This document shows positions 1 through 64,000 of a stretch of 64,000 nt of DNA, one piece after another. The translations under genes and the position numbers were made by a program. This DNA comes from Methanothermococcus sp. SCGC AD-155-E23 (GTDB lineage: Archaea > AGJL01 > Methanococci > Methanococcales > Methanococcaceae): assembly GCA_019561615.1 (NCBI GenBank), contig JAHEQA010000036.1, positions 1 to 64,000 on the forward strand. Reading direction: 5' to 3'. Numbering within the stretch: the first letter of the stretch is position 1; each line of letters begins with the position of its first letter. A model generated the notes under the pieces. It saw only the letters and a program-made list of their open reading frames with translations, was not told where the DNA came from and did no database searches.

Positions 1-22
1 TAGCCAGCTAGACCATGGGCCC
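1..22 (-). tRNA. 5' fragment of a tRNA (probably tRNA-Val), truncated by the window edge
   Basis: Reverse complement reads GGGCCCATGGTCTAGCTGGCTA (acceptor 5' strand plus D-arm), resembling Methanococcales tRNA-Val. The anticodon is outside the window. Confidence 0.75.
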
Positions 23-46
23 AGTTAAAACAAATAACAAATCTTC

Positions 47-58
47 TATATAAAAATT
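47..58 (-). promoter_or_regulatory. TATA box of the edge tRNA
   Basis: TTTATATA on the minus strand at 54-47, about 25 bp upstream of the tRNA 5' end at 22. Confidence 0.65.
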
Positions 59-101
59 ACGGTTTAATGAATACAAACGCACTACCATATTAAGGGAGAC
101 C

Positions 102-1169
102 ATGAAGGATAAGGCACTTAAAAACTTCCTCAGGGATAGGGAGGAGGTGGTGAGATACTCCTCAGAGAGGGATGAGAAAAGTATTGAAAAATTTAAAAGG
201 ATATTGATGGAGATTAAGGAGGAGAGAGACACAAAGATAGTGGCAGACTATACAGAGTACAACCCACTTCATCTGGGACATAAGTACTGCCTCAGGAGAG
301 GGAAGGAGGAGGGCCTCTTTATAAGTGTCCTCCCTGGACCTCTGGAGAGAAGTGGAAGAGGGGTACCCTATCTAGTAGATAGATACATAAGGGCTGAAAT
401 GGCTATTAGGGCAGGTGCAGATATAGTAGTTGAAGGACCCCCTCTAGGTATCATGGGTTCTGGACAGTACATGGAGTGTATAGTTAAGATGTTCCACACT
501 CTAGGTGTGGAGGTTATACCTAGGGGCTATATAAAAAACCCTAGTATGGAGAGGATAATAGAGCTTATAAATAAGGGATATCACATCAAGGTGAAGCCCT
601 ATAGAATATCCTGTATTGAAACTGGAGAGTTTATCTGTGAGAAACTTGAGATAGACAACTACATAATAGCCTCCCTGTCCTACACCATGTACAAACTTAA
701 CAGGAGATATGGACTAAACTTCCACCCAAGATTCCTCTTCGTAGAGCGGTTAGAGGGTATAAGTGGTAGTAAAATCAGGGAGTATATATACAGTGGTAGA
801 TTCCAGGAGATAAGGGATATGGTCCCTGAGACCACCTTGGAAGTTCTAGAGGAGTACTCTGGAGGAGATATAGAGGGGATTATCCTTAAGAGGTTTGAGG
901 ACAGAATACTGGAGACTGCCAACGAGTACCCCCTTGAGAGGTATGTTCCAAGGCATATAGCTGAAGTGTTAGAGAGGAATAGACCCTATAGAAGTCTTGA
1001 GGAGATTAGGGAGGCTATACCCCAGGGTTTCTCCAGACATCTCAGGGAGAGGATCCTCTCCAGGTTGGAGTGTAGAATAGAGAGTGATGTTATCTCCAAT
1101 TATATCAGGAACTACCCCTCTAAAATAAGGATACTGGCTATAAATAAAAGTATCAGGGATATACTTTAA
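102..1169 (+). CDS. HIGH-motif nucleotidyltransferase, TmcAL/UPF0348-like (tRNA cytidine acetate ligase family)
   Basis: TEYNPLHLGH (HxGH) motif, ERSGRG-P, RAEMAIRAGADIVVE and ISGSKIRE (SAS/T-IR-like), all typical of the TmcAL family. Confidence 0.75.
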   Translation: MKDKALKNFLRDREEVVRYSSERDEKSIEKFKRILMEIKEERDTKIVADYTEYNPLHLGHKYCLRRGKEEGLFISVLPGPLERSGRGVPYLVDRYIRAEMAIRAGADIVVEGPPLGIMGSGQYMECIVKMFHTLGVEVIPRGYIKNPSMERIIELINKGYHIKVKPYRISCIETGEFICEKLEIDNYIIASLSYTMYKLNRRYGLNFHPRFLFVERLEGISGSKIREYIYSGRFQEIRDMVPETTLEVLEEYSGGDIEGIILKRFEDRILETANEYPLERYVPRHIAEVLERNRPYRSLEEIREAIPQGFSRHLRERILSRLECRIESDVISNYIRNYPSKIRILAINKSIRDIL

Positions 1170-1192
1170 TAAAGGTTAGGAGGGGAAACACC

Positions 1193-1867
1193 TTGAAGAA
1201 ACAGAGGTTCTGCCTAGATACCACTGCCATCACAGATAGTGAAGTGAGAAAGTCTCTAAATGTCTCTACAATTACCGAGTGTGCAGAGAAGATACTGGAT
1301 CTCATTGCCCAATCTAGGATATACCTGGATATATCCTGTCACATACCCTATCCAAGTGTATACAACGAATTGATAGGTTTCCTTAAGAGGGAGGGATGTC
1401 CAGAGGAGATTATAATAAAGGTGGACACCTGGCTGGTAAAGAAGACCCCAAATAGATACGAGATAAAACTCCCTGCAGAGATACTCTACGAATATATAAA
1501 GGATTTGAGGGAGAGGATAAACAAGGGTATGAGGTTAAGTGAAAGTGCAATGTATGAAACTGCAGAGGAGATGTACAACCTTGCAAGGGAGGGGGAGGAA
1601 AAGAGGGAGTTAATCAACACAGTGCTTTCAAAAACTGTAAACACCTTTAGAAGTAAGTATAGAAATGCCCTTAGAACTGGAACCCTGGACAGCGCCCCTG
1701 ACTTAGATGTACTACTTCTTGCAAAGGAGCTAGATGCAGCAGTTGTAGCCAGTGATGAAGGTATTGAAAAGTGGGCTCAACGTCTAGGTCTAAGGTTTGT
1801 TAAGGCAAAGGACTTCCCATTTATCTTAAGGGAGTACCTCTCCTATGTGAAAAAAGAGTACAGGTAG
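1193..1867 (+). CDS. RNA-free RNase P (HARP, PIN domain, UPF0278)
   Basis: QRFCLDTT start, K-PNRYEIKLPA, RERINKGMR, R-GTLDSAPDLDVLLLAKELDA and ASDEGI motifs. TTG start after a GGAGGGG RBS. Confidence 0.9.
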   Translation: MKKQRFCLDTTAITDSEVRKSLNVSTITECAEKILDLIAQSRIYLDISCHIPYPSVYNELIGFLKREGCPEEIIIKVDTWLVKKTPNRYEIKLPAEILYEYIKDLRERINKGMRLSESAMYETAEEMYNLAREGEEKRELINTVLSKTVNTFRSKYRNALRTGTLDSAPDLDVLLLAKELDAAVVASDEGIEKWAQRLGLRFVKAKDFPFILREYLSYVKKEYR

Positions 1868-1872
1868 ACACT

Positions 1873-2427
1873 ATGGAGCTAGAGGAGTTTGTAAGAATAT
1901 GTCATCTCCTCTACGAGAGGAGGTACGTGGTAGGTAGTGGAGGTAACGTAAGTATACGACAGGGGGATAAGGTATACATCACCCCTACAGGTTCTATCCT
2001 GGGATGGCTAAGGGAGGAGGATATCGCTGTTGTAGATATGGAGGGTAATGTTATAAGAGGTAACCCCTCCTCAGAGTTGAAGATGCACCTAGCTATCTAC
2101 AGAAGTAGAGAAGATGTAAAAAGTGTAGTACATACCCACTCCCCCTATACCCTGGCCCTCTCAGTACTTGAGAGGGAGATCGAGTTAATAACTCCTGAAT
2201 CTAAAAACCTCATAAAAAAGATAGGCTACCTACCCTACCTAGAGGCAGGTAGTGAGGAGTTGGCAGGGGAGGTGTCCAGGAGGAAGGAGGATGTAATAGT
2301 CCTTAAAAACCATGGAGTTGTATGCCTGGGGAGGGATTTAAAGGAAGCCTATATAAAAATAGAGGTTGTTGAGGAGGTTGCAAAGTTAAACTTCCTTACT
2401 CGTCTTTTACAGTCTCCAGGGCACTGA
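1873..2427 (+). CDS. fucA: class II aldolase, L-fuculose-phosphate aldolase family
   Basis: GNVSIR, ITPTG, PSSELKMH, VHTHSPY and LKNHGVV zinc-binding motifs. Confidence 0.88.
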   Translation: MELEEFVRICHLLYERRYVVGSGGNVSIRQGDKVYITPTGSILGWLREEDIAVVDMEGNVIRGNPSSELKMHLAIYRSREDVKSVVHTHSPYTLALSVLEREIELITPESKNLIKKIGYLPYLEAGSEELAGEVSRRKEDVIVLKNHGVVCLGRDLKEAYIKIEVVEEVAKLNFLTRLLQSPGH

Positions 2428-2674
2428 CTATACTCCATATCTGGGTTCTTGTATGGAGGGGCATATTTGGATCGTCACTTATATCGTCCAGGTACTGTAT
2501 TGCAGTGGCACTTCTTACTATGTACTCCTCCTTCTCATTTAGAATAGCCTCCTTGGCATTCTGTGCTGCAGCCCTTATGTTTCTTGGAACTGTTGTGTCG
2601 TTTATAATGTTGTCCAACATCTGGGCAATCTGTTTTAACTTCTCCTCTGGAGTAAGTTTCTTAGGCTTAAACAC
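2396..2674 (-). CDS. UPF0147 family protein
   Basis: IINDTTVPRNIRAAA and DDISDDPNMPLHTRTQIW signature. Confidence 0.88.
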   Translation of the reverse strand: MFKPKKLTPEEKLKQIAQMLDNIINDTTVPRNIRAAAQNAKEAILNEKEEYIVRSATAIQYLDDISDDPNMPLHTRTQIWSIVSALETVKDE

Positions 2675-2709
2675 CCTCTCACCCCCAAAGATTTTTTAAT
2701 ATTGGAGGA

Positions 2710-3081
2710 TTAACCCTGACCTATCAACTCTGCAATAGGTTTGTCCCCGTACTCCACAACCTTGGTATTTACCTGGACGATATCCTCAGAGATTGTATTG
2801 CCCCTTACACTCTTCCTCTTCCTTACACCCTTCTCCTTTGGTCTGTATCCAGGACCTTTACTTAGTAGTACCCTCTTAACACCTGTACCTGGAATATCAG
2901 GTCTCATAGGGAAACCACACTTGTCAGATCCTCCAGTTATCTTTAACTTGTATCCATCTAAACCAATAAGGGATCCATCTATAATATCCCCTATCTTCTT
3001 ACCTATCAGTGCAGAGGTCTCAACCTCCAACTGATAGGATTTCCCCTCATCATCAGATACAACTACCTTAAACTTAGGCAA
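2710..3081 (-). CDS. rps6e: 30S ribosomal protein S6e
   Basis: GYKLKITGGSDKCGFPMRPD and RKRKSVRGNTI. TTG start after a GGTGAT RBS. Confidence 0.96.
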   Translation of the reverse strand: MPKFKVVVSDDEGKSYQLEVETSALIGKKIGDIIDGSLIGLDGYKLKITGGSDKCGFPMRPDIPGTGVKRVLLSKGPGYRPKEKGVRKRKSVRGNTISEDIVQVNTKVVEYGDKPIAELIGQG

Positions 3082-3184
3082 TCTATCACCTAATTAATTT
3101 TTAAAAAAATAGAAAAAATAAAAAAGTCTATTCTTGCTATCCTCCTAATTGTAGTATTAAATATATAAAATTTTTGTCACAGGC

Positions 3185-4447
3185 TTAGTAGCAGTCAAAC
3201 CTTGTAGAGGGTTTTATCTCTCCCCTGAGATTTACAGTTAGTAGTCTCTTGGCCTCCTCTAGGGGATAGTTTCCAAGGAGGTGCATCATCTTAACTAATG
3301 CCACCTCGGGGTGCATATCCTCACAGGGTACTACCCCTAACTTTAGAAGTTTCCTACCGTTGGAGTATACATTCATATTTACCCTCCCGTTTATACACTG
3401 GGAGGCCATAGCCACCAAGAGCCCACTGTCTATTGCATACTTTATGTTGTCAAAGATACTCTCTGGGGCATGTCCCAGACCTGTACCCTCCAGGAGGATA
3501 CCCCTATATCCCCTATCCACGTAGTAGTCTATTATCTCTCCCTCTATTCCAGGGTATACCTTTAACAGGGCTACCTTCTCCTCCAAGCTGGTGTTCACCT
3601 CGATTCTAGGATCCTCCTCCACCTTCTCCACATCCCTTAGATACTCTATCCTCCTTGAGGTTGGATATATCTTTGCAAGGGGTATGGTGTTTATAGATCT
3701 AAAGGCATCCCTTCTTGAGGTGTGGCACTTTCTAACCTTCACACCCTCGTGAAGGTAGGTAAAGGTATCTCCACTCTCTCCATGCATAACCACGTAGACC
3801 CCCTTTATAGGTTCAGTGGCAGCTAGTACCCCAGAGAGAAGGTTGAGAGGGGCGTCTGAGGAGGGTCTATCGCTACTTCTCTGGGCACCTACAAGTACAA
3901 CAGGTATATTGGTATCTAGCATAAAGGAGAGTGCAGCTGCAGTGTAGTGCATAGTGTCTGTACCATGGGTTATGACTATCCCCTTTGCCCCACCTTCCAC
4001 CTCTCTCTTTATCTCCTGCGCTATCCTCTTCCAGTGAAGGGGAAGGATATTCTCACTGAGTATATTCATAAGTGACCTAGCAGATATATTACCCATCTCC
4101 AACAACTCTGGATATGTAAGTATTAGATCCTCTGCTGTAAATGCAGGATGAACAGCTCCAGTGTTGTAATCCACCCTAGATGCAACAGTACCTCCAGTGG
4201 ACAGGATGGAGATATTCTTTAAACCCTCCCTCCTCTCCAAGGATAACTCTGGTCTTTTGTATGTGGGGGTTTTTCCACCCTCTATCCTCTCTATGGATAC
4301 TATACGTCTCTTTGAGATACCTACGTTATACCCATTCTTCATCTTGAGGACTAGAACCTCCTCATCTAGGGAGGGCATAACTATACCTGTGTACTGGGTA
4401 CCCTCTGTTTTTACAGACACTAGATCCCCAACTTTGTATTTCTCCAT
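3185..4447 (-). CDS. gatD: glutamyl-tRNA(Gln) amidotransferase subunit D
   Basis: N-terminal [10 protein letters not shown] domain plus asparaginase motifs [18 protein letters not shown] and [12 protein letters not shown]. Confidence 0.95.
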
Positions 4448-4516
4448 CTTTTCACCAATAATGATTTTAATAATTTGCTCTACAGTAAAAATTATAGTTA
4501 TGGGAGATGGGATAGG

Positions 4517-5536
4517 ATGGAGAGTTTAGAGTTTAAGATACTCACAAGGGTCTTTGTACTCTCTGTACTTCTATTGGTTCTCTACCTTATATACCCCTTC
4601 CTAGATGCCATAGCCCTCTCCTGCGCCTTTGCCTACATGGGCAAACCTATATACGATGGACTTAGAAGATACCTTGGGAAATCCACCTCTGCATTTATCT
4701 GCCTCCTTATCTTTATAGTTCCCACTGTTCTAGTAGGTGTTGTAGTGTTAAGGGATCTGGCAATGTTCATACTCCAGATGGATATCCAGGGTATTATCAA
4801 CTCCTTAAGTGCCCTCCTAAATGAGGTGTCCAACCAGCTAGGCTATAAGTTCCATATAGAGGAGGATAAACTGGTGCAGAATATACTTCAGATCTGGGGG
4901 TATCTTGAACCCCATATAAGGGGTATTGCACTTCAGATTATGACCCTCCCAGTGGTGTTCCTCAAGGTACTTGTAATTGTGTTTCTAACATACTACCTCC
5001 TCAAGGATGGGGAGGTTATAAAAAAGGTAATACTCTCCTACGTGCCAGAGGAGTACTATCAGACAACAGAGTTATTCCTGGATAGGTTAAATGAGTCCTA
5101 CAAGAACCTCTTTATAGGTAGTGCCCTTACCTCCATAGTTATCGGCATCATAGCTGCCATAGGGTTTTATTTGTTGGATATACCTAACCCCCTTATACTG
5201 GCGATTTTGACAGGTATATTTGCACTACTACCTGTTGTAGGGAGTTGGACTGTCTATCTACCCCTGACTCTCTACTACCTCCTAATTGGGGAGATGTGGA
5301 AGGGGGTGGAGGTATTTATCTTCGGTTTAATATTTCTCACCCTCCTACCTGACTTCATAGTAAGACCTTTTATCGTTAAAAATGAGAGTAGTATCCATCC
5401 AGCCCTAGTTTTAATAGCCTTTCTTATGGGTCCCATGACCTTTGGACTTGGAGGCTTTGCAATAGGTCCTCTGATTATTGGAGCCCTCCATGCCATATTT
5501 AGTATAAAGTTGGAGAGGTCCAGGGGTGATGGGTAA
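4517..5536 (+). CDS. AI-2E family (UPF0118) membrane transporter
   Basis: Multiple transmembrane segments, [26 protein letters not shown] and GP-TFG-GFAIGP. Start moved to ATG 4517 after GGGATAGG (ORF track gives 4475). Confidence 0.85.
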
Positions 5537-5583
5537 TTTAAATATTTAGAAGTATGGATATAGGGAATAATAAAAAAATAGTA

Positions 5584-5673
5584 TGGCGCGGAGGCCGAGA
5601 TTTGAACTCGGGAAGGGCATAACGCCCAACGGGATTAGCAGTCCCGCGCCGTACCAGGCTGGGCCACCTCCGC
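5584..5673 (-). tRNA. tRNA-Ser (GCT), CCA encoded
   Basis: Reverse complement GCGGAGGTGGCCCAGCCTGGTACGGCGCGGGACTGCTAATCCCG...GTTCAAATCTCGGCCTCCGCGCCA: anticodon loop CT-GCT-AA, long variable arm, T-loop. Confidence 0.97.
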
Positions 5674-5707
5674 ACCTGAGTCCAATATAGAAAAAATATA
5701 CTACTCC

Positions 5708-5722
5708 TATATAAATTTTTCG
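5708..5722 (-). promoter_or_regulatory. BRE/TATA of tRNA-Ser
   Basis: CGAAAAA-TTTATATA on the minus strand, about 35 bp upstream of the mature tRNA 5' end. Confidence 0.65.
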
Positions 5723-5724
5723 AT

Positions 5725-7764
5725 CTACTTCCTAACTATGTCACTCTCCCCTGGAGGAAGGACCCTGAGGATGTCCTCGTCATCCACCTCGTAATCCTTG
5801 AATATCTCCTTGAGCTCCTTTATAAGTTCTCCCTTCTTCCTCTTGGCAGGTTTTAACATTACATACTTCTCAAAGTTTTTAACAGTCTCTGGAGGTGCCG
5901 TAGTTAATTTCTTCTCCCCCTCGTACTCCAGGATACCTATTCCCAACCCTAGAGGCACACCTCTTATAAAGTTCCTCTTACCCCTTACCATAAAGGCCCC
6001 CTTCTTCAGATACTCCCCACTTTCAGCAGTCTTTGAGATCTGCTCAGGCCTTACCCAGTAGACATCTGTATTACCAAGACCTAGTTTCCAGGCCCTTGAG
6101 TGGGATGCTGCAAACCTTGCAGTCTCCATTAACAACCTCTCCCTTTTCTCCTCCTCCAACTCCTCTATATCTCTATCCATCTTGATCACTGTAAAGGGTG
6201 CACCCTCCATGAGGGTATGGAATACTATATCTTTGCTGTCGGTGTACTTCTTTATAAGTATCTCGTTTGTAGTTGCATCCTTTCCAGCCAGTATTAAATA
6301 ACCCTCTATAACTGTCCACTTGAACTTCTCGTACCACTTCCTCTTTTTCCTCTTCTTCTTTACAGGTGTTTTCTTCTCCAACTCCTTCATCAACTCCTGT
6401 TCCATCTCCTCCCTTCTCAGTCTCTCAAGTTTCTCCCTACTTATCTCTATGGCCTTCTTAACACCCTCCATCTTACTCCTGAATTTTTTAGACTTACTGT
6501 AGTACTCCTCTGCATTCTCAAAGGCACTTTTTCTTATGTCCAGGGGGATCTCCCTCTCCACAACTTCATCTCCATACTCTGCAGATAACCTAAGTATAAC
6601 CTCTCCACTTTTCTCCCTTATGGAAGAGATCTTACTTAGGAGGGGGTTGTCCCTGTTCTCTTTAATAACCCTCTTTATATCTGCCCAGTCCATCCTCTCC
6701 CTTGCCTCCCTGAGGGCCTTGAGAATCTCCTCCACTATGTTGTAGTTGGCGTAAATTAGATCTCCCTTTATCTGATTCTCCAGGGCCTTCTTCTCGTACT
6801 TCTTCAAGGTCTCCATCTGACTCTCAAGTATCCTCTCCTGCTTTTTTATCATCTTCTGTAGTTTACCCTCCACCTCCTCTACCATCTTCTTTGTTATATA
6901 CCTGGAGAAGTAGTCATCCACCGCGTTGATAAATCTCTCGTAGTACCTCTTCTCATAATCCCTGTACTTTACAAGTTCCACTGGAGATACATCGATATAG
7001 TCTCCATCCTCTAGTACGATATGAGGTTTCCTATCTTGGAACATCCTGTTGAAGAACTCCATACATCCCCTGTAAAGTTTCTCTATCTCCTCCTCAGAGG
7101 GATCCACAGTTTTTTTATCTACACCTGCAATATGACATATCTCCTCTGCGTATATACCTGCAAGACCGAAGATCCTGGAGATAACCCTTACACACTCCAC
7201 CCCCTTATTTCTATCCTCCCTAAACTTACCCTTAAAAATCTCATAGGAGTGTTCCAGGTTAAAGGGGGTTAGATCCCTCTGTGGTGGATACCTGTAGATC
7301 TCCTTAGGTAGGATCTCCCTACTACTCCATCGCTCCATCTTTAGAGGTAGTATTATCCTGTCCTCGCTATCTAGGAGTATTACATTTCCCTCGCCAAAGA
7401 GTTCCACTATAAGCTTATAGATACTATCCTTCCACTGGAAGGTTATCTTCACTATCCTGTCGAAGTTGTGCTGCTCCACATTTACTATCCTTGTATTTTT
7501 CAGATACTTTCTCAGTAGCATTGCAAAGGAGGGGGGATTTCTAGGTTTTTCCCTCTCGTACTCTGTCAAGGTGATGTACTTGTAGGTACCTATACCTATG
7601 GCTATCTCCTTTACACCCTCCTCTGGAACATGCACCTTCAGTATCAACTCCTTACCCCCCTGGGAATCCAGGAGAAATGCCTTGTCCAGTAATCCATTTA
7701 ACACCTCCCCCCGAAGTTCCTCTACTACGGCGTATATATCTACGTTAGTTAGATCCTTCTTCAT
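5725..7764 (-). CDS. rqcH: ribosome quality-control factor RqcH/Rqc2 (NFACT family)
   Basis: PPSFAMLLRKYL, NFDRIV, ELFGEGN, coiled coil, WYEKFKW, GKDATTNE and KTAESGEYLKKGAF. ATG at 7764 after a GGTGAT RBS. Confidence 0.92.
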   Translation of the reverse strand: MKKDLTNVDIYAVVEELRGEVLNGLLDKAFLLDSQGGKELILKVHVPEEGVKEIAIGIGTYKYITLTEYEREKPRNPPSFAMLLRKYLKNTRIVNVEQHNFDRIVKITFQWKDSIYKLIVELFGEGNVILLDSEDRIILPLKMERWSSREILPKEIYRYPPQRDLTPFNLEHSYEIFKGKFREDRNKGVECVRVISRIFGLAGIYAEEICHIAGVDKKTVDPSEEEIEKLYRGCMEFFNRMFQDRKPHIVLEDGDYIDVSPVELVKYRDYEKRYYERFINAVDDYFSRYITKKMVEEVEGKLQKMIKKQERILESQMETLKKYEKKALENQIKGDLIYANYNIVEEILKALREARERMDWADIKRVIKENRDNPLLSKISSIREKSGEVILRLSAEYGDEVVEREIPLDIRKSAFENAEEYYSKSKKFRSKMEGVKKAIEISREKLERLRREEMEQELMKELEKKTPVKKKRKKRKWYEKFKWTVIEGYLILAGKDATTNEILIKKYTDSKDIVFHTLMEGAPFTVIKMDRDIEELEEEKRERLLMETARFAASHSRAWKLGLGNTDVYWVRPEQISKTAESGEYLKKGAFMVRGKRNFIRGVPLGLGIGILEYEGEKKLTTAPPETVKNFEKYVMLKPAKRKKGELIKELKEIFKDYEVDDEDILRVLPPGESDIVRK

Positions 7765-7839
7765 AAATATCACCGTAGGGTATATATAACCAGAGATTAA
7801 TCATTGAGAATCCCAATAATTATATTTATAATTTGGGAG

Positions 7840-8286
7840 GTGATAAGTATAACTGTAAAAAGGGAGGATGAGGGTATACAATTCAGGGCGAGAAAGGGGA
7901 ATTGGTTCGTTGTTAAGAAGATGGAGATCGATGAGAATACTGAAGATATAGATATTGCCAGACTCCTGATCTCCATAGATGAGACCCTAGATAGAAAGAT
8001 ACTGGAGTATCTTCCCTTTGATATGAAGAAACTTGAAGAGATTGCAGATGAGATATATAAGAAGAGGGGGAGGGTAAAGGAGGAGGATATCCTAGAGGCT
8101 ATCAAGAAGTTAAAATCTCCAAGGATAACTAGAAAGTTAAAGGAGATAACAGAGTCCAAGGAGGGTGTGGAGATACTTAGGGTTATCCTAAACAGGATGG
8201 TTTTGGAGAGACTAGGTATTAAGACCAGGATAGACACTAAGCTTATAGAGAGATTCATGGAGAAAGAGGTGTTAAATAAGGGGTAA
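7840..8286 (+). CDS. conserved archaeal protein, DUF2666-like; start codon uncertain
   Basis: IQF-A-KG-W-VVKKM-IDE and IARLL-SI-ET pattern, with host-like codon usage. Ends 2 bp before the AMP phosphorylase gene. Confidence 0.7.
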   Translation: MISITVKREDEGIQFRARKGNWFVVKKMEIDENTEDIDIARLLISIDETLDRKILEYLPFDMKKLEEIADEIYKKRGRVKEEDILEAIKKLKSPRITRKLKEITESKEGVEILRVILNRMVLERLGIKTRIDTKLIERFMEKEVLNKG

Positions 8287-8288
8287 AT

Positions 8289-9806
8289 ATGTTGTTTCTC
8301 AGGGCAAAACTACTGGATATAGACCTGGGAAATAACGGGGTAGTTATAAATGAGAGGGAGATAGTGGGGACGGAGTACTACCCCCAGGATAGGGTGTTGG
8401 TAGAGTGTGCAAAGGGGTCCTTCATAGGGGTGTTGTACACCACAAAAAAGATGGTGAAGGAGGGGGAGTTAGGTATCAGTAGAGGTGTTATAGAGGGTAT
8501 AGAGGAGGGAGAGGAGGTTAGGTTAAGACATGCACCTAGGCCTAAATCCCTGAAGTATATAAAAAAGAAGATGGATGGACAGGTGCTGAAACCCCATGAG
8601 ATCCATACCATAGTAGATGAGATAGTTCAGGGCAAACTCTCCAATATAGAGTTAACAGGTTTTGTAGTCTCCACCTATATCCATGGTATGGAGATGGGAG
8701 AGATTGTAGAGATGACCAAGAGGATGGGGGAAACTGGTGAAAGACTTCAATGGGATAGACATCCAGTGGTAGATGTACACAGTATTGGAGGAGTGCCTGG
8801 AAACAAGTACGCCCTAATTACTGTACCTATTGTAGCTGCAGCTGGGATGATTATTCCCAAGACCTCCTCCAGGGCTATAACCTCTGCAGCTGGGACAGCT
8901 GATGTGATGGAGGTACTTACCAGGGTTGACCTAGATGCCCAGGAGATGAAGAGGGTGGTTGAGGCTACCAACGGATGTCTAGTTTGGGGAGGGAGTGTAA
9001 ATCTAGCCCCTGCAGATGATATAATAATAAACGTAGAGAGGCCACTCTCTATAGATCCTCAACCCCAACTACTTGCAAGTGTTATGGCCAAGAAGATTGC
9101 AGCAGGGATCAACTACACGGTAATCGATATCCCAGTTGGACCTGGAGCTAAGATAAAGAATGAGAGGGAGGGCTATGCCCTTGCAAGGAAGTTCATAGAA
9201 CTTGGTGACAGGGTTGGGATAGATGTGAAATGTGCCATCACCTACGGGGGGCAGCCTATAGGTAGGGCTGTTGGACCTGCCCTGGAGGCTAGGGAGGCAC
9301 TTATGGCCCTGGAAGATCCTAAGTCCGCCCCAAAGAGTTTAATCGAGAAGTCCCTCTCCCTCGCCGGTATACTTCTAGAGTTTGGAGGTGTGGCACAACA
9401 TGGATCTGGTACAAAGGTGGCCAAGGATATCCTCTACTCTGGAAAGGCCCTGGAGAAATTTAAGGAGATAGTAATTGAGCAGGGAGGGGGAGAGGGTATA
9501 ACTAAGTCTGAGGATGTGGAGTTGGGGAGATACTTCGAGGACGTCCCCTCTCCAAAGGATGGATACGTGATATCCCTATCTAACAGGGGGATAACAGAGA
9601 TAGCCAAGGAGGCTGGTGCCCCAAGGGATAAGAAGGCTGGAGTACTACTCTACGTGAAGAGGGGATGTAAGGTAAACAAGGGTGACATACTCTACAGGAT
9701 ATACTCCAGTTCAGAGGAGAGGTTAAAATCTGCACTTAAACTTGCCAGGAGGATACATCCAGTAAGGGTTGAGGGGATAGTTATTAGGAGGGTTAGTAAG
9801 TTCTAA
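8289..9806 (+). CDS. deoA: AMP phosphorylase (archaeal thymidine phosphorylase family)
   Basis: DVHSIGGVPGNK, PKTSSRAITSAAGTAD, WGGSVNLAPADD and IGRAVGPALEA, plus the N-terminal extension typical of AMP phosphorylase. Confidence 0.92.
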   Translation: MLFLRAKLLDIDLGNNGVVINEREIVGTEYYPQDRVLVECAKGSFIGVLYTTKKMVKEGELGISRGVIEGIEEGEEVRLRHAPRPKSLKYIKKKMDGQVLKPHEIHTIVDEIVQGKLSNIELTGFVVSTYIHGMEMGEIVEMTKRMGETGERLQWDRHPVVDVHSIGGVPGNKYALITVPIVAAAGMIIPKTSSRAITSAAGTADVMEVLTRVDLDAQEMKRVVEATNGCLVWGGSVNLAPADDIIINVERPLSIDPQPQLLASVMAKKIAAGINYTVIDIPVGPGAKIKNEREGYALARKFIELGDRVGIDVKCAITYGGQPIGRAVGPALEAREALMALEDPKSAPKSLIEKSLSLAGILLEFGGVAQHGSGTKVAKDILYSGKALEKFKEIVIEQGGGEGITKSEDVELGRYFEDVPSPKDGYVISLSNRGITEIAKEAGAPRDKKAGVLLYVKRGCKVNKGDILYRIYSSSEERLKSALKLARRIHPVRVEGIVIRRVSKF

Positions 9807-9816
9807 AGGTGATAGG

Positions 9817-11034
9817 TTGTATCTAACAAAGGAGGAGGAGAGGATATACAACGGAGAGTATGGGGAGGTTCTTGAGATGGCTATGAACCTCCTAGTATCC
9901 CTTGGAGAGATATACGGGGCAGAGAGACTTATAGAGATATCCTCAGCCCAGGTCTCTGGGGTATCCTATAAAACCATAGGGGAGGAGGGTTTAAACTTCT
10001 TAAAAGATATCTCCAGGGGTAATGTTAGGGTGTCTGTACCTACAACCTTAAACCCTGCAGGTATGGATCTCTCCAGGTATGAGGAACTTAATTTTCCCAG
10101 GGATTTTGTGGAGAAACAACTGGAGATAATAGAGTGCTTCAAGAGGATAGGTGTTGAGATAGGATGTACCTGTACCCCCTATCTCACTGGTAACCTTCCC
10201 TCCTGTGGGGATCACATAGCCTGGGCAGAGTCCTCTGCAGTCTCCTATGCAAATTCTGTTATTGGTGCCAGGACAAACAGGGAAGGAGGACCCTCCGCCT
10301 TAGCCTCTGCACTAATTGGAAAAACCCCCCTCTATGGATACCACCTAGATGAGAACAGGATACCTAGTTATACCTTTGAGGTGGAGGGAGAGTTAGAAGA
10401 TCTCTCTCACTACGGGGCCTTAGGTTCCTTGGTGGGAAGGATTGTAAAGAACGAAGTCCCCTACTTTATATTTAAAAACCCTATCTCCAGAGATAGGTAC
10501 ACTAAGTTGAAGGCACTTGGAGCCTCCCTAGCTGCCAGTGGAGGTGTGGCACTCTACCATGTAGAGGGAATAACACCTGAGTGTAGGATGGGTAAGATAG
10601 AGGTAGATACCCCTGAGAGGATAACTATCGATAGGGGGGATATAGAGGAGGAGTTTCACAGGTTAAATACCTCAGAGGAGAGACCTGACCTTATATGTAT
10701 AGGATGCCCACACTGTAGTTTAGGAGAGATAAAAGAGGTTGTAGACTTCATAGTAAAGAACAACCTTGGAAGATCTGGATTTAAATGTGATCTCTGGGTG
10801 TGCACCTCTATACATATTAAGGCTATTGCAGATAGGATGGGATATACAGAGGTTATTGAGAGGGCTGGAGGTAAGGTAATATGTGACACCTGTACAGTTG
10901 TGGCTCCAGTTGAGGAGATGGGTTATAAAAATATTGCAACAAATTCGGGAAAGGCTGCCATATACCTCCCTAGCTTCTGTGGTAGTAAGGTTATATACGG
11001 GAGTACCTGGGATGTGTTAAGGAGGGGTTTATAG
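9817..11034 (+). CDS. aconitase X catalytic subunit (phosphomevalonate dehydratase large subunit)
   Basis: [48 protein letters not shown] and TNSGKAA. Confidence 0.9.
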
Positions 11035-11036
11035 AT

Positions 11037-11693
11037 ATGATATGTGTTCCCATAGTGGAGGATAATATTAGGGATGCCCTTAGATCTGCAGAGAGGGCCT
11101 TGGAGGTTGCAGATATTGTAGAGTTTAGGGTGGATTACTTTAGAGATATCAGAGAGGAGGATATTGTAGAGATGGCCAACTACCCCTCTATTGTTACAAT
11201 AAGGGCTCACTGGGAAGGGGGTAAATATAGAGGTAGTTACGATAGAAGGATAGGGTTATTTAAAGTGGCTATTGAGAATAATGTAAAGTATATAGATGTG
11301 GAGTTAAGGGAGAAGAGAAATAGGGAACTTGTGGATTTTAGAGATGATACAGGTTCAAAAACTGAGGTTATCATATCCTATCACGATTTTGAGGAGACAC
11401 CTCCCTACAACACACTGAGAGATATGGTAAACAGGGAACTTGAGATAGGAGATATTGGCAAATTTGCCACCATGGTAAAGAGCAAAAAAGATATCTTAAA
11501 TATTCTAGGAGTTACACAGGAGTTTGAGGGGAGGGTAATAGGTATAGGGATGGGAGAGATGGGAAAGTTAACAAGGATACTGGGAACCTACTTTGGAAGT
11601 ATACTGACCTTTGCCTCCATGGAGGGTAAATCCTCTGCACCTGGACAGATAGATGTGAAAAGGTTAAGGGAGATATACAGTCTTATCTTTTAA
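11037..11693 (+). CDS. aroD: type I 3-dehydroquinate dehydratase
   Basis: [39 protein letters not shown] and SAPGQI. Confidence 0.93.
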
Positions 11694-12862
11694 AGTCCTA
11701 GGAACCTAGGTAGGAAGTAAAAGGTACCTATGGCACTTCCCAGGCTTGAGAGGGCTGCCACCATCAACACCCTCATAACGTTGTTATCCATCAAATCCCT
11801 TAACTCCTCACATCTAAGTAGATGTTGGATATCCTCCAGGGTTATACCCCTACACTTTAACTCCACCAATCCCACTATATAACCTGCCCCAATAACAGGT
11901 ATTAGGGAGGTTATAGGGGCTACAAGGAATGCAGTAATAACAGAGGGTAACTTCCCCCTTGCAAGGACCACCCCCAGTGCAGAGAGGGTGCCATTTACCA
12001 GTATCCACTCTAGGGTAAATCTCTTTAACACCTCAGGGTTGGAGGAGAGTGTATATATCCCATAGAGTATAATCCCAATTAAAATCACTGAAAACACTAT
12101 TTTCCAGTAACTCCTCCCCTTCTTTACCTCCATAAGTTCATTTAGATCGATCTCTATCTCCCCCCTCTCAAGTTTTTTCAGATAGTCCACTATCCCCTTG
12201 ACATGACCTGCCCCCACTACAACAAGTATCTTCTCCCTTCCAATACTTGTATCAAAGATGTTCTTTGCCATGTATCTGTCCCTCTCATCAACAAAGACCT
12301 TATAGAGGGTAGGGGATAGATGTTTCAGTATCTCAACTAACTCCTGGGCGTTATCCACCATCTCCCTTATGGTTTTCCTGTCCAATTTGGCAATCTCCTC
12401 CTCTTCAAATAGGTTGAATATTAACTTCAACTTCTCCTTTAGGGGCATACTGTTCAACGCACGCCTAAGTGTAACACCTACAGGCCTATCTATGAGATAG
12501 AGAGGTTTCTTATAGAACTTGGCCAACTCTATAGCCCTCTTCATCTCACTACCTGGTTTAACGTTGAACCTCTCTCCTATCTCTCTCTGAAAACCTGCTA
12601 GAACTGTGTGAAGTAGAAACAATCCAATATCTCCACTTTTCAATACCTCCAGTATATTTATACTCTTTAGGTCTTTATCCCTCCCCTCCCCATTTACAAG
12701 GGCCAGGAACCTCTCACTATCTAACTCCACTGCTATTAGATCAGGATCTATCTCCTTTATAGCCTCCTCTACCTCTCTTATACTATCCTCTGAAACATGG
12801 GCTGTACCTAGGATGTAAATATCACAGGTGTTATGTCCATTGTTTATTCTCACATGATGCAT
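11690..12862 (-). CDS. TraB/GumN (pheromone-shutdown-like) family membrane protein
   Basis: [26 protein letters not shown] and [10 protein letters not shown], plus C-terminal transmembrane segments. Start moved to ATG 12862 after GGTGA. Confidence 0.88.
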
Positions 12863-12934
12863 TCTTTCACCGGGATATAGGTACTCATAATAATAATAAA
12901 GATTTGAATATTTATAATGATAAGAAGGGATAGC

Positions 12935-14608
12935 ATGTTGGAACCTCTTCACTACGATATAGGTAGGATGTGTAAGGAGAGTTACGTGGGGAAGGATGGA
13001 TACACCCCAAAGATATTAGACAGTGATATACTGGAGGGTATTAAACCTCCCCTCTTAAAGATACCCTTTGACTCTCCAAGGGAGTTGGCAGAGTATCTAC
13101 TAGAGGTAAACAGGGGGAAACTCCAGGGTACCCTTGAATTGGAGGACTGTACCCTTAAGTATCTTATAGTTAATCTGGGAAAACACCTGGACCTACTTGA
13201 CACCCTATTAAGGGATAAACCTGACTTGGTGATAATTGGAGATGGTAGGAGGCTTATAAAGAGGAGGGAACTAGTAGAATTGATAGGGAGGATAAGGGCT
13301 TCTATATCTCCAAACAGTGCCATATACTTCCCAACAGCACTACCCTGGGAGATCCCCCTACTGGTATACCTAGGTGTGGATTACTTCGACTACTCCTCTG
13401 CCTACTACTACGGTTCCCTAGGATACTACTTTACAAAGAACAGGATGATATTGAAAGAGGGGAATAGGGAAGAGATAGTAAACCACAATATAGAGGTTAT
13501 CTCCCAGGTACTCATGGAGACAAGGTACTGTATAAGGGAGGGAATGCTAAGGAACCTGGTGGAGGAGACTACAGTATCAGATCCCTATCTCCGGGCAAAC
13601 TACAGGAGGTATGAACCAGACCTGAGAAATATTCCACTGTCCAAGGGAAGGAAGATAATCGTTACCATAGATGAGACCCAGATACCTGAGGTAAAGAAGT
13701 ACATAGAGAGGGCGAGAAACTACGAGTTGTTTACAGATACCCTGGTCCTGCTACCCTGTTCTTCCAAGAAACCCTACTCAAGGTCTAAATCCCACAGATA
13801 CTTTATAAGTGCCATAAACTCCAGTGGTCTCCCAGTTGAGGAGATCGTTATCACCTCTCCCTACGCCATAGTTCCAAGGGCCCTTGAAGGTGTGGTAAAC
13901 TACGACATCCCAGTTACAGGTAGGTGGTCTCTGGAGGAGGTGGAGTTTATAAACAGGGAGTTGGACTACCTGTTAAAGAGGGGTAGGGAGAAGTTCCAAC
14001 ATCTAAAGATAGTGGCCCACCTACCTGACCACTACCTGGAGATAGTGAGGGACACCTGTGAGAAGTACGGGGATCTTATAGTAACCTCCAGGGGTAACCC
14101 CCTATCCCCAGAGTCTCTAAAGACTTTAAGGGATACACTTAGGGAGTTAAAGGAGAGCTGTGGTATAGAGGAAAGGGATTTAAAAAAGCTAAGGAGGATG
14201 CAGATCCTTCACAACTACAGGGAGCTTTCTAAATTCCAATTTGGAAAGAACTTCATCCCAGAGGATGTGATAGTTAAGGGGGAGGTTAAAAAGTTCTTTA
14301 TAAAAAGAGATGGAAGACTGATCCAGATATGCTCCATAAGTCCAGAGACTGGCCTCTACGTCCTAACTTACCAGGGTGGTAAGTTACTTGGGAGGGTTAA
14401 CTGGGTGGAGGTCAATTTTAAAGTTAAAAAGGGATCCCTATTCCCTCCAGGTTTTGTGGACTGTGATGAAAATATCTCTGTAAGGGATGAGGTTGTAATC
14501 TTCTATGAAGATGAAGTAGTTGGAGTGGGAAGAGCCATACTAAATGGCTCCGAGATGAAAAAAGCGGAAAAGGGGAAGTTGGTAAATGTGAGGCATGTAG
14601 CTAATTAA
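12935..14608 (+). CDS. arcS: archaeosine synthase alpha subunit
   Basis: Degenerate TGT barrel (YLGVDYFD), LPCSSKKPYSRSKSH, YDIPVTG-W and a C-terminal PUA domain. Confidence 0.9.
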   Translation: MLEPLHYDIGRMCKESYVGKDGYTPKILDSDILEGIKPPLLKIPFDSPRELAEYLLEVNRGKLQGTLELEDCTLKYLIVNLGKHLDLLDTLLRDKPDLVIIGDGRRLIKRRELVELIGRIRASISPNSAIYFPTALPWEIPLLVYLGVDYFDYSSAYYYGSLGYYFTKNRMILKEGNREEIVNHNIEVISQVLMETRYCIREGMLRNLVEETTVSDPYLRANYRRYEPDLRNIPLSKGRKIIVTIDETQIPEVKKYIERARNYELFTDTLVLLPCSSKKPYSRSKSHRYFISAINSSGLPVEEIVITSPYAIVPRALEGVVNYDIPVTGRWSLEEVEFINRELDYLLKRGREKFQHLKIVAHLPDHYLEIVRDTCEKYGDLIVTSRGNPLSPESLKTLRDTLRELKESCGIEERDLKKLRRMQILHNYRELSKFQFGKNFIPEDVIVKGEVKKFFIKRDGRLIQICSISPETGLYVLTYQGGKLLGRVNWVEVNFKVKKGSLFPPGFVDCDENISVRDEVVIFYEDEVVGVGRAILNGSEMKKAEKGKLVNVRHVAN

Positions 14609-14621
14609 AAAAAGAAGGGAT

Positions 14622-16139
14622 TTAGGATTCTGCCATCTCCATTATCTTGACAACATCCATGTAGTCGATTATTCCGTTGTTGTCCATGTCCAGTCTCTTC
14701 TCGTCACTGTTCAGTGCAGTCTTACCTACGTAGTAGTTAAGGGTTATGTATGCATCGTCCAGGTCTATTCTGCAGTCACCATCTGCATCTCCCTTTATAA
14801 CTCCTATACCGTTGACATTTACATTTCTCTCTCCACCGAATAGCATTACATCTGCAATCTCCTTACTTGTATCTACATGGTGTCTAAATCCTCTGAAGAA
14901 CTCCTGTCCAGGACCGTATGCCATTATAGGTACTGGATTACCTGTGTGTTTGTGGGATATAAATCTTACCCCTACCCTCTCACTGAGTATCTCTCCTATG
15001 GCATTTCCAAGGGCGTACTTGTTGTCAGAGTTCATAGCCTCCTTAATCTTTTTAACCTCTTCATCTGTTAGATCCAACCCTGTGTACTTCTTTATAACCT
15101 CTCTTGGATCTCCACCCTTCTTTATCTCCTTAGCCATTTTAGAAACAGAGGCCTTTATACTGAGAATTCTATGCTCATCTATTGGATCTCCATAGTCTGT
15201 TCCAATTCCCAATCCAGCAGTTTCATGGTCTGCAAGGATTACTACAAGGGTATTCTTGTTTCTCCTTGCGTAATCGAGACAGTAACCTACAACGTCGTCA
15301 AACTCCTTGGTCTCTGCCACAACAGATGCCACGTCGTTGGCGTGACATGCATGATCTATCCTTCCACCTTCAACCATGAGGAAGAACCCATCTGGATCCT
15401 TCTCCAACAACTCTATAGCCTTCTTTGTCATGTCCAGGAGTCCTACGGTATTGTTATCCCTGTCAAGTACATAGGGCATGTGGCTCTCTGCAAAGAGACC
15501 TAGTACATAATCTCCATCTACACTTTTCAACTCATCCTTGGTGTATATTATCTTGTATCCATTTCTCCTTGCCAGGTCTAAGGTCTCGGTGTCAAACACC
15601 CTCTTACCTCCTCCAAATAACACGTTAACCTTGTGCTCTATTAGTTGTCTTGCAATCTCCTTCTCCATATCCCTGTGCTTTACATGGGATGCAAACACTG
15701 CTGGAGTTGCATGGGTAATTCTAGTGGTGGTTACCAGTCCTGTAGCCTTACCACTGTACTTTGCCAACTCTAAGAGGGTAGTTACATTTACAATCCTATT
15801 TCCTACCTTGATAGTAGAGATCATTCTGTTGTAGGTTTTAAAACCTGTGGCTATGGCAGTTCCTGCAGCTGCAGAATCTGTAACTGGACCACTTAAGGAA
15901 TGTGTAAGTTCAAATCCTGTAGAGGGCAAGTCCTCCATGTGGAGATGTCCATAACAGAGTCTTGTTATCTCCATCTGACCAACACCCATCCCATCTCCAA
16001 TAAGTACTATAACGTTCTTTACCCCTCTAGCCTTGATAGAAGGACTCTCTGTACTGTAGCCCTTTGCCACACTTGCCTGGAAGGCAAGGAGAAGGGAGAT
16101 GACAAAGAGGACACCTAGTATCCCTATCTTCTTATTCAT
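14622..16139 (-). CDS. phoA: secreted alkaline phosphatase (PhoA family) with a C-terminal dockerin-like domain
   Basis: Signal peptide; NVIVLIGDGMG, VTDSAAAGTA (catalytic Ser), THATPA, EGGRIDH, ADHET and HTG. C-terminal duplicated GDADGDCRIDLDD / DMDNNGIIDYMD. Confidence 0.92.
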   Translation of the reverse strand: MNKKIGILGVLFVISLLLAFQASVAKGYSTESPSIKARGVKNVIVLIGDGMGVGQMEITRLCYGHLHMEDLPSTGFELTHSLSGPVTDSAAAGTAIATGFKTYNRMISTIKVGNRIVNVTTLLELAKYSGKATGLVTTTRITHATPAVFASHVKHRDMEKEIARQLIEHKVNVLFGGGKRVFDTETLDLARRNGYKIIYTKDELKSVDGDYVLGLFAESHMPYVLDRDNNTVGLLDMTKKAIELLEKDPDGFFLMVEGGRIDHACHANDVASVVAETKEFDDVVGYCLDYARRNKNTLVVILADHETAGLGIGTDYGDPIDEHRILSIKASVSKMAKEIKKGGDPREVIKKYTGLDLTDEEVKKIKEAMNSDNKYALGNAIGEILSERVGVRFISHKHTGNPVPIMAYGPGQEFFRGFRHHVDTSKEIADVMLFGGERNVNVNGIGVIKGDADGDCRIDLDDAYITLNYYVGKTALNSDEKRLDMDNNGIIDYMDVVKIMEMAES

Positions 16140-16186
16140 TTTATCACCTCAGGGATCTTGACATTAAGATTTCAAGTACTAAATTT

Positions 16187-16200
16187 TATATAAAGTTTTC
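16187..16200 (-). promoter_or_regulatory. BRE/TATA of the alkaline phosphatase gene
   Basis: GAAAAC-TTTATATA on the minus strand, about 48 bp upstream of the ATG. Confidence 0.65.
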
Positions 16201-16204
16201 CATA

Positions 16205-16222
16205 TGTGAACAAAAGTTCACA
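16205..16222. promoter_or_regulatory. perfect inverted repeat TGTGAAC-AAAA-GTTCACA, candidate transcription-factor site
   Basis: 7-bp arms a few bases upstream of the phoA BRE, with a further half-site TGTGAAT at 16226-16232. Confidence 0.5.
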
Positions 16223-16235
16223 AAATGTGAATAAA

Positions 16236-16640
16236 TTATTTTCCAAAGAACAGTTCTATCTCCCTCCTGGCACTTTCCCTGGAGTCTGAGGCATGGACTA
16301 GGTTATCTGGTGTGGAGTATCCAAAGTCCCCCCTTATAGTTCCCATATCTGCCTCTAAGGGGTTGGTCTTTCCCACCATCTTTCTAACTACAGATATAGC
16401 CTCCTCCCCCTCAATTACCATTGCAACAACCCTATCTGAGGTGATAAAGTTAATTAATTTTTCAAAAAAGTCCTTACCCCTATGCTCCTCGTAGAGCTTC
16501 TCTGCCAACTCCCTGGACATCTTCAACATCTTCATCTCTACTATCTCCAGACCCTTATCTTCAAAGCGCTGGATAATCCTTCCCATTAACTTTCTCTTTA
16601 CAGCATCTGGTTTCAACATTACAAAGGTTCTCTCCCTCAA
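16236..16640 (-). CDS. ndk: nucleoside diphosphate kinase
   Basis: [20 protein letters not shown] and NLVHASDS (catalytic His). Confidence 0.96.
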
Positions 16641-16718
16641 GGTTATCCCTTCTTTTTTAAAAAGTTATAAAAATAAGATTTACTATAAATAACTTCAGAA
16701 AAAGATGGGAGTGGGAGC

Positions 16719-17195
16719 ATGATATGTATAATCATGGGTAGTGAAAGTGACTTAAAAATAGCTGAGAAGGCAGTATCTATTTTAAAGGACTTTGGAGTAG
16801 AGTTTGAGGTTAGAGTTGCCTCTGCCCATAGAACCCCAGATCTCGTTGAGGAGATAGTAAAGAACAGTAAGGCCAAGGTATTTATAGCAATTGCAGGACT
16901 TGCAGCACATCTCCCAGGTGTTGTAGCCTCCCTAACAACAAGACCTGTAATAGCAGTACCTGTAGAGAGTAAGTTAGATGGAATGGATGCCCTCCTAAGC
17001 TGTGTCCAGATGCCTCCAGGTGTACCAACTGCAACTGTAGGGATAGACAGAGGGGACAACGCAGCACTTTTAGCCCTTGAGATCTTGGCACTCTCCGACG
17101 AGGAGTTAAATAAGAAGTTGGAGGAATTTAGAAAAAAGCAGAGAGAAAAGGTTATGAATGCAGATAAAAGAGTTAGAGAGCTTTATAAAAGTTAA
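16719..17195 (+). CDS. purE: N5-CAIR mutase
   Basis: [22 protein letters not shown] and [11 protein letters not shown]. Confidence 0.96.
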
Positions 17196-18160
17196 TCGTG
17201 AACTCCCCTCTCAGTTATTCTGAATATAGCTTCAGAATCTGGGAGATGTGGGGAGTCGTATAACTTGGCTATTCTCTTATCTCCCTTACCTTTTCTAAGG
17301 AAGATTCTGAAGGTTGCGGCGTGACCTACTATATGTCCACCTATAGGTTGCTCCGCAGGTCCAAAGAAGGTATCTAACTTCGCTGCAACCTGGTTAGTTA
17401 CAAGCACTACACAGTTGTAGAGATCAGCTAACTTGTTCAATGTTGCCATGTGTTTTGCAAGTTTCTGCTGTCTCTCTGCAAGTCTTCCCATCCCTGCATA
17501 TTCACTTCTAAAGGTACTTGTTAGGGAGTCCACAACTACCAACTTTATATTGTGACCAGCCCTTATAAGCTCCTCTACCTTCTCTGCGTAGAGCATCTGC
17601 ATATCTGAGTTGTAGGCCCTTGCTACAAAGATGTTGTCAAGGACCTTCTGACCATCTATTCCTAGGGCTTCAGCCATCTGCATGATCCTCTCAGGTCTAA
17701 AGGTACCCTCGGTATCTATGTACACCGCCTTTCTATTTTCCAACTCCTCCTCACCTAGTACCTCCTCATCTGCAATAATCATATCGTCACATTGGAGGTT
17801 TACACAGGCCTGATGTACAATCTGGGTTTTACCACTTCCAAACATACCTGCAAACTCTGTGGTTGACTGGCTCTCCAAACCTCCGTTAAGTATCTTGTCC
17901 AACTCTTTACTACCTGTAGAGAGCTTCCATACAGTTCTTCTCTGTTTTAGGAGATCCATTCCACTTTTAAACCCTAGGTCACATAACTCCCTTGCATGGG
18001 CTATTATCCTAATGGCAGCCTTCTCACTTATACCGTCGATCTCTGTAAGTTCCTCAATTGAGGCAGTTGCTATCTTCATAAAATCAGTGTATCCAGCCTC
18101 AATAAGCTTCTCTGCAATTGAGGGGCCAACACCAGGTAGATCAGTTAATTTATCTGCCAT
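17192..18160 (-). CDS. radA: DNA repair and recombination protein RadA
   Basis: N-terminal HhH (LPGVGP), Walker [30 protein letters not shown] and DSPHLP. No intein. Confidence 0.97.
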
Positions 18161-18219
18161 TTAAGGATCACCTTGATAATCATGATAATAGGTAGGATGG
18201 TAGGACTACTATGGGGAAA

Positions 18220-18255
18220 CTCACTATTTATAATTTTTGCAGTATATATAGTGAG
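18220..18255. promoter_or_regulatory. 13-bp inverted repeat (one mismatch) in the divergent radA/cbiT promoter region
   Basis: CTCACTATTTATA-N10-TATATATAGTGAG, overlapping TATA-like elements. Confidence 0.45.
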
Positions 18256-18263
18256 GTGGAGGG

Positions 18264-18827
18264 ATGATTAGAGACGAGGATTTCTTTAGAATGGAGGGAG
18301 TTCCACTAACTAAGGAGGAGATAAGGGCTATAAGTATAGGTAAATTACAGCTGGAACCTGGGGATGTGGTGGTGGATATTGGATGTGGTAGTGGAGGGAT
18401 GACTGTGGAGATTGCCAGGAGGTGTAAATTCGTCTACGCCATAGACTACTCCCAGGATGCAATAGTAACTACAAGGAAGAATTTGGAACTTTTCAACATT
18501 AAAAACTGTAAGTTGATAAAGGGGAGGGGAGAGGAGGTTCTAGAGTCCCTAGAGTTCAACAAGGCCTTTGTAGGAGGTACAAAGAATATAAATAAAATTT
18601 TGGATATACTCACCGAGAAAAATACAGAGGTTATAGTGATAAATACCATAGTCCTTGAAAACACTGCCAAGATACTGGATTACTTCCAGGATGTGGAAAA
18701 ATACGAGACAGAGGTTGTAAACGTTGTAGTAAGTTATGGAAAGAGGATAGGAAGTGGTCATATGATGCTCTCTAGGAACCCGGTAAATATAATCACCTGT
18801 AGGTTAAAAGGGGATAGCCATGGATAA
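18264..18827 (+). CDS. cbiT: cobalt-precorrin-6B C15-methyltransferase (decarboxylating)
   Basis: VPLTKEEIRAISIGKL, DIGCGSG, FVGG and SRNPV. Confidence 0.92.
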   Translation: MIRDEDFFRMEGVPLTKEEIRAISIGKLQLEPGDVVVDIGCGSGGMTVEIARRCKFVYAIDYSQDAIVTTRKNLELFNIKNCKLIKGRGEEVLESLEFNKAFVGGTKNINKILDILTEKNTEVIVINTIVLENTAKILDYFQDVEKYETEVVNVVVSYGKRIGSGHMMLSRNPVNIITCRLKGDSHG

Positions 18828-20043
18828 AAAAAAGATGGAGGAGATCCTGGAGAAGTTAAAGAGGGGGGAGATCAAACCCTATCAACTGGAGGATATATTA
18901 GATCCTAGGGATGCGGTAGAGGTTAGAAGGAGGTATATAGAGGAGGTAACTGGGGTGAAGTTGGAACATGTTGGAAGGTACTCCATAGATGAGAGGGGGG
19001 CTATAGACAAGAACATAGAGAATATGATAGGTGCCATCCAGATACCCCTAGGTTTTGCAGGGCCTTTGAAGATAAAGGGTGAGTACGCCAGGGGGGAGTT
19101 CTACATACCTCTCTCTACAACAGAGGGTGCCCTTGTGGCCTCAGTTAACAGGGGCTGTAGTGTCATAAACAGATGTGGTGGATGTACTGTCAGGGTAGTT
19201 GAGGACAAGATGACAAGGGCTCCAGTATTTAAAACCTCCTCTGTGGTGGAGGCTATAAAGTTGAAGCACTGGATACTGGAGAACTTCCAGAGGATAAAGG
19301 AGGTTGCAGAGAGTACAACGAGACATGGAAAGTTAATATCTATCCACCCAATAGTTGTAGTTGGGAGGTACGTCTATCCAAGGTTTGCCTACAGTACTGG
19401 AGATGCCATGGGCATGAACATGGTGACAATTGCAACGGAGAAGGCCTGTAAATTTATAGAGGAGGAGGTGGCCAAGGAGGGGATAAGGGCAAGTACAGTG
19501 GCCTTAAGTGGTAACCTATGTGTTGACAAGAAACCTAGTGGAGTAAACATGATAGAGGGGAGGGGTAAGTCTATAGTTGCAGAGGTGTTCCTGGAGGAGG
19601 AGGTTGTAAGGAAGTATCTAAAAACCACTTCAAAGGCTATAGAGCAGGTAAACCTCTATAAGAACCTCATAGGTTCAGCAGCTGCCAACTCTATGGGATT
19701 TAACGCCCACTACGCCAATATAATTGGTGCCATATTTTTAGCAACTGGACAGGACGAGGCCCACATTGTAGAGGGTAGTATAGGTATAACAGTTGCAGAG
19801 GCTGAGGAGGATGGGCTGTACTTCTCAGTTACACTGCCAGATGTACCTCTAGGTACAGTGGGGGGAGGTACAAGGGTGGAGACCCAGAGGGAGTGTCTTG
19901 AGATGTTAGGGTGTAGGGGTAGTGGTAAGGCCCTTAAATTTGCAGAGATCGTTGGAGGAGCTGTTTTAGCTGGGGAGTTATCCCTCCTTGGAGCCCTGGC
20001 CTCTGGGGATTTAGCCAGAGCCCATGCCCAGTTAGGAAGATAA
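18820..20043 (+). CDS. hmgA: HMG-CoA reductase (NADPH, class I)
   Basis: ENMIG, TTEGALVAS-NRG, TGDAMGMNM, SGNLC-DKK, GQDEAH, GTVGGGT and a C-terminal AH. Confidence 0.96.
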   Translation: MDKKKMEEILEKLKRGEIKPYQLEDILDPRDAVEVRRRYIEEVTGVKLEHVGRYSIDERGAIDKNIENMIGAIQIPLGFAGPLKIKGEYARGEFYIPLSTTEGALVASVNRGCSVINRCGGCTVRVVEDKMTRAPVFKTSSVVEAIKLKHWILENFQRIKEVAESTTRHGKLISIHPIVVVGRYVYPRFAYSTGDAMGMNMVTIATEKACKFIEEEVAKEGIRASTVALSGNLCVDKKPSGVNMIEGRGKSIVAEVFLEEEVVRKYLKTTSKAIEQVNLYKNLIGSAAANSMGFNAHYANIIGAIFLATGQDEAHIVEGSIGITVAEAEEDGLYFSVTLPDVPLGTVGGGTRVETQRECLEMLGCRGSGKALKFAEIVGGAVLAGELSLLGALASGDLARAHAQLGR

Positions 20044-20067
20044 TTTACACTTTTTTAGGTGAGTTCC

Positions 20068-22272
20068 ATGTATGTAAGTCACCCCCTTATAAAACCTAAC
20101 ACCCTAGAATCTAGGACCTATCAGGAGTTAATTGTGGCAAAGGCTCTGGAGAAGAATACCCTCTGTGTCCTAGGTACAGGTCTTGGAAAGACAGTAATAG
20201 CCACCTTGACAATTGCAGGGATACTTTCCAAGAGGGATGGGAAGGTTCTAATTATAGCCCCCTCCCGTCCCCTTGTGGAGCAGCACTACAACAGTTTAAA
20301 GAATTTTCTAAATATCCCGGAAAAGGATATTGTAGTTTTAACAGGGAAGATACCCCCGGAAAAGAGGAAGAAACTCTGGAAGACAGGGAAGGTATTTGTT
20401 GCAACCCCCCAGATAGTTGAAAATGACATTGTGGCGGGGAGGGTACCAGTTGATGACTTCGTCCTCCTCATAGTAGACGAGGCACACCATACTACAGGTA
20501 ATCACTCCTACACCTTTGTAGCCTCCACCTTTAAGGGTAAGGTGAGGGTCCTTGGACTAACGGCATCCCCAGGATCTGATATAGATAGGGTGCTTGAAGT
20601 ATGTGAGAACCTTGGAATTGAACATGTGGAGATAAGAACTCCAGAGGATCCAGATGTAAGGAAGTACGTTAAAACTGTGAAGATAAGAACTGTAAAGGTA
20701 AAACTACCTAGGGAGTACCAGGAGTGTATAGAGTTAATTAGAAGTGCCCTTAAGGAGAGGTTGAAGATACTTAGGGACTGTAAGTTAATACACTCTATCG
20801 TAGTAAATAGATCTGAACTTCTAGCTTTACAGAGAAGGGTTATGGAGATAGAGGGTGAATCTAAGTACCAGTTGATGAGGGTAGTATCTGAGGCCATAAA
20901 GTTGGACTATGCAGTGGAGATACTGGAATGTCAGGGGAGGGATGCATTCCTAAATTACTTCGAGAGACTAGGTAGTCAGAATACAAGATCTGCCAGAGAA
21001 ATTGTAAGAGATCCCAAGGTACTAAAGGCGGTGTACAAGTTAAGGACACTGGATGTAGACCATCCAAAGTTGGACAAACTCCTTGAGATAGTGAAGGATA
21101 TTCTAAGTAAAAATAGGAAGGAGAAGATTATAGTTTTTGCTCAATATAGGGATACTGTAGAGAAGATCGTCAATATCCTCAGGGAGAACAAGATAGGGGC
21201 ACTCCCCTTCATGGGTCAGTCTAACAGGGGAGGTAAGGGGATGTCCCAGAAGGAGCAGATAAAAACCTTGGAGAGGTTTAAGGGAGATGATAGTATAAAC
21301 GTCCTGGTTTCAACTAGTGTATCTGAGGAGGGTATAGACATCACAAGTGTTAACTATGTAATATTCTACGAGCCAGTGCCCTCTGAGATCAGGTTCATCC
21401 AGAGGAAGGGTAGGGCCTCCAGAGGTGAAGGAGGAGAGTGTATAATCCTTATAACTGAGAATACCAGGGATGAGGCTTACTACTGGTCTGCCATACAGAA
21501 AGAGAGGAATATGAAGAGGATACTTAAGGAGATGGTGAAGACGTTAAATAAGAAGTTAAGGGAGAAAAAGGAGGAGTACAGGGGGCCACTAGATGCCTAT
21601 CTAGAGGAGGAAGCTCCTTCTAAGGTTGAGGAGGAGAAAAAACCTAAGATAGTAATAGATCACAGGGAGAAAAATATAGGGAAACTTCTATTTGGGAGGG
21701 CGGAGTTGGAGTTTAGAAATTTAGAGTTTGGAGACTACATACTCAGTGACAGGGTTATTGTAGAGAGGAAGACCTCCGAGGACTTTGAAAACTCCATAAT
21801 AGATAAGAGACTCTTTAAGCAGTTGAAGGAGTTAAAGAATTACGAGAGACCTATCCTGATCATTGAGGGGGATAGATTCGAGAGACTTGAGGAGAAGGTG
21901 ATAAAGGGTGCAATACTCTCCATAGTGTTGGATTATCACATCCCTATAATATTTTCCAAGTCCCCAGAGGAGACTGCAGATATCTTGCTAAAGTTGGCGG
22001 AGAGGGAACAGCTTAAAAATAAGAGGCCTGTGGAGATTAGAACTGGAAAGAAACCTATGTCCCTAAGGGAGAGGCAGAGGTTTATAGTTGAGAGCTTCCC
22101 AGATGTTGGTCCTGTAACTGCAGAGAATCTACTTCTCAGTTTTGGAACTATAGAGAATATAGTCAATGCATCTGAGGAGGAACTTATGAAGGTGGAGGGT
22201 GTAGGTAAGGCAACTGCAAGGAAGATAAAGGAGGTACTTACTGAGAGATATACAAAGTCCCCTACTCCTTGA
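20068..22272 (+). CDS. hef: Hef helicase/ERCC4 nuclease (FANCM-like)
   Basis: GTGLGKT, DEAHH, TASPG and QRKGRASR helicase motifs, plus GDY...ERKT-D nuclease and HhH2 domains. No intein. Confidence 0.93.
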
Positions 22273-23497
22273 AGTACTTGTACCCGGAGGATAGAAGTGC
22301 TGCACCTACTGCACCTATATGCTGGGAGTAAGGTGGAACTATTATTTTCCTACCAAGTATCTCCTCCAGTGCCAACACCATACCCTTCAAGAGGCTACTA
22401 CCCCCTACAAGTATAACAGGATCCCTTACATCCACCTCCTGGAGTTGCTGTTCATATATCTGCTCTGCAACTGAGTGGGCTGCTGCAGCTGCCACGTCCC
22501 TTGGATCTGCACCCTCTGCCAAGGCGGTAACTAGGTCCTGAATACCGAAAACTATACAGTAACTGTTCATCTTGATCTTCCTCCAATCCCCCTCTGCAGC
22601 CATCTCTCCCAACTCCTGGATGGATACCCCTAACCTCCTTGCAGTGATCTCGAAGAATCTTCCACTGGCACCTGCACAGATACCTCCCATGGTGAAACTA
22701 TCTGGTATGGCGTTGTTAAGGGAGATAGCCTTGTTATCCATACCCCCAATATCTATAACTGTTGCCTCCCCCTCCTGCTTATCTGCCAGGAAGGCAGCTC
22801 CCTTGGAGTTCACAGTTAACTCCTCCTGTATAAGATCTGCCTTAAAGTACTCTCCCACTATATGTCTTCCATACCCTGTAGTCCCTATAGTCTCAATATC
22901 CTCCATCTTTAATCCAGCCTCTTTCAGGGCCTCATCTACAGCCTCCTTTGCAGACTCTATAACATCTCTGGTATAGACCCATCCCTTTCCAACGATCTCG
23001 TTATCCACCATAACTACAGCCTTTGTAGTTGTAGACCCACTGTCTATTCCTAGACTTATACCCTCCTGCCTCTTTCTAACTAGGAGTGCCTTCCTCTCTA
23101 CAATAGTTACCAGGGCCTCCATTCTAGTTAACAACTCAGAGGCCTTGGTCCTCTCTGTAAAGGAGTACATAACAACAGGTAGATCTGTATGCTCCTGGAT
23201 AAGTTTCCTAACCTCGTTTCTAACAAGGGCACCCTCTGCACATCTGAAACATGTGGCTATAAATACTGCATCTGCATCTGTGTTTCCCTCTATAATAGAC
23301 ATAGCCCTTGCAAGCATAAGCCTTAAATTTGAAGAGGCTACATCAAAACCTAGCTCCCGGTTAACCCTCTCTATATAGTCCAGATCTACCTCGGGAAATA
23401 TTATCTCCCCTCCAACCTCCCTTGCAGCCTTTTCAATTTCACCTTGCACTCCACTGTACTCAGGACCACAGGTTAACTCCGCAATCTTTACAACCAC
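22262..23497 (-). CDS. methanogenesis marker protein 15 (BadF/BcrA-type ASKHA ATPase)
   Basis: [39 protein letters not shown] and CAGASGRF. Confidence 0.9.
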
Positions 23498-23552
23498 GGT
23501 ATCACCGTAGATAATAAATATTTATAAGTGTGAAACAATAGAAAAATGTCCC

Positions 23553-23612
23553 ACTGCGATGATGAGTGCCGACTTCACTGATCTGTGATGACATCGGGGA
23601 CAGCTGAGCAGT
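23553..23612 (+). ncRNA. box C/D 2'-O-methylation guide sRNA (dual guide)
   Basis: Terminal stem ACTGC/GCAGT. C box ATGATGA 23559-65, 12-nt guide, D' CTGA 23578-81, C' GTGATGA 23585-91, 12-nt guide, D CTGA 23604-07. TATA (TTTATAA) at 23521 and a T-rich tract downstream. Confidence 0.92.
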
Positions 23613-23640
23613 TATATTTTTACTCTTTTATAAAAATCTT

Positions 23641-24078
23641 TCAATCCACTGGAGACACTATTACCTTTCTCAAAGAGTACCCTTTGGGACAGGATATCTT
23701 CTCTTTAAATACCTTCACTATCCTATACTTCTCAGGTAACCCCTCTGGGTTACAGAGGGAGTAGTTTTCACAGACTATATTGTTACAGTTTATACTGTCA
23801 GAGAGGGTTAGACCCTCTAGGGCCTTCCTTGACTCTATCAACATAGTTATCTCCTGACATTCCTCTATCTCTACAACCTTAACCCCACCCTCGTGTATCT
23901 TACAGGGATGATCTGCAGATCTTACACCTAGTATCTTGTACCTCCTCCCCACTACCATACCCTCATGACAGATCTTTTTAAACCTACAACTTTCACACTC
24001 CTTCAACATCCCGTAGTAGATAAATTCATTTCCAGTCTTCGCCAGTCTACTTCCAATTAATGTAATCTTCTTCTCCAT
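23641..24078 (-). CDS. UPF0179 family protein (Cys-rich)
   Basis: [32 protein letters not shown] and CPKG. Confidence 0.85.
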
Positions 24079-24079
24079 A

Positions 24080-24397
24080 TCAATCCCTATTTTTAATTCT
24101 GTTATTTCTCCTCTGCCTAATAAGTTCCCTCTCTATCTTCTCTCCAGAACTTTTTAACCTACTGGATACACTCCTTGGAACATTTCCATACTCTGACAAC
24201 ACCTTTGCTATAGCACTTGCCAGTAGAAATATGGCATAAGTATGTTCAGACTTGGTCCTATGTATGTGATGGGGGTATATTTTTAACTTGTCGTAAGATG
24301 TGAAGTACTCATCTATAGAGTCGCCATACCTCTTCTTCAGTAACTTCCTCATATACACTAAAAGTTGATGCAACTGTATAAGTTCATCTTTATGCAT
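24080..24397 (-). CDS. UPF0058 family protein
   Basis: [11 protein letters not shown] and [18 protein letters not shown]. Confidence 0.87.
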
Positions 24398-24457
24398 ACA
24401 ACCACCTTAAAAGAAGGAGAATATTTTAAAAACAAAAACAGGAGAAACACTGTAATC

Positions 24458-25648
24458 TTAGACCACATCCTCATACCTTAGGATCTTTAAATTAGATGGC
24501 TTCTTGGTTATGTATACCTCCCTACCAATGATAGTAAGGTTGGAGTTGACACCGTTGAAAAATCTGTCTATTACTTTCTGGGTTATGGGGGCATCTGAGA
24601 TAAGAAAGGAGACATCTGAAAGTAAATCCTCTGATAACTCCTCCAGAGATAGCACCTTCTCAAAGTCTGGAGATATCAACTTTACCTTGTTGGTCCCCTC
24701 CATCTCCTTAACAGAGAACCTTATATACCTTAACTGTGACTCCTGGTCTCCACTCTTAAATACCTCGTAGGTTAGTAACTCCTTCTCGGAGACACCGTTG
24801 TTATCCTCCTCCCTCTGGAGATTTATATTCATCTGTTGCAGGTACTGTTCCACAGGCACCCTCAACCTTAGGCATTTAAGTACCTCTTTCTTGGAGAGCT
24901 CCTCCACCTCCCTACCCTTGGGAGCCCTTGCGATGTAATCTATGTCACACCTCTGGAGGGACTCCTTAAGTATAAGTTCTCCCCCTCTATCTCCATCGAT
25001 AAATATGGTGGTGACCTTCTTCTTGGACAACTCCACTATGGTCTTAGGTATGGAGGCACCTCCAACTGCAATTACATTCTTGATTCCACATCTCAGTAGG
25101 TTTAGAACATCTGCCCTCCCCTCCACCACAATTATACTATCTGAGTTATCTATGTTGGGACCTGCAGGCAACTTCTCCTCACCATACTCTATTATCTCCC
25201 TGGTTCTAATATACTCCCTTATCTCCTCAGCCATATCCTGAATATCTGTCATACTGGCCATAAGGGTCTTCAAAAGTTCCTTGGCCCTGTTGGTAATATA
25301 CTGACGCTTCTCAGCCCGAATATCCCTTATCTCCTTTACCTCTATCCTGGCGGAACAGGGGCCCACCCTATCCACAGTCTCCAAGGTCGCGGCAATGATG
25401 GCAGTCTCCACCCTGTCTAAACTGGAGGGTAGTACTATCTTTGCATAGGATTTTCCATCCTCACCGTTAACAACCTCTACATCTATTCTTCCAATTCTCC
25501 CACTCTTCTGAAGATCTCTCAGGTCTAAATCACCACCTAATAACCCCTCAGTCTGTCCAAATATTGCACCGATGATGTCATTTTTCTCTACGTATCCATC
25601 TGCAACAAGTTCAGCGTATATAATATACTTTGTAGTGCCAAAATCCAT
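24458..25648 (-). CDS. dnaG: archaeal DnaG (Toprim primase-like / exosome-associated)
   Basis: TTKYIIYA, GAIFGQTEGLLG, VVEGRADV, DGDRGG and GREVEEL. Start moved to ATG 25648 after GGAGGGA. Confidence 0.93.
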   Translation of the reverse strand: MDFGTTKYIIYAELVADGYVEKNDIIGAIFGQTEGLLGGDLDLRDLQKSGRIGRIDVEVVNGEDGKSYAKIVLPSSLDRVETAIIAATLETVDRVGPCSARIEVKEIRDIRAEKRQYITNRAKELLKTLMASMTDIQDMAEEIREYIRTREIIEYGEEKLPAGPNIDNSDSIIVVEGRADVLNLLRCGIKNVIAVGGASIPKTIVELSKKKVTTIFIDGDRGGELILKESLQRCDIDYIARAPKGREVEELSKKEVLKCLRLRVPVEQYLQQMNINLQREEDNNGVSEKELLTYEVFKSGDQESQLRYIRFSVKEMEGTNKVKLISPDFEKVLSLEELSEDLLSDVSFLISDAPITQKVIDRFFNGVNSNLTIIGREVYITKKPSNLKILRYEDVV

Positions 25649-25736
25649 ATAACATCCCTCCTTAATGCCCACACATCTCGCTTTATAAGTTTTATATACT
25701 AAAAGTCTATTTATATTTTTATTAGGAGGTGAGAGC

Positions 25737-26465
25737 ATGGAGATCGATGTAAAGGAGATAATTAAGAAGGGACCTATCTACAGTGGTAAGGCCAAGTCCA
25801 TATACGAGATAGATGAAGACAGGGTACTTATCGAGTTTAGAGATGATATAACTGCAGGAGATGGAAAAAAGAGGGATGTTAAAAAGGGAAAGGGGCATCT
25901 TAACGCCCTAATATCCTCAAGGTTGTTTGAGGTGTTGGAGGAGAATGGCATACCTACCCACTACCTGGGATACATAGAGCCTGTATACATGGTTGCCAAG
26001 AGGGTGGATATTATACCTATAGAGGTGATAGTGAGGAACATTGCAGCGGGGAGTCTATGTAAGAGGTATCCCTTCAAAGAGGGGGAAATACTAAAGAGAC
26101 CTATTGTACAGTTCGACTACAAGAGTGACGAGTATGGAGATCCCATGTTAAACGAGGACATTGCCATTGCCCTAGGTTTAGCTACAGAGGAGGAGTTGAA
26201 GAAGATGAGGGAGTTGGCCCTGAGGGTAAATGACGTACTTAGGAGATTCTTCGATGAGAGGGGGATAGTACTTGTAGACTTTAAGATAGAGATAGGGAGG
26301 ACAAAGGATGGGGAACTTGTAGTTGCCGACGAGATAAGTCCAGATACCATGAGACTCTGGGATAAGGAGACCATGGATGTCTTAGATAAGGATGTATTCA
26401 GGAAGGATCTGGGAGATGTGGTAAGTAAGTATGAGATTGTGGCAAGGAGAATAGGGTGTATATAA
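25737..26465 (+). CDS. purC: SAICAR synthetase
   Basis: YSGKAK, FRDDITAGDG, IEVIVRN-AAGS, DFKIE and ADEISPDTMRLWD. Confidence 0.96.
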   Translation: MEIDVKEIIKKGPIYSGKAKSIYEIDEDRVLIEFRDDITAGDGKKRDVKKGKGHLNALISSRLFEVLEENGIPTHYLGYIEPVYMVAKRVDIIPIEVIVRNIAAGSLCKRYPFKEGEILKRPIVQFDYKSDEYGDPMLNEDIAIALGLATEEELKKMRELALRVNDVLRRFFDERGIVLVDFKIEIGRTKDGELVVADEISPDTMRLWDKETMDVLDKDVFRKDLGDVVSKYEIVARRIGCI

Positions 26466-26481
26466 AATAGGGGTAGTTAGG

Positions 26482-26739
26482 ATGTACAGGGCTCTAGTAA
26501 CTATTAGATTGAAAAAAGGTGTTTTAAATCCAGAGGGGAGGACCATCCTGAGGGCCTTGAACTTTCTAGGATACAGGGAGGTAAAGGACGTTGACACCTT
26601 CAAGTGTATAGAACTTCTTATAGAGGGTGAGGATAGGGAGAAGGTTAGGGAGAGGGTTGAGGAGATGTGTAAAAAATTACTTGCAAATCCTGTTATTCAC
26701 AACTACGAGATTAAAGTGGAGGAGGTGAAAAAAGATTAA
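26482..26739 (+). CDS. purS: FGAM synthase subunit PurS
   Basis: LKKGVLNPEG and MCKKLLANPVI. Confidence 0.95.
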   Translation: MYRALVTIRLKKGVLNPEGRTILRALNFLGYREVKDVDTFKCIELLIEGEDREKVRERVEEMCKKLLANPVIHNYEIKVEEVKKD

Positions 26740-28463
26740 GTGTTTATTCCCTTCCAGAGGGTGAGGTAGGACTCTACTAGTTTAATGGCAGCATCTGTAA
26801 GACCCTTCTTACCAAGTAATCCAACATTTCTCAGTATAACTAAACTCTTTTTTATCTCATCTACAGTTAGAGGTAGTAGTTTGGCTAGGAGTATTATCTC
26901 GTTCTCCTTATGGGCTCCAATCTCGCTCTTTTCCCTCCATACTCTGTCAAAGTCCTCCTTGTTGTTGTATATTGCCAGGAGTATGTTGAAGGTTGTTGGG
27001 GTTATTGCAAACTTTGTAGAGAGGAGTTCCTGTACCTTTGCCATTTCAACAGCCTTTTTAACCCCCTCTCCAAGCTCTGTTAAGATAATCATCTTGTTCT
27101 GCAACTCCCTTATAAGACCCTTGGACTCTGCCTCATTTAGGGCCTTAATAATGGCCTCCTCCTCACCACCAACATGCTCCTGTATCAACTTCACAAGATC
27201 ATCCCTGTGGATATACCTCTTTACAGGTAGGTTTATCAGGGCAGATATATCATACTTAGTTAGATAAGGTTTCCTCTTAATGGATCTTGTGAACTTCAGG
27301 AGGAAACTACCCTTATCTGTAATACCCCTGTCTACCACATTCTCCTCCTTACCCTTTACCACCCACTCTGCAATAGGTGTATCGTTGTGTTCTGGGTAGG
27401 TAATTGCCTTCATCCCATCTGTAGTTACTACCCCAAGGTCCTTAACCTTCTCTCCAAACTCTGTCATCCAGTAGGTATCCTTGTTCTTTATAACCTCCCT
27501 CCTTATAAGCTCCTTGAACTCCAAGGTGTGGAGGATCTCTCCAAGATCTTCAATACCACTTCTCTTCCTTATCTCCTTGTATGTAGGGAGTACCTCTGGG
27601 TTGGTTTCATACTTCTCCTTGATGATCTCTATGGTTTTTAAAACTGTGATCTCCTCCTCCAAGACGTAGATAGGTGTTATCTCTGCATAGGTCTTACCTA
27701 TCTCACTGTAGGTGGTTAACATGGACTGTCCCAACTCTGTAATTTCCCCCTCTTTACAGAAACCACTGTCCACCATCTCCTCACTGAACTCCCCTCTCTT
27801 CATGGCGTCGAAATCCTCCTTCCTCAGGATCAAGGCCCTACTTAGTTTAGGTACCATGGAGGCTATCTTCAATACCTCCTTCAGTGCAACCGTAGTGGCA
27901 AAGGCCTTACCAGCCTCAGTTGTAGGGGATATACTAAGTAACCTCATGGCCTGGAGGGCATTTAGTATATTGTCCCCCTGCTTCTTGGTATTCTTGTAGG
28001 TTACCAACTCATCGTAGAGGCCTATCTTTGGCATACCCCTTACAAAGTCCAGTATATCTGGGGTTAGATACACAACTGGGTGGGATTCCCTGTAGATCTT
28101 AAGTATCTCCTTACCTACTTCAGTTAACCCCTGGGAATCTGCCAGATGTCTCTCCACCAGTAAACTGTTCCATCTCTCTGGGACGTAACCTGTTTTATCC
28201 AGTAACTCCATGATCTTGATTATCTCGGAGTTGATATACACATCAGGTATGTCCTCTAGGGGTATCTTGTCTATTATCTCCAACATCCTCCTTCCAACAT
28301 CTGTAAAGGTTATGTCCCCTCCAGATATCTCTACAAACCCTAGGATAAACAGTTCTGCTATCCTTACCTCGAACTCTTCAGGTAGTTTGTCTTTTAACTC
28401 CTCCCTTTTACTGGTGTCCTTCATAAGTTTTAAAATCTCCAGATGCCTCTTCTTTAGGAACAT
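26736..28463 (-). CDS. DUF505-like protein with repeated winged-helix-like units
   Basis: Recurrent (L/I)T-x-x-G wing motifs, DN--NALQAMRLL-ISP and KPYLTKYD. ATG after a GGTGGTGA RBS. Confidence 0.7.
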   Translation of the reverse strand: MFLKKRHLEILKLMKDTSKREELKDKLPEEFEVRIAELFILGFVEISGGDITFTDVGRRMLEIIDKIPLEDIPDVYINSEIIKIMELLDKTGYVPERWNSLLVERHLADSQGLTEVGKEILKIYRESHPVVYLTPDILDFVRGMPKIGLYDELVTYKNTKKQGDNILNALQAMRLLSISPTTEAGKAFATTVALKEVLKIASMVPKLSRALILRKEDFDAMKRGEFSEEMVDSGFCKEGEITELGQSMLTTYSEIGKTYAEITPIYVLEEEITVLKTIEIIKEKYETNPEVLPTYKEIRKRSGIEDLGEILHTLEFKELIRREVIKNKDTYWMTEFGEKVKDLGVVTTDGMKAITYPEHNDTPIAEWVVKGKEENVVDRGITDKGSFLLKFTRSIKRKPYLTKYDISALINLPVKRYIHRDDLVKLIQEHVGGEEEAIIKALNEAESKGLIRELQNKMIILTELGEGVKKAVEMAKVQELLSTKFAITPTTFNILLAIYNNKEDFDRVWREKSEIGAHKENEIILLAKLLPLTVDEIKKSLVILRNVGLLGKKGLTDAAIKLVESYLTLWKGINT

Positions 28464-28547
28464 TTCACCACCTTTTAGATTTTTTAGAGTGCAAAAATGA
28501 TTATTTGTTCACTTAAGGGTCTATAAATAACTTTACCCTTCTAATCC

Positions 28548-29438
28548 TCAGGGTTTATAGGGGAACTTGGCAACAATGTCCATAAATTCCTCCTCACTGA
28601 GGTACTCCCTATTACCCACCCTAAGTACCTTCTTCTCAATAACCCTTCCAAAGGGGATAACTGGACATCTCTTCTCCACACATATCTCTAAGATATCCCT
28701 TAAATTCTCCTCCCTCGTACTTATAATGTAGGTGCCCAGGTATCTGGTAGAGCGGGGATAGGGTAGGGCAGTTATCTCCATACCTACCTTGGCCTTCACC
28801 ATCATCTCAAGTACGTTACACAACCACCCTCCCCTGGAGGCATCCTTACAGGCGTTAACCTCAATTCCCCTCTCCACTATACTTAAAAAGGTGTCGTATT
28901 TATTTTTAGCCCTCTGAATCCTCTCCCCAATGTCACCCTCTACAGGATGACCAAGCATAAGTACAATATCTCCAACCTGGGCACCTCCATCAGTTATTAC
29001 CCTATCTCCTATCAACTCCCCAAACACCACCACAGATATACAGGGAGATAACCCCTCTTCACTCTGGGTGTTCCCTCCAACTATGGGGATGTTTAAACCT
29101 AGGGACTGTCTCCTTAATCCCTCTACAGCCATCTTTAACTCTTCCTCACTCTGGGCCTGGATTGCATTCAGGGCGTAGAGGGGTCTCGCCCCCATGGCCA
29201 CAACATCACAGGAGGTATGTATAAGGGCAGTTTTTGAACCTAGCTTTAGAGGATATGGGCCCTCCATGTTTATTACATTCCTCCCTATTACTACGCTGTC
29301 ATCCCCTGCCCTAATACCCCTTAAAAGATCCTTTACCTTGAGATCCATGTCCCACAGCCTCTTCCTTGGGTAGTGTGTCTCCATCATGTGTTTTATAGCA
29401 TGTTTTATCTCGTACTCCAAACGTTCCATATTATCCAT
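28548..29438 (-). CDS. AIR-synthase-related (PurM/HypE/ThiL fold) protein
   Basis: AGDDSVV, CDVVAMGARP, IVGGNT, GAQVGD and CKDASRGG motifs. No C-terminal PRIC. Confidence 0.8.
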   Translation of the reverse strand: MDNMERLEYEIKHAIKHMMETHYPRKRLWDMDLKVKDLLRGIRAGDDSVVIGRNVINMEGPYPLKLGSKTALIHTSCDVVAMGARPLYALNAIQAQSEEELKMAVEGLRRQSLGLNIPIVGGNTQSEEGLSPCISVVVFGELIGDRVITDGGAQVGDIVLMLGHPVEGDIGERIQRAKNKYDTFLSIVERGIEVNACKDASRGGWLCNVLEMMVKAKVGMEITALPYPRSTRYLGTYIISTREENLRDILEICVEKRCPVIPFGRVIEKKVLRVGNREYLSEEEFMDIVAKFPYKP

Positions 29439-31773
29439 GCTCCAATCTTTTATTGAGGATATAGCCTATACCCTGGCCGAAGCTTATACCTCCATCTCCA
29501 TTTGGCACCCTACTGTGATAGAGGAATTTAAAGCCCTCCTCCTCAACCCTCCTCCTTATTAACTGAGAGATGATAGTGTTGTAGGATACCCCTCCAGTAA
29601 GACCTATGTACTCTACCCCCTCCCTCTCCCCAAACTTTAGAGCCATGGTGGAGAGCCCCTCCCCTATAGCCAGGTGTATATAGAGCCCTATAAACTCCCT
29701 CTCATAACCCTCCAACAACATGTTGTAGGCCCTGTAGACCAGATCACTTGTAATAAGTCTATTACCCTTTATCCTAATATCCTCCCTGGCCATCTCTAGG
29801 CATCTCCTATACTCCCTCTCACTATAACCCCTAGACCTTACAAACCCCTCCAATCTTATGGCAGGTTCTCCATCGTAGGTTTTCCTATGGCAGATGGAGA
29901 GCATGGCAGATAGGGCATCTAGCACCCTTCCACAGGATGTGGTCTCCTGGAGGTTTATCCCCCTCTCTAACTGGAAGAGTATAAGTTCCAAGGTTCTATC
30001 GTCGAAGACGTTATAGCCCCTTATAAACTCCAGTAACTCCTCCCTCTCCAACCTCTTGTAAAGTATAGCCATCAACATCCTAAGGGGATACTCTGTACAT
30101 ATATCCCCTCCAGGCATGTACTGTTCCTCAAGATGTCCCATCCTCTCCATCCTCTTATCCCTATACCTCAGGATCTCGCCACCCCATATCTTACCGTCTT
30201 CTCCATAGCCTAGACCGTCAATGGCGACGATTATTGAATCCTGGAATATGTCCTCATCCCCAAGGAGGGCGTAGGCGTGGGCCTTGTGATGTTGAATACT
30301 GTAGAGTTCTGCGTCAAACCTCTCTGCCAACTCCCTGGCCAGTCTAGTGGAGTTGTATCCTGGATGTAGGTCACATACCACCCCCTGGATATCCCTGGTG
30401 TTGGTGATCCTCAGCAACCTCTCTATCCCCTCACTTAAATATTTAAATGTCTCATACTTTGAGGTGTTCCCAATATGTTGGGAGAGGTAGAATCTATTAC
30501 CCTTTATTAAACATGCCGTTGAATTTATCTCAGGACCTACTGCAATAATATTCTCCCTGTTTTCCCTAATATCCCTGTGATTTACTACAACAACAGGCTC
30601 TGGAACATACCCCCTGGACCTTCTAAGAAACACCACCCTCTTGTCAACCCTCTTTACTACACTGTCATCACATCTGTTGACGATCTCCCTGTTGTGGATT
30701 AAAAAGTAGTCTGCAATACCCCTTAACTTATGGAGTATCTCATCGTTCTCTATAACCATGGGGTGCCCAGGAAGGTTTCCAGAGGTCATAACATAGGCCA
30801 GTGCCTCTGAACCCTCCAAGAGGAGGTAGTGTAACCCAGAGTAAGGTAGCATAACCCCTATTGTATCTAAGTTGGAGATGTACTCCGAGAAGTAACTGTT
30901 GTAATCCCTACCCTTCTTCAACACTACTATAGGTCTCCTTGGAGACTTTAAAAGGGCCCACTCCTCCTCCCCCACCTCTGCAAAGAGTTCAAGGTTATCC
31001 TCCTTAGACATAACTGCAAAGGGCTGAGTAGGTCTACCTAGACGCTCCCTAAGTTCTAGAACAACATGGTCCATGTCACACCTACATGCAAGATGGGTGC
31101 CTCCAATACCCTTCACAGCCAGAATAGAACCCTCATTTAGAAGTTTTACACCTTCAAGTATGGCCTTGTCACCTTCACCTAACACCTTACCTTCACTATC
31201 CACAAGGTAGACCTGTGGGCCACACCTTGGACAGCAGGTTGCCTGGGCGTGGAATCTCCTATCCCTGGGATCCCTATACTCCCTTAGACACTCCTCACAT
31301 AGGGGGAAATCAGCCATGGAGGTATTCTCCCTGTCGTAAGGTAGTCTCTTAACTATGGTAAATCTTGGACCGCAGTTTGTACATGCTATAAAGGGGTATC
31401 TGTATCTCCTGTTCCTCCTATCCCACATCTCCCTTAGACACTCCTCACAGATGGACACATCTGGAGGTACTGTACCTCCATCTTCCTCTACCCTACCACC
31501 ACTACCCTCTATAACGAAGTCCCTGTAGAGTAGTGGGAGACTGTAATCTAGCACCTCCATCTTCTCTATCTGAGCCAGAGGTGGCTTCTTATCCCTTATA
31601 TCCCTTAGAAAGTTTCTTATATCTTCCTCCTCCCCAGATACCACTATTTCAACGTAGTTCCCCATATTTTTTACATAACCCTTTAAGTTGTTCTCCCTAC
31701 CTATCCTGTAGATAAAGGGTCGAAATCCAACCCCCTGGACCACTCCCTTTACAATTATCTTCTTTGTCTCCAT
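29431..31773 (-). CDS. hypF: [NiFe]-hydrogenase maturation carbamoyltransferase HypF
   Basis: GVVQGVGFRPF acylphosphatase domain, zinc fingers (CTNCGPR, RRFHAQATCCPRCGP), QHHKAH, DGLGYG and NGDGGISFGQ. Confidence 0.96.
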   Translation of the reverse strand: METKKIIVKGVVQGVGFRPFIYRIGRENNLKGYVKNMGNYVEIVVSGEEEDIRNFLRDIRDKKPPLAQIEKMEVLDYSLPLLYRDFVIEGSGGRVEEDGGTVPPDVSICEECLREMWDRRNRRYRYPFIACTNCGPRFTIVKRLPYDRENTSMADFPLCEECLREYRDPRDRRFHAQATCCPRCGPQVYLVDSEGKVLGEGDKAILEGVKLLNEGSILAVKGIGGTHLACRCDMDHVVLELRERLGRPTQPFAVMSKEDNLELFAEVGEEEWALLKSPRRPIVVLKKGRDYNSYFSEYISNLDTIGVMLPYSGLHYLLLEGSEALAYVMTSGNLPGHPMVIENDEILHKLRGIADYFLIHNREIVNRCDDSVVKRVDKRVVFLRRSRGYVPEPVVVVNHRDIRENRENIIAVGPEINSTACLIKGNRFYLSQHIGNTSKYETFKYLSEGIERLLRITNTRDIQGVVCDLHPGYNSTRLARELAERFDAELYSIQHHKAHAYALLGDEDIFQDSIIVAIDGLGYGEDGKIWGGEILRYRDKRMERMGHLEEQYMPGGDICTEYPLRMLMAILYKRLEREELLEFIRGYNVFDDRTLELILFQLERGINLQETTSCGRVLDALSAMLSICHRKTYDGEPAIRLEGFVRSRGYSEREYRRCLEMAREDIRIKGNRLITSDLVYRAYNMLLEGYEREFIGLYIHLAIGEGLSTMALKFGEREGVEYIGLTGGVSYNTIISQLIRRRVEEEGFKFLYHSRVPNGDGGISFGQGIGYILNKRLEHG

Positions 31774-31871
31774 ACCTATCCCCTTATAGGTTAAAAGAAA
31801 AGTATAAAAATAATTATTACTAAAGTCTTAATTCTTTTTTACCCTTTACACCAGAAGTTGGGGAAATTTAT

Positions 31872-32624
31872 ATGGAGGAGCTTATAGTAATCATTCCAAC
31901 CTACAACGAGGAGAAGAATATTTTGAAGGTTTTAAAGGATTTGAACAACATTCCTGTAGATGTGCTCATTGTAGACGATGGAAGTACAGATAACACTAAA
32001 GAGGTTATCCAGGAGTACCTAGATAGAGGGGAGCATAGAAACAGGATATACACCATATTTAAGGAGAGAAATGAGGGTAAATCAAAGGCCCTTCAAAGTG
32101 GAACAGAGTTGGCCTTGAAGTTAGGATATAGGTACATTGTATTCATGGATGGTGACTACCAGCATAAACCTAAGGACATCCCAAAGATGTTTAAAAAGTT
32201 AAAGAAGTGTAAGGGAGATGCCGTCTTCGGTATAAGGAGGTACTCCTCCATCCCACTCCATAGACAGATATCCAACTTCCTAGCCAGTGTCTCCATGTCT
32301 CTCCTTATATCCCTATACCTAGGTAGGGTATACATCTTCAGGGATATACAATGTGGATTCAGGATCATCAGGGGTGATCTCCTGAGGGATATATACTTTG
32401 GTGAGGGGTACAGTGTGGAACATTTAGTCGCTATACAGCTGGCTAAAAAGGGGGCAAAGATAGTGGAGGAGTATATAGATGTGGAGTACCATCCAGAGGC
32501 CCACTCCCACATCACAACTAGAAAGATACTTGACGTTATGATGGAAGTTGCAAGGTATGTAATATCTGATATTAAGTCATCCCTTAGAGGAAGTAAGGGT
32601 CTTGTAAACCTCTATAGAAAGTGA
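31872..32624 (+). CDS. glycosyltransferase family 2 (DPM synthase-like)
   Basis: IIPTYNEE, VDDGSTDNT, N-GK, MDGDYQH and DIQCGFR. Confidence 0.9.
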   Translation: MEELIVIIPTYNEEKNILKVLKDLNNIPVDVLIVDDGSTDNTKEVIQEYLDRGEHRNRIYTIFKERNEGKSKALQSGTELALKLGYRYIVFMDGDYQHKPKDIPKMFKKLKKCKGDAVFGIRRYSSIPLHRQISNFLASVSMSLLISLYLGRVYIFRDIQCGFRIIRGDLLRDIYFGEGYSVEHLVAIQLAKKGAKIVEEYIDVEYHPEAHSHITTRKILDVMMEVARYVISDIKSSLRGSKGLVNLYRK

Positions 32625-33130
32625 GGGAAATGAAATACAGGGCGTTAAATAGAGAGGAGATAGAGAGTATAAAAAACATACTAAGTTACTACCTCAGTAA
32701 GGAGGACATAGAAAATTTTAAATTTAAGAATCTTTACCTCCTATACGACAGGGATAGATACGACGTTATCTACGCCACTGAGGAGGTTCTAAAAAATCTA
32801 AGGCTCTTTAAGAACATCTATGGAGCAGGTTTAATATTTGGAAATTTTAAGAAGAAGAAGGATAAGATTAAATTTACACTGTCTCTAGAGGGGATGGATC
32901 TCATCTCTAAGGATATAGTCAAGAACTACGCCGTGGTAAATAGAAAGGGGGAGGTTCTCTTTCTATACGGGAGGGATATATTTCTCTCCTCTGTTTTGGA
33001 GTTAAAGGGTGGGGGGAGATTGGCTATCTTCAACAGGGACAGGGAGTTTCTAGGTATCGGTAGCTATGGAGGGGGGGATATCATAAAGAACGTTATAGAT
33101 AAGGGATGGTACCTAAGGGAAGGGGGATGA
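32621..33130 (+). CDS. Nip7-like/PUA-domain ribosome biogenesis protein
   Basis: G-IFG, F-LSLEG, GE-LFLYGRDI, LGIG and NVIDKGWYLREGG. ATG 32630 may be the true start. Confidence 0.8.
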   Translation: MREMKYRALNREEIESIKNILSYYLSKEDIENFKFKNLYLLYDRDRYDVIYATEEVLKNLRLFKNIYGAGLIFGNFKKKKDKIKFTLSLEGMDLISKDIVKNYAVVNRKGEVLFLYGRDIFLSSVLELKGGGRLAIFNRDREFLGIGSYGGGDIIKNVIDKGWYLREGG

Positions 33131-33939
33131 CTATGGAATCCAAGACACTTATAAGACGTATACTGAAGGACATCTATAGAAATTTAGACGAGTACTCCAA
33201 GGATCTTATAAGGGCCTGTAATTACAAGGTAAAGTTCCAAGGCCTATTTTTAGTGGAGAGAGATACTGGAAAGAGGAGAAATATAAGGTCCCTGGAGGAG
33301 TGTGAATCTCTACCATCCTTTAAGGTGGAGGATAGGGAGTACACCCTCAAAGGTGTCAATCTAGAGGATGTCCACAGGGACACCTTGGAGATACTTCTAT
33401 CTTCAAAGACCTCTAAGGGTTACTCCTTCAAGGTGGACAAGGACTACAGGGTCGTTGGACCTAAAAGGGATATCACCTATGAGCATAGGGAGAGGATACT
33501 AAGGTGGAATGAACTCTCCGAGGAGGAGTTGGATAAAAAACTTGACAGGTTCTACGATATTGTTGAGAGAGTATGTGAGGACCTAAGGAAGGTAGAGGGT
33601 ATGGAGAAGTACAACTTCATGGTATACACAGATATATTCATGGATCTGGAGGTTGTAGAAAACATCGTTGAGAGAGAGGAAGATATAACTATCATCTGGA
33701 TCCATCCCCTCTACCTCTTCTCCAGTGAGAGGGTCTTAAAGGGTGTTGTAGCCTACGAGTTGTCCACCTACAACAGAAGGATTCTGGAGGAGTTCTACAG
33801 GGATATCCTAGAGTACTGTAGGGAGTACAAGAAACTCTTTGGCAAGAACTTGAAGGTACTCAAGGAGATAAAGGACATTGCCATAAAGAGAAAGGATAAA
33901 GAGGTTATGGATATTATTAGGGAGATAGAGGAGATCTAA
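33127..33939 (+). CDS. hypothetical protein
   Basis: Long ORF with host codon usage and an ATGA overlap with the upstream gene. No recognised family. Confidence 0.75.
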   Translation: MTMESKTLIRRILKDIYRNLDEYSKDLIRACNYKVKFQGLFLVERDTGKRRNIRSLEECESLPSFKVEDREYTLKGVNLEDVHRDTLEILLSSKTSKGYSFKVDKDYRVVGPKRDITYEHRERILRWNELSEEELDKKLDRFYDIVERVCEDLRKVEGMEKYNFMVYTDIFMDLEVVENIVEREEDITIIWIHPLYLFSSERVLKGVVAYELSTYNRRILEEFYRDILEYCREYKKLFGKNLKVLKEIKDIAIKRKDKEVMDIIREIEEI

Positions 33940-33975
33940 TTTTTTTAATATTTAGAGGGTAGAGAGGGTGACTCC

Positions 33976-35931
33976 ATGTTCCAGATAAAGGCGAGAGATG
34001 GAATGGGAAGGATTGGAAAGTTGGAGATAAAGGGCAAGGTAATTGAAACACCAACGATAATGCCTGTTATACATCCCAATCCAGAGAAGCAACTTGTCCC
34101 CATGGAGAAGGTTAAGAAACTTGCAGATGTGGTGATTACAAATGCCTATATTATATACTCCAATCCTGAGCTTAGAAAAATTGCAGAGGAGGAGGGTGTC
34201 CACAAGCTTATAGGGTTTGACAAGGTGGTAGTTACAGACAGTGGCTCCTTCCAACTAAGTGTATATGGGGACATAGACGTGGAGCCCCTGGAGATAGTAG
34301 AGTTCCAGGAAAAGATAGGGGTAGACGTAGGTACTATACTTGACATCCCCACACCACCCTATGCAGATAGGGAGGTTGCAGAGAGGGATATGGAGGAGAC
34401 TATAAGGAGGGGTAGGGAGGCTCTAGAATTGAAGAGGAGTAAGAACTTCAGTATGCTCCTCAATGGGACTATACAGGGGTCAACTTACATGGATCTCAGG
34501 AGAAGGTGTGCAGAGATTATGGGCAGTATGGATTTTGACATATACCCCATAGGTGCAGTGGTACCTCTCCTGGAGAAGTACCACTATAAAACCCTTGTAG
34601 ATGTTATCATCAACTCAAAGATGGGCCTACCTACTAACAAACCTGTCCATCTCTTTGGATGTGGACATCCCACCCTCTTTGCCCTTGCAGTTCTCCTTGG
34701 ATGTGATCTATTTGACAGTGCCGCCTACGCCCTCTATGCCAAGGATGACAGGTATCTAACAGAGTATGGAACCTACTATCTCGAGGATTTAAAGGATCTT
34801 AAACAGTTTCCATGCTCCTGCCCTGTATGTAGTGAGTACTCTCCAAAAGAGGTATACAACATGGAGAAGAGGGAGAGGGAGAGGTTACTGGCGGAGCATA
34901 ACCTCTATGTTACCTTCGAGGAGATAAGTAGGGTGAAGGAGGCGATTAGGGAGGGTGCCCTCTGGGAGTTGGTGGAGCTAAGGTGTAGATGTCATCCAAG
35001 GTTGTTAGAGGCCTACAGGCAGGCTTTGAAGTATGTGGAGTTTATAGAGAGGTTTGACCCAGTTACTAAGAAGTCAGGGTTCTTCTATGGAGGATACGAG
35101 AGCCTCTTTAGACCTGAGGTGATAAGGCATAAGGAGAGACTACACAGGATAAGGTATGAGAAGATATTTATTACCACTGTATCCAAGGATGTGGAGAAAC
35201 CCTACAGTGAGAACCTTAACATCCCTCCAACTGATGTAGATATCCTTGTAAAAGATGATGTATTTGGACTGATACCCCTAAATATAGACCTTATCTATCC
35301 ACTGCTCCAAAGTGAGATACCTGAACTCTACGACGTTGAGAAGGAGCACAACAAACAATTTGTAAAGGAGTTTATGGAGAGATACAAGGACAAGATAATG
35401 GATATCGTTACCTACAACTACTATCTCAGCTATTACAGCTCCAAGAAAAAGAAGATCAACAGGGACGTTATAAGGATAGACAGGATGCTCCAGTACCAGT
35501 ACGGATTCAAGATACTAGATGAGGAGATCATGGAGAGAATAATAGTAAGGAGGAGTAAGAGGACAGGTTGGATAAGGAATGTATTTTTAGTTGAGGGGGA
35601 TGAGAAGAAACTCCTATTTACCTTAAGATCCTATGACAACTTCCTTATCCCTACAGAGGAGGGGGCAAAGTTACTACATAGGAAGATACCCTATCCAAAG
35701 TACAGGGTTGTTGTAGATAAGTCTGTTGAGAGGTTTGCAAGGGAGGGGAGATCAGTATACGCCAAGTTTGTTGTAGACTGTGACAGGGATCTAAGACCCT
35801 ACGAGGAGGTACTTGTTGTAAACGAGGATGATGAACTCCTAGGGTATGGAACCACCATACTTAACGGTAGGGAGTTGATGGAGTTTAACTACGGTGTTGC
35901 TGTAGATATGAGAAAGGGTATTAGGGATTAG
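33976..35931 (+). CDS. tgtA: tRNA-guanine(15) transglycosylase (archaeosine pathway)
   Basis: TDSGSFQL, LDIPT, IQGST, HLFG-GHP, FDSAAY, CSCPVC...HN zinc site and a C-terminal PUA domain. Confidence 0.96.
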   Translation: MFQIKARDGMGRIGKLEIKGKVIETPTIMPVIHPNPEKQLVPMEKVKKLADVVITNAYIIYSNPELRKIAEEEGVHKLIGFDKVVVTDSGSFQLSVYGDIDVEPLEIVEFQEKIGVDVGTILDIPTPPYADREVAERDMEETIRRGREALELKRSKNFSMLLNGTIQGSTYMDLRRRCAEIMGSMDFDIYPIGAVVPLLEKYHYKTLVDVIINSKMGLPTNKPVHLFGCGHPTLFALAVLLGCDLFDSAAYALYAKDDRYLTEYGTYYLEDLKDLKQFPCSCPVCSEYSPKEVYNMEKRERERLLAEHNLYVTFEEISRVKEAIREGALWELVELRCRCHPRLLEAYRQALKYVEFIERFDPVTKKSGFFYGGYESLFRPEVIRHKERLHRIRYEKIFITTVSKDVEKPYSENLNIPPTDVDILVKDDVFGLIPLNIDLIYPLLQSEIPELYDVEKEHNKQFVKEFMERYKDKIMDIVTYNYYLSYYSSKKKKINRDVIRIDRMLQYQYGFKILDEEIMERIIVRRSKRTGWIRNVFLVEGDEKKLLFTLRSYDNFLIPTEEGAKLLHRKIPYPKYRVVVDKSVERFAREGRSVYAKFVVDCDRDLRPYEEVLVVNEDDELLGYGTTILNGRELMEFNYGVAVDMRKGIRD

Positions 35932-36949
35932 TCTTTAACCTAGACTTGATAGGTGGTGTGTAGATAGGTTCCTCCTTAAGTATACCCTCTGGTTTGTAGC
36001 AGAGTATGAGAAGTGCCAAGATCCCAAAGACTATATACTGTAGCCAGACTGCCTCAAAGGGTAGGTGAAGTAGATACTTGATATCGAACTTGTAGAAGTC
36101 TATCAGCATCTTAAGTAGCACAAATATAAAGGCACCTAGAACTACCCCCTTGTTGTTCCCCTTACCTCCCAGAAGTACTATAAGGAAGGGGTAGAACGTC
36201 CATTCAACCCTGTTAAATGCATTTACTACAACACTTGAGGAGTAGAATACAAAGATCACCCCTGCAATGGCAGCGATTGCAGAACCTAGGGCCATGGTTT
36301 TAACCCTTAACTTCATCACATCCCTACCAAAGGCCTTTATTAGATCCTCGTTCTCCCTGTGACCCCTAAGTATCCTACCGTAGGGACTGTTCAACAACCT
36401 CTCCAGGAAGAGGTAAACAAGTAGTGCAGATATCAAAGCCAGTACTGTATAGGCGTAAACCCTGTACTCCCCAGGTACAAAGGCCAGTATATCAGGTACT
36501 GATACCCCGTAGTATCCTCCTACTATCTCTGTGTTGTAAAATAAGATGAGATAAACCACCTCACTTATGGCCAAGAGGGTAACACCTAGGTAGTCCCCCT
36601 TAAGTTTTGCACTTGGGAGTATAGAGAGTGCCCCTGCTATAGCCCCTGCAACTACAGCCATTGTTACACAGAATAGAAAGATGCCCAATCCTATCAGTGG
36701 ATTTTGACTTATTATCTCTGTCATCTTATAGGCTGCAAGGCTACTTGCAGAGATAAAGTCTCCCTCAATTCCAAAGTACCAGATTAAAAGTCTATTTAAA
36801 ATCCCCCCAACTACAAGGGCACCTGTCAATACAGAGAGGGCCTTACCAAAGTTAGGTATCCCTCCATATCCAAACTCCAGGTTTAAACTAAGAGATACTA
36901 TGGTGTAGAGAGCGAAGAAAAAGAGTATTAGGGTTATAAGTTCAACCAT
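35921..36949 (-). CDS. livM: branched-chain amino acid ABC transporter permease (LivM-like)
   Basis: SLNLEFGYGGIPNFG, LKGDYLGVTLLA, SPYGRILR and LLGGKGNNKG. Confidence 0.88.
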   Translation of the reverse strand: MVELITLILFFFALYTIVSLSLNLEFGYGGIPNFGKALSVLTGALVVGGILNRLLIWYFGIEGDFISASSLAAYKMTEIISQNPLIGLGIFLFCVTMAVVAGAIAGALSILPSAKLKGDYLGVTLLAISEVVYLILFYNTEIVGGYYGVSVPDILAFVPGEYRVYAYTVLALISALLVYLFLERLLNSPYGRILRGHRENEDLIKAFGRDVMKLRVKTMALGSAIAAIAGVIFVFYSSSVVVNAFNRVEWTFYPFLIVLLGGKGNNKGVVLGAFIFVLLKMLIDFYKFDIKYLLHLPFEAVWLQYIVFGILALLILCYKPEGILKEEPIYTPPIKSRLKTNP

Positions 36950-37854
36950 CTTTCCACCCTCCTCCACATCTCAGTACCAGTTATACCCCTTGGATGTAGG
37001 AGTATGGTAACTATCATCATAAGTAGGGAGATCACCTTGCTGTAAACCAGGACACCAGGTCCTAGGAGTATGGAGAGTATATATGTAAACAGGGACTCGG
37101 AGACCCCTATGATATAACCCCCTACCAGGGCACCTACTATATGGTAGAGTCCTCCCACTATACTAGCAGCAAATATGGAGACTACAATGAAGTATCCAGT
37201 TTGAGGGATTATCTCCTGAAGGTAGGGGAGTACAGAACCAGCCATACATGCAAGAGCTCCAGAGAGGAACCAGGAGAAGAGTCTAGTATTCTCCACATTT
37301 ATACCCATAGCCTCTGCCAGGGAGGGGTTCTCCATAGAGGCCCTAAGTGCAATACCAAATTTAGTTTTATAGAGTAACAGGTAAAGACCTAGGATAGTTA
37401 AAAGTACTAGAAGAGAGGATACTACAAGTCTTCCAGGTATACCGTAGATATTGAAGTCCAGGGAGGTAAATACGAAAAGTGTCTCGGTTTTCTTTGTTAT
37501 GGCACTTAACACCTCAGAGTAGGCCCCTATTATACCGAAGAGAATAAGATCCCAGGCCAAGGTAGCTATCATCAACATCTCTATAGAGGCCTTCCTCTTG
37601 ATAAGTGGCTTCAAGGCTATGTAGTAGGTGGAGATTCCCAGGATACCTCCTAGGATAAAGGTAACAGGTATGGAGAGATAGGGGTTTAAACCTATTAACC
37701 TCAACAGTGTTAACGCTATATAGGATCCCACTATGGCGAAGGAGGCCTGGGCAAAGTTTGGCACCCCAGTGGTAATATAGGTCATGGTAAGTCCAAGGGC
37801 CAAAAGTACTAGAAGATTTGACCACACTATAGCACCTATAAGTACATCTATCAT
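36934..37854 (-). CDS. livH: branched-chain amino acid ABC transporter permease (LivH-like)
   Basis: LALGLT-TY----VPNFAQ, TKFGIALRA, NPSLAEAMGIN and AASIVGG. Confidence 0.88.
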   Translation of the reverse strand: MIDVLIGAIVWSNLLVLLALGLTMTYITTGVPNFAQASFAIVGSYIALTLLRLIGLNPYLSIPVTFILGGILGISTYYIALKPLIKRKASIEMLMIATLAWDLILFGIIGAYSEVLSAITKKTETLFVFTSLDFNIYGIPGRLVVSSLLVLLTILGLYLLLYKTKFGIALRASMENPSLAEAMGINVENTRLFSWFLSGALACMAGSVLPYLQEIIPQTGYFIVVSIFAASIVGGLYHIVGALVGGYIIGVSESLFTYILSILLGPGVLVYSKVISLLMMIVTILLHPRGITGTEMWRRVERWLNL

Positions 37855-37884
37855 CCCTATCACCGTTAAAAAAATAAAAAATTT

Positions 37885-38607
37885 TTAACATTCCTCGATA
37901 CCTACTACACCTAGGAAGTAACTTTGGAATTTCTCATGGTTTAGAAGAGACTTAGCTGAGCCTCCATAGGCCACCCTACCACTGACGAACATATAACCTA
38001 CATCACTTATCTCCAGTGCCCTCTTTGCATTCTGTTCCACTAATATAGGGGTGATATCGTAGTTATCCCTCAACTCCACTATCTTGTCAAATATAACCTG
38101 GGCAAGTTTTGGAGACAGTTGTGCAGTAGGTTCATCTAACATCAGTATCCTAGTCTTCCTTACAAGGGCTGTTGCCATTGCAAGCATCTGTCTCTGTCCT
38201 CCACTAAGGGATCCAGCCTTCCTATCCAGTATACCCCTAAGTTCTGGGAACACCTCTAAGGCAAAGTTTATCCTCTCCTCTAACTCATCCCCGTTAAGTA
38301 TATAGCCAGCTATCCTCAGGTTCTCCCTTACAGTGAGGTTTGTAAATACGTTGTTTGTCTGAGGTAGATAGGAGATACCCATCTTAGTCTTCTCATGAGG
38401 TGGTGTATAGGTTATATCCCTTCCCTCATAGGTTACCCTACCTGAGTAGATATCTGTAAGTCCAAAGAGGGATTTGAGGAAGGTGGATTTACCACTACCA
38501 TTTGGACCTACTATGGTGGTTATCTCTCCCTTGGGTACCTCTAGATCTATGTCAAAGAGGATCTGTAACTTTCCATATCCTGAGTTAAGTTTTTCCACCT
38601 TAATCAC
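37885..38607 (-). CDS. livF: branched-chain amino acid ABC transporter ATPase (LivF-like)
   Basis: [31 protein letters not shown] and VEQNA. Confidence 0.9.
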
Positions 38608-39361
38608 CTATATACACCTCCGTAACTTTTGGATCCTTTAATACCTTTTCAATCTCATCTCTACCCTTTCCATGGGCTATGACAGAACCGTTGAACATAA
38701 CGTAGAGGTTGTCCACGTACTTTAATACAATATCTAAACGGTGTTCCACTATTAAAAAGGATATACCCCTATTCTTCAGCTCAACAACATGGGAGAAGAT
38801 GTTATGGGCGAGACCGGGAGCTACCCCGGCGATAGGTTCATCCATTATGATAAGTTTTGGATCTGTTATAAGTGCCCTCCCTATCTCCAACAACTTCATC
38901 TGACCACCACTTAGAGATTTGGAGGGATGGTCCCATCTGTGATCCAACTTTAAAAACTCCAGTATCTTAAAGGCCCTCTCCACCAACTCCTCCTCTTCCT
39001 TCATCCATCTACTGGGAAAGAGGGCATTTGTAATTTCCTCACCACTGTGCTTTCTACCTATGAGGACGTTCTCAAGAACTGTCATGGACTTTAAAGGTTC
39101 AGGGTTCTGAAAGGTTCTCACTATACCGTAGTTGTAAATCTCGTGAGGTTCCCTGTTTGTTATATCCCTGTTTTCAAATAACACCCTACCAGAGTCTACC
39201 TTTATAAATCCAGATATGGCGTTGATAAGTGTAGACTTACCACTTCCATTAGGTCCCATAACCAGTGTTAGTTTATTCCTCTCCACCTCGATACTTACGT
39301 TGTCAAGGGCCTTTACCCCATCGAAGGATTTACATAGGTTCTTAGTCTCCAAAAGAATCAT
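38600..39361 (-). CDS. livG: branched-chain amino acid ABC transporter ATPase (LivG-like)
   Basis: [40 protein letters not shown] and a C-terminal EVYIG. Confidence 0.9.
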
Positions 39362-39454
39362 GATATCCACCTGAGAAAATAAGTACTGAAAAAATAGAAC
39401 TATCATAATTTTTTATGATAATTGTTGTATAAATAATTAATTAAAAAAAGAGGG

Positions 39455-40720
39455 TTATTTCAGCCACTCCACCCTCTTGGTCTCATACCTCCAGATACCT
39501 GCCTTTACCCATCCATCCTCTGTTACCATGTATATTGCATAATCTCCACTGGCCCTGTCGTTGAATTCGTTAAGCACTATCTTTCCAGAGAGTGGCTTTA
39601 CACCGTACTCTCCATTGTTGTACTTTTGGATTACCTCCCTTATCTTCTCTGTCATAACATCTGCGTCGTACTTACCCTCTGACTCCAGGGTCTCTACGTA
39701 GCCCATGGTTAATACCCAGAGGGCGTCGTAGGATATAAGACCGTAGGATGTTGGTGTACCTCCAAACCTCTCCCTGTACCTGTTGATGTACTCCTCAGGA
39801 CCCTCTGATTCAAAGATGGTACTGTACATTCCAACCTTTGAGGTCTTCTCCTTCAACTCCAGGAGTTTGTCACTTTTCACTATACCATCTGATCCTATCC
39901 ATACAACCTTCAATAGTATGGAGTCCTCTGGGATCTGGGAGAAGAGGGTCGCCCCCTCCTCAAACCCTATGTATATAACCCCTACCTTATCCTTACCCTT
40001 GGAGTTAACAGCCTTCTTCACATCCTCCTCCACCTTGGTTATGTAGGGTGACCAGTCTGCAGGTGAGGGGTTACTTGGGTAGGCTATGTAATCTATAACA
40101 TTTACTCCGTACTTTGGAAGGTTCTTTCTGGTCTCCTGTGAAAGTCCCTTACCCCAGGCATCGTCCCTGTAGAGTATTACCACGTCCTCTATACCTAAAT
40201 CTGCCACTAAACTTGCTATGGCCTCACCTTGGAGGTCGTCACTGGCAACGAACCTGTAGAGGTACTTCTTCTGCTCAGGACTTGTTGCACCTATCAGTGC
40301 AGGTAGCGCCGTAGAGGAAGGGGAGATGACAATTATCTTGTTGGAGAGTGTGTAGGGCAGTATGGTTTTAACCTCACTACTGGACAGTGGACCTATGAAG
40401 AGGTCTACACCTCTTCCCCTTAAAAGTTGAACCTTCTGAAGTGCCAAGTTAGGATCTAACCTTGTATCTTCTGGCAGGATCTCCACCCTATAGGGCATGT
40501 TGTGCTCCTTAAAGTACCTCTCTATGTCCTCCTTGGCCAACTCCAGGTTATTTTTAGTATCTATACCATGGGTGGACAGAGGACCTGAGAAGTCTACGAG
40601 GGCTCCTACCTTTATCACCTTCTCCGATGTGGCACCTCCCTGTCCTGTACCGGTGCCAATACACCCTGCCATTAAAAGGGCTAGTATTACCACCCCTATT
40701 CCAAGTACTTTCTTCCACAT
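39455..40720 (-). CDS. amino acid ABC transporter substrate-binding lipoprotein (LivJ/K family)
   Basis: Lipobox LMAGC, IKVGAL-D-SGP, IGPLSS, SPSST, DDAWG and YDALW. ATG at 40720. Confidence 0.88.
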   Translation of the reverse strand: MWKKVLGIGVVILALLMAGCIGTGTGQGGATSEKVIKVGALVDFSGPLSTHGIDTKNNLELAKEDIERYFKEHNMPYRVEILPEDTRLDPNLALQKVQLLRGRGVDLFIGPLSSSEVKTILPYTLSNKIIVISPSSTALPALIGATSPEQKKYLYRFVASDDLQGEAIASLVADLGIEDVVILYRDDAWGKGLSQETRKNLPKYGVNVIDYIAYPSNPSPADWSPYITKVEEDVKKAVNSKGKDKVGVIYIGFEEGATLFSQIPEDSILLKVVWIGSDGIVKSDKLLELKEKTSKVGMYSTIFESEGPEEYINRYRERFGGTPTSYGLISYDALWVLTMGYVETLESEGKYDADVMTEKIREVIQKYNNGEYGVKPLSGKIVLNEFNDRASGDYAIYMVTEDGWVKAGIWRYETKRVEWLK

Positions 40721-40732
40721 TTCAACCACCCC

Positions 40733-40746
40733 GGAAATCATTTTCC
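40733..40746. promoter_or_regulatory. NrpR nitrogen operator upstream of the liv operon
   Basis: GGAA-ATCATT-TTCC is an exact GGAA-N6-TTCC match, lying between the TATA region and the RBS of the binding-protein gene. Confidence 0.75.
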
Positions 40747-40795
40747 TACTAAGATATATTAGAGGGGTATTGCAAATATAAAAATATTACGACAA

Positions 40796-41098
40796 CTACT
40801 CGTACAACTCACATTTCAGAGAGTAAACAATGGTATCCTTGGGAAATAGATTTTTGATTTTCTCCCTTATCTCCCTAAGTTCCTCCTCTTCAGGTCTGTA
40901 TTTTACCTCCTTGTCCAGTGTAAATCCACATCTGTAGTAGTAGGTGTCACCAACAACCATTCCAATCTCTGGGAACTCTAGAGATCTTACCACTACATCT
41001 TCCCCAAGGATCTCCAGTATCCCCTCAAGTATCCTCTTAAAGTCTATTTTTTCCCTGGTGTAGAACACCCCATCTATCATTATCTTCATCTCTACCAC
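40796..41098 (-). CDS. hypothetical protein
   Basis: 100-aa ORF with host codon usage filling the intergenic gap. Start may be ATG 41089 after GAGGTGG. Confidence 0.7.
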   Translation of the reverse strand: MVEMKIMIDGVFYTREKIDFKRILEGILEILGEDVVVRSLEFPEIGMVVGDTYYYRCGFTLDKEVKYRPEEEELREIREKIKNLFPKDTIVYSLKCELYE

Positions 41099-41160
41099 CT
41101 CAAATAGTAATAAAAAGAATGAGTCACAAGGTAAATATTAAAGCATTTAAGGGGACCTCT

Positions 41161-42309
41161 ATGTTGAAATTTGGTGAGGCAGTACTTGGAAGGGATATTG
41201 TTGCCACTGTTAACCTAATAATAGGTAGGGGAGAGAGGATAGACACTGCATTCACCAATGCATTAACAAGGGTACCTACTCCTATACTGGCAAATCTAAG
41301 GGATAACCTTATAGTGAAACCCTTAACCTTGGTAGTGCCTAGGAACACCTTAACAAGTGATATCCAGTGTAACCTTCTCCACGGTCCTATACAGTACGGA
41401 GTGGCAAAGGCTGTTGCAGACTTGGAGCTAGAGGAGGATCTAAAGTTGATAGTTACAGTCTCTGTACCAGATATACCCTATACCCAACTTAACAAGAGGA
41501 AGCTCTTCCACTACTACTACGGTGCTACAAGGTTGGCTATAAAGAGGGCCCTAAATGACTACCCCTCAAGGGAGAAGGTTAAGGAGGAGAAGTACAGGGC
41601 TATTCATCCCCTTGTTGGCTTTAGGGATATTAGGTTGGAGAGGCCCCCCTATCTCCAGGTTGCATTGGATATACCCTCTATGGAAAATGTGGAGTACGTG
41701 CTAGAGTCCCTCCCACCAAGTGACAGGATAATAGTTGAGGCAGGTACCCCTCTTATTAAGAAGTACGGTATCAATGTTGTGGAGCGTATAAGGGAGATAT
41801 ACGACGGTTTCATCGTTGCAGATCTTAAGACCTTGGATACAGGGAGGGTGGAGGTGAGGATGGCCTTTGAATCCACGGCAAATGCAGTGATTTTAAGTGG
41901 TACAGCACCTAGGGAGACTATACTAAAAGGTATCCACGAGTGTGAGAGGTGTGGTATAATAAGTTACCTGGACACTATAAACGTAAGTGATCCCTTTGGC
42001 CTCTACGACTCCCTGGAGTTGAAACCTGACGTCCTACTTCTACACAGGGCCATAGATGAGGAGGGTAAGGTACCAATGAGGGAGTACAGGGAGGTTAAGG
42101 GAGAGAAGGGGCCCCTCCTAGGTATAGCAGGAGGTGTTACCCTGGATAAAATAGAGGAGTTAAAGGAGAAATACCACATAATCGTTGTAGGTAGGGGGAT
42201 TACAAGATCCAGGGATCCTGGCAGAGTTGCAAGGGCCATAGTGGATAAGTTGGGAGAGGATATAGACCAGTACAGGTTAGAGGAGGATGAAGATGTCCCC
42301 CTCAGATGA
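41161..42309 (+). CDS. fae-hps: bifunctional formaldehyde-activating enzyme-like / 3-hexulose-6-phosphate synthase (Fae-Hps)
   Basis: Fae domain (FGEA, NLIVKP-TL-VP, GPIQYGVAKAVAD, HP) plus HPS domain (LQVALD, EAGTPLIK, ADLKTLDTG, IAGGV, VVGR). Confidence 0.88.
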   Translation: MLKFGEAVLGRDIVATVNLIIGRGERIDTAFTNALTRVPTPILANLRDNLIVKPLTLVVPRNTLTSDIQCNLLHGPIQYGVAKAVADLELEEDLKLIVTVSVPDIPYTQLNKRKLFHYYYGATRLAIKRALNDYPSREKVKEEKYRAIHPLVGFRDIRLERPPYLQVALDIPSMENVEYVLESLPPSDRIIVEAGTPLIKKYGINVVERIREIYDGFIVADLKTLDTGRVEVRMAFESTANAVILSGTAPRETILKGIHECERCGIISYLDTINVSDPFGLYDSLELKPDVLLLHRAIDEEGKVPMREYREVKGEKGPLLGIAGGVTLDKIEELKEKYHIIVVGRGITRSRDPGRVARAIVDKLGEDIDQYRLEEDEDVPLR

Positions 42310-43393
42310 TATCATCTCCGTAAGTGATAGCAACTTCTTGGAATGTATTAGAGGTAAAAAACCCCTATTTATCTCTGTTATCTCCAGTATAGAGACTACC
42401 AGGTATCTCCCTATCTCCGGGGTTAACAGGGAGGTGATAGAGTATACCCCTGCTGCAGATATGGAGTTGGTAATAAGGGGGAGGAGCCTCTCCCTTCCCT
42501 CCCCTCCAGTAGATGCCACCATGTCCCCAAGTCCTGCAACTATCACCAGGGCAAATGTCCATCTAAAGAATGTCCCTGTTTTAACAGTAGATGCTGGAGC
42601 CCTGGTAAAGCCTAAGATACCCCCCTCTACCTACATCCCTGTAGATAGAAAGCCTACTGGAGATATCTCCAAGGGTCTTGCAATGGAGAACTCTAGAAAA
42701 CTCTTTGAAATTGGCAGGGAGATTGGAAGGAGGTTAGGGGTTAAGGAGGATTTCCAGGTAGTAGTTATTGGAGAGTGTGTACCAGGAGGTACAACCTCTG
42801 CCCTAGGGGTGCTCCTGGGATTGGGTTACGATGCAGAGGATAAGGTAAGCTCCGGCTCCCTTAAGAACCCCAGGGAGTTAAAGTTAAAAGTTGTTAGAGA
42901 GGGTTTAAAGAGGGTAAAATCCAGGGATGTATTTGATATACTCAACGCCGTTGGAGACAAGATGATGCCTGTTGTTGCAGGGATGGTATTTTCACTGGTT
43001 AAATGTAAAAAGTATGTTATCCTAGGTGGAGGTACCCAGATGGCCTCAGTACTTGCAGTTATAAAGGAGATAGAGGGGAAGTTAAAAGAGAGTATTTTAG
43101 ACTCAGGTTACATCTCCCTAGGTACCACAGAGTTCCTCCTTAGGGATAGACACTCAGATATAAGGGGTTTAGTGGAGGAGATAGGGGAGGATATACCACT
43201 GTACGCCGCAAGGTTTCACTACGAGAGATCTAGGATAGAGGGGTTGAGGGCCTACTGCAGGGGTGCTGTAAAGGAGGGGGTAGGTGCCGGAGGAATCTCC
43301 ATATACTCCTATATCAATGGACTCTCCTCGGAAGATATAAGGGGTTATGTGGAGGGTAACTATCATCAATGGTATGGAGATAGGAAACTATAA
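42287..43393 (+). CDS. cobT: archaeal nicotinate-mononucleotide-dependent phosphoribosyltransferase CobT (TIGR00303-like)
   Basis: ISG, YTPAADME, PSPATITRA, GECVPGGTTSA, LGGGTQM and VKEGVGAGG. Confidence 0.88.
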   Translation: MKMSPSDDIISVSDSNFLECIRGKKPLFISVISSIETTRYLPISGVNREVIEYTPAADMELVIRGRSLSLPSPPVDATMSPSPATITRANVHLKNVPVLTVDAGALVKPKIPPSTYIPVDRKPTGDISKGLAMENSRKLFEIGREIGRRLGVKEDFQVVVIGECVPGGTTSALGVLLGLGYDAEDKVSSGSLKNPRELKLKVVREGLKRVKSRDVFDILNAVGDKMMPVVAGMVFSLVKCKKYVILGGGTQMASVLAVIKEIEGKLKESILDSGYISLGTTEFLLRDRHSDIRGLVEEIGEDIPLYAARFHYERSRIEGLRAYCRGAVKEGVGAGGISIYSYINGLSSEDIRGYVEGNYHQWYGDRKL

Positions 43394-43446
43394 AAACATT
43401 AACATAACTTACTATTTTTATCTTTAATTAAAAATAGAGGGAAAAG

Positions 43447-44082
43447 ATGGACATAAAAGATCTAATTCTAAATCCAGATAAATTTTTTAGAGAGCTCTCC
43501 ACTAGAGAACCCTCCCTTCTACCCCCTTTCCTAATTGTTCTAACCCTCTCAGTACTTAGTGCCATCCATGCATATTACAAATTTTCTGTAATAGCCAACA
43601 TCTTTCCCCCAGATATGCAAGAACTTCTATCTATGTTTCTAGTATTTACCCTGTTGACCTCCTTCCTAGGTGGGTTTATAGAATGGGTGCTGGTGGCAGG
43701 GATAATGCACCTGATTTCTGCACTGTTTAAGGGGGAAGGTCCTTTTAAGAGGACCTTGGAGTTTATAGGTTACGGTTTCTTTCCAAACATTGTAGGAGTG
43801 TTGCTCACCATATTCATAAGTTACTACTTCCTCTCAGGTGTAGAGTTACCTACACTAACAATGGAGCAGTTGAAGAACCCTGAAGTTGCAAGGGAGATCC
43901 TCGCCTCTATACTTCCAAAGACTATGAAATACACCATGGCCTTAATTGAAATTGCAGTTCTCCTCTGGAACTTAGTTCTATGGACCTATGGAATAAAGTA
44001 TGCCAGAAATTTGGATCTAAACAGGGCATTTATCGTTGCACTAATACCCACAGTGTTATACCTTATCCACAGATTATTATAG
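43447..44082 (+). CDS. Yip1-domain membrane protein
   Basis: LILNPDKFF, G-F-RTL---GY and a five-transmembrane pattern. Confidence 0.82.
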   Translation: MDIKDLILNPDKFFRELSTREPSLLPPFLIVLTLSVLSAIHAYYKFSVIANIFPPDMQELLSMFLVFTLLTSFLGGFIEWVLVAGIMHLISALFKGEGPFKRTLEFIGYGFFPNIVGVLLTIFISYYFLSGVELPTLTMEQLKNPEVAREILASILPKTMKYTMALIEIAVLLWNLVLWTYGIKYARNLDLNRAFIVALIPTVLYLIHRLL

Positions 44083-44110
44083 GGCATGACGTCTACCCTA
44101 AGGTGAAGTT

Positions 44111-45598
44111 ATGAGAGGGTTCTTTTTTCTATTTTTATTTCTTATTTTCAGTATTCCTGTATACGGGGTGGAATTTGTAAACTTTGACTATAAAAATGAG
44201 TACCTGGAGCCTGGAAAGACCTACGACCTGTGGGTTGTAATCCAGGCGGAGGAGGAGATGAACAACAGTGTTGTTGGTATTTACCCTTACGGAGTAGGTA
44301 GCCAGTATATTGAGATTCTCAAGGGGAAGGATTACATTGGATATCTACCTGAGGGTGTAATAGATGTAGGGCACTTTTTCATACATATTAAGGAGGGCAC
44401 CCCTTCAGGAGACTACAAGGTGGTAGTCTACTGTAACTATACAAGGGATGGGAAAAAGTACTCAAACAATAGAGTATTTGAGATTCCAGTGAGGGGAAAA
44501 CCAGCTTTGACACTGGAGTACACACCTCTAATTGAGGAGGGGATGAATAGAATCTATATAGTGATAAAGAATGAGGGTACAGGGACAGCTCAGGATGTAA
44601 AGATAAGGTTTGAAGAGGGAGAGAATATATACGCCCTTTCCGAGGGGTACATCCCCTATATAAAACCTGGTGAGGGGAAGGCAATAGAGGTAAAGGTCTA
44701 TGGGGTAGGTACTGGGATGGCAAAACTACCCTACATACTTCAATACAGCACTCCCTACAACAACCTCCAACTGGTGGAGAAAAGTGAAAGTGAAAGTATA
44801 CATTCAAAGACTGTAACCTATACCTATAAAAATCAGAGAAAGGTGGAGGAGAGGGGAAATTTAGTATTCAAGATCATTCCAAGTGATGCCGTGGAGATAG
44901 AGGTGAAGAATCCCCTTCTTCCCCTTGGAGAGATAACTAACTTTACACTTACCCTTAAAAACAACTACAGAGACACCAGATTCACTGTAATGGTGGGGAG
45001 GTACTACATAGGAAACAACAAGAAAAGTCTATTCCTTAGAAAGGGGGAGGTTAGGAATATAACATTTACCCTAAAGATGGAGGAGGGGGGTATTAAGGAG
45101 ATCCCTGTGAAGGTGATCTTTGAGGGAAAGGAGATAGAGAGAAATATAGCTGTGGATGTAATTGGAAAGGCAGAGTTGGTGTTAACAGGTGTAAATGTAG
45201 AGGGAACAGGTGACCTAATTATAACTGGGGACCTATCCAACCTGGGAACAGGGAGGGCTAGAGGTGTGTTGATATCCCTTAAGAAAACAGAATATGTAAT
45301 CCCAATGAAACCCTATGAGAATTACTTTATAGGTACCTTGGAACCTAACGACTACGGAAGTTTTGAACTTCACGCCAAGGTGATAAATGAGACAGATGTT
45401 ATACCAGTGGTTATACAGTACCGTGAGGAGAACAACAGAGTGGTTAAGGTGGAGAGGAATATAAGTGTCAGGGGTATGGATATCTACATCTCTGGGAAGA
45501 GGGAGGGTGAATACATCCCCCTTATATTTGGGGGGCTATTCCTCCTTGGAGTTCTTTTTTTACTCTACAGGGTATTTTTAGGAAAGGGGTCTAAATGA
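44111..45598 (+). CDS. COG1361 S-layer-domain (Ig-like) membrane-anchored protein
   Basis: Signal peptide, KNEGTGTA-DV, GDLSNLGTG-A, YFIGTLEPNDYGSFEL and a C-terminal transmembrane helix. Confidence 0.8.
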   Translation: MRGFFFLFLFLIFSIPVYGVEFVNFDYKNEYLEPGKTYDLWVVIQAEEEMNNSVVGIYPYGVGSQYIEILKGKDYIGYLPEGVIDVGHFFIHIKEGTPSGDYKVVVYCNYTRDGKKYSNNRVFEIPVRGKPALTLEYTPLIEEGMNRIYIVIKNEGTGTAQDVKIRFEEGENIYALSEGYIPYIKPGEGKAIEVKVYGVGTGMAKLPYILQYSTPYNNLQLVEKSESESIHSKTVTYTYKNQRKVEERGNLVFKIIPSDAVEIEVKNPLLPLGEITNFTLTLKNNYRDTRFTVMVGRYYIGNNKKSLFLRKGEVRNITFTLKMEEGGIKEIPVKVIFEGKEIERNIAVDVIGKAELVLTGVNVEGTGDLIITGDLSNLGTGRARGVLISLKKTEYVIPMKPYENYFIGTLEPNDYGSFELHAKVINETDVIPVVIQYREENNRVVKVERNISVRGMDIYISGKREGEYIPLIFGGLFLLGVLFLLYRVFLGKGSK

Positions 45599-46272
45599 TA
45601 GAGCTTAGGGATGTGACAAAGACCTACAGGGTAGGAGGTGAGGTAATCTACGCCCTGAGGAGTATAAACTTAAAGATAGGGAGTGGGGAATTTGTGGCAG
45701 TTATGGGGCCTAGTGGAAGTGGGAAGTCTACACTGTTAAATATTATGGGATGTCTAGATAGGCCTGACAGTGGAGAGGTGTATATAGATGGTATAAAGAC
45801 CAGCCATCTAGAGGAGGATAAGTTAACAGAGATTAGAAGGGATAAGATTGGATTTGTATTTCAACAGTTCAACCTTATACCCCTTTTAACTGCACTGGAG
45901 AACGTTGAACTCCCCCTGATATTCAAGTATAGAAACAGGCTATCTGAGAGGGAGAGGAGGGAGAGGGCCCTGAGATGTTTAAGGATGGCGGAGTTAGATG
46001 AGAGATTTGCAAACCACTATCCCAATCAGTTAAGTGGAGGACAGCAGCAGAGGGTTGCCATAGCAAGGGCACTGGCAAACAACCCTCCAATTCTACTATG
46101 TGACGAACCTACAGGGAGTCTAGACTCAAAAACTGGAGAGAAGATATTGAAGTTGTTAAAGAGGTTGAACAGGGAGGGAAAAACTGTTGTAGTAGTTACC
46201 CACGACAGATCTGTGGCGGAGCACGCCCACAGGATTATCTATCTGCGGGATGGGAGGATAGTGAGACAGTGA
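45595..46272 (+). CDS. ABC transporter ATPase, LolD/MacB-type
   Basis: [42 protein letters not shown] and VTHD. Confidence 0.92.
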
Positions 46273-46276
46273 AACC

Positions 46277-47380
46277 ATGTACCTCAAGATGGCAGAGAGG
46301 AATCTAAGGAGACATATCTTAAGAAGTACCTTGGCCTTACTAGGTATTATTATAGGTGTTATGACCATCTCCTCCCTGGGCATTCTAGGAAGTGCCCTGA
46401 AGCATATAGTACTTGAGAACTTTGAAGGTTTGGCAGATTTTGTCCTGGTCTACCCCAACCCTGAAGAGGGATACCTGTACTTCACAAAGAGGGACGTGGA
46501 CAAATTAAAGAAACTAAGGTATACTGTAATCCCCATATCTTTAAAAACTGATTTAGTGTATATCAGGGGAGAAAATAAAAAGAGCTATACAAAGATATAC
46601 GGTGTAAGGAAGGACCAGATAAGGTACTTGAATCTGGAAACCCAGGGCAAGTTGGGAGATACAAAGGTATACGTAGATAGTATCTTCGCCAGGAACCACC
46701 ATCTAGAAGTTGGGGACAGGATAATCCTAAGGAACACCTCCTTTAGAATAGCTGGTATTTACAACAGCTCCTTTTTTATAATATCCTCTAACTCCATCAT
46801 CCTATCTCAGAAGACCCACAGGAGGTTCTACGGCGACAATTACTCCTTCCTTGTAATCTATGTGAAAGATAGAGGAGAGATAGAGAAAGTAAAAAGGGAA
46901 ATAGAGAGGATAATGAATAAGAAGGAGAGAAAAGTCATAGTCCACTCTATGGATAAGATCCTTAAGTCTATGGAGAATATTATAGATAAACTCTCCCTCT
47001 TTTTAATGGGTATAGGAGGGATATCCCTTTTAGTTGCAGGGGTTGGAATTGGTAACATAATGTTAATGAGTACAGTTGAGAGGACCAGGGAGATTGGAAT
47101 TATGAAAAGTATAGGGGCGTCTAAAAGGGATATTCTAATGCTCTTTCTATGTGAATCCCTGATCCTAGGTGTTATTGGCAGTGTTCTAGGGGTTTTATTA
47201 AGCTTAATATTAGGCTATCTAGTGGTTCACTACCTGCTAAACTCCTATATAACTTTGGAGGGTTTAGTCTATTCACTACTAGGGTTTTTATTTGGAGTTG
47301 GAATCTCTGTAGTTGCATCCCTATACCCTGCCTACAAGGCTGCAAATTTAGACCCAGTCAAGGCCCTGAAAAGTGAGTAA
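46277..47380 (+). CDS. ABC transporter permease, MacB/FtsX-type
   Basis: RS-LALLGIIIGV, SLLVAGVGIGNIMLMSTVERTREIGIMKSIGA and YPAYKAANLDPV-AL. Confidence 0.92.
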   Translation: MYLKMAERNLRRHILRSTLALLGIIIGVMTISSLGILGSALKHIVLENFEGLADFVLVYPNPEEGYLYFTKRDVDKLKKLRYTVIPISLKTDLVYIRGENKKSYTKIYGVRKDQIRYLNLETQGKLGDTKVYVDSIFARNHHLEVGDRIILRNTSFRIAGIYNSSFFIISSNSIILSQKTHRRFYGDNYSFLVIYVKDRGEIEKVKREIERIMNKKERKVIVHSMDKILKSMENIIDKLSLFLMGIGGISLLVAGVGIGNIMLMSTVERTREIGIMKSIGASKRDILMLFLCESLILGVIGSVLGVLLSLILGYLVVHYLLNSYITLEGLVYSLLGFLFGVGISVVASLYPAYKAANLDPVKALKSE

Positions 47381-47394
47381 GAATCTGGGATAGG

Positions 47395-48612
47395 ATGAAG
47401 GTACTACTTATAGATCCTAAGATATCAGGCATCTCTGGGGATATGCTACTCTCTGCACTTATAGATCTCACTGGAGATCTTGAGACGGTGTATAAAATAG
47501 CCCAGGTTATAGAGGAGTTGGACAACTGTGAAAGGTTTAAGGTGGAAATTAGGGAGGAGAGGATAAAGGGAATTAGGGCTAAAAGACTTTATATGGAGAT
47601 AGTAGAGGATAGGTTGAAAAATCCCCAGGATCTGAAAGGGGCCATGGAGAAGGTGATAAATAGGTTGGAACTCTCAGGGAGGGTAAGGGATCTATCCCTG
47701 AACATCCTGGAGGATCTTATATCTGCAGAGATGAAGGTACATGGGAGTCATAATATTCATCTCCACGAGATCTCCTCCCTTGACACTATCTTCGATATTC
47801 TTGGATGTGTCACACTACTTGAGAGACATGGATACCTAGATGGAAAGGTATACTCTACACCTCCAGTACTGGGAGGGGGGTATATTCAGGGGGAGCATGG
47901 TATACTCCCTGTACCAGCCCCAAGTACTCTGGAGATACTCTGTAAATATAGAATTAAGTACACCAATACTCCTTACACCTCTAACTTTGAGCATACAACA
48001 CCTACAGGTATAGCAATACTGGCCAACATCGTAGATAAAATATTTGACAGCTACCCAGAGATGGTACCTTTAAAGGTGGGATATGGAGGGGGCTCTAAGA
48101 GTTTGGAGGATATTCCCAACATCCTCAGAGTAGTTGAGGGGGAGGTGGATGAGAAGGGGGAGGGAATTGTAGTCCTTGAAACAAATGTAGATGATATACC
48201 AGGTGAGGTTGTTGGACACCTATACGAGACACTGTTTAAGAGGGGTGCCAGGGAGGTCTTCGTTGTAAACGGTATAGGGAAGAAGAATAGACCTACCTAT
48301 GTTATCACCGTGATTACAGACTATGGAAATCTAGAAAAGATGGTGGAAACACTTATGGAGGAAACTGGAACCTTGGGGGTGAGGATAAAAGAGGTGGAGA
48401 GGATAAAGGCGGAGCGTAGAATTGAGGTATGGAACATCAGTATAGAGGGTAGATCCTACAGGTGTAGAGTCAAGGTATCCTACTATAAGGATAGATTAAT
48501 AAATGTAAAGCCTGAGTACGAGGATGTGAAGAGGATAGCAGAGGATCTTAACATGCCCCTTAGATTGGTCTTAAAAAAGATTGAGTGGGAGATATCTAAA
48601 AGATTGTCTTAA
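47395..48612 (+). CDS. larC: nickel-pincer cofactor nickel insertase LarC family (TIGR00299)
   Basis: SGISGDM, VHG---IHLHE, HG-LPVPAP, TPTG, LETNVDD, KKNRP, ETGTLGVR and KPEYED. Confidence 0.9.
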   Translation: MKVLLIDPKISGISGDMLLSALIDLTGDLETVYKIAQVIEELDNCERFKVEIREERIKGIRAKRLYMEIVEDRLKNPQDLKGAMEKVINRLELSGRVRDLSLNILEDLISAEMKVHGSHNIHLHEISSLDTIFDILGCVTLLERHGYLDGKVYSTPPVLGGGYIQGEHGILPVPAPSTLEILCKYRIKYTNTPYTSNFEHTTPTGIAILANIVDKIFDSYPEMVPLKVGYGGGSKSLEDIPNILRVVEGEVDEKGEGIVVLETNVDDIPGEVVGHLYETLFKRGAREVFVVNGIGKKNRPTYVITVITDYGNLEKMVETLMEETGTLGVRIKEVERIKAERRIEVWNISIEGRSYRCRVKVSYYKDRLINVKPEYEDVKRIAEDLNMPLRLVLKKIEWEISKRLS

Positions 48613-50147
48613 CTTACCACTACACCAGTTATGGACCTTCTACCGTAATCTACCACCTTCACATCTACGAAGGTTCTAAGGTTTAGACCCTCCCCTTTTA
48701 TACCTACCAGTATAGGGTAGGTGCCAAGTTGTCTGCCAAAGTATAGGTTTTTCTCCCTCACCTCTAACAGTACATCCCTTAAGATAGTACCCCTGGGAAT
48801 TACCCTCTTCAACATAGGTTTATCTATCTCCTCCCTCACCTTCTCCTTAAAACTTAGAAATAGCTTCTTCCTCTTCATCGCCTTTTTAATATCTTTCATA
48901 TCTATGTTGGTGCCGTAGTAGGGTACCACCTGTCTTATATTTATCCTTCGTAACATCAAACCCCTGTCGTATATCTCCTTCAGATACTGGTAGTTTATCT
49001 TGAAGGTCCTCTTGGACTCTCCCTTTAACCCAAAGAGTAGATTTATACCTGGAAGTAGATAGGGGAGGCCACTTGGACCCCTCCTACCTCCAATCTCGTT
49101 AAGTATCTCCACAGCCTTAAGGACATCCTCTGGGGTTGTTAAGAGGTTGTTCATCCTGATTACCTTCTCGTCGAAGCTTTCAACACCAAAGGCAGCCACA
49201 TTTCCACTGGTACAGTACCTTACCAGTATCTTGGCAACCTCCCTACTCTTCTCTTCATGTCTTGCTATTACTGCGGGATTGGCGTTGTCTATATGGAGTA
49301 CCTTTGGCCTAGTCCTACTCCAGATCCCCTTGAATAATCTCTCTATAGCCTCAACGTTAGGTTTTGGCACCTCCTCCCTCTCACTCTCCAGGGACTTGTA
49401 GGAGAATATACAGGGTTGTCTACCTAGTCTGAAGTATCTAACACCTTGATTGTACAACGCCTCAATCTCCTCCACTATGTCCCTCTCCTCCCTGAACTTG
49501 GGAGCACCAAAACGTCTAGGCTCTGTACAGAAGGAACATCCTCCACTTAAATACCTTGAACATCCCCTGTAGGTCTCTATCTCTGCAACAACATAGGGAT
49601 AATAGGGGTGCTCCCTCACTATCCTGGCCCCCTTTACTGCAAACTCCCTTATATCTCTGTAATCCCTAAGTTTACGGTACTCCCTGTCTACCTTCTCAAG
49701 GTTGAATCTGTTCTCTATAAGGTCAGAGAGGAGCATCTCAAGGTCCCCTTCTGCAACGAGATGGAAAAATGATTTATACTTCTCCTCATCCTTTAAGGTA
49801 CCCCCTTCCATGGAGGAACCAAATCTCGTCCCTGCAGGACCTCCCAGGATCTTAATACCCTGATAGTTGTAGAGTATGGAGACAATCTCCTTCAAGGTGG
49901 CAGGTGTGGCATTTAGATACTTTCCAGGTGTATGGGAGCCACATATAACTATTACAACATCGAACTTGTTTAAATTATATCCCTTTTTTAACTCCTCCCT
50001 TAACTTGTCTATTGTAATGTAGTGAACATCCCTGTATCCGTAGTGGTAGAGCACTCCGGCAGCGTATCTAGGGTATGTGCCTATATAGGGTGGCACCCCT
50101 AACCCTGCAGGTTCATCTGTGTATCCATCTAGAATTAGAAATCTCAT
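48609..50147 (-). CDS. radical SAM protein with C-terminal TRAM domain (COG1031-like)
   Basis: LDGYTDEPAGLGVPPY, ETYRGC-x7-CSFC, LHIDNANP, PGINLLFGL-GE, RRINIRQV and GRQLGTYP...RSITG. Confidence 0.85.
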   Translation of the reverse strand: MRFLILDGYTDEPAGLGVPPYIGTYPRYAAGVLYHYGYRDVHYITIDKLREELKKGYNLNKFDVVIVICGSHTPGKYLNATPATLKEIVSILYNYQGIKILGGPAGTRFGSSMEGGTLKDEEKYKSFFHLVAEGDLEMLLSDLIENRFNLEKVDREYRKLRDYRDIREFAVKGARIVREHPYYPYVVAEIETYRGCSRYLSGGCSFCTEPRRFGAPKFREERDIVEEIEALYNQGVRYFRLGRQPCIFSYKSLESEREEVPKPNVEAIERLFKGIWSRTRPKVLHIDNANPAVIARHEEKSREVAKILVRYCTSGNVAAFGVESFDEKVIRMNNLLTTPEDVLKAVEILNEIGGRRGPSGLPYLLPGINLLFGLKGESKRTFKINYQYLKEIYDRGLMLRRINIRQVVPYYGTNIDMKDIKKAMKRKKLFLSFKEKVREEIDKPMLKRVIPRGTILRDVLLEVREKNLYFGRQLGTYPILVGIKGEGLNLRTFVDVKVVDYGRRSITGVVVS

Positions 50148-50160
50148 AATCCCACCTTAC

Positions 50161-50175
50161 CGTAAATTATTTATA
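50161..50175 (+). promoter_or_regulatory. BRE/TATA of glnA
   Basis: CGTAAA...TTTATA about 10 bp upstream of the NrpR box. Confidence 0.6.
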
Positions 50176-50185
50176 GACATAGGGG

Positions 50186-50199
50186 GGAAAGATATTTCC
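50186..50199. promoter_or_regulatory. NrpR nitrogen operator of glnA
   Basis: GGAA-AGATAT-TTCC matches the established Methanococcus GGAA-N6-TTCC operator, between the TATA box and the glnA RBS. Confidence 0.88.
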
Positions 50200-50222
50200 G
50201 ACAAAGAGGAGGGGTGTAGATA

Positions 50223-51572
50223 ATGGATCTACTTGAAAAGGCCCTTGAATACATAAAAACTAACGACGTTAAGTTTATAAGGTTCCAGTTTGTGGACATC
50301 CTAGGTGCCCCCAAGAACGTGGCCTATCCTGTAAAGGCTGGGGAGAAGGGTCTTGAGGAGTTAAGGGAGATATTTACAGAGGGTGTATACTTCGACGGTT
50401 CCTCAATTAAAGGTTTCGTTCCAATAGAGCACTCAGATATGCTGTTAAAACCTGATCTATCTACACTCTCTGTTCTACCCTGGAGACCTACAGAGAAGTC
50501 TGTTGCAAGGGTTATCTGTGACGTCTATACACCAGAGGGGAAACCCTTTGAGGGAGATCCAAGGGGTTGCCTCAAGAGGATATTGAACCAGTTGAAGGAG
50601 GATCTAAATGGGGAGTACTTCGTAGGTCCTGAACCAGAGTTCTTCCTGGTAAAACCTGATCCCCACAACCCACATAGGATGATCCCTGCAGACATTGGAG
50701 GATACTTCGATATGGAGCCCCTGGACGAGGCCCCAGATATTAGAAGGGATATAGTACTAGCCCTTGAGAACCTAGGCTTCCACGTAGAGGCCTCCCACCA
50801 CGAGGTAGCCCCTGGACAACATGAGGTAGATTTCAAGTTTGACAACGCCCTGAAAACTGCAGACAGTGTAATTACCTTTAAAACCACTGTAAAGATGATT
50901 GCAAAGAAACATGGGTTGATAGCAACCTTCATGCCAAAACCCTTCTACGGTATGAACGGTAACGGTATGCACTGCCACCAGAGTCTATGGTTAGATGGGA
51001 AGCCCTCCTTCTACGATGAAAATGGGCCATATCAGTTAAGTGAAACCTGTTTAAGTTATATAGCAGGTATCCTGGAGCATGCCAGGGCCATAGTTGCAGT
51101 AACAAACCCAACAGTTAACTCCTACAAGAGGTTGGTCCCAGGTTACGAGGCCCCTGTAAACATAGCCTGGGCAAACAAGAACAGAAGTGCCATAATAAGG
51201 GTACCTGCCATAAGGGGTAAAGGTACAAGGATCGAGTTCAGGGCACCAGATCCATCCTGTAACCCATACCTGGCATTTACAGTGATGCTGGCAGCTGGTC
51301 TAGATGGAATAAAGAAGAAGTTAACACCACCAGAGCCTGTGGAGAGGAATATATTCAAGATGAGTGAGAAGGAGAAGAAGGAGTTAGGTATTGAGGCTGT
51401 ACCCTCTAACTTAAAGGAGGCACTTGACGAGCTGGAAAATGATACAGTGCTGAAGAAGGCACTGGGAGACCACATATACGAGAACTTCATGGAGATTAAA
51501 ACTGCCGAGTGGGACAGTTTCAGAACTGCAGTTACAGACTGGGAGACAAAGATGTACCTTGGAATACTCTAA
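50223..51572 (+). CDS. glnA: glutamine synthetase type I
   Basis: FDGSSI, GPEPEFF, HHEVAPGQHE, FMPKP---NGNGMHCH, NSYKRLVPGYEAP, NRSA and IEFRAPD. Confidence 0.97.
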   Translation: MDLLEKALEYIKTNDVKFIRFQFVDILGAPKNVAYPVKAGEKGLEELREIFTEGVYFDGSSIKGFVPIEHSDMLLKPDLSTLSVLPWRPTEKSVARVICDVYTPEGKPFEGDPRGCLKRILNQLKEDLNGEYFVGPEPEFFLVKPDPHNPHRMIPADIGGYFDMEPLDEAPDIRRDIVLALENLGFHVEASHHEVAPGQHEVDFKFDNALKTADSVITFKTTVKMIAKKHGLIATFMPKPFYGMNGNGMHCHQSLWLDGKPSFYDENGPYQLSETCLSYIAGILEHARAIVAVTNPTVNSYKRLVPGYEAPVNIAWANKNRSAIIRVPAIRGKGTRIEFRAPDPSCNPYLAFTVMLAAGLDGIKKKLTPPEPVERNIFKMSEKEKKELGIEAVPSNLKEALDELENDTVLKKALGDHIYENFMEIKTAEWDSFRTAVTDWETKMYLGIL

Positions 51573-51575
51573 TTA

Positions 51576-51623
51576 CTTTTTTATTTTTTTAATTTTAATT
51601 TTCACACTTTTTTACTAATTTTT
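51576..51623 (+). terminator. oligo-T terminator region after glnA
   Basis: Several T5-T7 runs directly after the stop codon. Confidence 0.5.
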
Positions 51624-51634
51624 AAGGTGGAAAG

Positions 51635-52162
51635 TTGAGGGGGTATATCGTTGACAACTTAGCTGGTATATTCCCCCGTGAGAAAAGTGTTTTAGACCTT
51701 TTCAAGGAGAGGATCAACAGGGCTATTGAGAAAGATCAGGAGATCTCCTTTAAAATCGCTGTTGGATTTTTCTTTTTTGAGGGTTTTCAGAAGTTATATC
51801 CAGAACTTAAAAAGTTATATGAGAGAGGACTTCTTAAGGAGTTTAAACTTGTAATGGGGCCAGAAACTAGAAGGACTACCAAGGAAGTTTTGGAGGCCTT
51901 GAAAAGTGATGGAGCAGTGCTTAACAGTGAGGCCTTTAACTTTCTAAGGGAGTTGTACAACAGTGGGAGGTTTGACTTCAGAGTGTTCCTAGATAGAAAC
52001 TTCCATATAAAATTATACCTCTTTGAGATTGGAGATGAAATAGAGATATGGGCAGGTTCTGCAAATTTAACTAGAGGTGGGTTGGAGAGAAATATCGAGT
52101 TGATAGTCCCTGTATCTGCATTAACCTTTGAGGATAGGGATCTCTATAGGGAGTTTTTTTGA
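51635..52162 (+). CDS. PLD/HKD nuclease domain; 5' part of a frameshifted PLD-helicase gene
   Basis: AVGFFFFEGF, FHIKLYLFE (HxK) and WAGSANLT-GGL--N-E. Ends at TTT TTT TGA within a T7 run. Confidence 0.82.
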   Translation: MRGYIVDNLAGIFPREKSVLDLFKERINRAIEKDQEISFKIAVGFFFFEGFQKLYPELKKLYERGLLKEFKLVMGPETRRTTKEVLEALKSDGAVLNSEAFNFLRELYNSGRFDFRVFLDRNFHIKLYLFEIGDEIEIWAGSANLTRGGLERNIELIVPVSALTFEDRDLYREFF

Positions 52163-54644
52163 GGAGATATGGAAGAGATCCACAGATAGAGTGGAGGATT
52201 TAGAGGTAATAGATGTAATTGGAAAGGCCTCCACCTCTGAGGCTATCTACCTACATCCAAGGGATTTTATAGCAAACCTAATAAGGATCCTCAATAAAGG
52301 CTACCTTGTTAAGAATATAAGTGCAGACCTCTCCTATCTGGCAGAGTTTCAGTATATGAGTTACTACCTCTGTATAGACAAGTTAAATAGATACGGTGGA
52401 TGTATCCTGGCCAACTCCTTTGGCTTAGGTAAAACTGACGTTGGGTGTATGGTAGCAAAGTACTACAAGGAGTTGGGTAAGAGGGTTTTGATTATCCATC
52501 CTCCAGTATTAAGGGAGCACTGGAAGAAAACCCTGGAGAAGGTTGGACTAAAAGAGGGGGATGTTGAACTACTGTCAAGGGGTAAACTTCAGAAGGGGGA
52601 TTTCGACTACGAGAGATATACAGGTGTTGATCTAATTGTGGTAGATGAGGCCCACCACTTCAGGGTTTCAAGACCAAAGTCCAATAGAAGGGGGAACTTA
52701 GAAAACATAGTAAAGGTCAACCCAGAGTCCCATGTACTTCTCATCACCGCCACACCGATAAATATCTCCCTTCTCGATTTCATAGATCTAGTAAAACTTT
52801 TTGTTAAGGGGAGATACAAGGAGAGGTTTGAATCGGAAGGTATCCTTGCCAAAATGAAGGAGGTGGAAAGGGATATTAAAAAAGGAAGTATAACCCAGGA
52901 GACCATTAAGAAGTTAAATGAATTGATAAAGGTGTTTTCCGTAAGGATAGAGTGGCCAGACCTCCCACTTTACTTCAAGGAGGATCTTAAAAAAATTGCA
53001 GGTGTCGAGGATATAGAGGAGCCAGATGTAGTCCCTGTTAACTACAGGTACGACGAGGAAATTGCAAGTAAGATCTTCGATGAAGTTATACCCTTTCTAA
53101 GCCAGGTTAACTATGAGTATACGAAGCTGTGGGAGGGAGTATATAGGGAGGACAAGAACCTGATATGGTGGTATAAGTGGAGACTTTACAAGAGGCTTGA
53201 AAGTAGTATAATGGCATTTAAGGTAAGCTTGGAAAATTTTTACAGGAGAAATAGATTCCTTCTGGCATTCCTCAGGAAGGTTGCTGTTAATCCGGGATAC
53301 TGGGAAGACACCACATTATTCAGCAAGAGTAGGCTGGAGAATATAAAAAATACATTTCTCTCCCTTCCAGATTCAAAGAGGGAAGAAGTCCTGAAGAGGA
53401 TTGAGGAGGATATAGATACCAGTAGGAGGATGTTAGACAGTATTGAGGGTATTGAAAATCTTGAGGAGAGAGATGAGAAGATAAATAAACTCCTTGAGAT
53501 CCTTGAAAGGGAGAAGAAGCCAACGATTGTATTCTCTGAGTCAAAGGATACAGTGATCTACATAGGGAAGAGACTTGAAAGGCATGGGAAGTTTAAGTTC
53601 AAAGTTATCTACGGTGGAGAGGATTCCTCCAATAAGAAAGAAAGGGTAGAGAGGGAGTTTAACGAGGGTAAATTTGACATCCTCGTTACTACAGACGTGT
53701 TAAGTGAAGGTGTCAATCTACCTAGGGCCGATGTAGTTATAAATTTCGACCTCCCTTACAACCCTGTCCGACTTATCCAAAGGGCTGGAAGGGCTATAAG
53801 GATAAACAACCCTAAGAAGATTACAATATACAACTTTGTACCTGATGAAAGGATTGATAAGGAGTTGGAACTCTGTGAGAGACTTGCCGAAAGGATAGAG
53901 ATTATAATCTCAACTATTGGTCTGGACTTCCTTATCTGGGCTATGGAGAGAGGTAAGTTAGAAGAGATATCTGAAAAGAATAGAAGGAGAACTGTGGAGC
54001 TGATAAGGGAGTACAAGTGTATGCTGGCAAGTAAGGACCCTCTAGAACTTGGTATGAGATTACCTCCTACACTCTCAAAGGAGGACAGGGCACTGAGAGA
54101 TTTTATAAAGTTCTGGAACATCTCGGAGGAAACTGTTGAATCCCGGGCCAGGACATATGGAAAACCCATATTCACCTCCCTGAAGAGGGTGGGGAGGGAG
54201 AGATACTTTGTTGTTTTTAAGTATAGAGGATCCATCTATACCCTGGGTGATTTGACCTTTTCTGATAAGGTGGCGGAGGGGAAAATAAGTAGGGAGGAGT
54301 TGGAGGAGATAAAGAGTTTAGTAGCGGAAAAGTGTTTAGAGATGGACAGGGAGTTTCTGAAGATAAGTTATAGAGATAGGGACAGGATCACCAGGGAGAT
54401 AGAGAGGATACTAGAGGGAATGGAGAGGTTGAAGAAGATATTTAGAGATGTTGATATATCCACCCTCCCAAGGAGGGAGAAGGAGGACATTTTAAAAGCC
54501 CTGAAAAAGATTGAGAAAACTCCACCTTGGAGGAGGGAGGGGGAGATAAGGAAGTTAGAGAGTAAAGTAGAGCAGTTAAAGAGTAGAGGACATCAAAGAG
54601 TTCTAGATGAACCTGAGATTTTGGCCATACTGAAATACACATAA
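52128..54644 (+). CDS. SF2 (SNF2-like) helicase; 3' part of the frameshifted PLD-helicase gene (fused length 1002 aa)
   Basis: Motif I ILANSFGLGKT, II DEAHH, III TATP, KRLESS, V TDVLSEGVNL, FDLPYNP and VI QRAGRAIR. No convincing RBS or start of its own. Confidence 0.85.
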   Translation: MRIGISIGSFFEEIWKRSTDRVEDLEVIDVIGKASTSEAIYLHPRDFIANLIRILNKGYLVKNISADLSYLAEFQYMSYYLCIDKLNRYGGCILANSFGLGKTDVGCMVAKYYKELGKRVLIIHPPVLREHWKKTLEKVGLKEGDVELLSRGKLQKGDFDYERYTGVDLIVVDEAHHFRVSRPKSNRRGNLENIVKVNPESHVLLITATPINISLLDFIDLVKLFVKGRYKERFESEGILAKMKEVERDIKKGSITQETIKKLNELIKVFSVRIEWPDLPLYFKEDLKKIAGVEDIEEPDVVPVNYRYDEEIASKIFDEVIPFLSQVNYEYTKLWEGVYREDKNLIWWYKWRLYKRLESSIMAFKVSLENFYRRNRFLLAFLRKVAVNPGYWEDTTLFSKSRLENIKNTFLSLPDSKREEVLKRIEEDIDTSRRMLDSIEGIENLEERDEKINKLLEILEREKKPTIVFSESKDTVIYIGKRLERHGKFKFKVIYGGEDSSNKKERVEREFNEGKFDILVTTDVLSEGVNLPRADVVINFDLPYNPVRLIQRAGRAIRINNPKKITIYNFVPDERIDKELELCERLAERIEIIISTIGLDFLIWAMERGKLEEISEKNRRRTVELIREYKCMLASKDPLELGMRLPPTLSKEDRALRDFIKFWNISEETVESRARTYGKPIFTSLKRVGRERYFVVFKYRGSIYTLGDLTFSDKVAEGKISREELEEIKSLVAEKCLEMDREFLKISYRDRDRITREIERILEGMERLKKIFRDVDISTLPRREKEDILKALKKIEKTPPWRREGEIRKLESKVEQLKSRGHQRVLDEPEILAILKYT

Positions 54645-54654
54645 GGGTGATAAT

Positions 54655-57600
54655 TTGGTAAAGTATAACCTGGATTATTTGAAGAGAAAGGGATTCTTTA
54701 AAAGGGCCATCCCGCTGGAGGATGTTGAGGGGGTGCTAGTTGACCAGGAGAATATGCTGGCCTATGTGGAGGTTTCCTCCAGGGAGGAGGTTGAGAGGAT
54801 AAGGAAGAAGTTACTACCCTTAAAGGTTAACTATATCTGGTTTTACTTTCCATCTACAGGGAAGTTAAAAGTCTTTAGAAGGATAGGTGAGATTAAGTGG
54901 TTCTACTACTCGCCCAACATGAGGAAAGACTACAGGAAAAGTAGAGAGGATAAGCTAAGGAAATTCTCCCCTGACAACATGAATATCCTCTTTGATATCA
55001 GGGATATTGTAGAGAAGTTCTACTGGGAGTTGTGGGAGCATAGGATCCTAATGGCCAAAAGTATAAGGGAGTTGAAGGAGGATAGAAACAAACTTCTCGT
55101 TGTTCAACGTTTTATCGACAGACTTATCTTCTTCTACTTCCTGGCCCAGTTGAAGCTTATAAAGATAAAGAGCGGGGGGATGGAGTGGGTCCTAGACAGG
55201 AGGAATACAAGGGAGTTCTTCCAGTGGATCTGTAATCAACTTAATGATAAGGAGCTACAGGATTTTCTCAACAGGATATTTTTCGACGTTCTAGGAAAGA
55301 CTAACGAGAGGGGTTTTATCTCAGAGGAGTTTGAGGTTGGAGGGGAGAGGTTCTCCATCCTTTCACCCTGTTTAAATGGAGGGTTGTTCATCGAGGAGAA
55401 GTTTGAAGGTATCCCAGAGAGAAAGATCAGAATCTCTGGGATAAAAGAGTTGATCCTCAATGTCCTTAACAACTACAACTGGATAATTGGAGAGGAGCTT
55501 CCAGAGGAGGAGGATGTTGTTGGAGATTTAACACCTGAGGTTATTGGACATATCTACGAGAAGTTTGTAGTCTCCCTGGAACAGATAGGACTGGGAAAGA
55601 TAAAGTTGGAGGATATTCAGACTGTGAGGAGAGAGCTAAGATATGGTAGGAAGAAAATAGGCGCCTACTACACCCCTGAGGAGATCACCAACTACATCTC
55701 CATGAATACCATCTACCCCTATATCAGAGACAAATTAGGGGAGAGGTTTGGTAGTAAAGGGGAGGCCCTATTTGACAACCTCTTTAATAAGGAGGATTTT
55801 AGCAGGGAGGAACTGGAGATATTAAAGTACCTCTACTTTGAAGTGTTAACAAAGTTAAGGATCTGTGATAACGCCTGTGGTTCAGGGAGTTTTTTAATCG
55901 CCGCCGGAGATATCCTACTTGGGCTGTACACTAGGGTTTTGAAAATTTTGGAGGAGCATCTAGGTGAAGATAGAGATGTTAAAAAGATTCTAGAAGAGAT
56001 GGAAAAATCTCCAACAAGGAATTACTACATAGTTAGGCAGATAATTATAAACAACCTCTACGGAGTAGACTTAATGGAGGGGGCAGTTGAGATCGCCAAG
56101 TTAAGGTTTTGGCTCTGGCTGATATCCCAGGTTGACCCTAAAAGTATTGAGGGTAAAAGGATTGAAACACTGCCAAATCTAGACTACAACTTAATGGTAG
56201 GTAACAGCCTCATTGGATATGTGGACATTGAGGATGTGGATTTGGACTTTATAGCTCATAAAACTTTAGACTCCTGGTTGGGAATTAGTAAGGTGGAATG
56301 GCTTAAAAACCTGGCTAAAAAGATAAGGGAGTTTAAGACCCTACCATCTCACGAGGCTGTAAAATTAAAGGAGAAATTAAATAGAGAGTTGGAGAAAGGG
56401 AGGGAGTTCTTAAATGAGAAGTTCTACAATATGTTGAAGGCTAAGGGGGTTAAGATCTCCAAGGAGGAGTTTTTAAATTTGAAACCCTTCCACTGGGGCT
56501 TTGAGTTCTATGAAGTTTTTGATTTGGAAAAACCTAAGGAGGAAAGGGGTTTTGATATTATAATAGGGAATCCACCTTATGTAAGACAGGAGAAAATCAA
56601 AGAGATTAAGCCAATTCTGTCATGTCTTTATGAAACTTTTGAAGGTAGAGCAGATATTTTTGTCTATTTCATCGAGAGATCTATTCAAACACTTCATAAC
56701 AACGGGTATTTTAGTTATATAGTATCCAACAAATGGTTAAGAGCCAAATATGCAAAGAAATTAAGAAAATTCTTAATAAACAATACCGTTATTAACCAAA
56801 TAGTTGATTTTAGAGGAGTGAAGGTATTTTCCGATCCGACGGTTGATGTATGTATTTTAGTCTGTAAGAAGTCTCCAGTAGCTGATAATTACAAGATATT
56901 TGTTGCCCAGCCTCATTCTGTAGAGGATCTGATAAATAACATAAAAAAGATTGGATTCTATTTGGATGTGAACACCCTAAAAGATGCTGAGATATGGAGT
57001 CTTTATAGGCCAGAAATTTTGGAAATAAAAGAGTGGATAGAGGATGTTGGAGTGCCTTTAAAGGATTTAGATGTTAAAATATACCGTGGTATAACTACTG
57101 GTTTTAATAAAGCGTTTATTATTGATGAAGAAACAAGGAAAAAATTAATTGAAGAAGACCCAAAAAGTGAGGAATTAATTAAACCTGTCCTTAGAGGAAG
57201 GGACATTGGAAGGTATTATGTGAAGTGGGACAGAAAATGGATAATTTGTACCTTTCCAGCATTAAAAATAGATATAGAAAAATACCCTGCTATTAAAGAA
57301 TATTTAAGTAGCTTTGGAGAGAGGTTACTTCAAGATGGAAAACCTGGTCATAGAAAAAAAACATCTAATAAGTGGTTTGAAACCCAAGACCAGATAGCCT
57401 ATTATCCAGAATTTAAAAAACCTAAAATAATATGGCAGGAAATTGTTAGAAAGCCAGGTTTTTATTTTGATAATGGGTATTTCTACCAAGAGGCTACATG
57501 CTTTTTAATGACAGGAAAAGATGTAAATAAAAATTTATTGCTACTATTGAATTCTAAACCTTTGGGGTTTATATTTAAAGCTTTTTATAGTGGAGGAGGT

Positions 57601-58107
57601 CTAGGAGATAAAACCTATAGGTACAAGAAGTATTATTTAGAAAAATTGCCTATCCGACTCCCACCAACCCAACAACCCTTCATCACCCTAGCCAATTACA
57701 TGCTCTTCCTAAATGCAACAGAGGAGAGAAGAAAGAAAGAGAGGGAACTTATAGAGTTTATAGATAGGGAAATAATCGACTCCCTAGTCTATGAGCTATA
57801 CTTCAAAGAAAAATTCCATGAGGATAAATTATATCCAGAACCAAAGGAGTACCTTCTATATTCCATCTCCAAATACTTAAAACCCATTGACTACGATCTC
57901 TGGGCTGAGCTCTACTGGAAAAAGGAGTTAGAAGGAGAATTAGATAAAGAGGAAGAAAATAAGATGAAAGAACTGGAAGAGAAGAATCTAGAGACAATCA
58001 GGGAAGTTGTTGAAAATATCAAAAAAGACAGGGAGATCTTAAGGCAGATAGATAGGATAAAATCCCACCCCTGGGTTAAAACTGTTGAGGAAGAGGATTC
58101 CAGTTAA
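54655..58107 (+). CDS. Eco57I-like (type IIG-class) N6-adenine DNA methyltransferase with C-terminal target recognition domain (TRD)
   Basis: LNGGLF, IGHIYE, GAYYTP, DNACGSGSFL (motif I), LYGVD, LPNL--N---GNSL, GFDIIIGNPPYV (motif IV) and a TaqI-C-like KPVLRGRDI-RY...KPKIIW region. TTG start after GGGTGAT. Confidence 0.9.
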   Translation: MVKYNLDYLKRKGFFKRAIPLEDVEGVLVDQENMLAYVEVSSREEVERIRKKLLPLKVNYIWFYFPSTGKLKVFRRIGEIKWFYYSPNMRKDYRKSREDKLRKFSPDNMNILFDIRDIVEKFYWELWEHRILMAKSIRELKEDRNKLLVVQRFIDRLIFFYFLAQLKLIKIKSGGMEWVLDRRNTREFFQWICNQLNDKELQDFLNRIFFDVLGKTNERGFISEEFEVGGERFSILSPCLNGGLFIEEKFEGIPERKIRISGIKELILNVLNNYNWIIGEELPEEEDVVGDLTPEVIGHIYEKFVVSLEQIGLGKIKLEDIQTVRRELRYGRKKIGAYYTPEEITNYISMNTIYPYIRDKLGERFGSKGEALFDNLFNKEDFSREELEILKYLYFEVLTKLRICDNACGSGSFLIAAGDILLGLYTRVLKILEEHLGEDRDVKKILEEMEKSPTRNYYIVRQIIINNLYGVDLMEGAVEIAKLRFWLWLISQVDPKSIEGKRIETLPNLDYNLMVGNSLIGYVDIEDVDLDFIAHKTLDSWLGISKVEWLKNLAKKIREFKTLPSHEAVKLKEKLNRELEKGREFLNEKFYNMLKAKGVKISKEEFLNLKPFHWGFEFYEVFDLEKPKEERGFDIIIGNPPYVRQEKIKEIKPILSCLYETFEGRADIFVYFIERSIQTLHNNGYFSYIVSNKWLRAKYAKKLRKFLINNTVINQIVDFRGVKVFSDPTVDVCILVCKKSPVADNYKIFVAQPHSVEDLINNIKKIGFYLDVNTLKDAEIWSLYRPEILEIKEWIEDVGVPLKDLDVKIYRGITTGFNKAFIIDEETRKKLIEEDPKSEELIKPVLRGRDIGRYYVKWDRKWIICTFPALKIDIEKYPAIKEYLSSFGERLLQDGKPGHRKKTSNKWFETQDQIAYYPEFKKPKIIWQEIVRKPGFYFDNGYFYQEATCFLMTGKDVNKNLLLLLNSKPLGFIFKAFYSGGGLGDKTYRYKKYYLEKLPIRLPPTQQPFITLANYMLFLNATEERRKKERELIEFIDREIIDSLVYELYFKEKFHEDKLYPEPKEYLLYSISKYLKPIDYDLWAELYWKKELEGELDKEEENKMKELEEKNLETIREVVENIKKDREILRQIDRIKSHPWVKTVEEEDSS

Positions 58108-58442
58108 ATATTAAATTTTTTAAGTAACTCCTCTGCAATGTCTCCAAAGATTGGGAACTTATATCTCTCACCCTGATACGCTTTACAGATACCTAGTATC
58201 CACAGGGCTATTTCTATAAGGGTTATCATTAAAGTTATTGGGCCCCCAATAAATGGTATATGTACCGTTACTACTTTTACTATCCTTAAAGTTAGGAAGG
58301 TCACAATAGATTGCATTGCATGAAATTTAATAAAGTCATTTTCCCTCTCCAACACTAGAAACAAGATACCAGTAATCTCTTCTAGTAAATAGCAGAGTAC
58401 ACCTTCAATATTTTCTTCTAGGCCAAGTCTAGTTTTTGACAT
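58104..58442 (-). CDS. DUF4870-family small membrane protein
   Basis: GLEENIEGVLCYLL, F-KFHAMQS and KAYQGE-YKFPIFG. Confidence 0.82.
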   Translation of the reverse strand: MSKTRLGLEENIEGVLCYLLEEITGILFLVLERENDFIKFHAMQSIVTFLTLRIVKVVTVHIPFIGGPITLMITLIEIALWILGICKAYQGERYKFPIFGDIAEELLKKFNI

Positions 58443-58511
58443 TAAAGACACCTCTATTTTTTAATTTTAAATATCATTAAGGTAATAGTTCTATAAAAAA
58501 CCTCGATCCCT

Positions 58512-60368
<1,857 letters not shown>

Positions 60369-60371
60369 AAC

Positions 60372-61400
60372 TTACTCCCCTCCAAAGAATTGATCCTTCC
60401 TAGATCTCAGGAGATATATAAGGTAGGGTGTTCCCAGGAGGGAGGTTACAATACCCAGTGGGATCTCTCCAGTGGTGAGAGTCCTTGCAATGGTGTCACA
60501 GAGTATGAGAAAGATACCACCCATAATTGCAGAGAGGGGGATGAGGAACCTGTGATCAGGACCTATAATAAGACGGGCTGCATGGGGAATCATCAAACCT
60601 ACCCAGCCTATAATCCCTGCAACTGAAACGGAGATAGAGGTTATAAAGGTGGCCACTGTAATCAGTAAAATCTTAAGTCTTTCAGTATTTATTCCAAGGG
60701 ACCTGGCCTCCTCCTCTCCCAGGGAGAGTATATTCAACTTCCAGGAGTAGGCCATAAGTAGAAGAATTCCCAGGGGTATGGAGAAGGCAAGGATCTGGAG
60801 ATGGGACCAGTCAATATGGTACAATCCTCCCATCAACCAAAATACTATGGCCTTTAACTGGGCCTCGGTAGCTATATACTGAAATATTGAGACTAGGGCG
60901 TCAAAGAAGGATCCCAGGACTACCCCTGCCAGCAGTAGGGTTACAAGAGGTGTTTTACCCCTTATCTTGGCTATGGAGTAGGCACAGAAAACTGCCACCA
61001 TTCCAAATATAAAGGCTGATAACTGTGCCGAGTAAGGGATTGGAAATACAATAGACAGGGCAGCTCCAAAGGCAGCTCCTGAGGAGACCCCCAGTATAAA
61101 GGGACTTACAAGGGGATTTCTAAATACACCTTGATAGGCAGCTCCAGAAGTGGCCAGAGCCATACCTATAAGCATCCCTGCCAACACCCTAGGAATCCTT
61201 ATATCCCATACTATGGCGTTGTAGATCTCGGGAGGTACTTCCCCACCTAAGAGGTGATATCTTATAACGTTAAATACTTCAAAAAATGGGATCTCATAAA
61301 CCCCTACAGAGATGGAAAAGATTACAGTAGAAAATAGGAGGATCCCCGCAAAGATCACAGTGAAAATTTTATTCCTGTAGTTAAAATCCACTCTTTCCAT
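60372..61400 (-). CDS. FecCD/BtuC-family ABC permease
   Basis: RIPRV, QGVFRNPL-SP--LGVSSGAA, FWLMG, LGEEEARSLG, IGWVGL--PH-AR, D--ARTL and GEIPLG. Confidence 0.92.
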   Translation of the reverse strand: MERVDFNYRNKIFTVIFAGILLFSTVIFSISVGVYEIPFFEVFNVIRYHLLGGEVPPEIYNAIVWDIRIPRVLAGMLIGMALATSGAAYQGVFRNPLVSPFILGVSSGAAFGAALSIVFPIPYSAQLSAFIFGMVAVFCAYSIAKIRGKTPLVTLLLAGVVLGSFFDALVSIFQYIATEAQLKAIVFWLMGGLYHIDWSHLQILAFSIPLGILLLMAYSWKLNILSLGEEEARSLGINTERLKILLITVATFITSISVSVAGIIGWVGLMIPHAARLIIGPDHRFLIPLSAIMGGIFLILCDTIARTLTTGEIPLGIVTSLLGTPYLIYLLRSRKDQFFGGE

Positions 61401-61421
61401 AGATATCACCAAAAAAAGAAA

Positions 61422-62570
61422 TTAATGGGTTTCCCCCCTATACCTCTGGGCCTTCACCGCCTCCTTAACACCTTCCTCATCCAACCTATACAACTCCCTG
61501 TAAAGTTTAACCTCCTCCTTATCAGGATCTATATCTGTAAATTTCTCGGGATAGAGAGTCTTGGCCTCCCTAAGTAACCCTATTGGAAACTCCACTGTAG
61601 CCCTCCACTCTGTTATTCCCAAACTTCCAACCTTCCTCTCCTTTATAGCTTTAACATTCTGTAACAACTTCCAATTTAGGAAGATATTCTTTCCAGCGTA
61701 TATCTCCTCTGGACTTATATACCCCTCATGTCCAAGTGCTATTATGGCATCTGGATTCAACCTTAAGATCTCCTCTGGAGAGGTTTTAATCCACCTACCA
61801 CTTTCAAGGACGTTCTTCCCATGGACTATATCCTCTAAGAAGTAGGACTGGATGGTCTGGGCACCTAACATATAGTCAGGAGTTGCATAGAGTAGAACCC
61901 TAGGTCTCTTATCCTCTGGAATATCTTTTGTCCTATTTCTGATCAACTCTACATACCTGTTGAGATAGTTTATTAGATCCTCTGCCTCCTTCTCCCTGTT
62001 AAATATCTTTCCCAGTATCTCTATCTCCTGCCATACAGTCTTTACATTGGGCTTGTCGTAGGATGTTGGGTGCAAAAGTACCACCACTGGAATGCCCATC
62101 TCACTTAACCTATCTACTATCTCCCCATATCTCTGCTCCCTCTCCCTGTTAGTTGAAAAGGCTCTTATTATTACAACATCTGGCTTCATTGCCATGATGG
62201 CCTCGTAGTTCAAGCCCTTGGATGTACTTCCAACATCTGGTATACTCTCTATCCTTGGACATACAACCTTTAGAAATACATTCTTCTTTTGGGAGTTGTC
62301 CACTCCAACTACCTTGTCATCTATGCCCCAGATTCTCATTACCTTCAAATAGGTTCCAGTGAAGTCAAGTAAGACAACTTTGTTAATAACATCTCTTCTG
62401 ATTTTAACATCCCTGCCCCACATGTCTTTAACAGTGATGTACTCCTCCTTCTCACCACTTGATGGGAGGGTATTTTTACCAGACGTCTGTTCTGAGAGGC
62501 AGCCACTGAGGGTTATCGTAAGTACTAACATAGTGGAGAGTAATAATATTCCCAGCTTTTTTAAATCCAA
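61422..62570 (-). CDS. iron-chelate/cobalamin-type ABC substrate-binding lipoprotein
   Basis: Lipobox LSGC, TVKDMWGRDV, E-I----PD and LQNVKAIK. Probable TTG start at 62570 after AGGTGAT. Confidence 0.87.
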   Translation of the reverse strand: MDLKKLGILLLSTMLVLTITLSGCLSEQTSGKNTLPSSGEKEEYITVKDMWGRDVKIRRDVINKVVLLDFTGTYLKVMRIWGIDDKVVGVDNSQKKNVFLKVVCPRIESIPDVGSTSKGLNYEAIMAMKPDVVIIRAFSTNREREQRYGEIVDRLSEMGIPVVVLLHPTSYDKPNVKTVWQEIEILGKIFNREKEAEDLINYLNRYVELIRNRTKDIPEDKRPRVLLYATPDYMLGAQTIQSYFLEDIVHGKNVLESGRWIKTSPEEILRLNPDAIIALGHEGYISPEEIYAGKNIFLNWKLLQNVKAIKERKVGSLGITEWRATVEFPIGLLREAKTLYPEKFTDIDPDKEEVKLYRELYRLDEEGVKEAVKAQRYRGETH

Positions 62571-62604
62571 AGTATCACCTTTTACCAATTTTTTATGCTT
62601 TTTT

Positions 62605-62653
62605 TAATACTAATGGAGAAATTTGTAATACTATACAAAAATATAAACTTTTC
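62605..62653 (-). promoter_or_regulatory. promoter of the metal-chelate ABC operon with a candidate operator
   Basis: Minus-strand GAAAAG-TTTATAT (BRE/TATA). Directly downstream lie the inverted repeat TTTGTA-N6-TACAAA (62622-62639) and a TAATACTA direct repeat (62605, 62626). Confidence 0.45.
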
Positions 62654-62693
62654 TACTTTTAATAAGAAATGGAAAAATTAAAAAAGGGATCCT

Positions 62694-63389
62694 ATGGAAC
62701 CAGTGGTAATTCTGGTAAACCCCAAGTACAGTGGGAACGTTGGAGCAATTGCCAGATGTATGAAGAACTTCGAAGTAAGGGAGTTAAGAATAGTGGGGGA
62801 CAAAAGTATATTGGATAAGGAGGCCTATATAAGGGCGGTACATGCCAAGGATATACTGGACAGGGCACTGTTCTACAACTCCCTGGAGGAGGCTATTGAG
62901 GATATAGACCTGGTGGTAGGTACCTCGGGGGTTGTGTCTGGAGATAGAAATCTAAAAAGAGTCCCTATTACACCTAGGGAGTTGGCAGAGAAACACCTAG
63001 ATCTAAGGGGTAAGATGGGGTTGGTATTTGGGAGGGAGGACGATGGATTAAGTAACAGGGAACTTGACCTCTGCGATATCTTCCTCTCCATCCCCACCTC
63101 TCCAGAGTACCCTGTAATGAACCTCTCCCATGCAGTGGCCATAATACTCTACGAGTTGTACCTCTCAAAACTTGAAAAACCCTTCCCTGTAAAGATGAGG
63201 GAGGCCTCAAAACTTGAGAAGGATATACTTATAAAGTTATTTGAAGAGTTTGTAGACGCCAATAAAAATATCCCAGAGTATAGAAAAGAGCTCTGTAAAA
63301 TAGTCTTTAGGAGGATTGTAAGTAGGGCCTTTATCAGTGGTAAGGAGGCAAATACCCTCATGTGCGCCTTTAGAGTTAAAAAAGAATAA
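62694..63389 (+). CDS. trmJ: SPOUT tRNA 2'-O-methyltransferase, TrmJ family
   Basis: P-YSGNVGAIARCMKNF, VGTS, VFGREDDGL and YPVMNLSHAV. Confidence 0.9.
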   Translation: MEPVVILVNPKYSGNVGAIARCMKNFEVRELRIVGDKSILDKEAYIRAVHAKDILDRALFYNSLEEAIEDIDLVVGTSGVVSGDRNLKRVPITPRELAEKHLDLRGKMGLVFGREDDGLSNRELDLCDIFLSIPTSPEYPVMNLSHAVAIILYELYLSKLEKPFPVKMREASKLEKDILIKLFEEFVDANKNIPEYRKELCKIVFRRIVSRAFISGKEANTLMCAFRVKKE

Positions 63390-63392
63390 AAA

Positions 63393-63788
63393 TTACTTAC
63401 CAATAACCCTAGTTATCTTGTATCTCCCAACTGCCTCTATGTACTCCACCTCTACACCACTCTCAAGTCCCTCTACATCCTCAGGAATTGGGAGTTCCAA
63501 GGTTTCATAGGTCTCCAGATCCATTATCTGTACTGTATCTCCCATTACCGCCAGAACCTGTCCCTTCCTCCTGTCTATAATAGGTACCTCTACCTTTGAA
63601 GATGTTGGACCTACCAACTCCTTCTTAATGGGCTCGAAGATACCTATTGCAGTGACCCTTGCCTTGGCCCCTCCATGTTTCCCTGGTTTTGACTTTGTAA
63701 TACTTACTATCTTACAGGGAACGTCGTCTATCATTATGTACTGCCCCTCCTTTAGAGAACCTAACTCCACAGGTTTTGTCCCTGGCAC
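63393..63788 (-). CDS. eif5a: translation factor aIF5A
   Basis: SKPGKHGGAK hypusine motif. GTG start after an AGGTGA RBS. Confidence 0.96.
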   Translation of the reverse strand: MPGTKPVELGSLKEGQYIMIDDVPCKIVSITKSKPGKHGGAKARVTAIGIFEPIKKELVGPTSSKVEVPIIDRRKGQVLAVMGDTVQIMDLETYETLELPIPEDVEGLESGVEVEYIEAVGRYKITRVIGK

Positions 63789-63917
63789 TCTCTCACCTTT
63801 TTTACTTGGTAATAAATACTCATAGTTAAAAGGGGTGTAGTATAAAAACCTTTGCCCATATTAGATTTATAGGAGTATTGCTAATTCCAGTCTTAAAGTA
63901 ATTATAGATGGGATAGG

Positions 63918-64000
63918 ATGAATAAGGAGCAACTTATGGAACTTCACCAGTTCTTTGTTCACGTCTATAAGGAGTTAGTACCTGAGGATTACAACTGTCC
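63918..64000 (+). CDS. 5' fragment of a UPF0058-like protein, truncated by the window edge
   Basis: Translates MNKEQLMELHQFFVHVYKELVPEDYNC, similar to [11 protein letters not shown] of 24080-24397. Preceded by a GGGATAGG RBS. Confidence 0.65.
   Translation, partial: MNKEQLMELHQFFVHVYKELVPEDYNC

Follow-up and report, generated by a model that had tools for sequence, protein, structure and literature searches.

The interrupted PLD-helicase gene

A locus in the genome of Methanothermococcus sp. SCGC AD-155-E23 raises the question whether a PLD nuclease ORF and the helicase ORF that continues it in the +1 frame are connected by programmed recoding, or are the two pieces of one gene that was broken by a single extra base. 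The stretch of DNA that was analyzed, here called the window, comprises 64,000 nucleotides and belongs to a fragmented draft genome (51 contigs, 86% complete; G000). An earlier note on the same DNA described the junction as a +1 frameshift cassette like that of bacterial prfB, and named a phase-variable homopolymer and recent inactivation or sequencing error as alternatives. The features concerned are the following.

51625-51630, + strand: ribosome-binding motif AGGTGG, 4 nt ahead of the TTG start of the PLD-helicase gene (read from the sequence)
51635-52162, + strand: 5' fragment with the PLD/HKD nuclease domain, TTG start, 175 codons, stop TGA (ORF and profile match)
52148-52153, + strand: SD-like hexamer AGGGAG, Arg-Glu codons (read from the sequence)
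52154-52160, + strand: T7 run, the lesion, in which the ancestral TTT TTT (Phe-Phe) is extended by an inserted T (comparison with relatives and metagenome contigs)
52160-52162, + strand: TGA terminating the PLD ORF (read from the sequence)
52161-54644, + strand: 3' fragment in the +1 frame with the end of the PLD domain, the SF2/SNF2 helicase core and a C-terminal region, 827 codons and stop (ORF and profile matches)
54645-54651, + strand: GGGTGAT, ribosome-binding motif for the methylase, immediately following the stop of the helicase ORF (read from the sequence)
54655-58107, + strand: intact N6-adenine DNA methyltransferase of 1150 aa, Eco57I / type IIG-like / PglX-like, whose specificity domain is of the TaqI_C type (ORF and profiles)

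The arrangement given in the earlier note is present: AGGGAG, the T7 run and UGA follow each other in the reading ...TAT AGG GAG TTT TTT TGA G..., and the PLD ORF is continued by the helicase ORF in the +1 frame, which is free of stops from 52128 to 54644. Skipping one T gives ...REFFEEIWKRS... and a product of 175 + 827 = 1002 aa, precisely as long as the unbroken orthologue of the closest relative, G011. The 175-aa fragment matches the PLD/HKD profile PF13091 with 27.9 bits and the intact orthologue with 29.8 bits (cut-off 27). The helicase core motifs GLGKT, DEAH and Helicase_C all lie within the 3' fragment, which matches Helicase_C (E 3.8e-27) and SNF2-rel (E 1.6e-08); Helicase_C, SNF2-rel and ResIII exceed their cut-offs. 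Databases label the orthologue 'NgoFVII family restriction endonuclease', and the match to the corresponding profile PF09565 is weak.

Genes of this host use ribosome-binding motifs of the GGTG/GGAG type. No such motif was found within 18 nt upstream of the helicase-frame starts TTG 52128, GTG 52191 and ATG 52356, and the next candidate, ATG 52449, already lies behind the Walker A motif, so that the helicase ORF indeed has no credible ribosome-binding site or start of its own. Re-initiation giving a PLD-less helicase is unsupported, since no start preceded by a ribosome-binding motif lies ahead of Walker A; leaderless or coupled restarts are still conceivable. A scan for sigma-70 promoters and terminators, with a model not intended for archaeal promoters, gave no more sites than were found in shuffled sequences.

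Two elements of the junction have simple origins. The TGA is automatic because the inserted T and the next codon, GAG, together read TGA; the in-frame UGA after the shift-prone UUU UUU is thus present in the window as a product of the insertion itself. The + strand of the 64-kb window contains the hexamer AGGGAG 124 times; its presence is no more than expected by chance, and its likeness to an SD sequence is coincidental.

The locus consists of two genes between housekeeping genes, with glutamine synthetase, a radical SAM protein, DUF4870 and Toprim as neighbors, and the intervals separating the pair from these flanking genes contain no ORF of unknown kind of at least 80 aa. The methylase adjoins the PLD-helicase gene in the window, and a homologue lies within ~6 kb in all five relatives searched, in two gene orders. 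For G005 the ORF directly downstream of the PLD-helicase orthologue was considered as the methylase and rejected; the methylase is found ~6 kb further on.

Comparison with relatives

In G011, whose DNA is 98% identical to the window over 3010 bases, the surroundings of the site are unchanged but the run is T6, and one uninterrupted ORF of 1002 aa spans the gene. G005 (80% identical) reads TTTTTC, with an ORF of 1004 aa, and G009 (92%) reads TTCTTC and is open up to the contig end. The junction is in frame in all ten relatives that were read at the codon level, and the break occurs in none of them. AGGGAG is retained in two of the ten and replaced by AGAGAG, AGAAAA, AGAAGA, AGGCAA, AGGAGA or AGAAAT in the others, which means that a stimulatory SD-like element at fixed spacing is not conserved. 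The T run is interrupted in three of the ten (TTCTTC in G009, TTTTTC in G005 and L027). A protein-guided search of the genomes of five relatives returned one stop-free frame of 1005-1030 aa in each, and of the 75 database proteins listed with at least 48% identity, 68 are single proteins that span 95% or more of the 1002 aa. An exact scan with a degenerate junction pattern recovered no stretches in metagenome contigs and two records in genome contigs, both in frame; it was replaced by a protein-guided scan, which gave seven loci. Short relatives in metagenomes have breaks at other places, not at the T tract.

The orthologue comparison that the earlier note had proposed shows intact single ORFs, one of the observations that the note had named as speaking against recoding, and neither the break nor the AGGGAG-UUU-UUU-UGA context is conserved. 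Because the gene is intact in every relative examined, an ordinary recent mutation or an artefact is the better description of the site than a programmed frameshift, which agrees with the last of the alternatives in that note, recent inactivation or sequencing error.

The break also falls at an unfavorable place for a separate nuclease product. Phe175 and Trp179, which flank it, are invariant in 27 homologues with identities down to 24%, as are His124, Lys126, Gly141, Ser142 and Asn144 of the HKD/PLD motif. The position lies inside a confidently predicted helix (165-181) of the PLD domain and not at a domain border. Polarization with G005 assigns 13 synonymous and 5 non-synonymous changes to the G000 branch, compared to 15 and 4 on the G011 branch. 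The G000 branch therefore displays no decay, which suggests that the break is young. This signature of purifying selection is also compatible with a gene that continues to work in spite of T7.

Resemblance to known systems

The Foldseek top match of the model of the intact orthologue was SauUSI (7clg; E 3.6e-16, 890 columns), which was also a sequence match (E 2.4e-11). Both SauUSI and MtsD of the MANTIS system likewise combine, in a single chain of ~1000 aa, an HKD/PLD nuclease at the N-terminus with an SF2 ATPase behind it; unlike in these enzymes, the chain is broken in the window itself. SauUSI, a type IV enzyme, works alone and carries its own target-recognition domain, whereas the locus studied here has two genes. 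In MANTIS, MtsD acts with an N6-adenine methylase against unmethylated DNA (bioRxiv 10.64898/2026.09.23.753747), and this system (Gao_RL, BREX-related type 2) needs four genes, including the DUF499 protein MtsA and the DUF3870 protein MtsB, compared to two here. No match to DUF499 (PF04465, MtsA) was found in the 86%-complete G000 genome, nor among the neighbors of the locus. In CglI and NgoAVII a PLD-type nuclease, a helicase-like ATPase and a methylase likewise act together, but nuclease and ATPase are separate proteins there and the DNA-recognition domain is on the nuclease, whereas here they form one chain and TaqI_C is part of the methylase. Assignment to DISARM was rejected: the DrmD profile NF038317 scored 133.8 bits with a cut-off of 610, PADLOC gave only partial DrmD and DrmMI matches, and no DrmA or DrmB genes were found in the locus.

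With respect to the junction, the obvious comparison is bacterial prfB, which encodes RF2 and has a frameshift site that is conserved across bacteria and autoregulatory through RF2. The resemblance is confined to the window, where an SD-like hexamer, a 3-nt spacer, a +1 re-pairing codon and an in-frame UGA follow each other as in prfB. The difference is that the site is absent from all ten relatives, and that the SD-like motif is variable coding sequence. The archaeal gene fucA1 of Saccharolobus solfataricus likewise consists of two overlapping ORFs of which the fusion is the full-length enzyme (PMC8211752; PMC1616953). In fucA1, however, the shift depends on a −1 heptamer together with flanking signals and has been verified by experiment, whereas the shift considered here would be +1, is known from sequence, and is accompanied by an intact relative of 98% identity.

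Origin of the seventh T

Contigs from the vent metagenome runs X3, X4 and X7, which come from three studies, are one T shorter at 52154. They also carry the substitutions of G011 at 52190, 52200 and 52203, where the G000 allele has A, T and G, so these T6 contigs sample the sister allele and not the strain of G000 itself. Run X2 (share 0.99) is likewise a possible source of the window, but such a share does not discriminate between T6 and T7. With X1, X3, X4 and X7 compared at the site, T7 was found only in the window and in run X1, whose Logan contig (mean word depth 652) equals the window over all 1601 bases compared, T7 included; contigs cannot reveal minority T6 reads, and X1 is not independent because it is possibly the source data of the window. 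No other mid-ORF gene-splitting indel was found between the window and G011 over ~60 kb, which together with the X1 match suggests that the assembly is not error-ridden and favors a real allele. A genome-wide script for ORF pairs split at homopolymers listed 29 candidates including the T7 site. It cannot separate split genes from ordinary neighbors, and the error estimate was therefore taken from the indel census of the window and G011.

An amplification or sequencing artefact must be considered as the main rival to a real insertion. In that case the organism would have T6 and an intact gene, and the extra T would stem from whole-genome amplification, library PCR or sequencing. We consider this rather unlikely, yet of all other explanations it deserves the most weight. 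The confinement of T7 to the window and its possible source X1, with the in-frame form in every other source, is what an artefact would produce, and the gene is without secondary decay. The genome is an incomplete draft in which poly-G/poly-C runs at contig ends resemble sequencing artefacts, and according to Antonov et al. 2013 sequencing errors should account for most singleton frameshifted genes for which another species has a full-length protein match (PMC3711429). What speaks against it is that the separate Logan assembly of X1 also has T7, with no alternative contig reported at its high depth, and that homopolymer errors are not general in this assembly, since the comparison with G011 revealed no further frame-breaking indels in spite of many A/T runs. 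Had amplification started from very little template, an early slip would look identical to a mutation. Phase variation, in which reversible T6/T7 slippage would turn restriction off with methylation staying on, is unlikely. The suggestion is understandable for a restriction subunit whose downstream methylase is translated independently, and phase variation has been associated with genes for DNA modification and with poly-A/T stretches of 7 nt or more (PMC3711429). The tract itself, however, offers nothing more than a length difference between two alleles of 98% identity. It is short, follows from the choice of Phe-Phe codons, and is unconserved: instead of a hypermutable repeat maintained across strains, intact alleles with 6 T and interrupted versions were found. 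A single off-length is seen, from one source, and the short metagenome relatives break elsewhere. Runs of exactly six and seven A or T are abundant in the genome (925 and 256, respectively), which makes one slipped tract unremarkable. A full-text literature search for phase-variable homopolymeric tracts in archaeal restriction-modification systems retrieved no archaeal case, with a match on Mycoplasma.

The cassette originally proposed is the least probable option and seems very unlikely. In that scenario ribosomes would pause at UGA, AGGGAG would pair with 16S rRNA, and tRNA-Phe would slip from UUU to UUU, giving a free PLD domain and some fusion protein. The layout fits the prfB scheme, the host uses ribosome-binding motifs to which AGGGAG is similar, the helicase frame lacks its own start and the downstream frame shows no decay. 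These points are outweighed by the lack of the break in all relatives, with one stop-free frame in each of the five genomes searched, by the poor conservation of both hexamer and T run, and by the TGA being made by the insertion itself. Moreover, the 175-aa product would end within a conserved helix. The idea that slow UGA termination in a selenocysteine-using lineage might assist shifting holds in so far as tRNA-Sec was found, but nothing links selenocysteine to the T7 site. To our knowledge archaea possess a single aRF1 and no RF2, and the logic of RF2 sensing in prfB has no archaeal counterpart. For programmed shifts, Antonov et al. look for a cluster of at least five frameshifted genes with a conserved site (PMC3711429), whereas here the frameshifted gene is alone and the site variable. 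The sole demonstrated programmed frameshift in a cellular archaeal gene mentioned in the accessible part of a 2021 review is the −1 shift in fucA1 (PMC8211752). A different possibility, to which we attach a small chance, is that T7 is real and fixed in the lineage and that on U7-UGA, with the SD-like AGGGAG three bases upstream, slippage occurs in a few per cent of ribosomes or transcripts, resulting in a low, self-limiting level of full-length enzyme and full methylation. Sporadic bypass of frameshifting indels has been described elsewhere. Rockah-Shmuel et al. 2013 describe indels in homonucleotide repeats of 3-8 bases that are partially bypassed by transcriptional or translational slippage, and their case also concerned a single-base indel in a short homonucleotide run of a gene of a DNA-modification system (PMC3812077). 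According to Baranov et al. 2005, the reading frame of ORFs disrupted at A/T runs may be re-established in the mRNA, and many bacterial genomes show evident selection against slippage-prone runs at ~9 nt (PMC1088944). The data that these sources present are bacterial and from the laboratory, and the run here has 7 nt, shorter than ~9. With its 13 synonymous and 5 non-synonymous changes, the G000 branch is compatible with a low level of full-length enzyme made by slippage on U7. If true, it would represent an adventitious +1 recoding site that has only just arisen in a cellular gene of an archaeon.

Proposed course of events

The insertion in the window is absent from the relatives, the family is encoded by a single ORF, and the methylase is intact. 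We consider it probable that a recent one-base insertion broke the restriction subunit of a two-gene PLD-helicase/methylase system and left the methylase unaffected. The TTT TTT tract would have gained one T by polymerase slippage, either in the lineage of the assembly or in a single cell. This insertion would divide a single gene of ~1002 codons for a SauUSI/MtsD-like restriction subunit, composed of an N-terminal PLD/HKD nuclease and an SF2/SNF2 translocase. The downstream methylase, having its own ribosome-binding site, would continue to be produced. A broken nuclease-helicase next to an independently translated methylase predicts a restriction-minus, methylation-plus state, and we infer that T7 is present in living cells and confers this phenotype. 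Full-length protein, if any, would be due solely to background slippage on the U run that is not under selection, with no evolved recoding signal involved.

If the allele is real, it would be a restriction-minus, methylation-plus variant of a mobile two-gene defence pair of vent methanogens. Loss of restriction with retention of methylation is a common route of restriction-modification decay or harmless switch-off. The site also calls for caution in the search for recoding signals: a T added before GAG in a Phe-Phe tract that follows Arg-Glu codons accidentally mimics the textbook prfB cassette, and a relative of 98% identity quickly settles the matter. The pair can be regarded as a minimal two-gene relative of motor nucleases of the SauUSI/MtsD type, and its intact form may deserve study. 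Judging from the names that the sources give to the database matches, the pair is common in Methanococcales and DPANN-like archaea.

Organization of the split gene

The earlier note described a PLD nuclease frame that ends on a T run and a TGA stop and that a +1 slip would join to a helicase frame, and it likened the junction to a prfB-like +1 frameshift cassette, giving programmed recoding, a phase-variable homopolymer, and recent inactivation or a sequencing error as alternatives. As a description of the split frames this is accurate: AGGGAG, the T7 run, TGA and the joined product are all confirmed in the sequence, and the helicase frame indeed has no start with a ribosome-binding motif before the Walker A motif. 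The features, the short motifs as read from the sequence, are the following.

51635-52162: PLD ORF, TTG start with AGGTGG before it, 175 aa, PLD/HKD nuclease domain
52148-52153: AGGGAG
52154-52160: seven-T run
52160-52162: TGA stop
52128-54644: open helicase frame (+1), SF2/SNF2 core with GLGKT, DEAH and Helicase_C (E 3.8e-27), long C-terminal region
From ten bases past the helicase stop, after a GGGTGAT motif: N6-adenine methyltransferase ORF, intact, 1150 aa, Eco57I, N6_Mtase and TaqI_C domains

The junction reads ...GAT CTC TAT AGG GAG TTT TTT TGA G..., and skipping one T gives ...REFFEEIWKRS... in a product of 1002 aa. The nuclease-helicase and methylase pair is flanked by glutamine synthetase and a DUF4870 membrane protein, on contig C36 of an assembly of 51 contigs (1.04 Mb, 86% complete, 42.9% G+C).

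The gene in relatives

A DNA search of 41 related genomes, the window's own (G000) included, gave matches at E <= 0.001 in 10. Three congeneric genomes gave long matches: G011 (98%, the full 3010 bases), G009 (92% over bases 1-787, reaching the end of its contig) and G005 (80% over bases 12-3003). Over 241 bases around the site G011 differs from the window by seven substitutions and one gap, which is one T of the run; its junction, AGG GAG TTT TTT GAG GAG, lies in a single 1002-aa ORF. G009 (AGG GAG TTC TTC GAT GAA) is open across the junction and G005 (AGA GAG TTT TTC AAT GAA) has a 1004-aa ORF. Seven further loci at 68-77% identity, obtained from metagenome contigs by a protein-guided scan, are all in frame. 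The Phe-Phe pair is encoded in the ten relatives by TTT TTT (7), TTT TTC (2) or TTC TTC (1), preceded by GAG (3), AGA (3), AAA (2), CAA (1) or AAT (1). In one metagenome relative (L030) the junction is AAT TTT TTT GAA, with seven consecutive T in frame; the gene can thus stay intact with a T7 run at this point if the preceding codon ends in T.

Protein searches gave the same picture, with a single stop-free frame of 1005-1030 aa in all five relatives' genomes searched. Against a large protein collection there were 433 matches at E <= 1e-10, and among the listed ones with at least 48% identity 68 of 75 are single proteins of 976-1042 aa covering at least 95% of the query. The homologues are named 'NgoFVII family restriction endonuclease' or 'helicase-related protein' and come from Methanothermococcus/Methanofervidicoccus-type organisms. 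Among 73 candidates, seven short PLD-only relatives were found at E <= 0.001. The six close ones lie on contigs of 0.8-6 kb and end at differing points, none at ...REFF, some with shifted, out-of-frame tails; this reflects either frequent natural breakage of the gene family or poor assemblies.

Origin of the extra T

The resemblance to a cassette is a coincidence. The bacterial prfB frameshift site served for comparison; archaea are not known to have RF2. The AGG GAG codons specify Arg-Glu within a conserved segment, and the break is flanked by Phe175 and Trp179, which do not vary among 27 homologues with identities as low as 24%. The AGGGAG hexamer is retained in just two of the ten relatives, and it occurs 124 times on the plus strand of the window, where about 16 occurrences would be expected for a random hexamer. 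The TGA is made by the inserted T, since a T added before GAG yields it automatically. An AlphaFold model of the intact orthologue (mean pLDDT 83.9) shows residues 165-181 as a single helix, so that the 175-aa product would stop within a PLD-domain helix and not in a linker, which argues against a purposeful free PLD domain. The selenocysteine use that had been supposed for the lineage was borne out by a tRNA-Sec with anticodon TCA (G000 bases 12038-12125, complement), detected by Aragorn among 32 tRNAs in the draft.

Alignment of the window, over about 60 kb, to eight G011 contigs (91-97% identity) gave 78 indels in total. Only the T at 52160 splits a long ORF mid-gene. A 2-nt length difference at 59646, 93 bases before the end of an ABC-transporter ATPase ORF (59553-60368, minus strand), would alter its final ~31 codons in one or other genome. 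The remaining indels have lengths divisible by three, are compensated a few tens of bases away, fall no more than about 100 bases from an ORF boundary, or are intergenic. In G000, 925 A/T runs have a length of six and 256 a length of seven. Homopolymer errors are not widespread in the assembly, and a single slipped T6 tract is unsurprising. An 82-base C run (C45, bases 11-92) and a 15-base G run at the very end of C40 (bases 5095-5109) look like sequencing-chemistry artefacts at contig ends.

With G005 as outgroup, the G000 branch carries 13 synonymous and 5 non-synonymous codon changes and the G011 branch 15 and 4, with 27 differing codons not polarisable. By this measure neither relaxed constraint nor a second lesion is seen in the broken copy, which leaves three possibilities that the test cannot separate: a recent break, a break that is not real, or a gene that still works despite it.

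Part or all of the stretch occurs in 13 of 15 listed sequencing runs, and four were compared with it, using contigs, in which minority variants are invisible. The contig from run X1, a run marked as possibly being the window's source, is identical to the window over all 1601 bases, T7 included, at a mean word depth of 652. Hydrothermal-vent metagenomes from three other studies (X3, X4, X7) each gave one contig with one letter missing at 52154, at depths of 186.8 of 268.5, 52 of 52 and 4.94 of 4.94; another three records of X3 continue GATGAG... after the sixth T, likewise in frame. These T6 contigs carry the substitutions of G011 at 52190, 52200 and 52203, which means that a sister allele was sampled and not the window's own strain.

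We consider it probable that a one-base insertion, specific to the lineage or to the assembly, occurred in the Phe-Phe T6 tract and broke the restriction subunit while leaving the methylase intact. Antonov et al. expect singletons that match another species' full-length protein to be mostly sequencing errors (PMC3711429); that the extra T is an amplification or sequencing artefact is nevertheless rather unlikely, given that none of the other 78 indels splits a long ORF mid-gene and that homopolymer errors are not a general feature of the assembly. Homonucleotide runs of 3-8 bases are described as readily acquiring indels, with partial bypass by slippage possible (PMC3812077), and in many bacterial genomes selection against slippage-prone A/T runs is described as evident at a length of about nine (PMC1088944). 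Phase variation of the tract is improbable, and a T7 allele that is fixed in the lineage and leaky enough to matter is quite improbable. Programmed +1 frameshifting is very unlikely indeed. In a 2021 review the -1 shift in fucA1 is the only programmed frameshift demonstrated for a cellular archaeal gene; a +1 event is noted as possible in a haloarchaeal virus, and a frameshift as having been suggested for the Mg chelatase of Methanococcales (PMC8211752). Antonov et al. grant programmed status only where five or more frameshifted genes form a cluster with a conserved site (PMC3711429), and here all ten relatives are in frame.

The restriction-modification pair

By its domains, the intact protein is a PLD nuclease fused to an SF2/SNF2 motor. 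Its best full-span PADLOC match is the 'HKD+Snf2' model (residues 113-769, E 2.1e-31), with partial matches to DrmD, BrxH and 'PLD_Helicase'. The ATP-dependent restriction enzyme SauUSI (7clg) is the top Foldseek PDB match (E 3.6e-16, 890 columns), with a global TM-score of only 0.20-0.24, as expected for a multi-domain chain, and is also matched by sequence. Type IIG enzyme-methylase models match the methylase over both its methylase and its specificity region (E 1e-101); the match to PglX/DrmMI is weaker. All five relatives searched have a methylase homologue alongside the nuclease-helicase, lying downstream of it in two (G011, G005) and upstream in the other three (G012, G013, G030). Domain content and gene linkage suggest a minimal two-gene ATP-dependent restriction-modification system, in which the methylase would provide sequence recognition and the PLD-helicase translocation and cleavage. 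In the MANTIS system, as outlined in a preprint, the similar PLD-SF2 effector MtsD is paired with an N6-adenine methylase, but DUF499 and DUF3870 proteins are additionally required (bioRxiv 10.64898/2026.09.23.753747); DUF499 was not found in the 86%-complete G000 genome.

The G011 assembly breaks within the methylase, with C41 ending at residue 642 and C100 resuming at 1001 (window ~56581-57656, residues ~643-1000), and the G005 methylase aligns in two blocks, residues 3-775 (77%) and 906-1146 (58%), with nothing matched between them; this pattern fits a putative variable target-recognition domain. In the comparison of window 50001-58107 with G011 contigs, identity is 96.6% in the PLD part, 97.9% in the helicase part and 98.7% in the 5' part of the methylase, compared with 91.1-95.5% in surrounding 5-kb bins; the two lineages, G000 and G011, may have exchanged this locus recently. 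The pair seems mobile. In the more distant relatives the methylase precedes the nuclease-helicase (G012 C2, G030 C2, G013 C1), the pair lying on the second contig in G012 and G030, and one database homologue, from Methanocaldococcus indicus, is labelled plasmid-borne.
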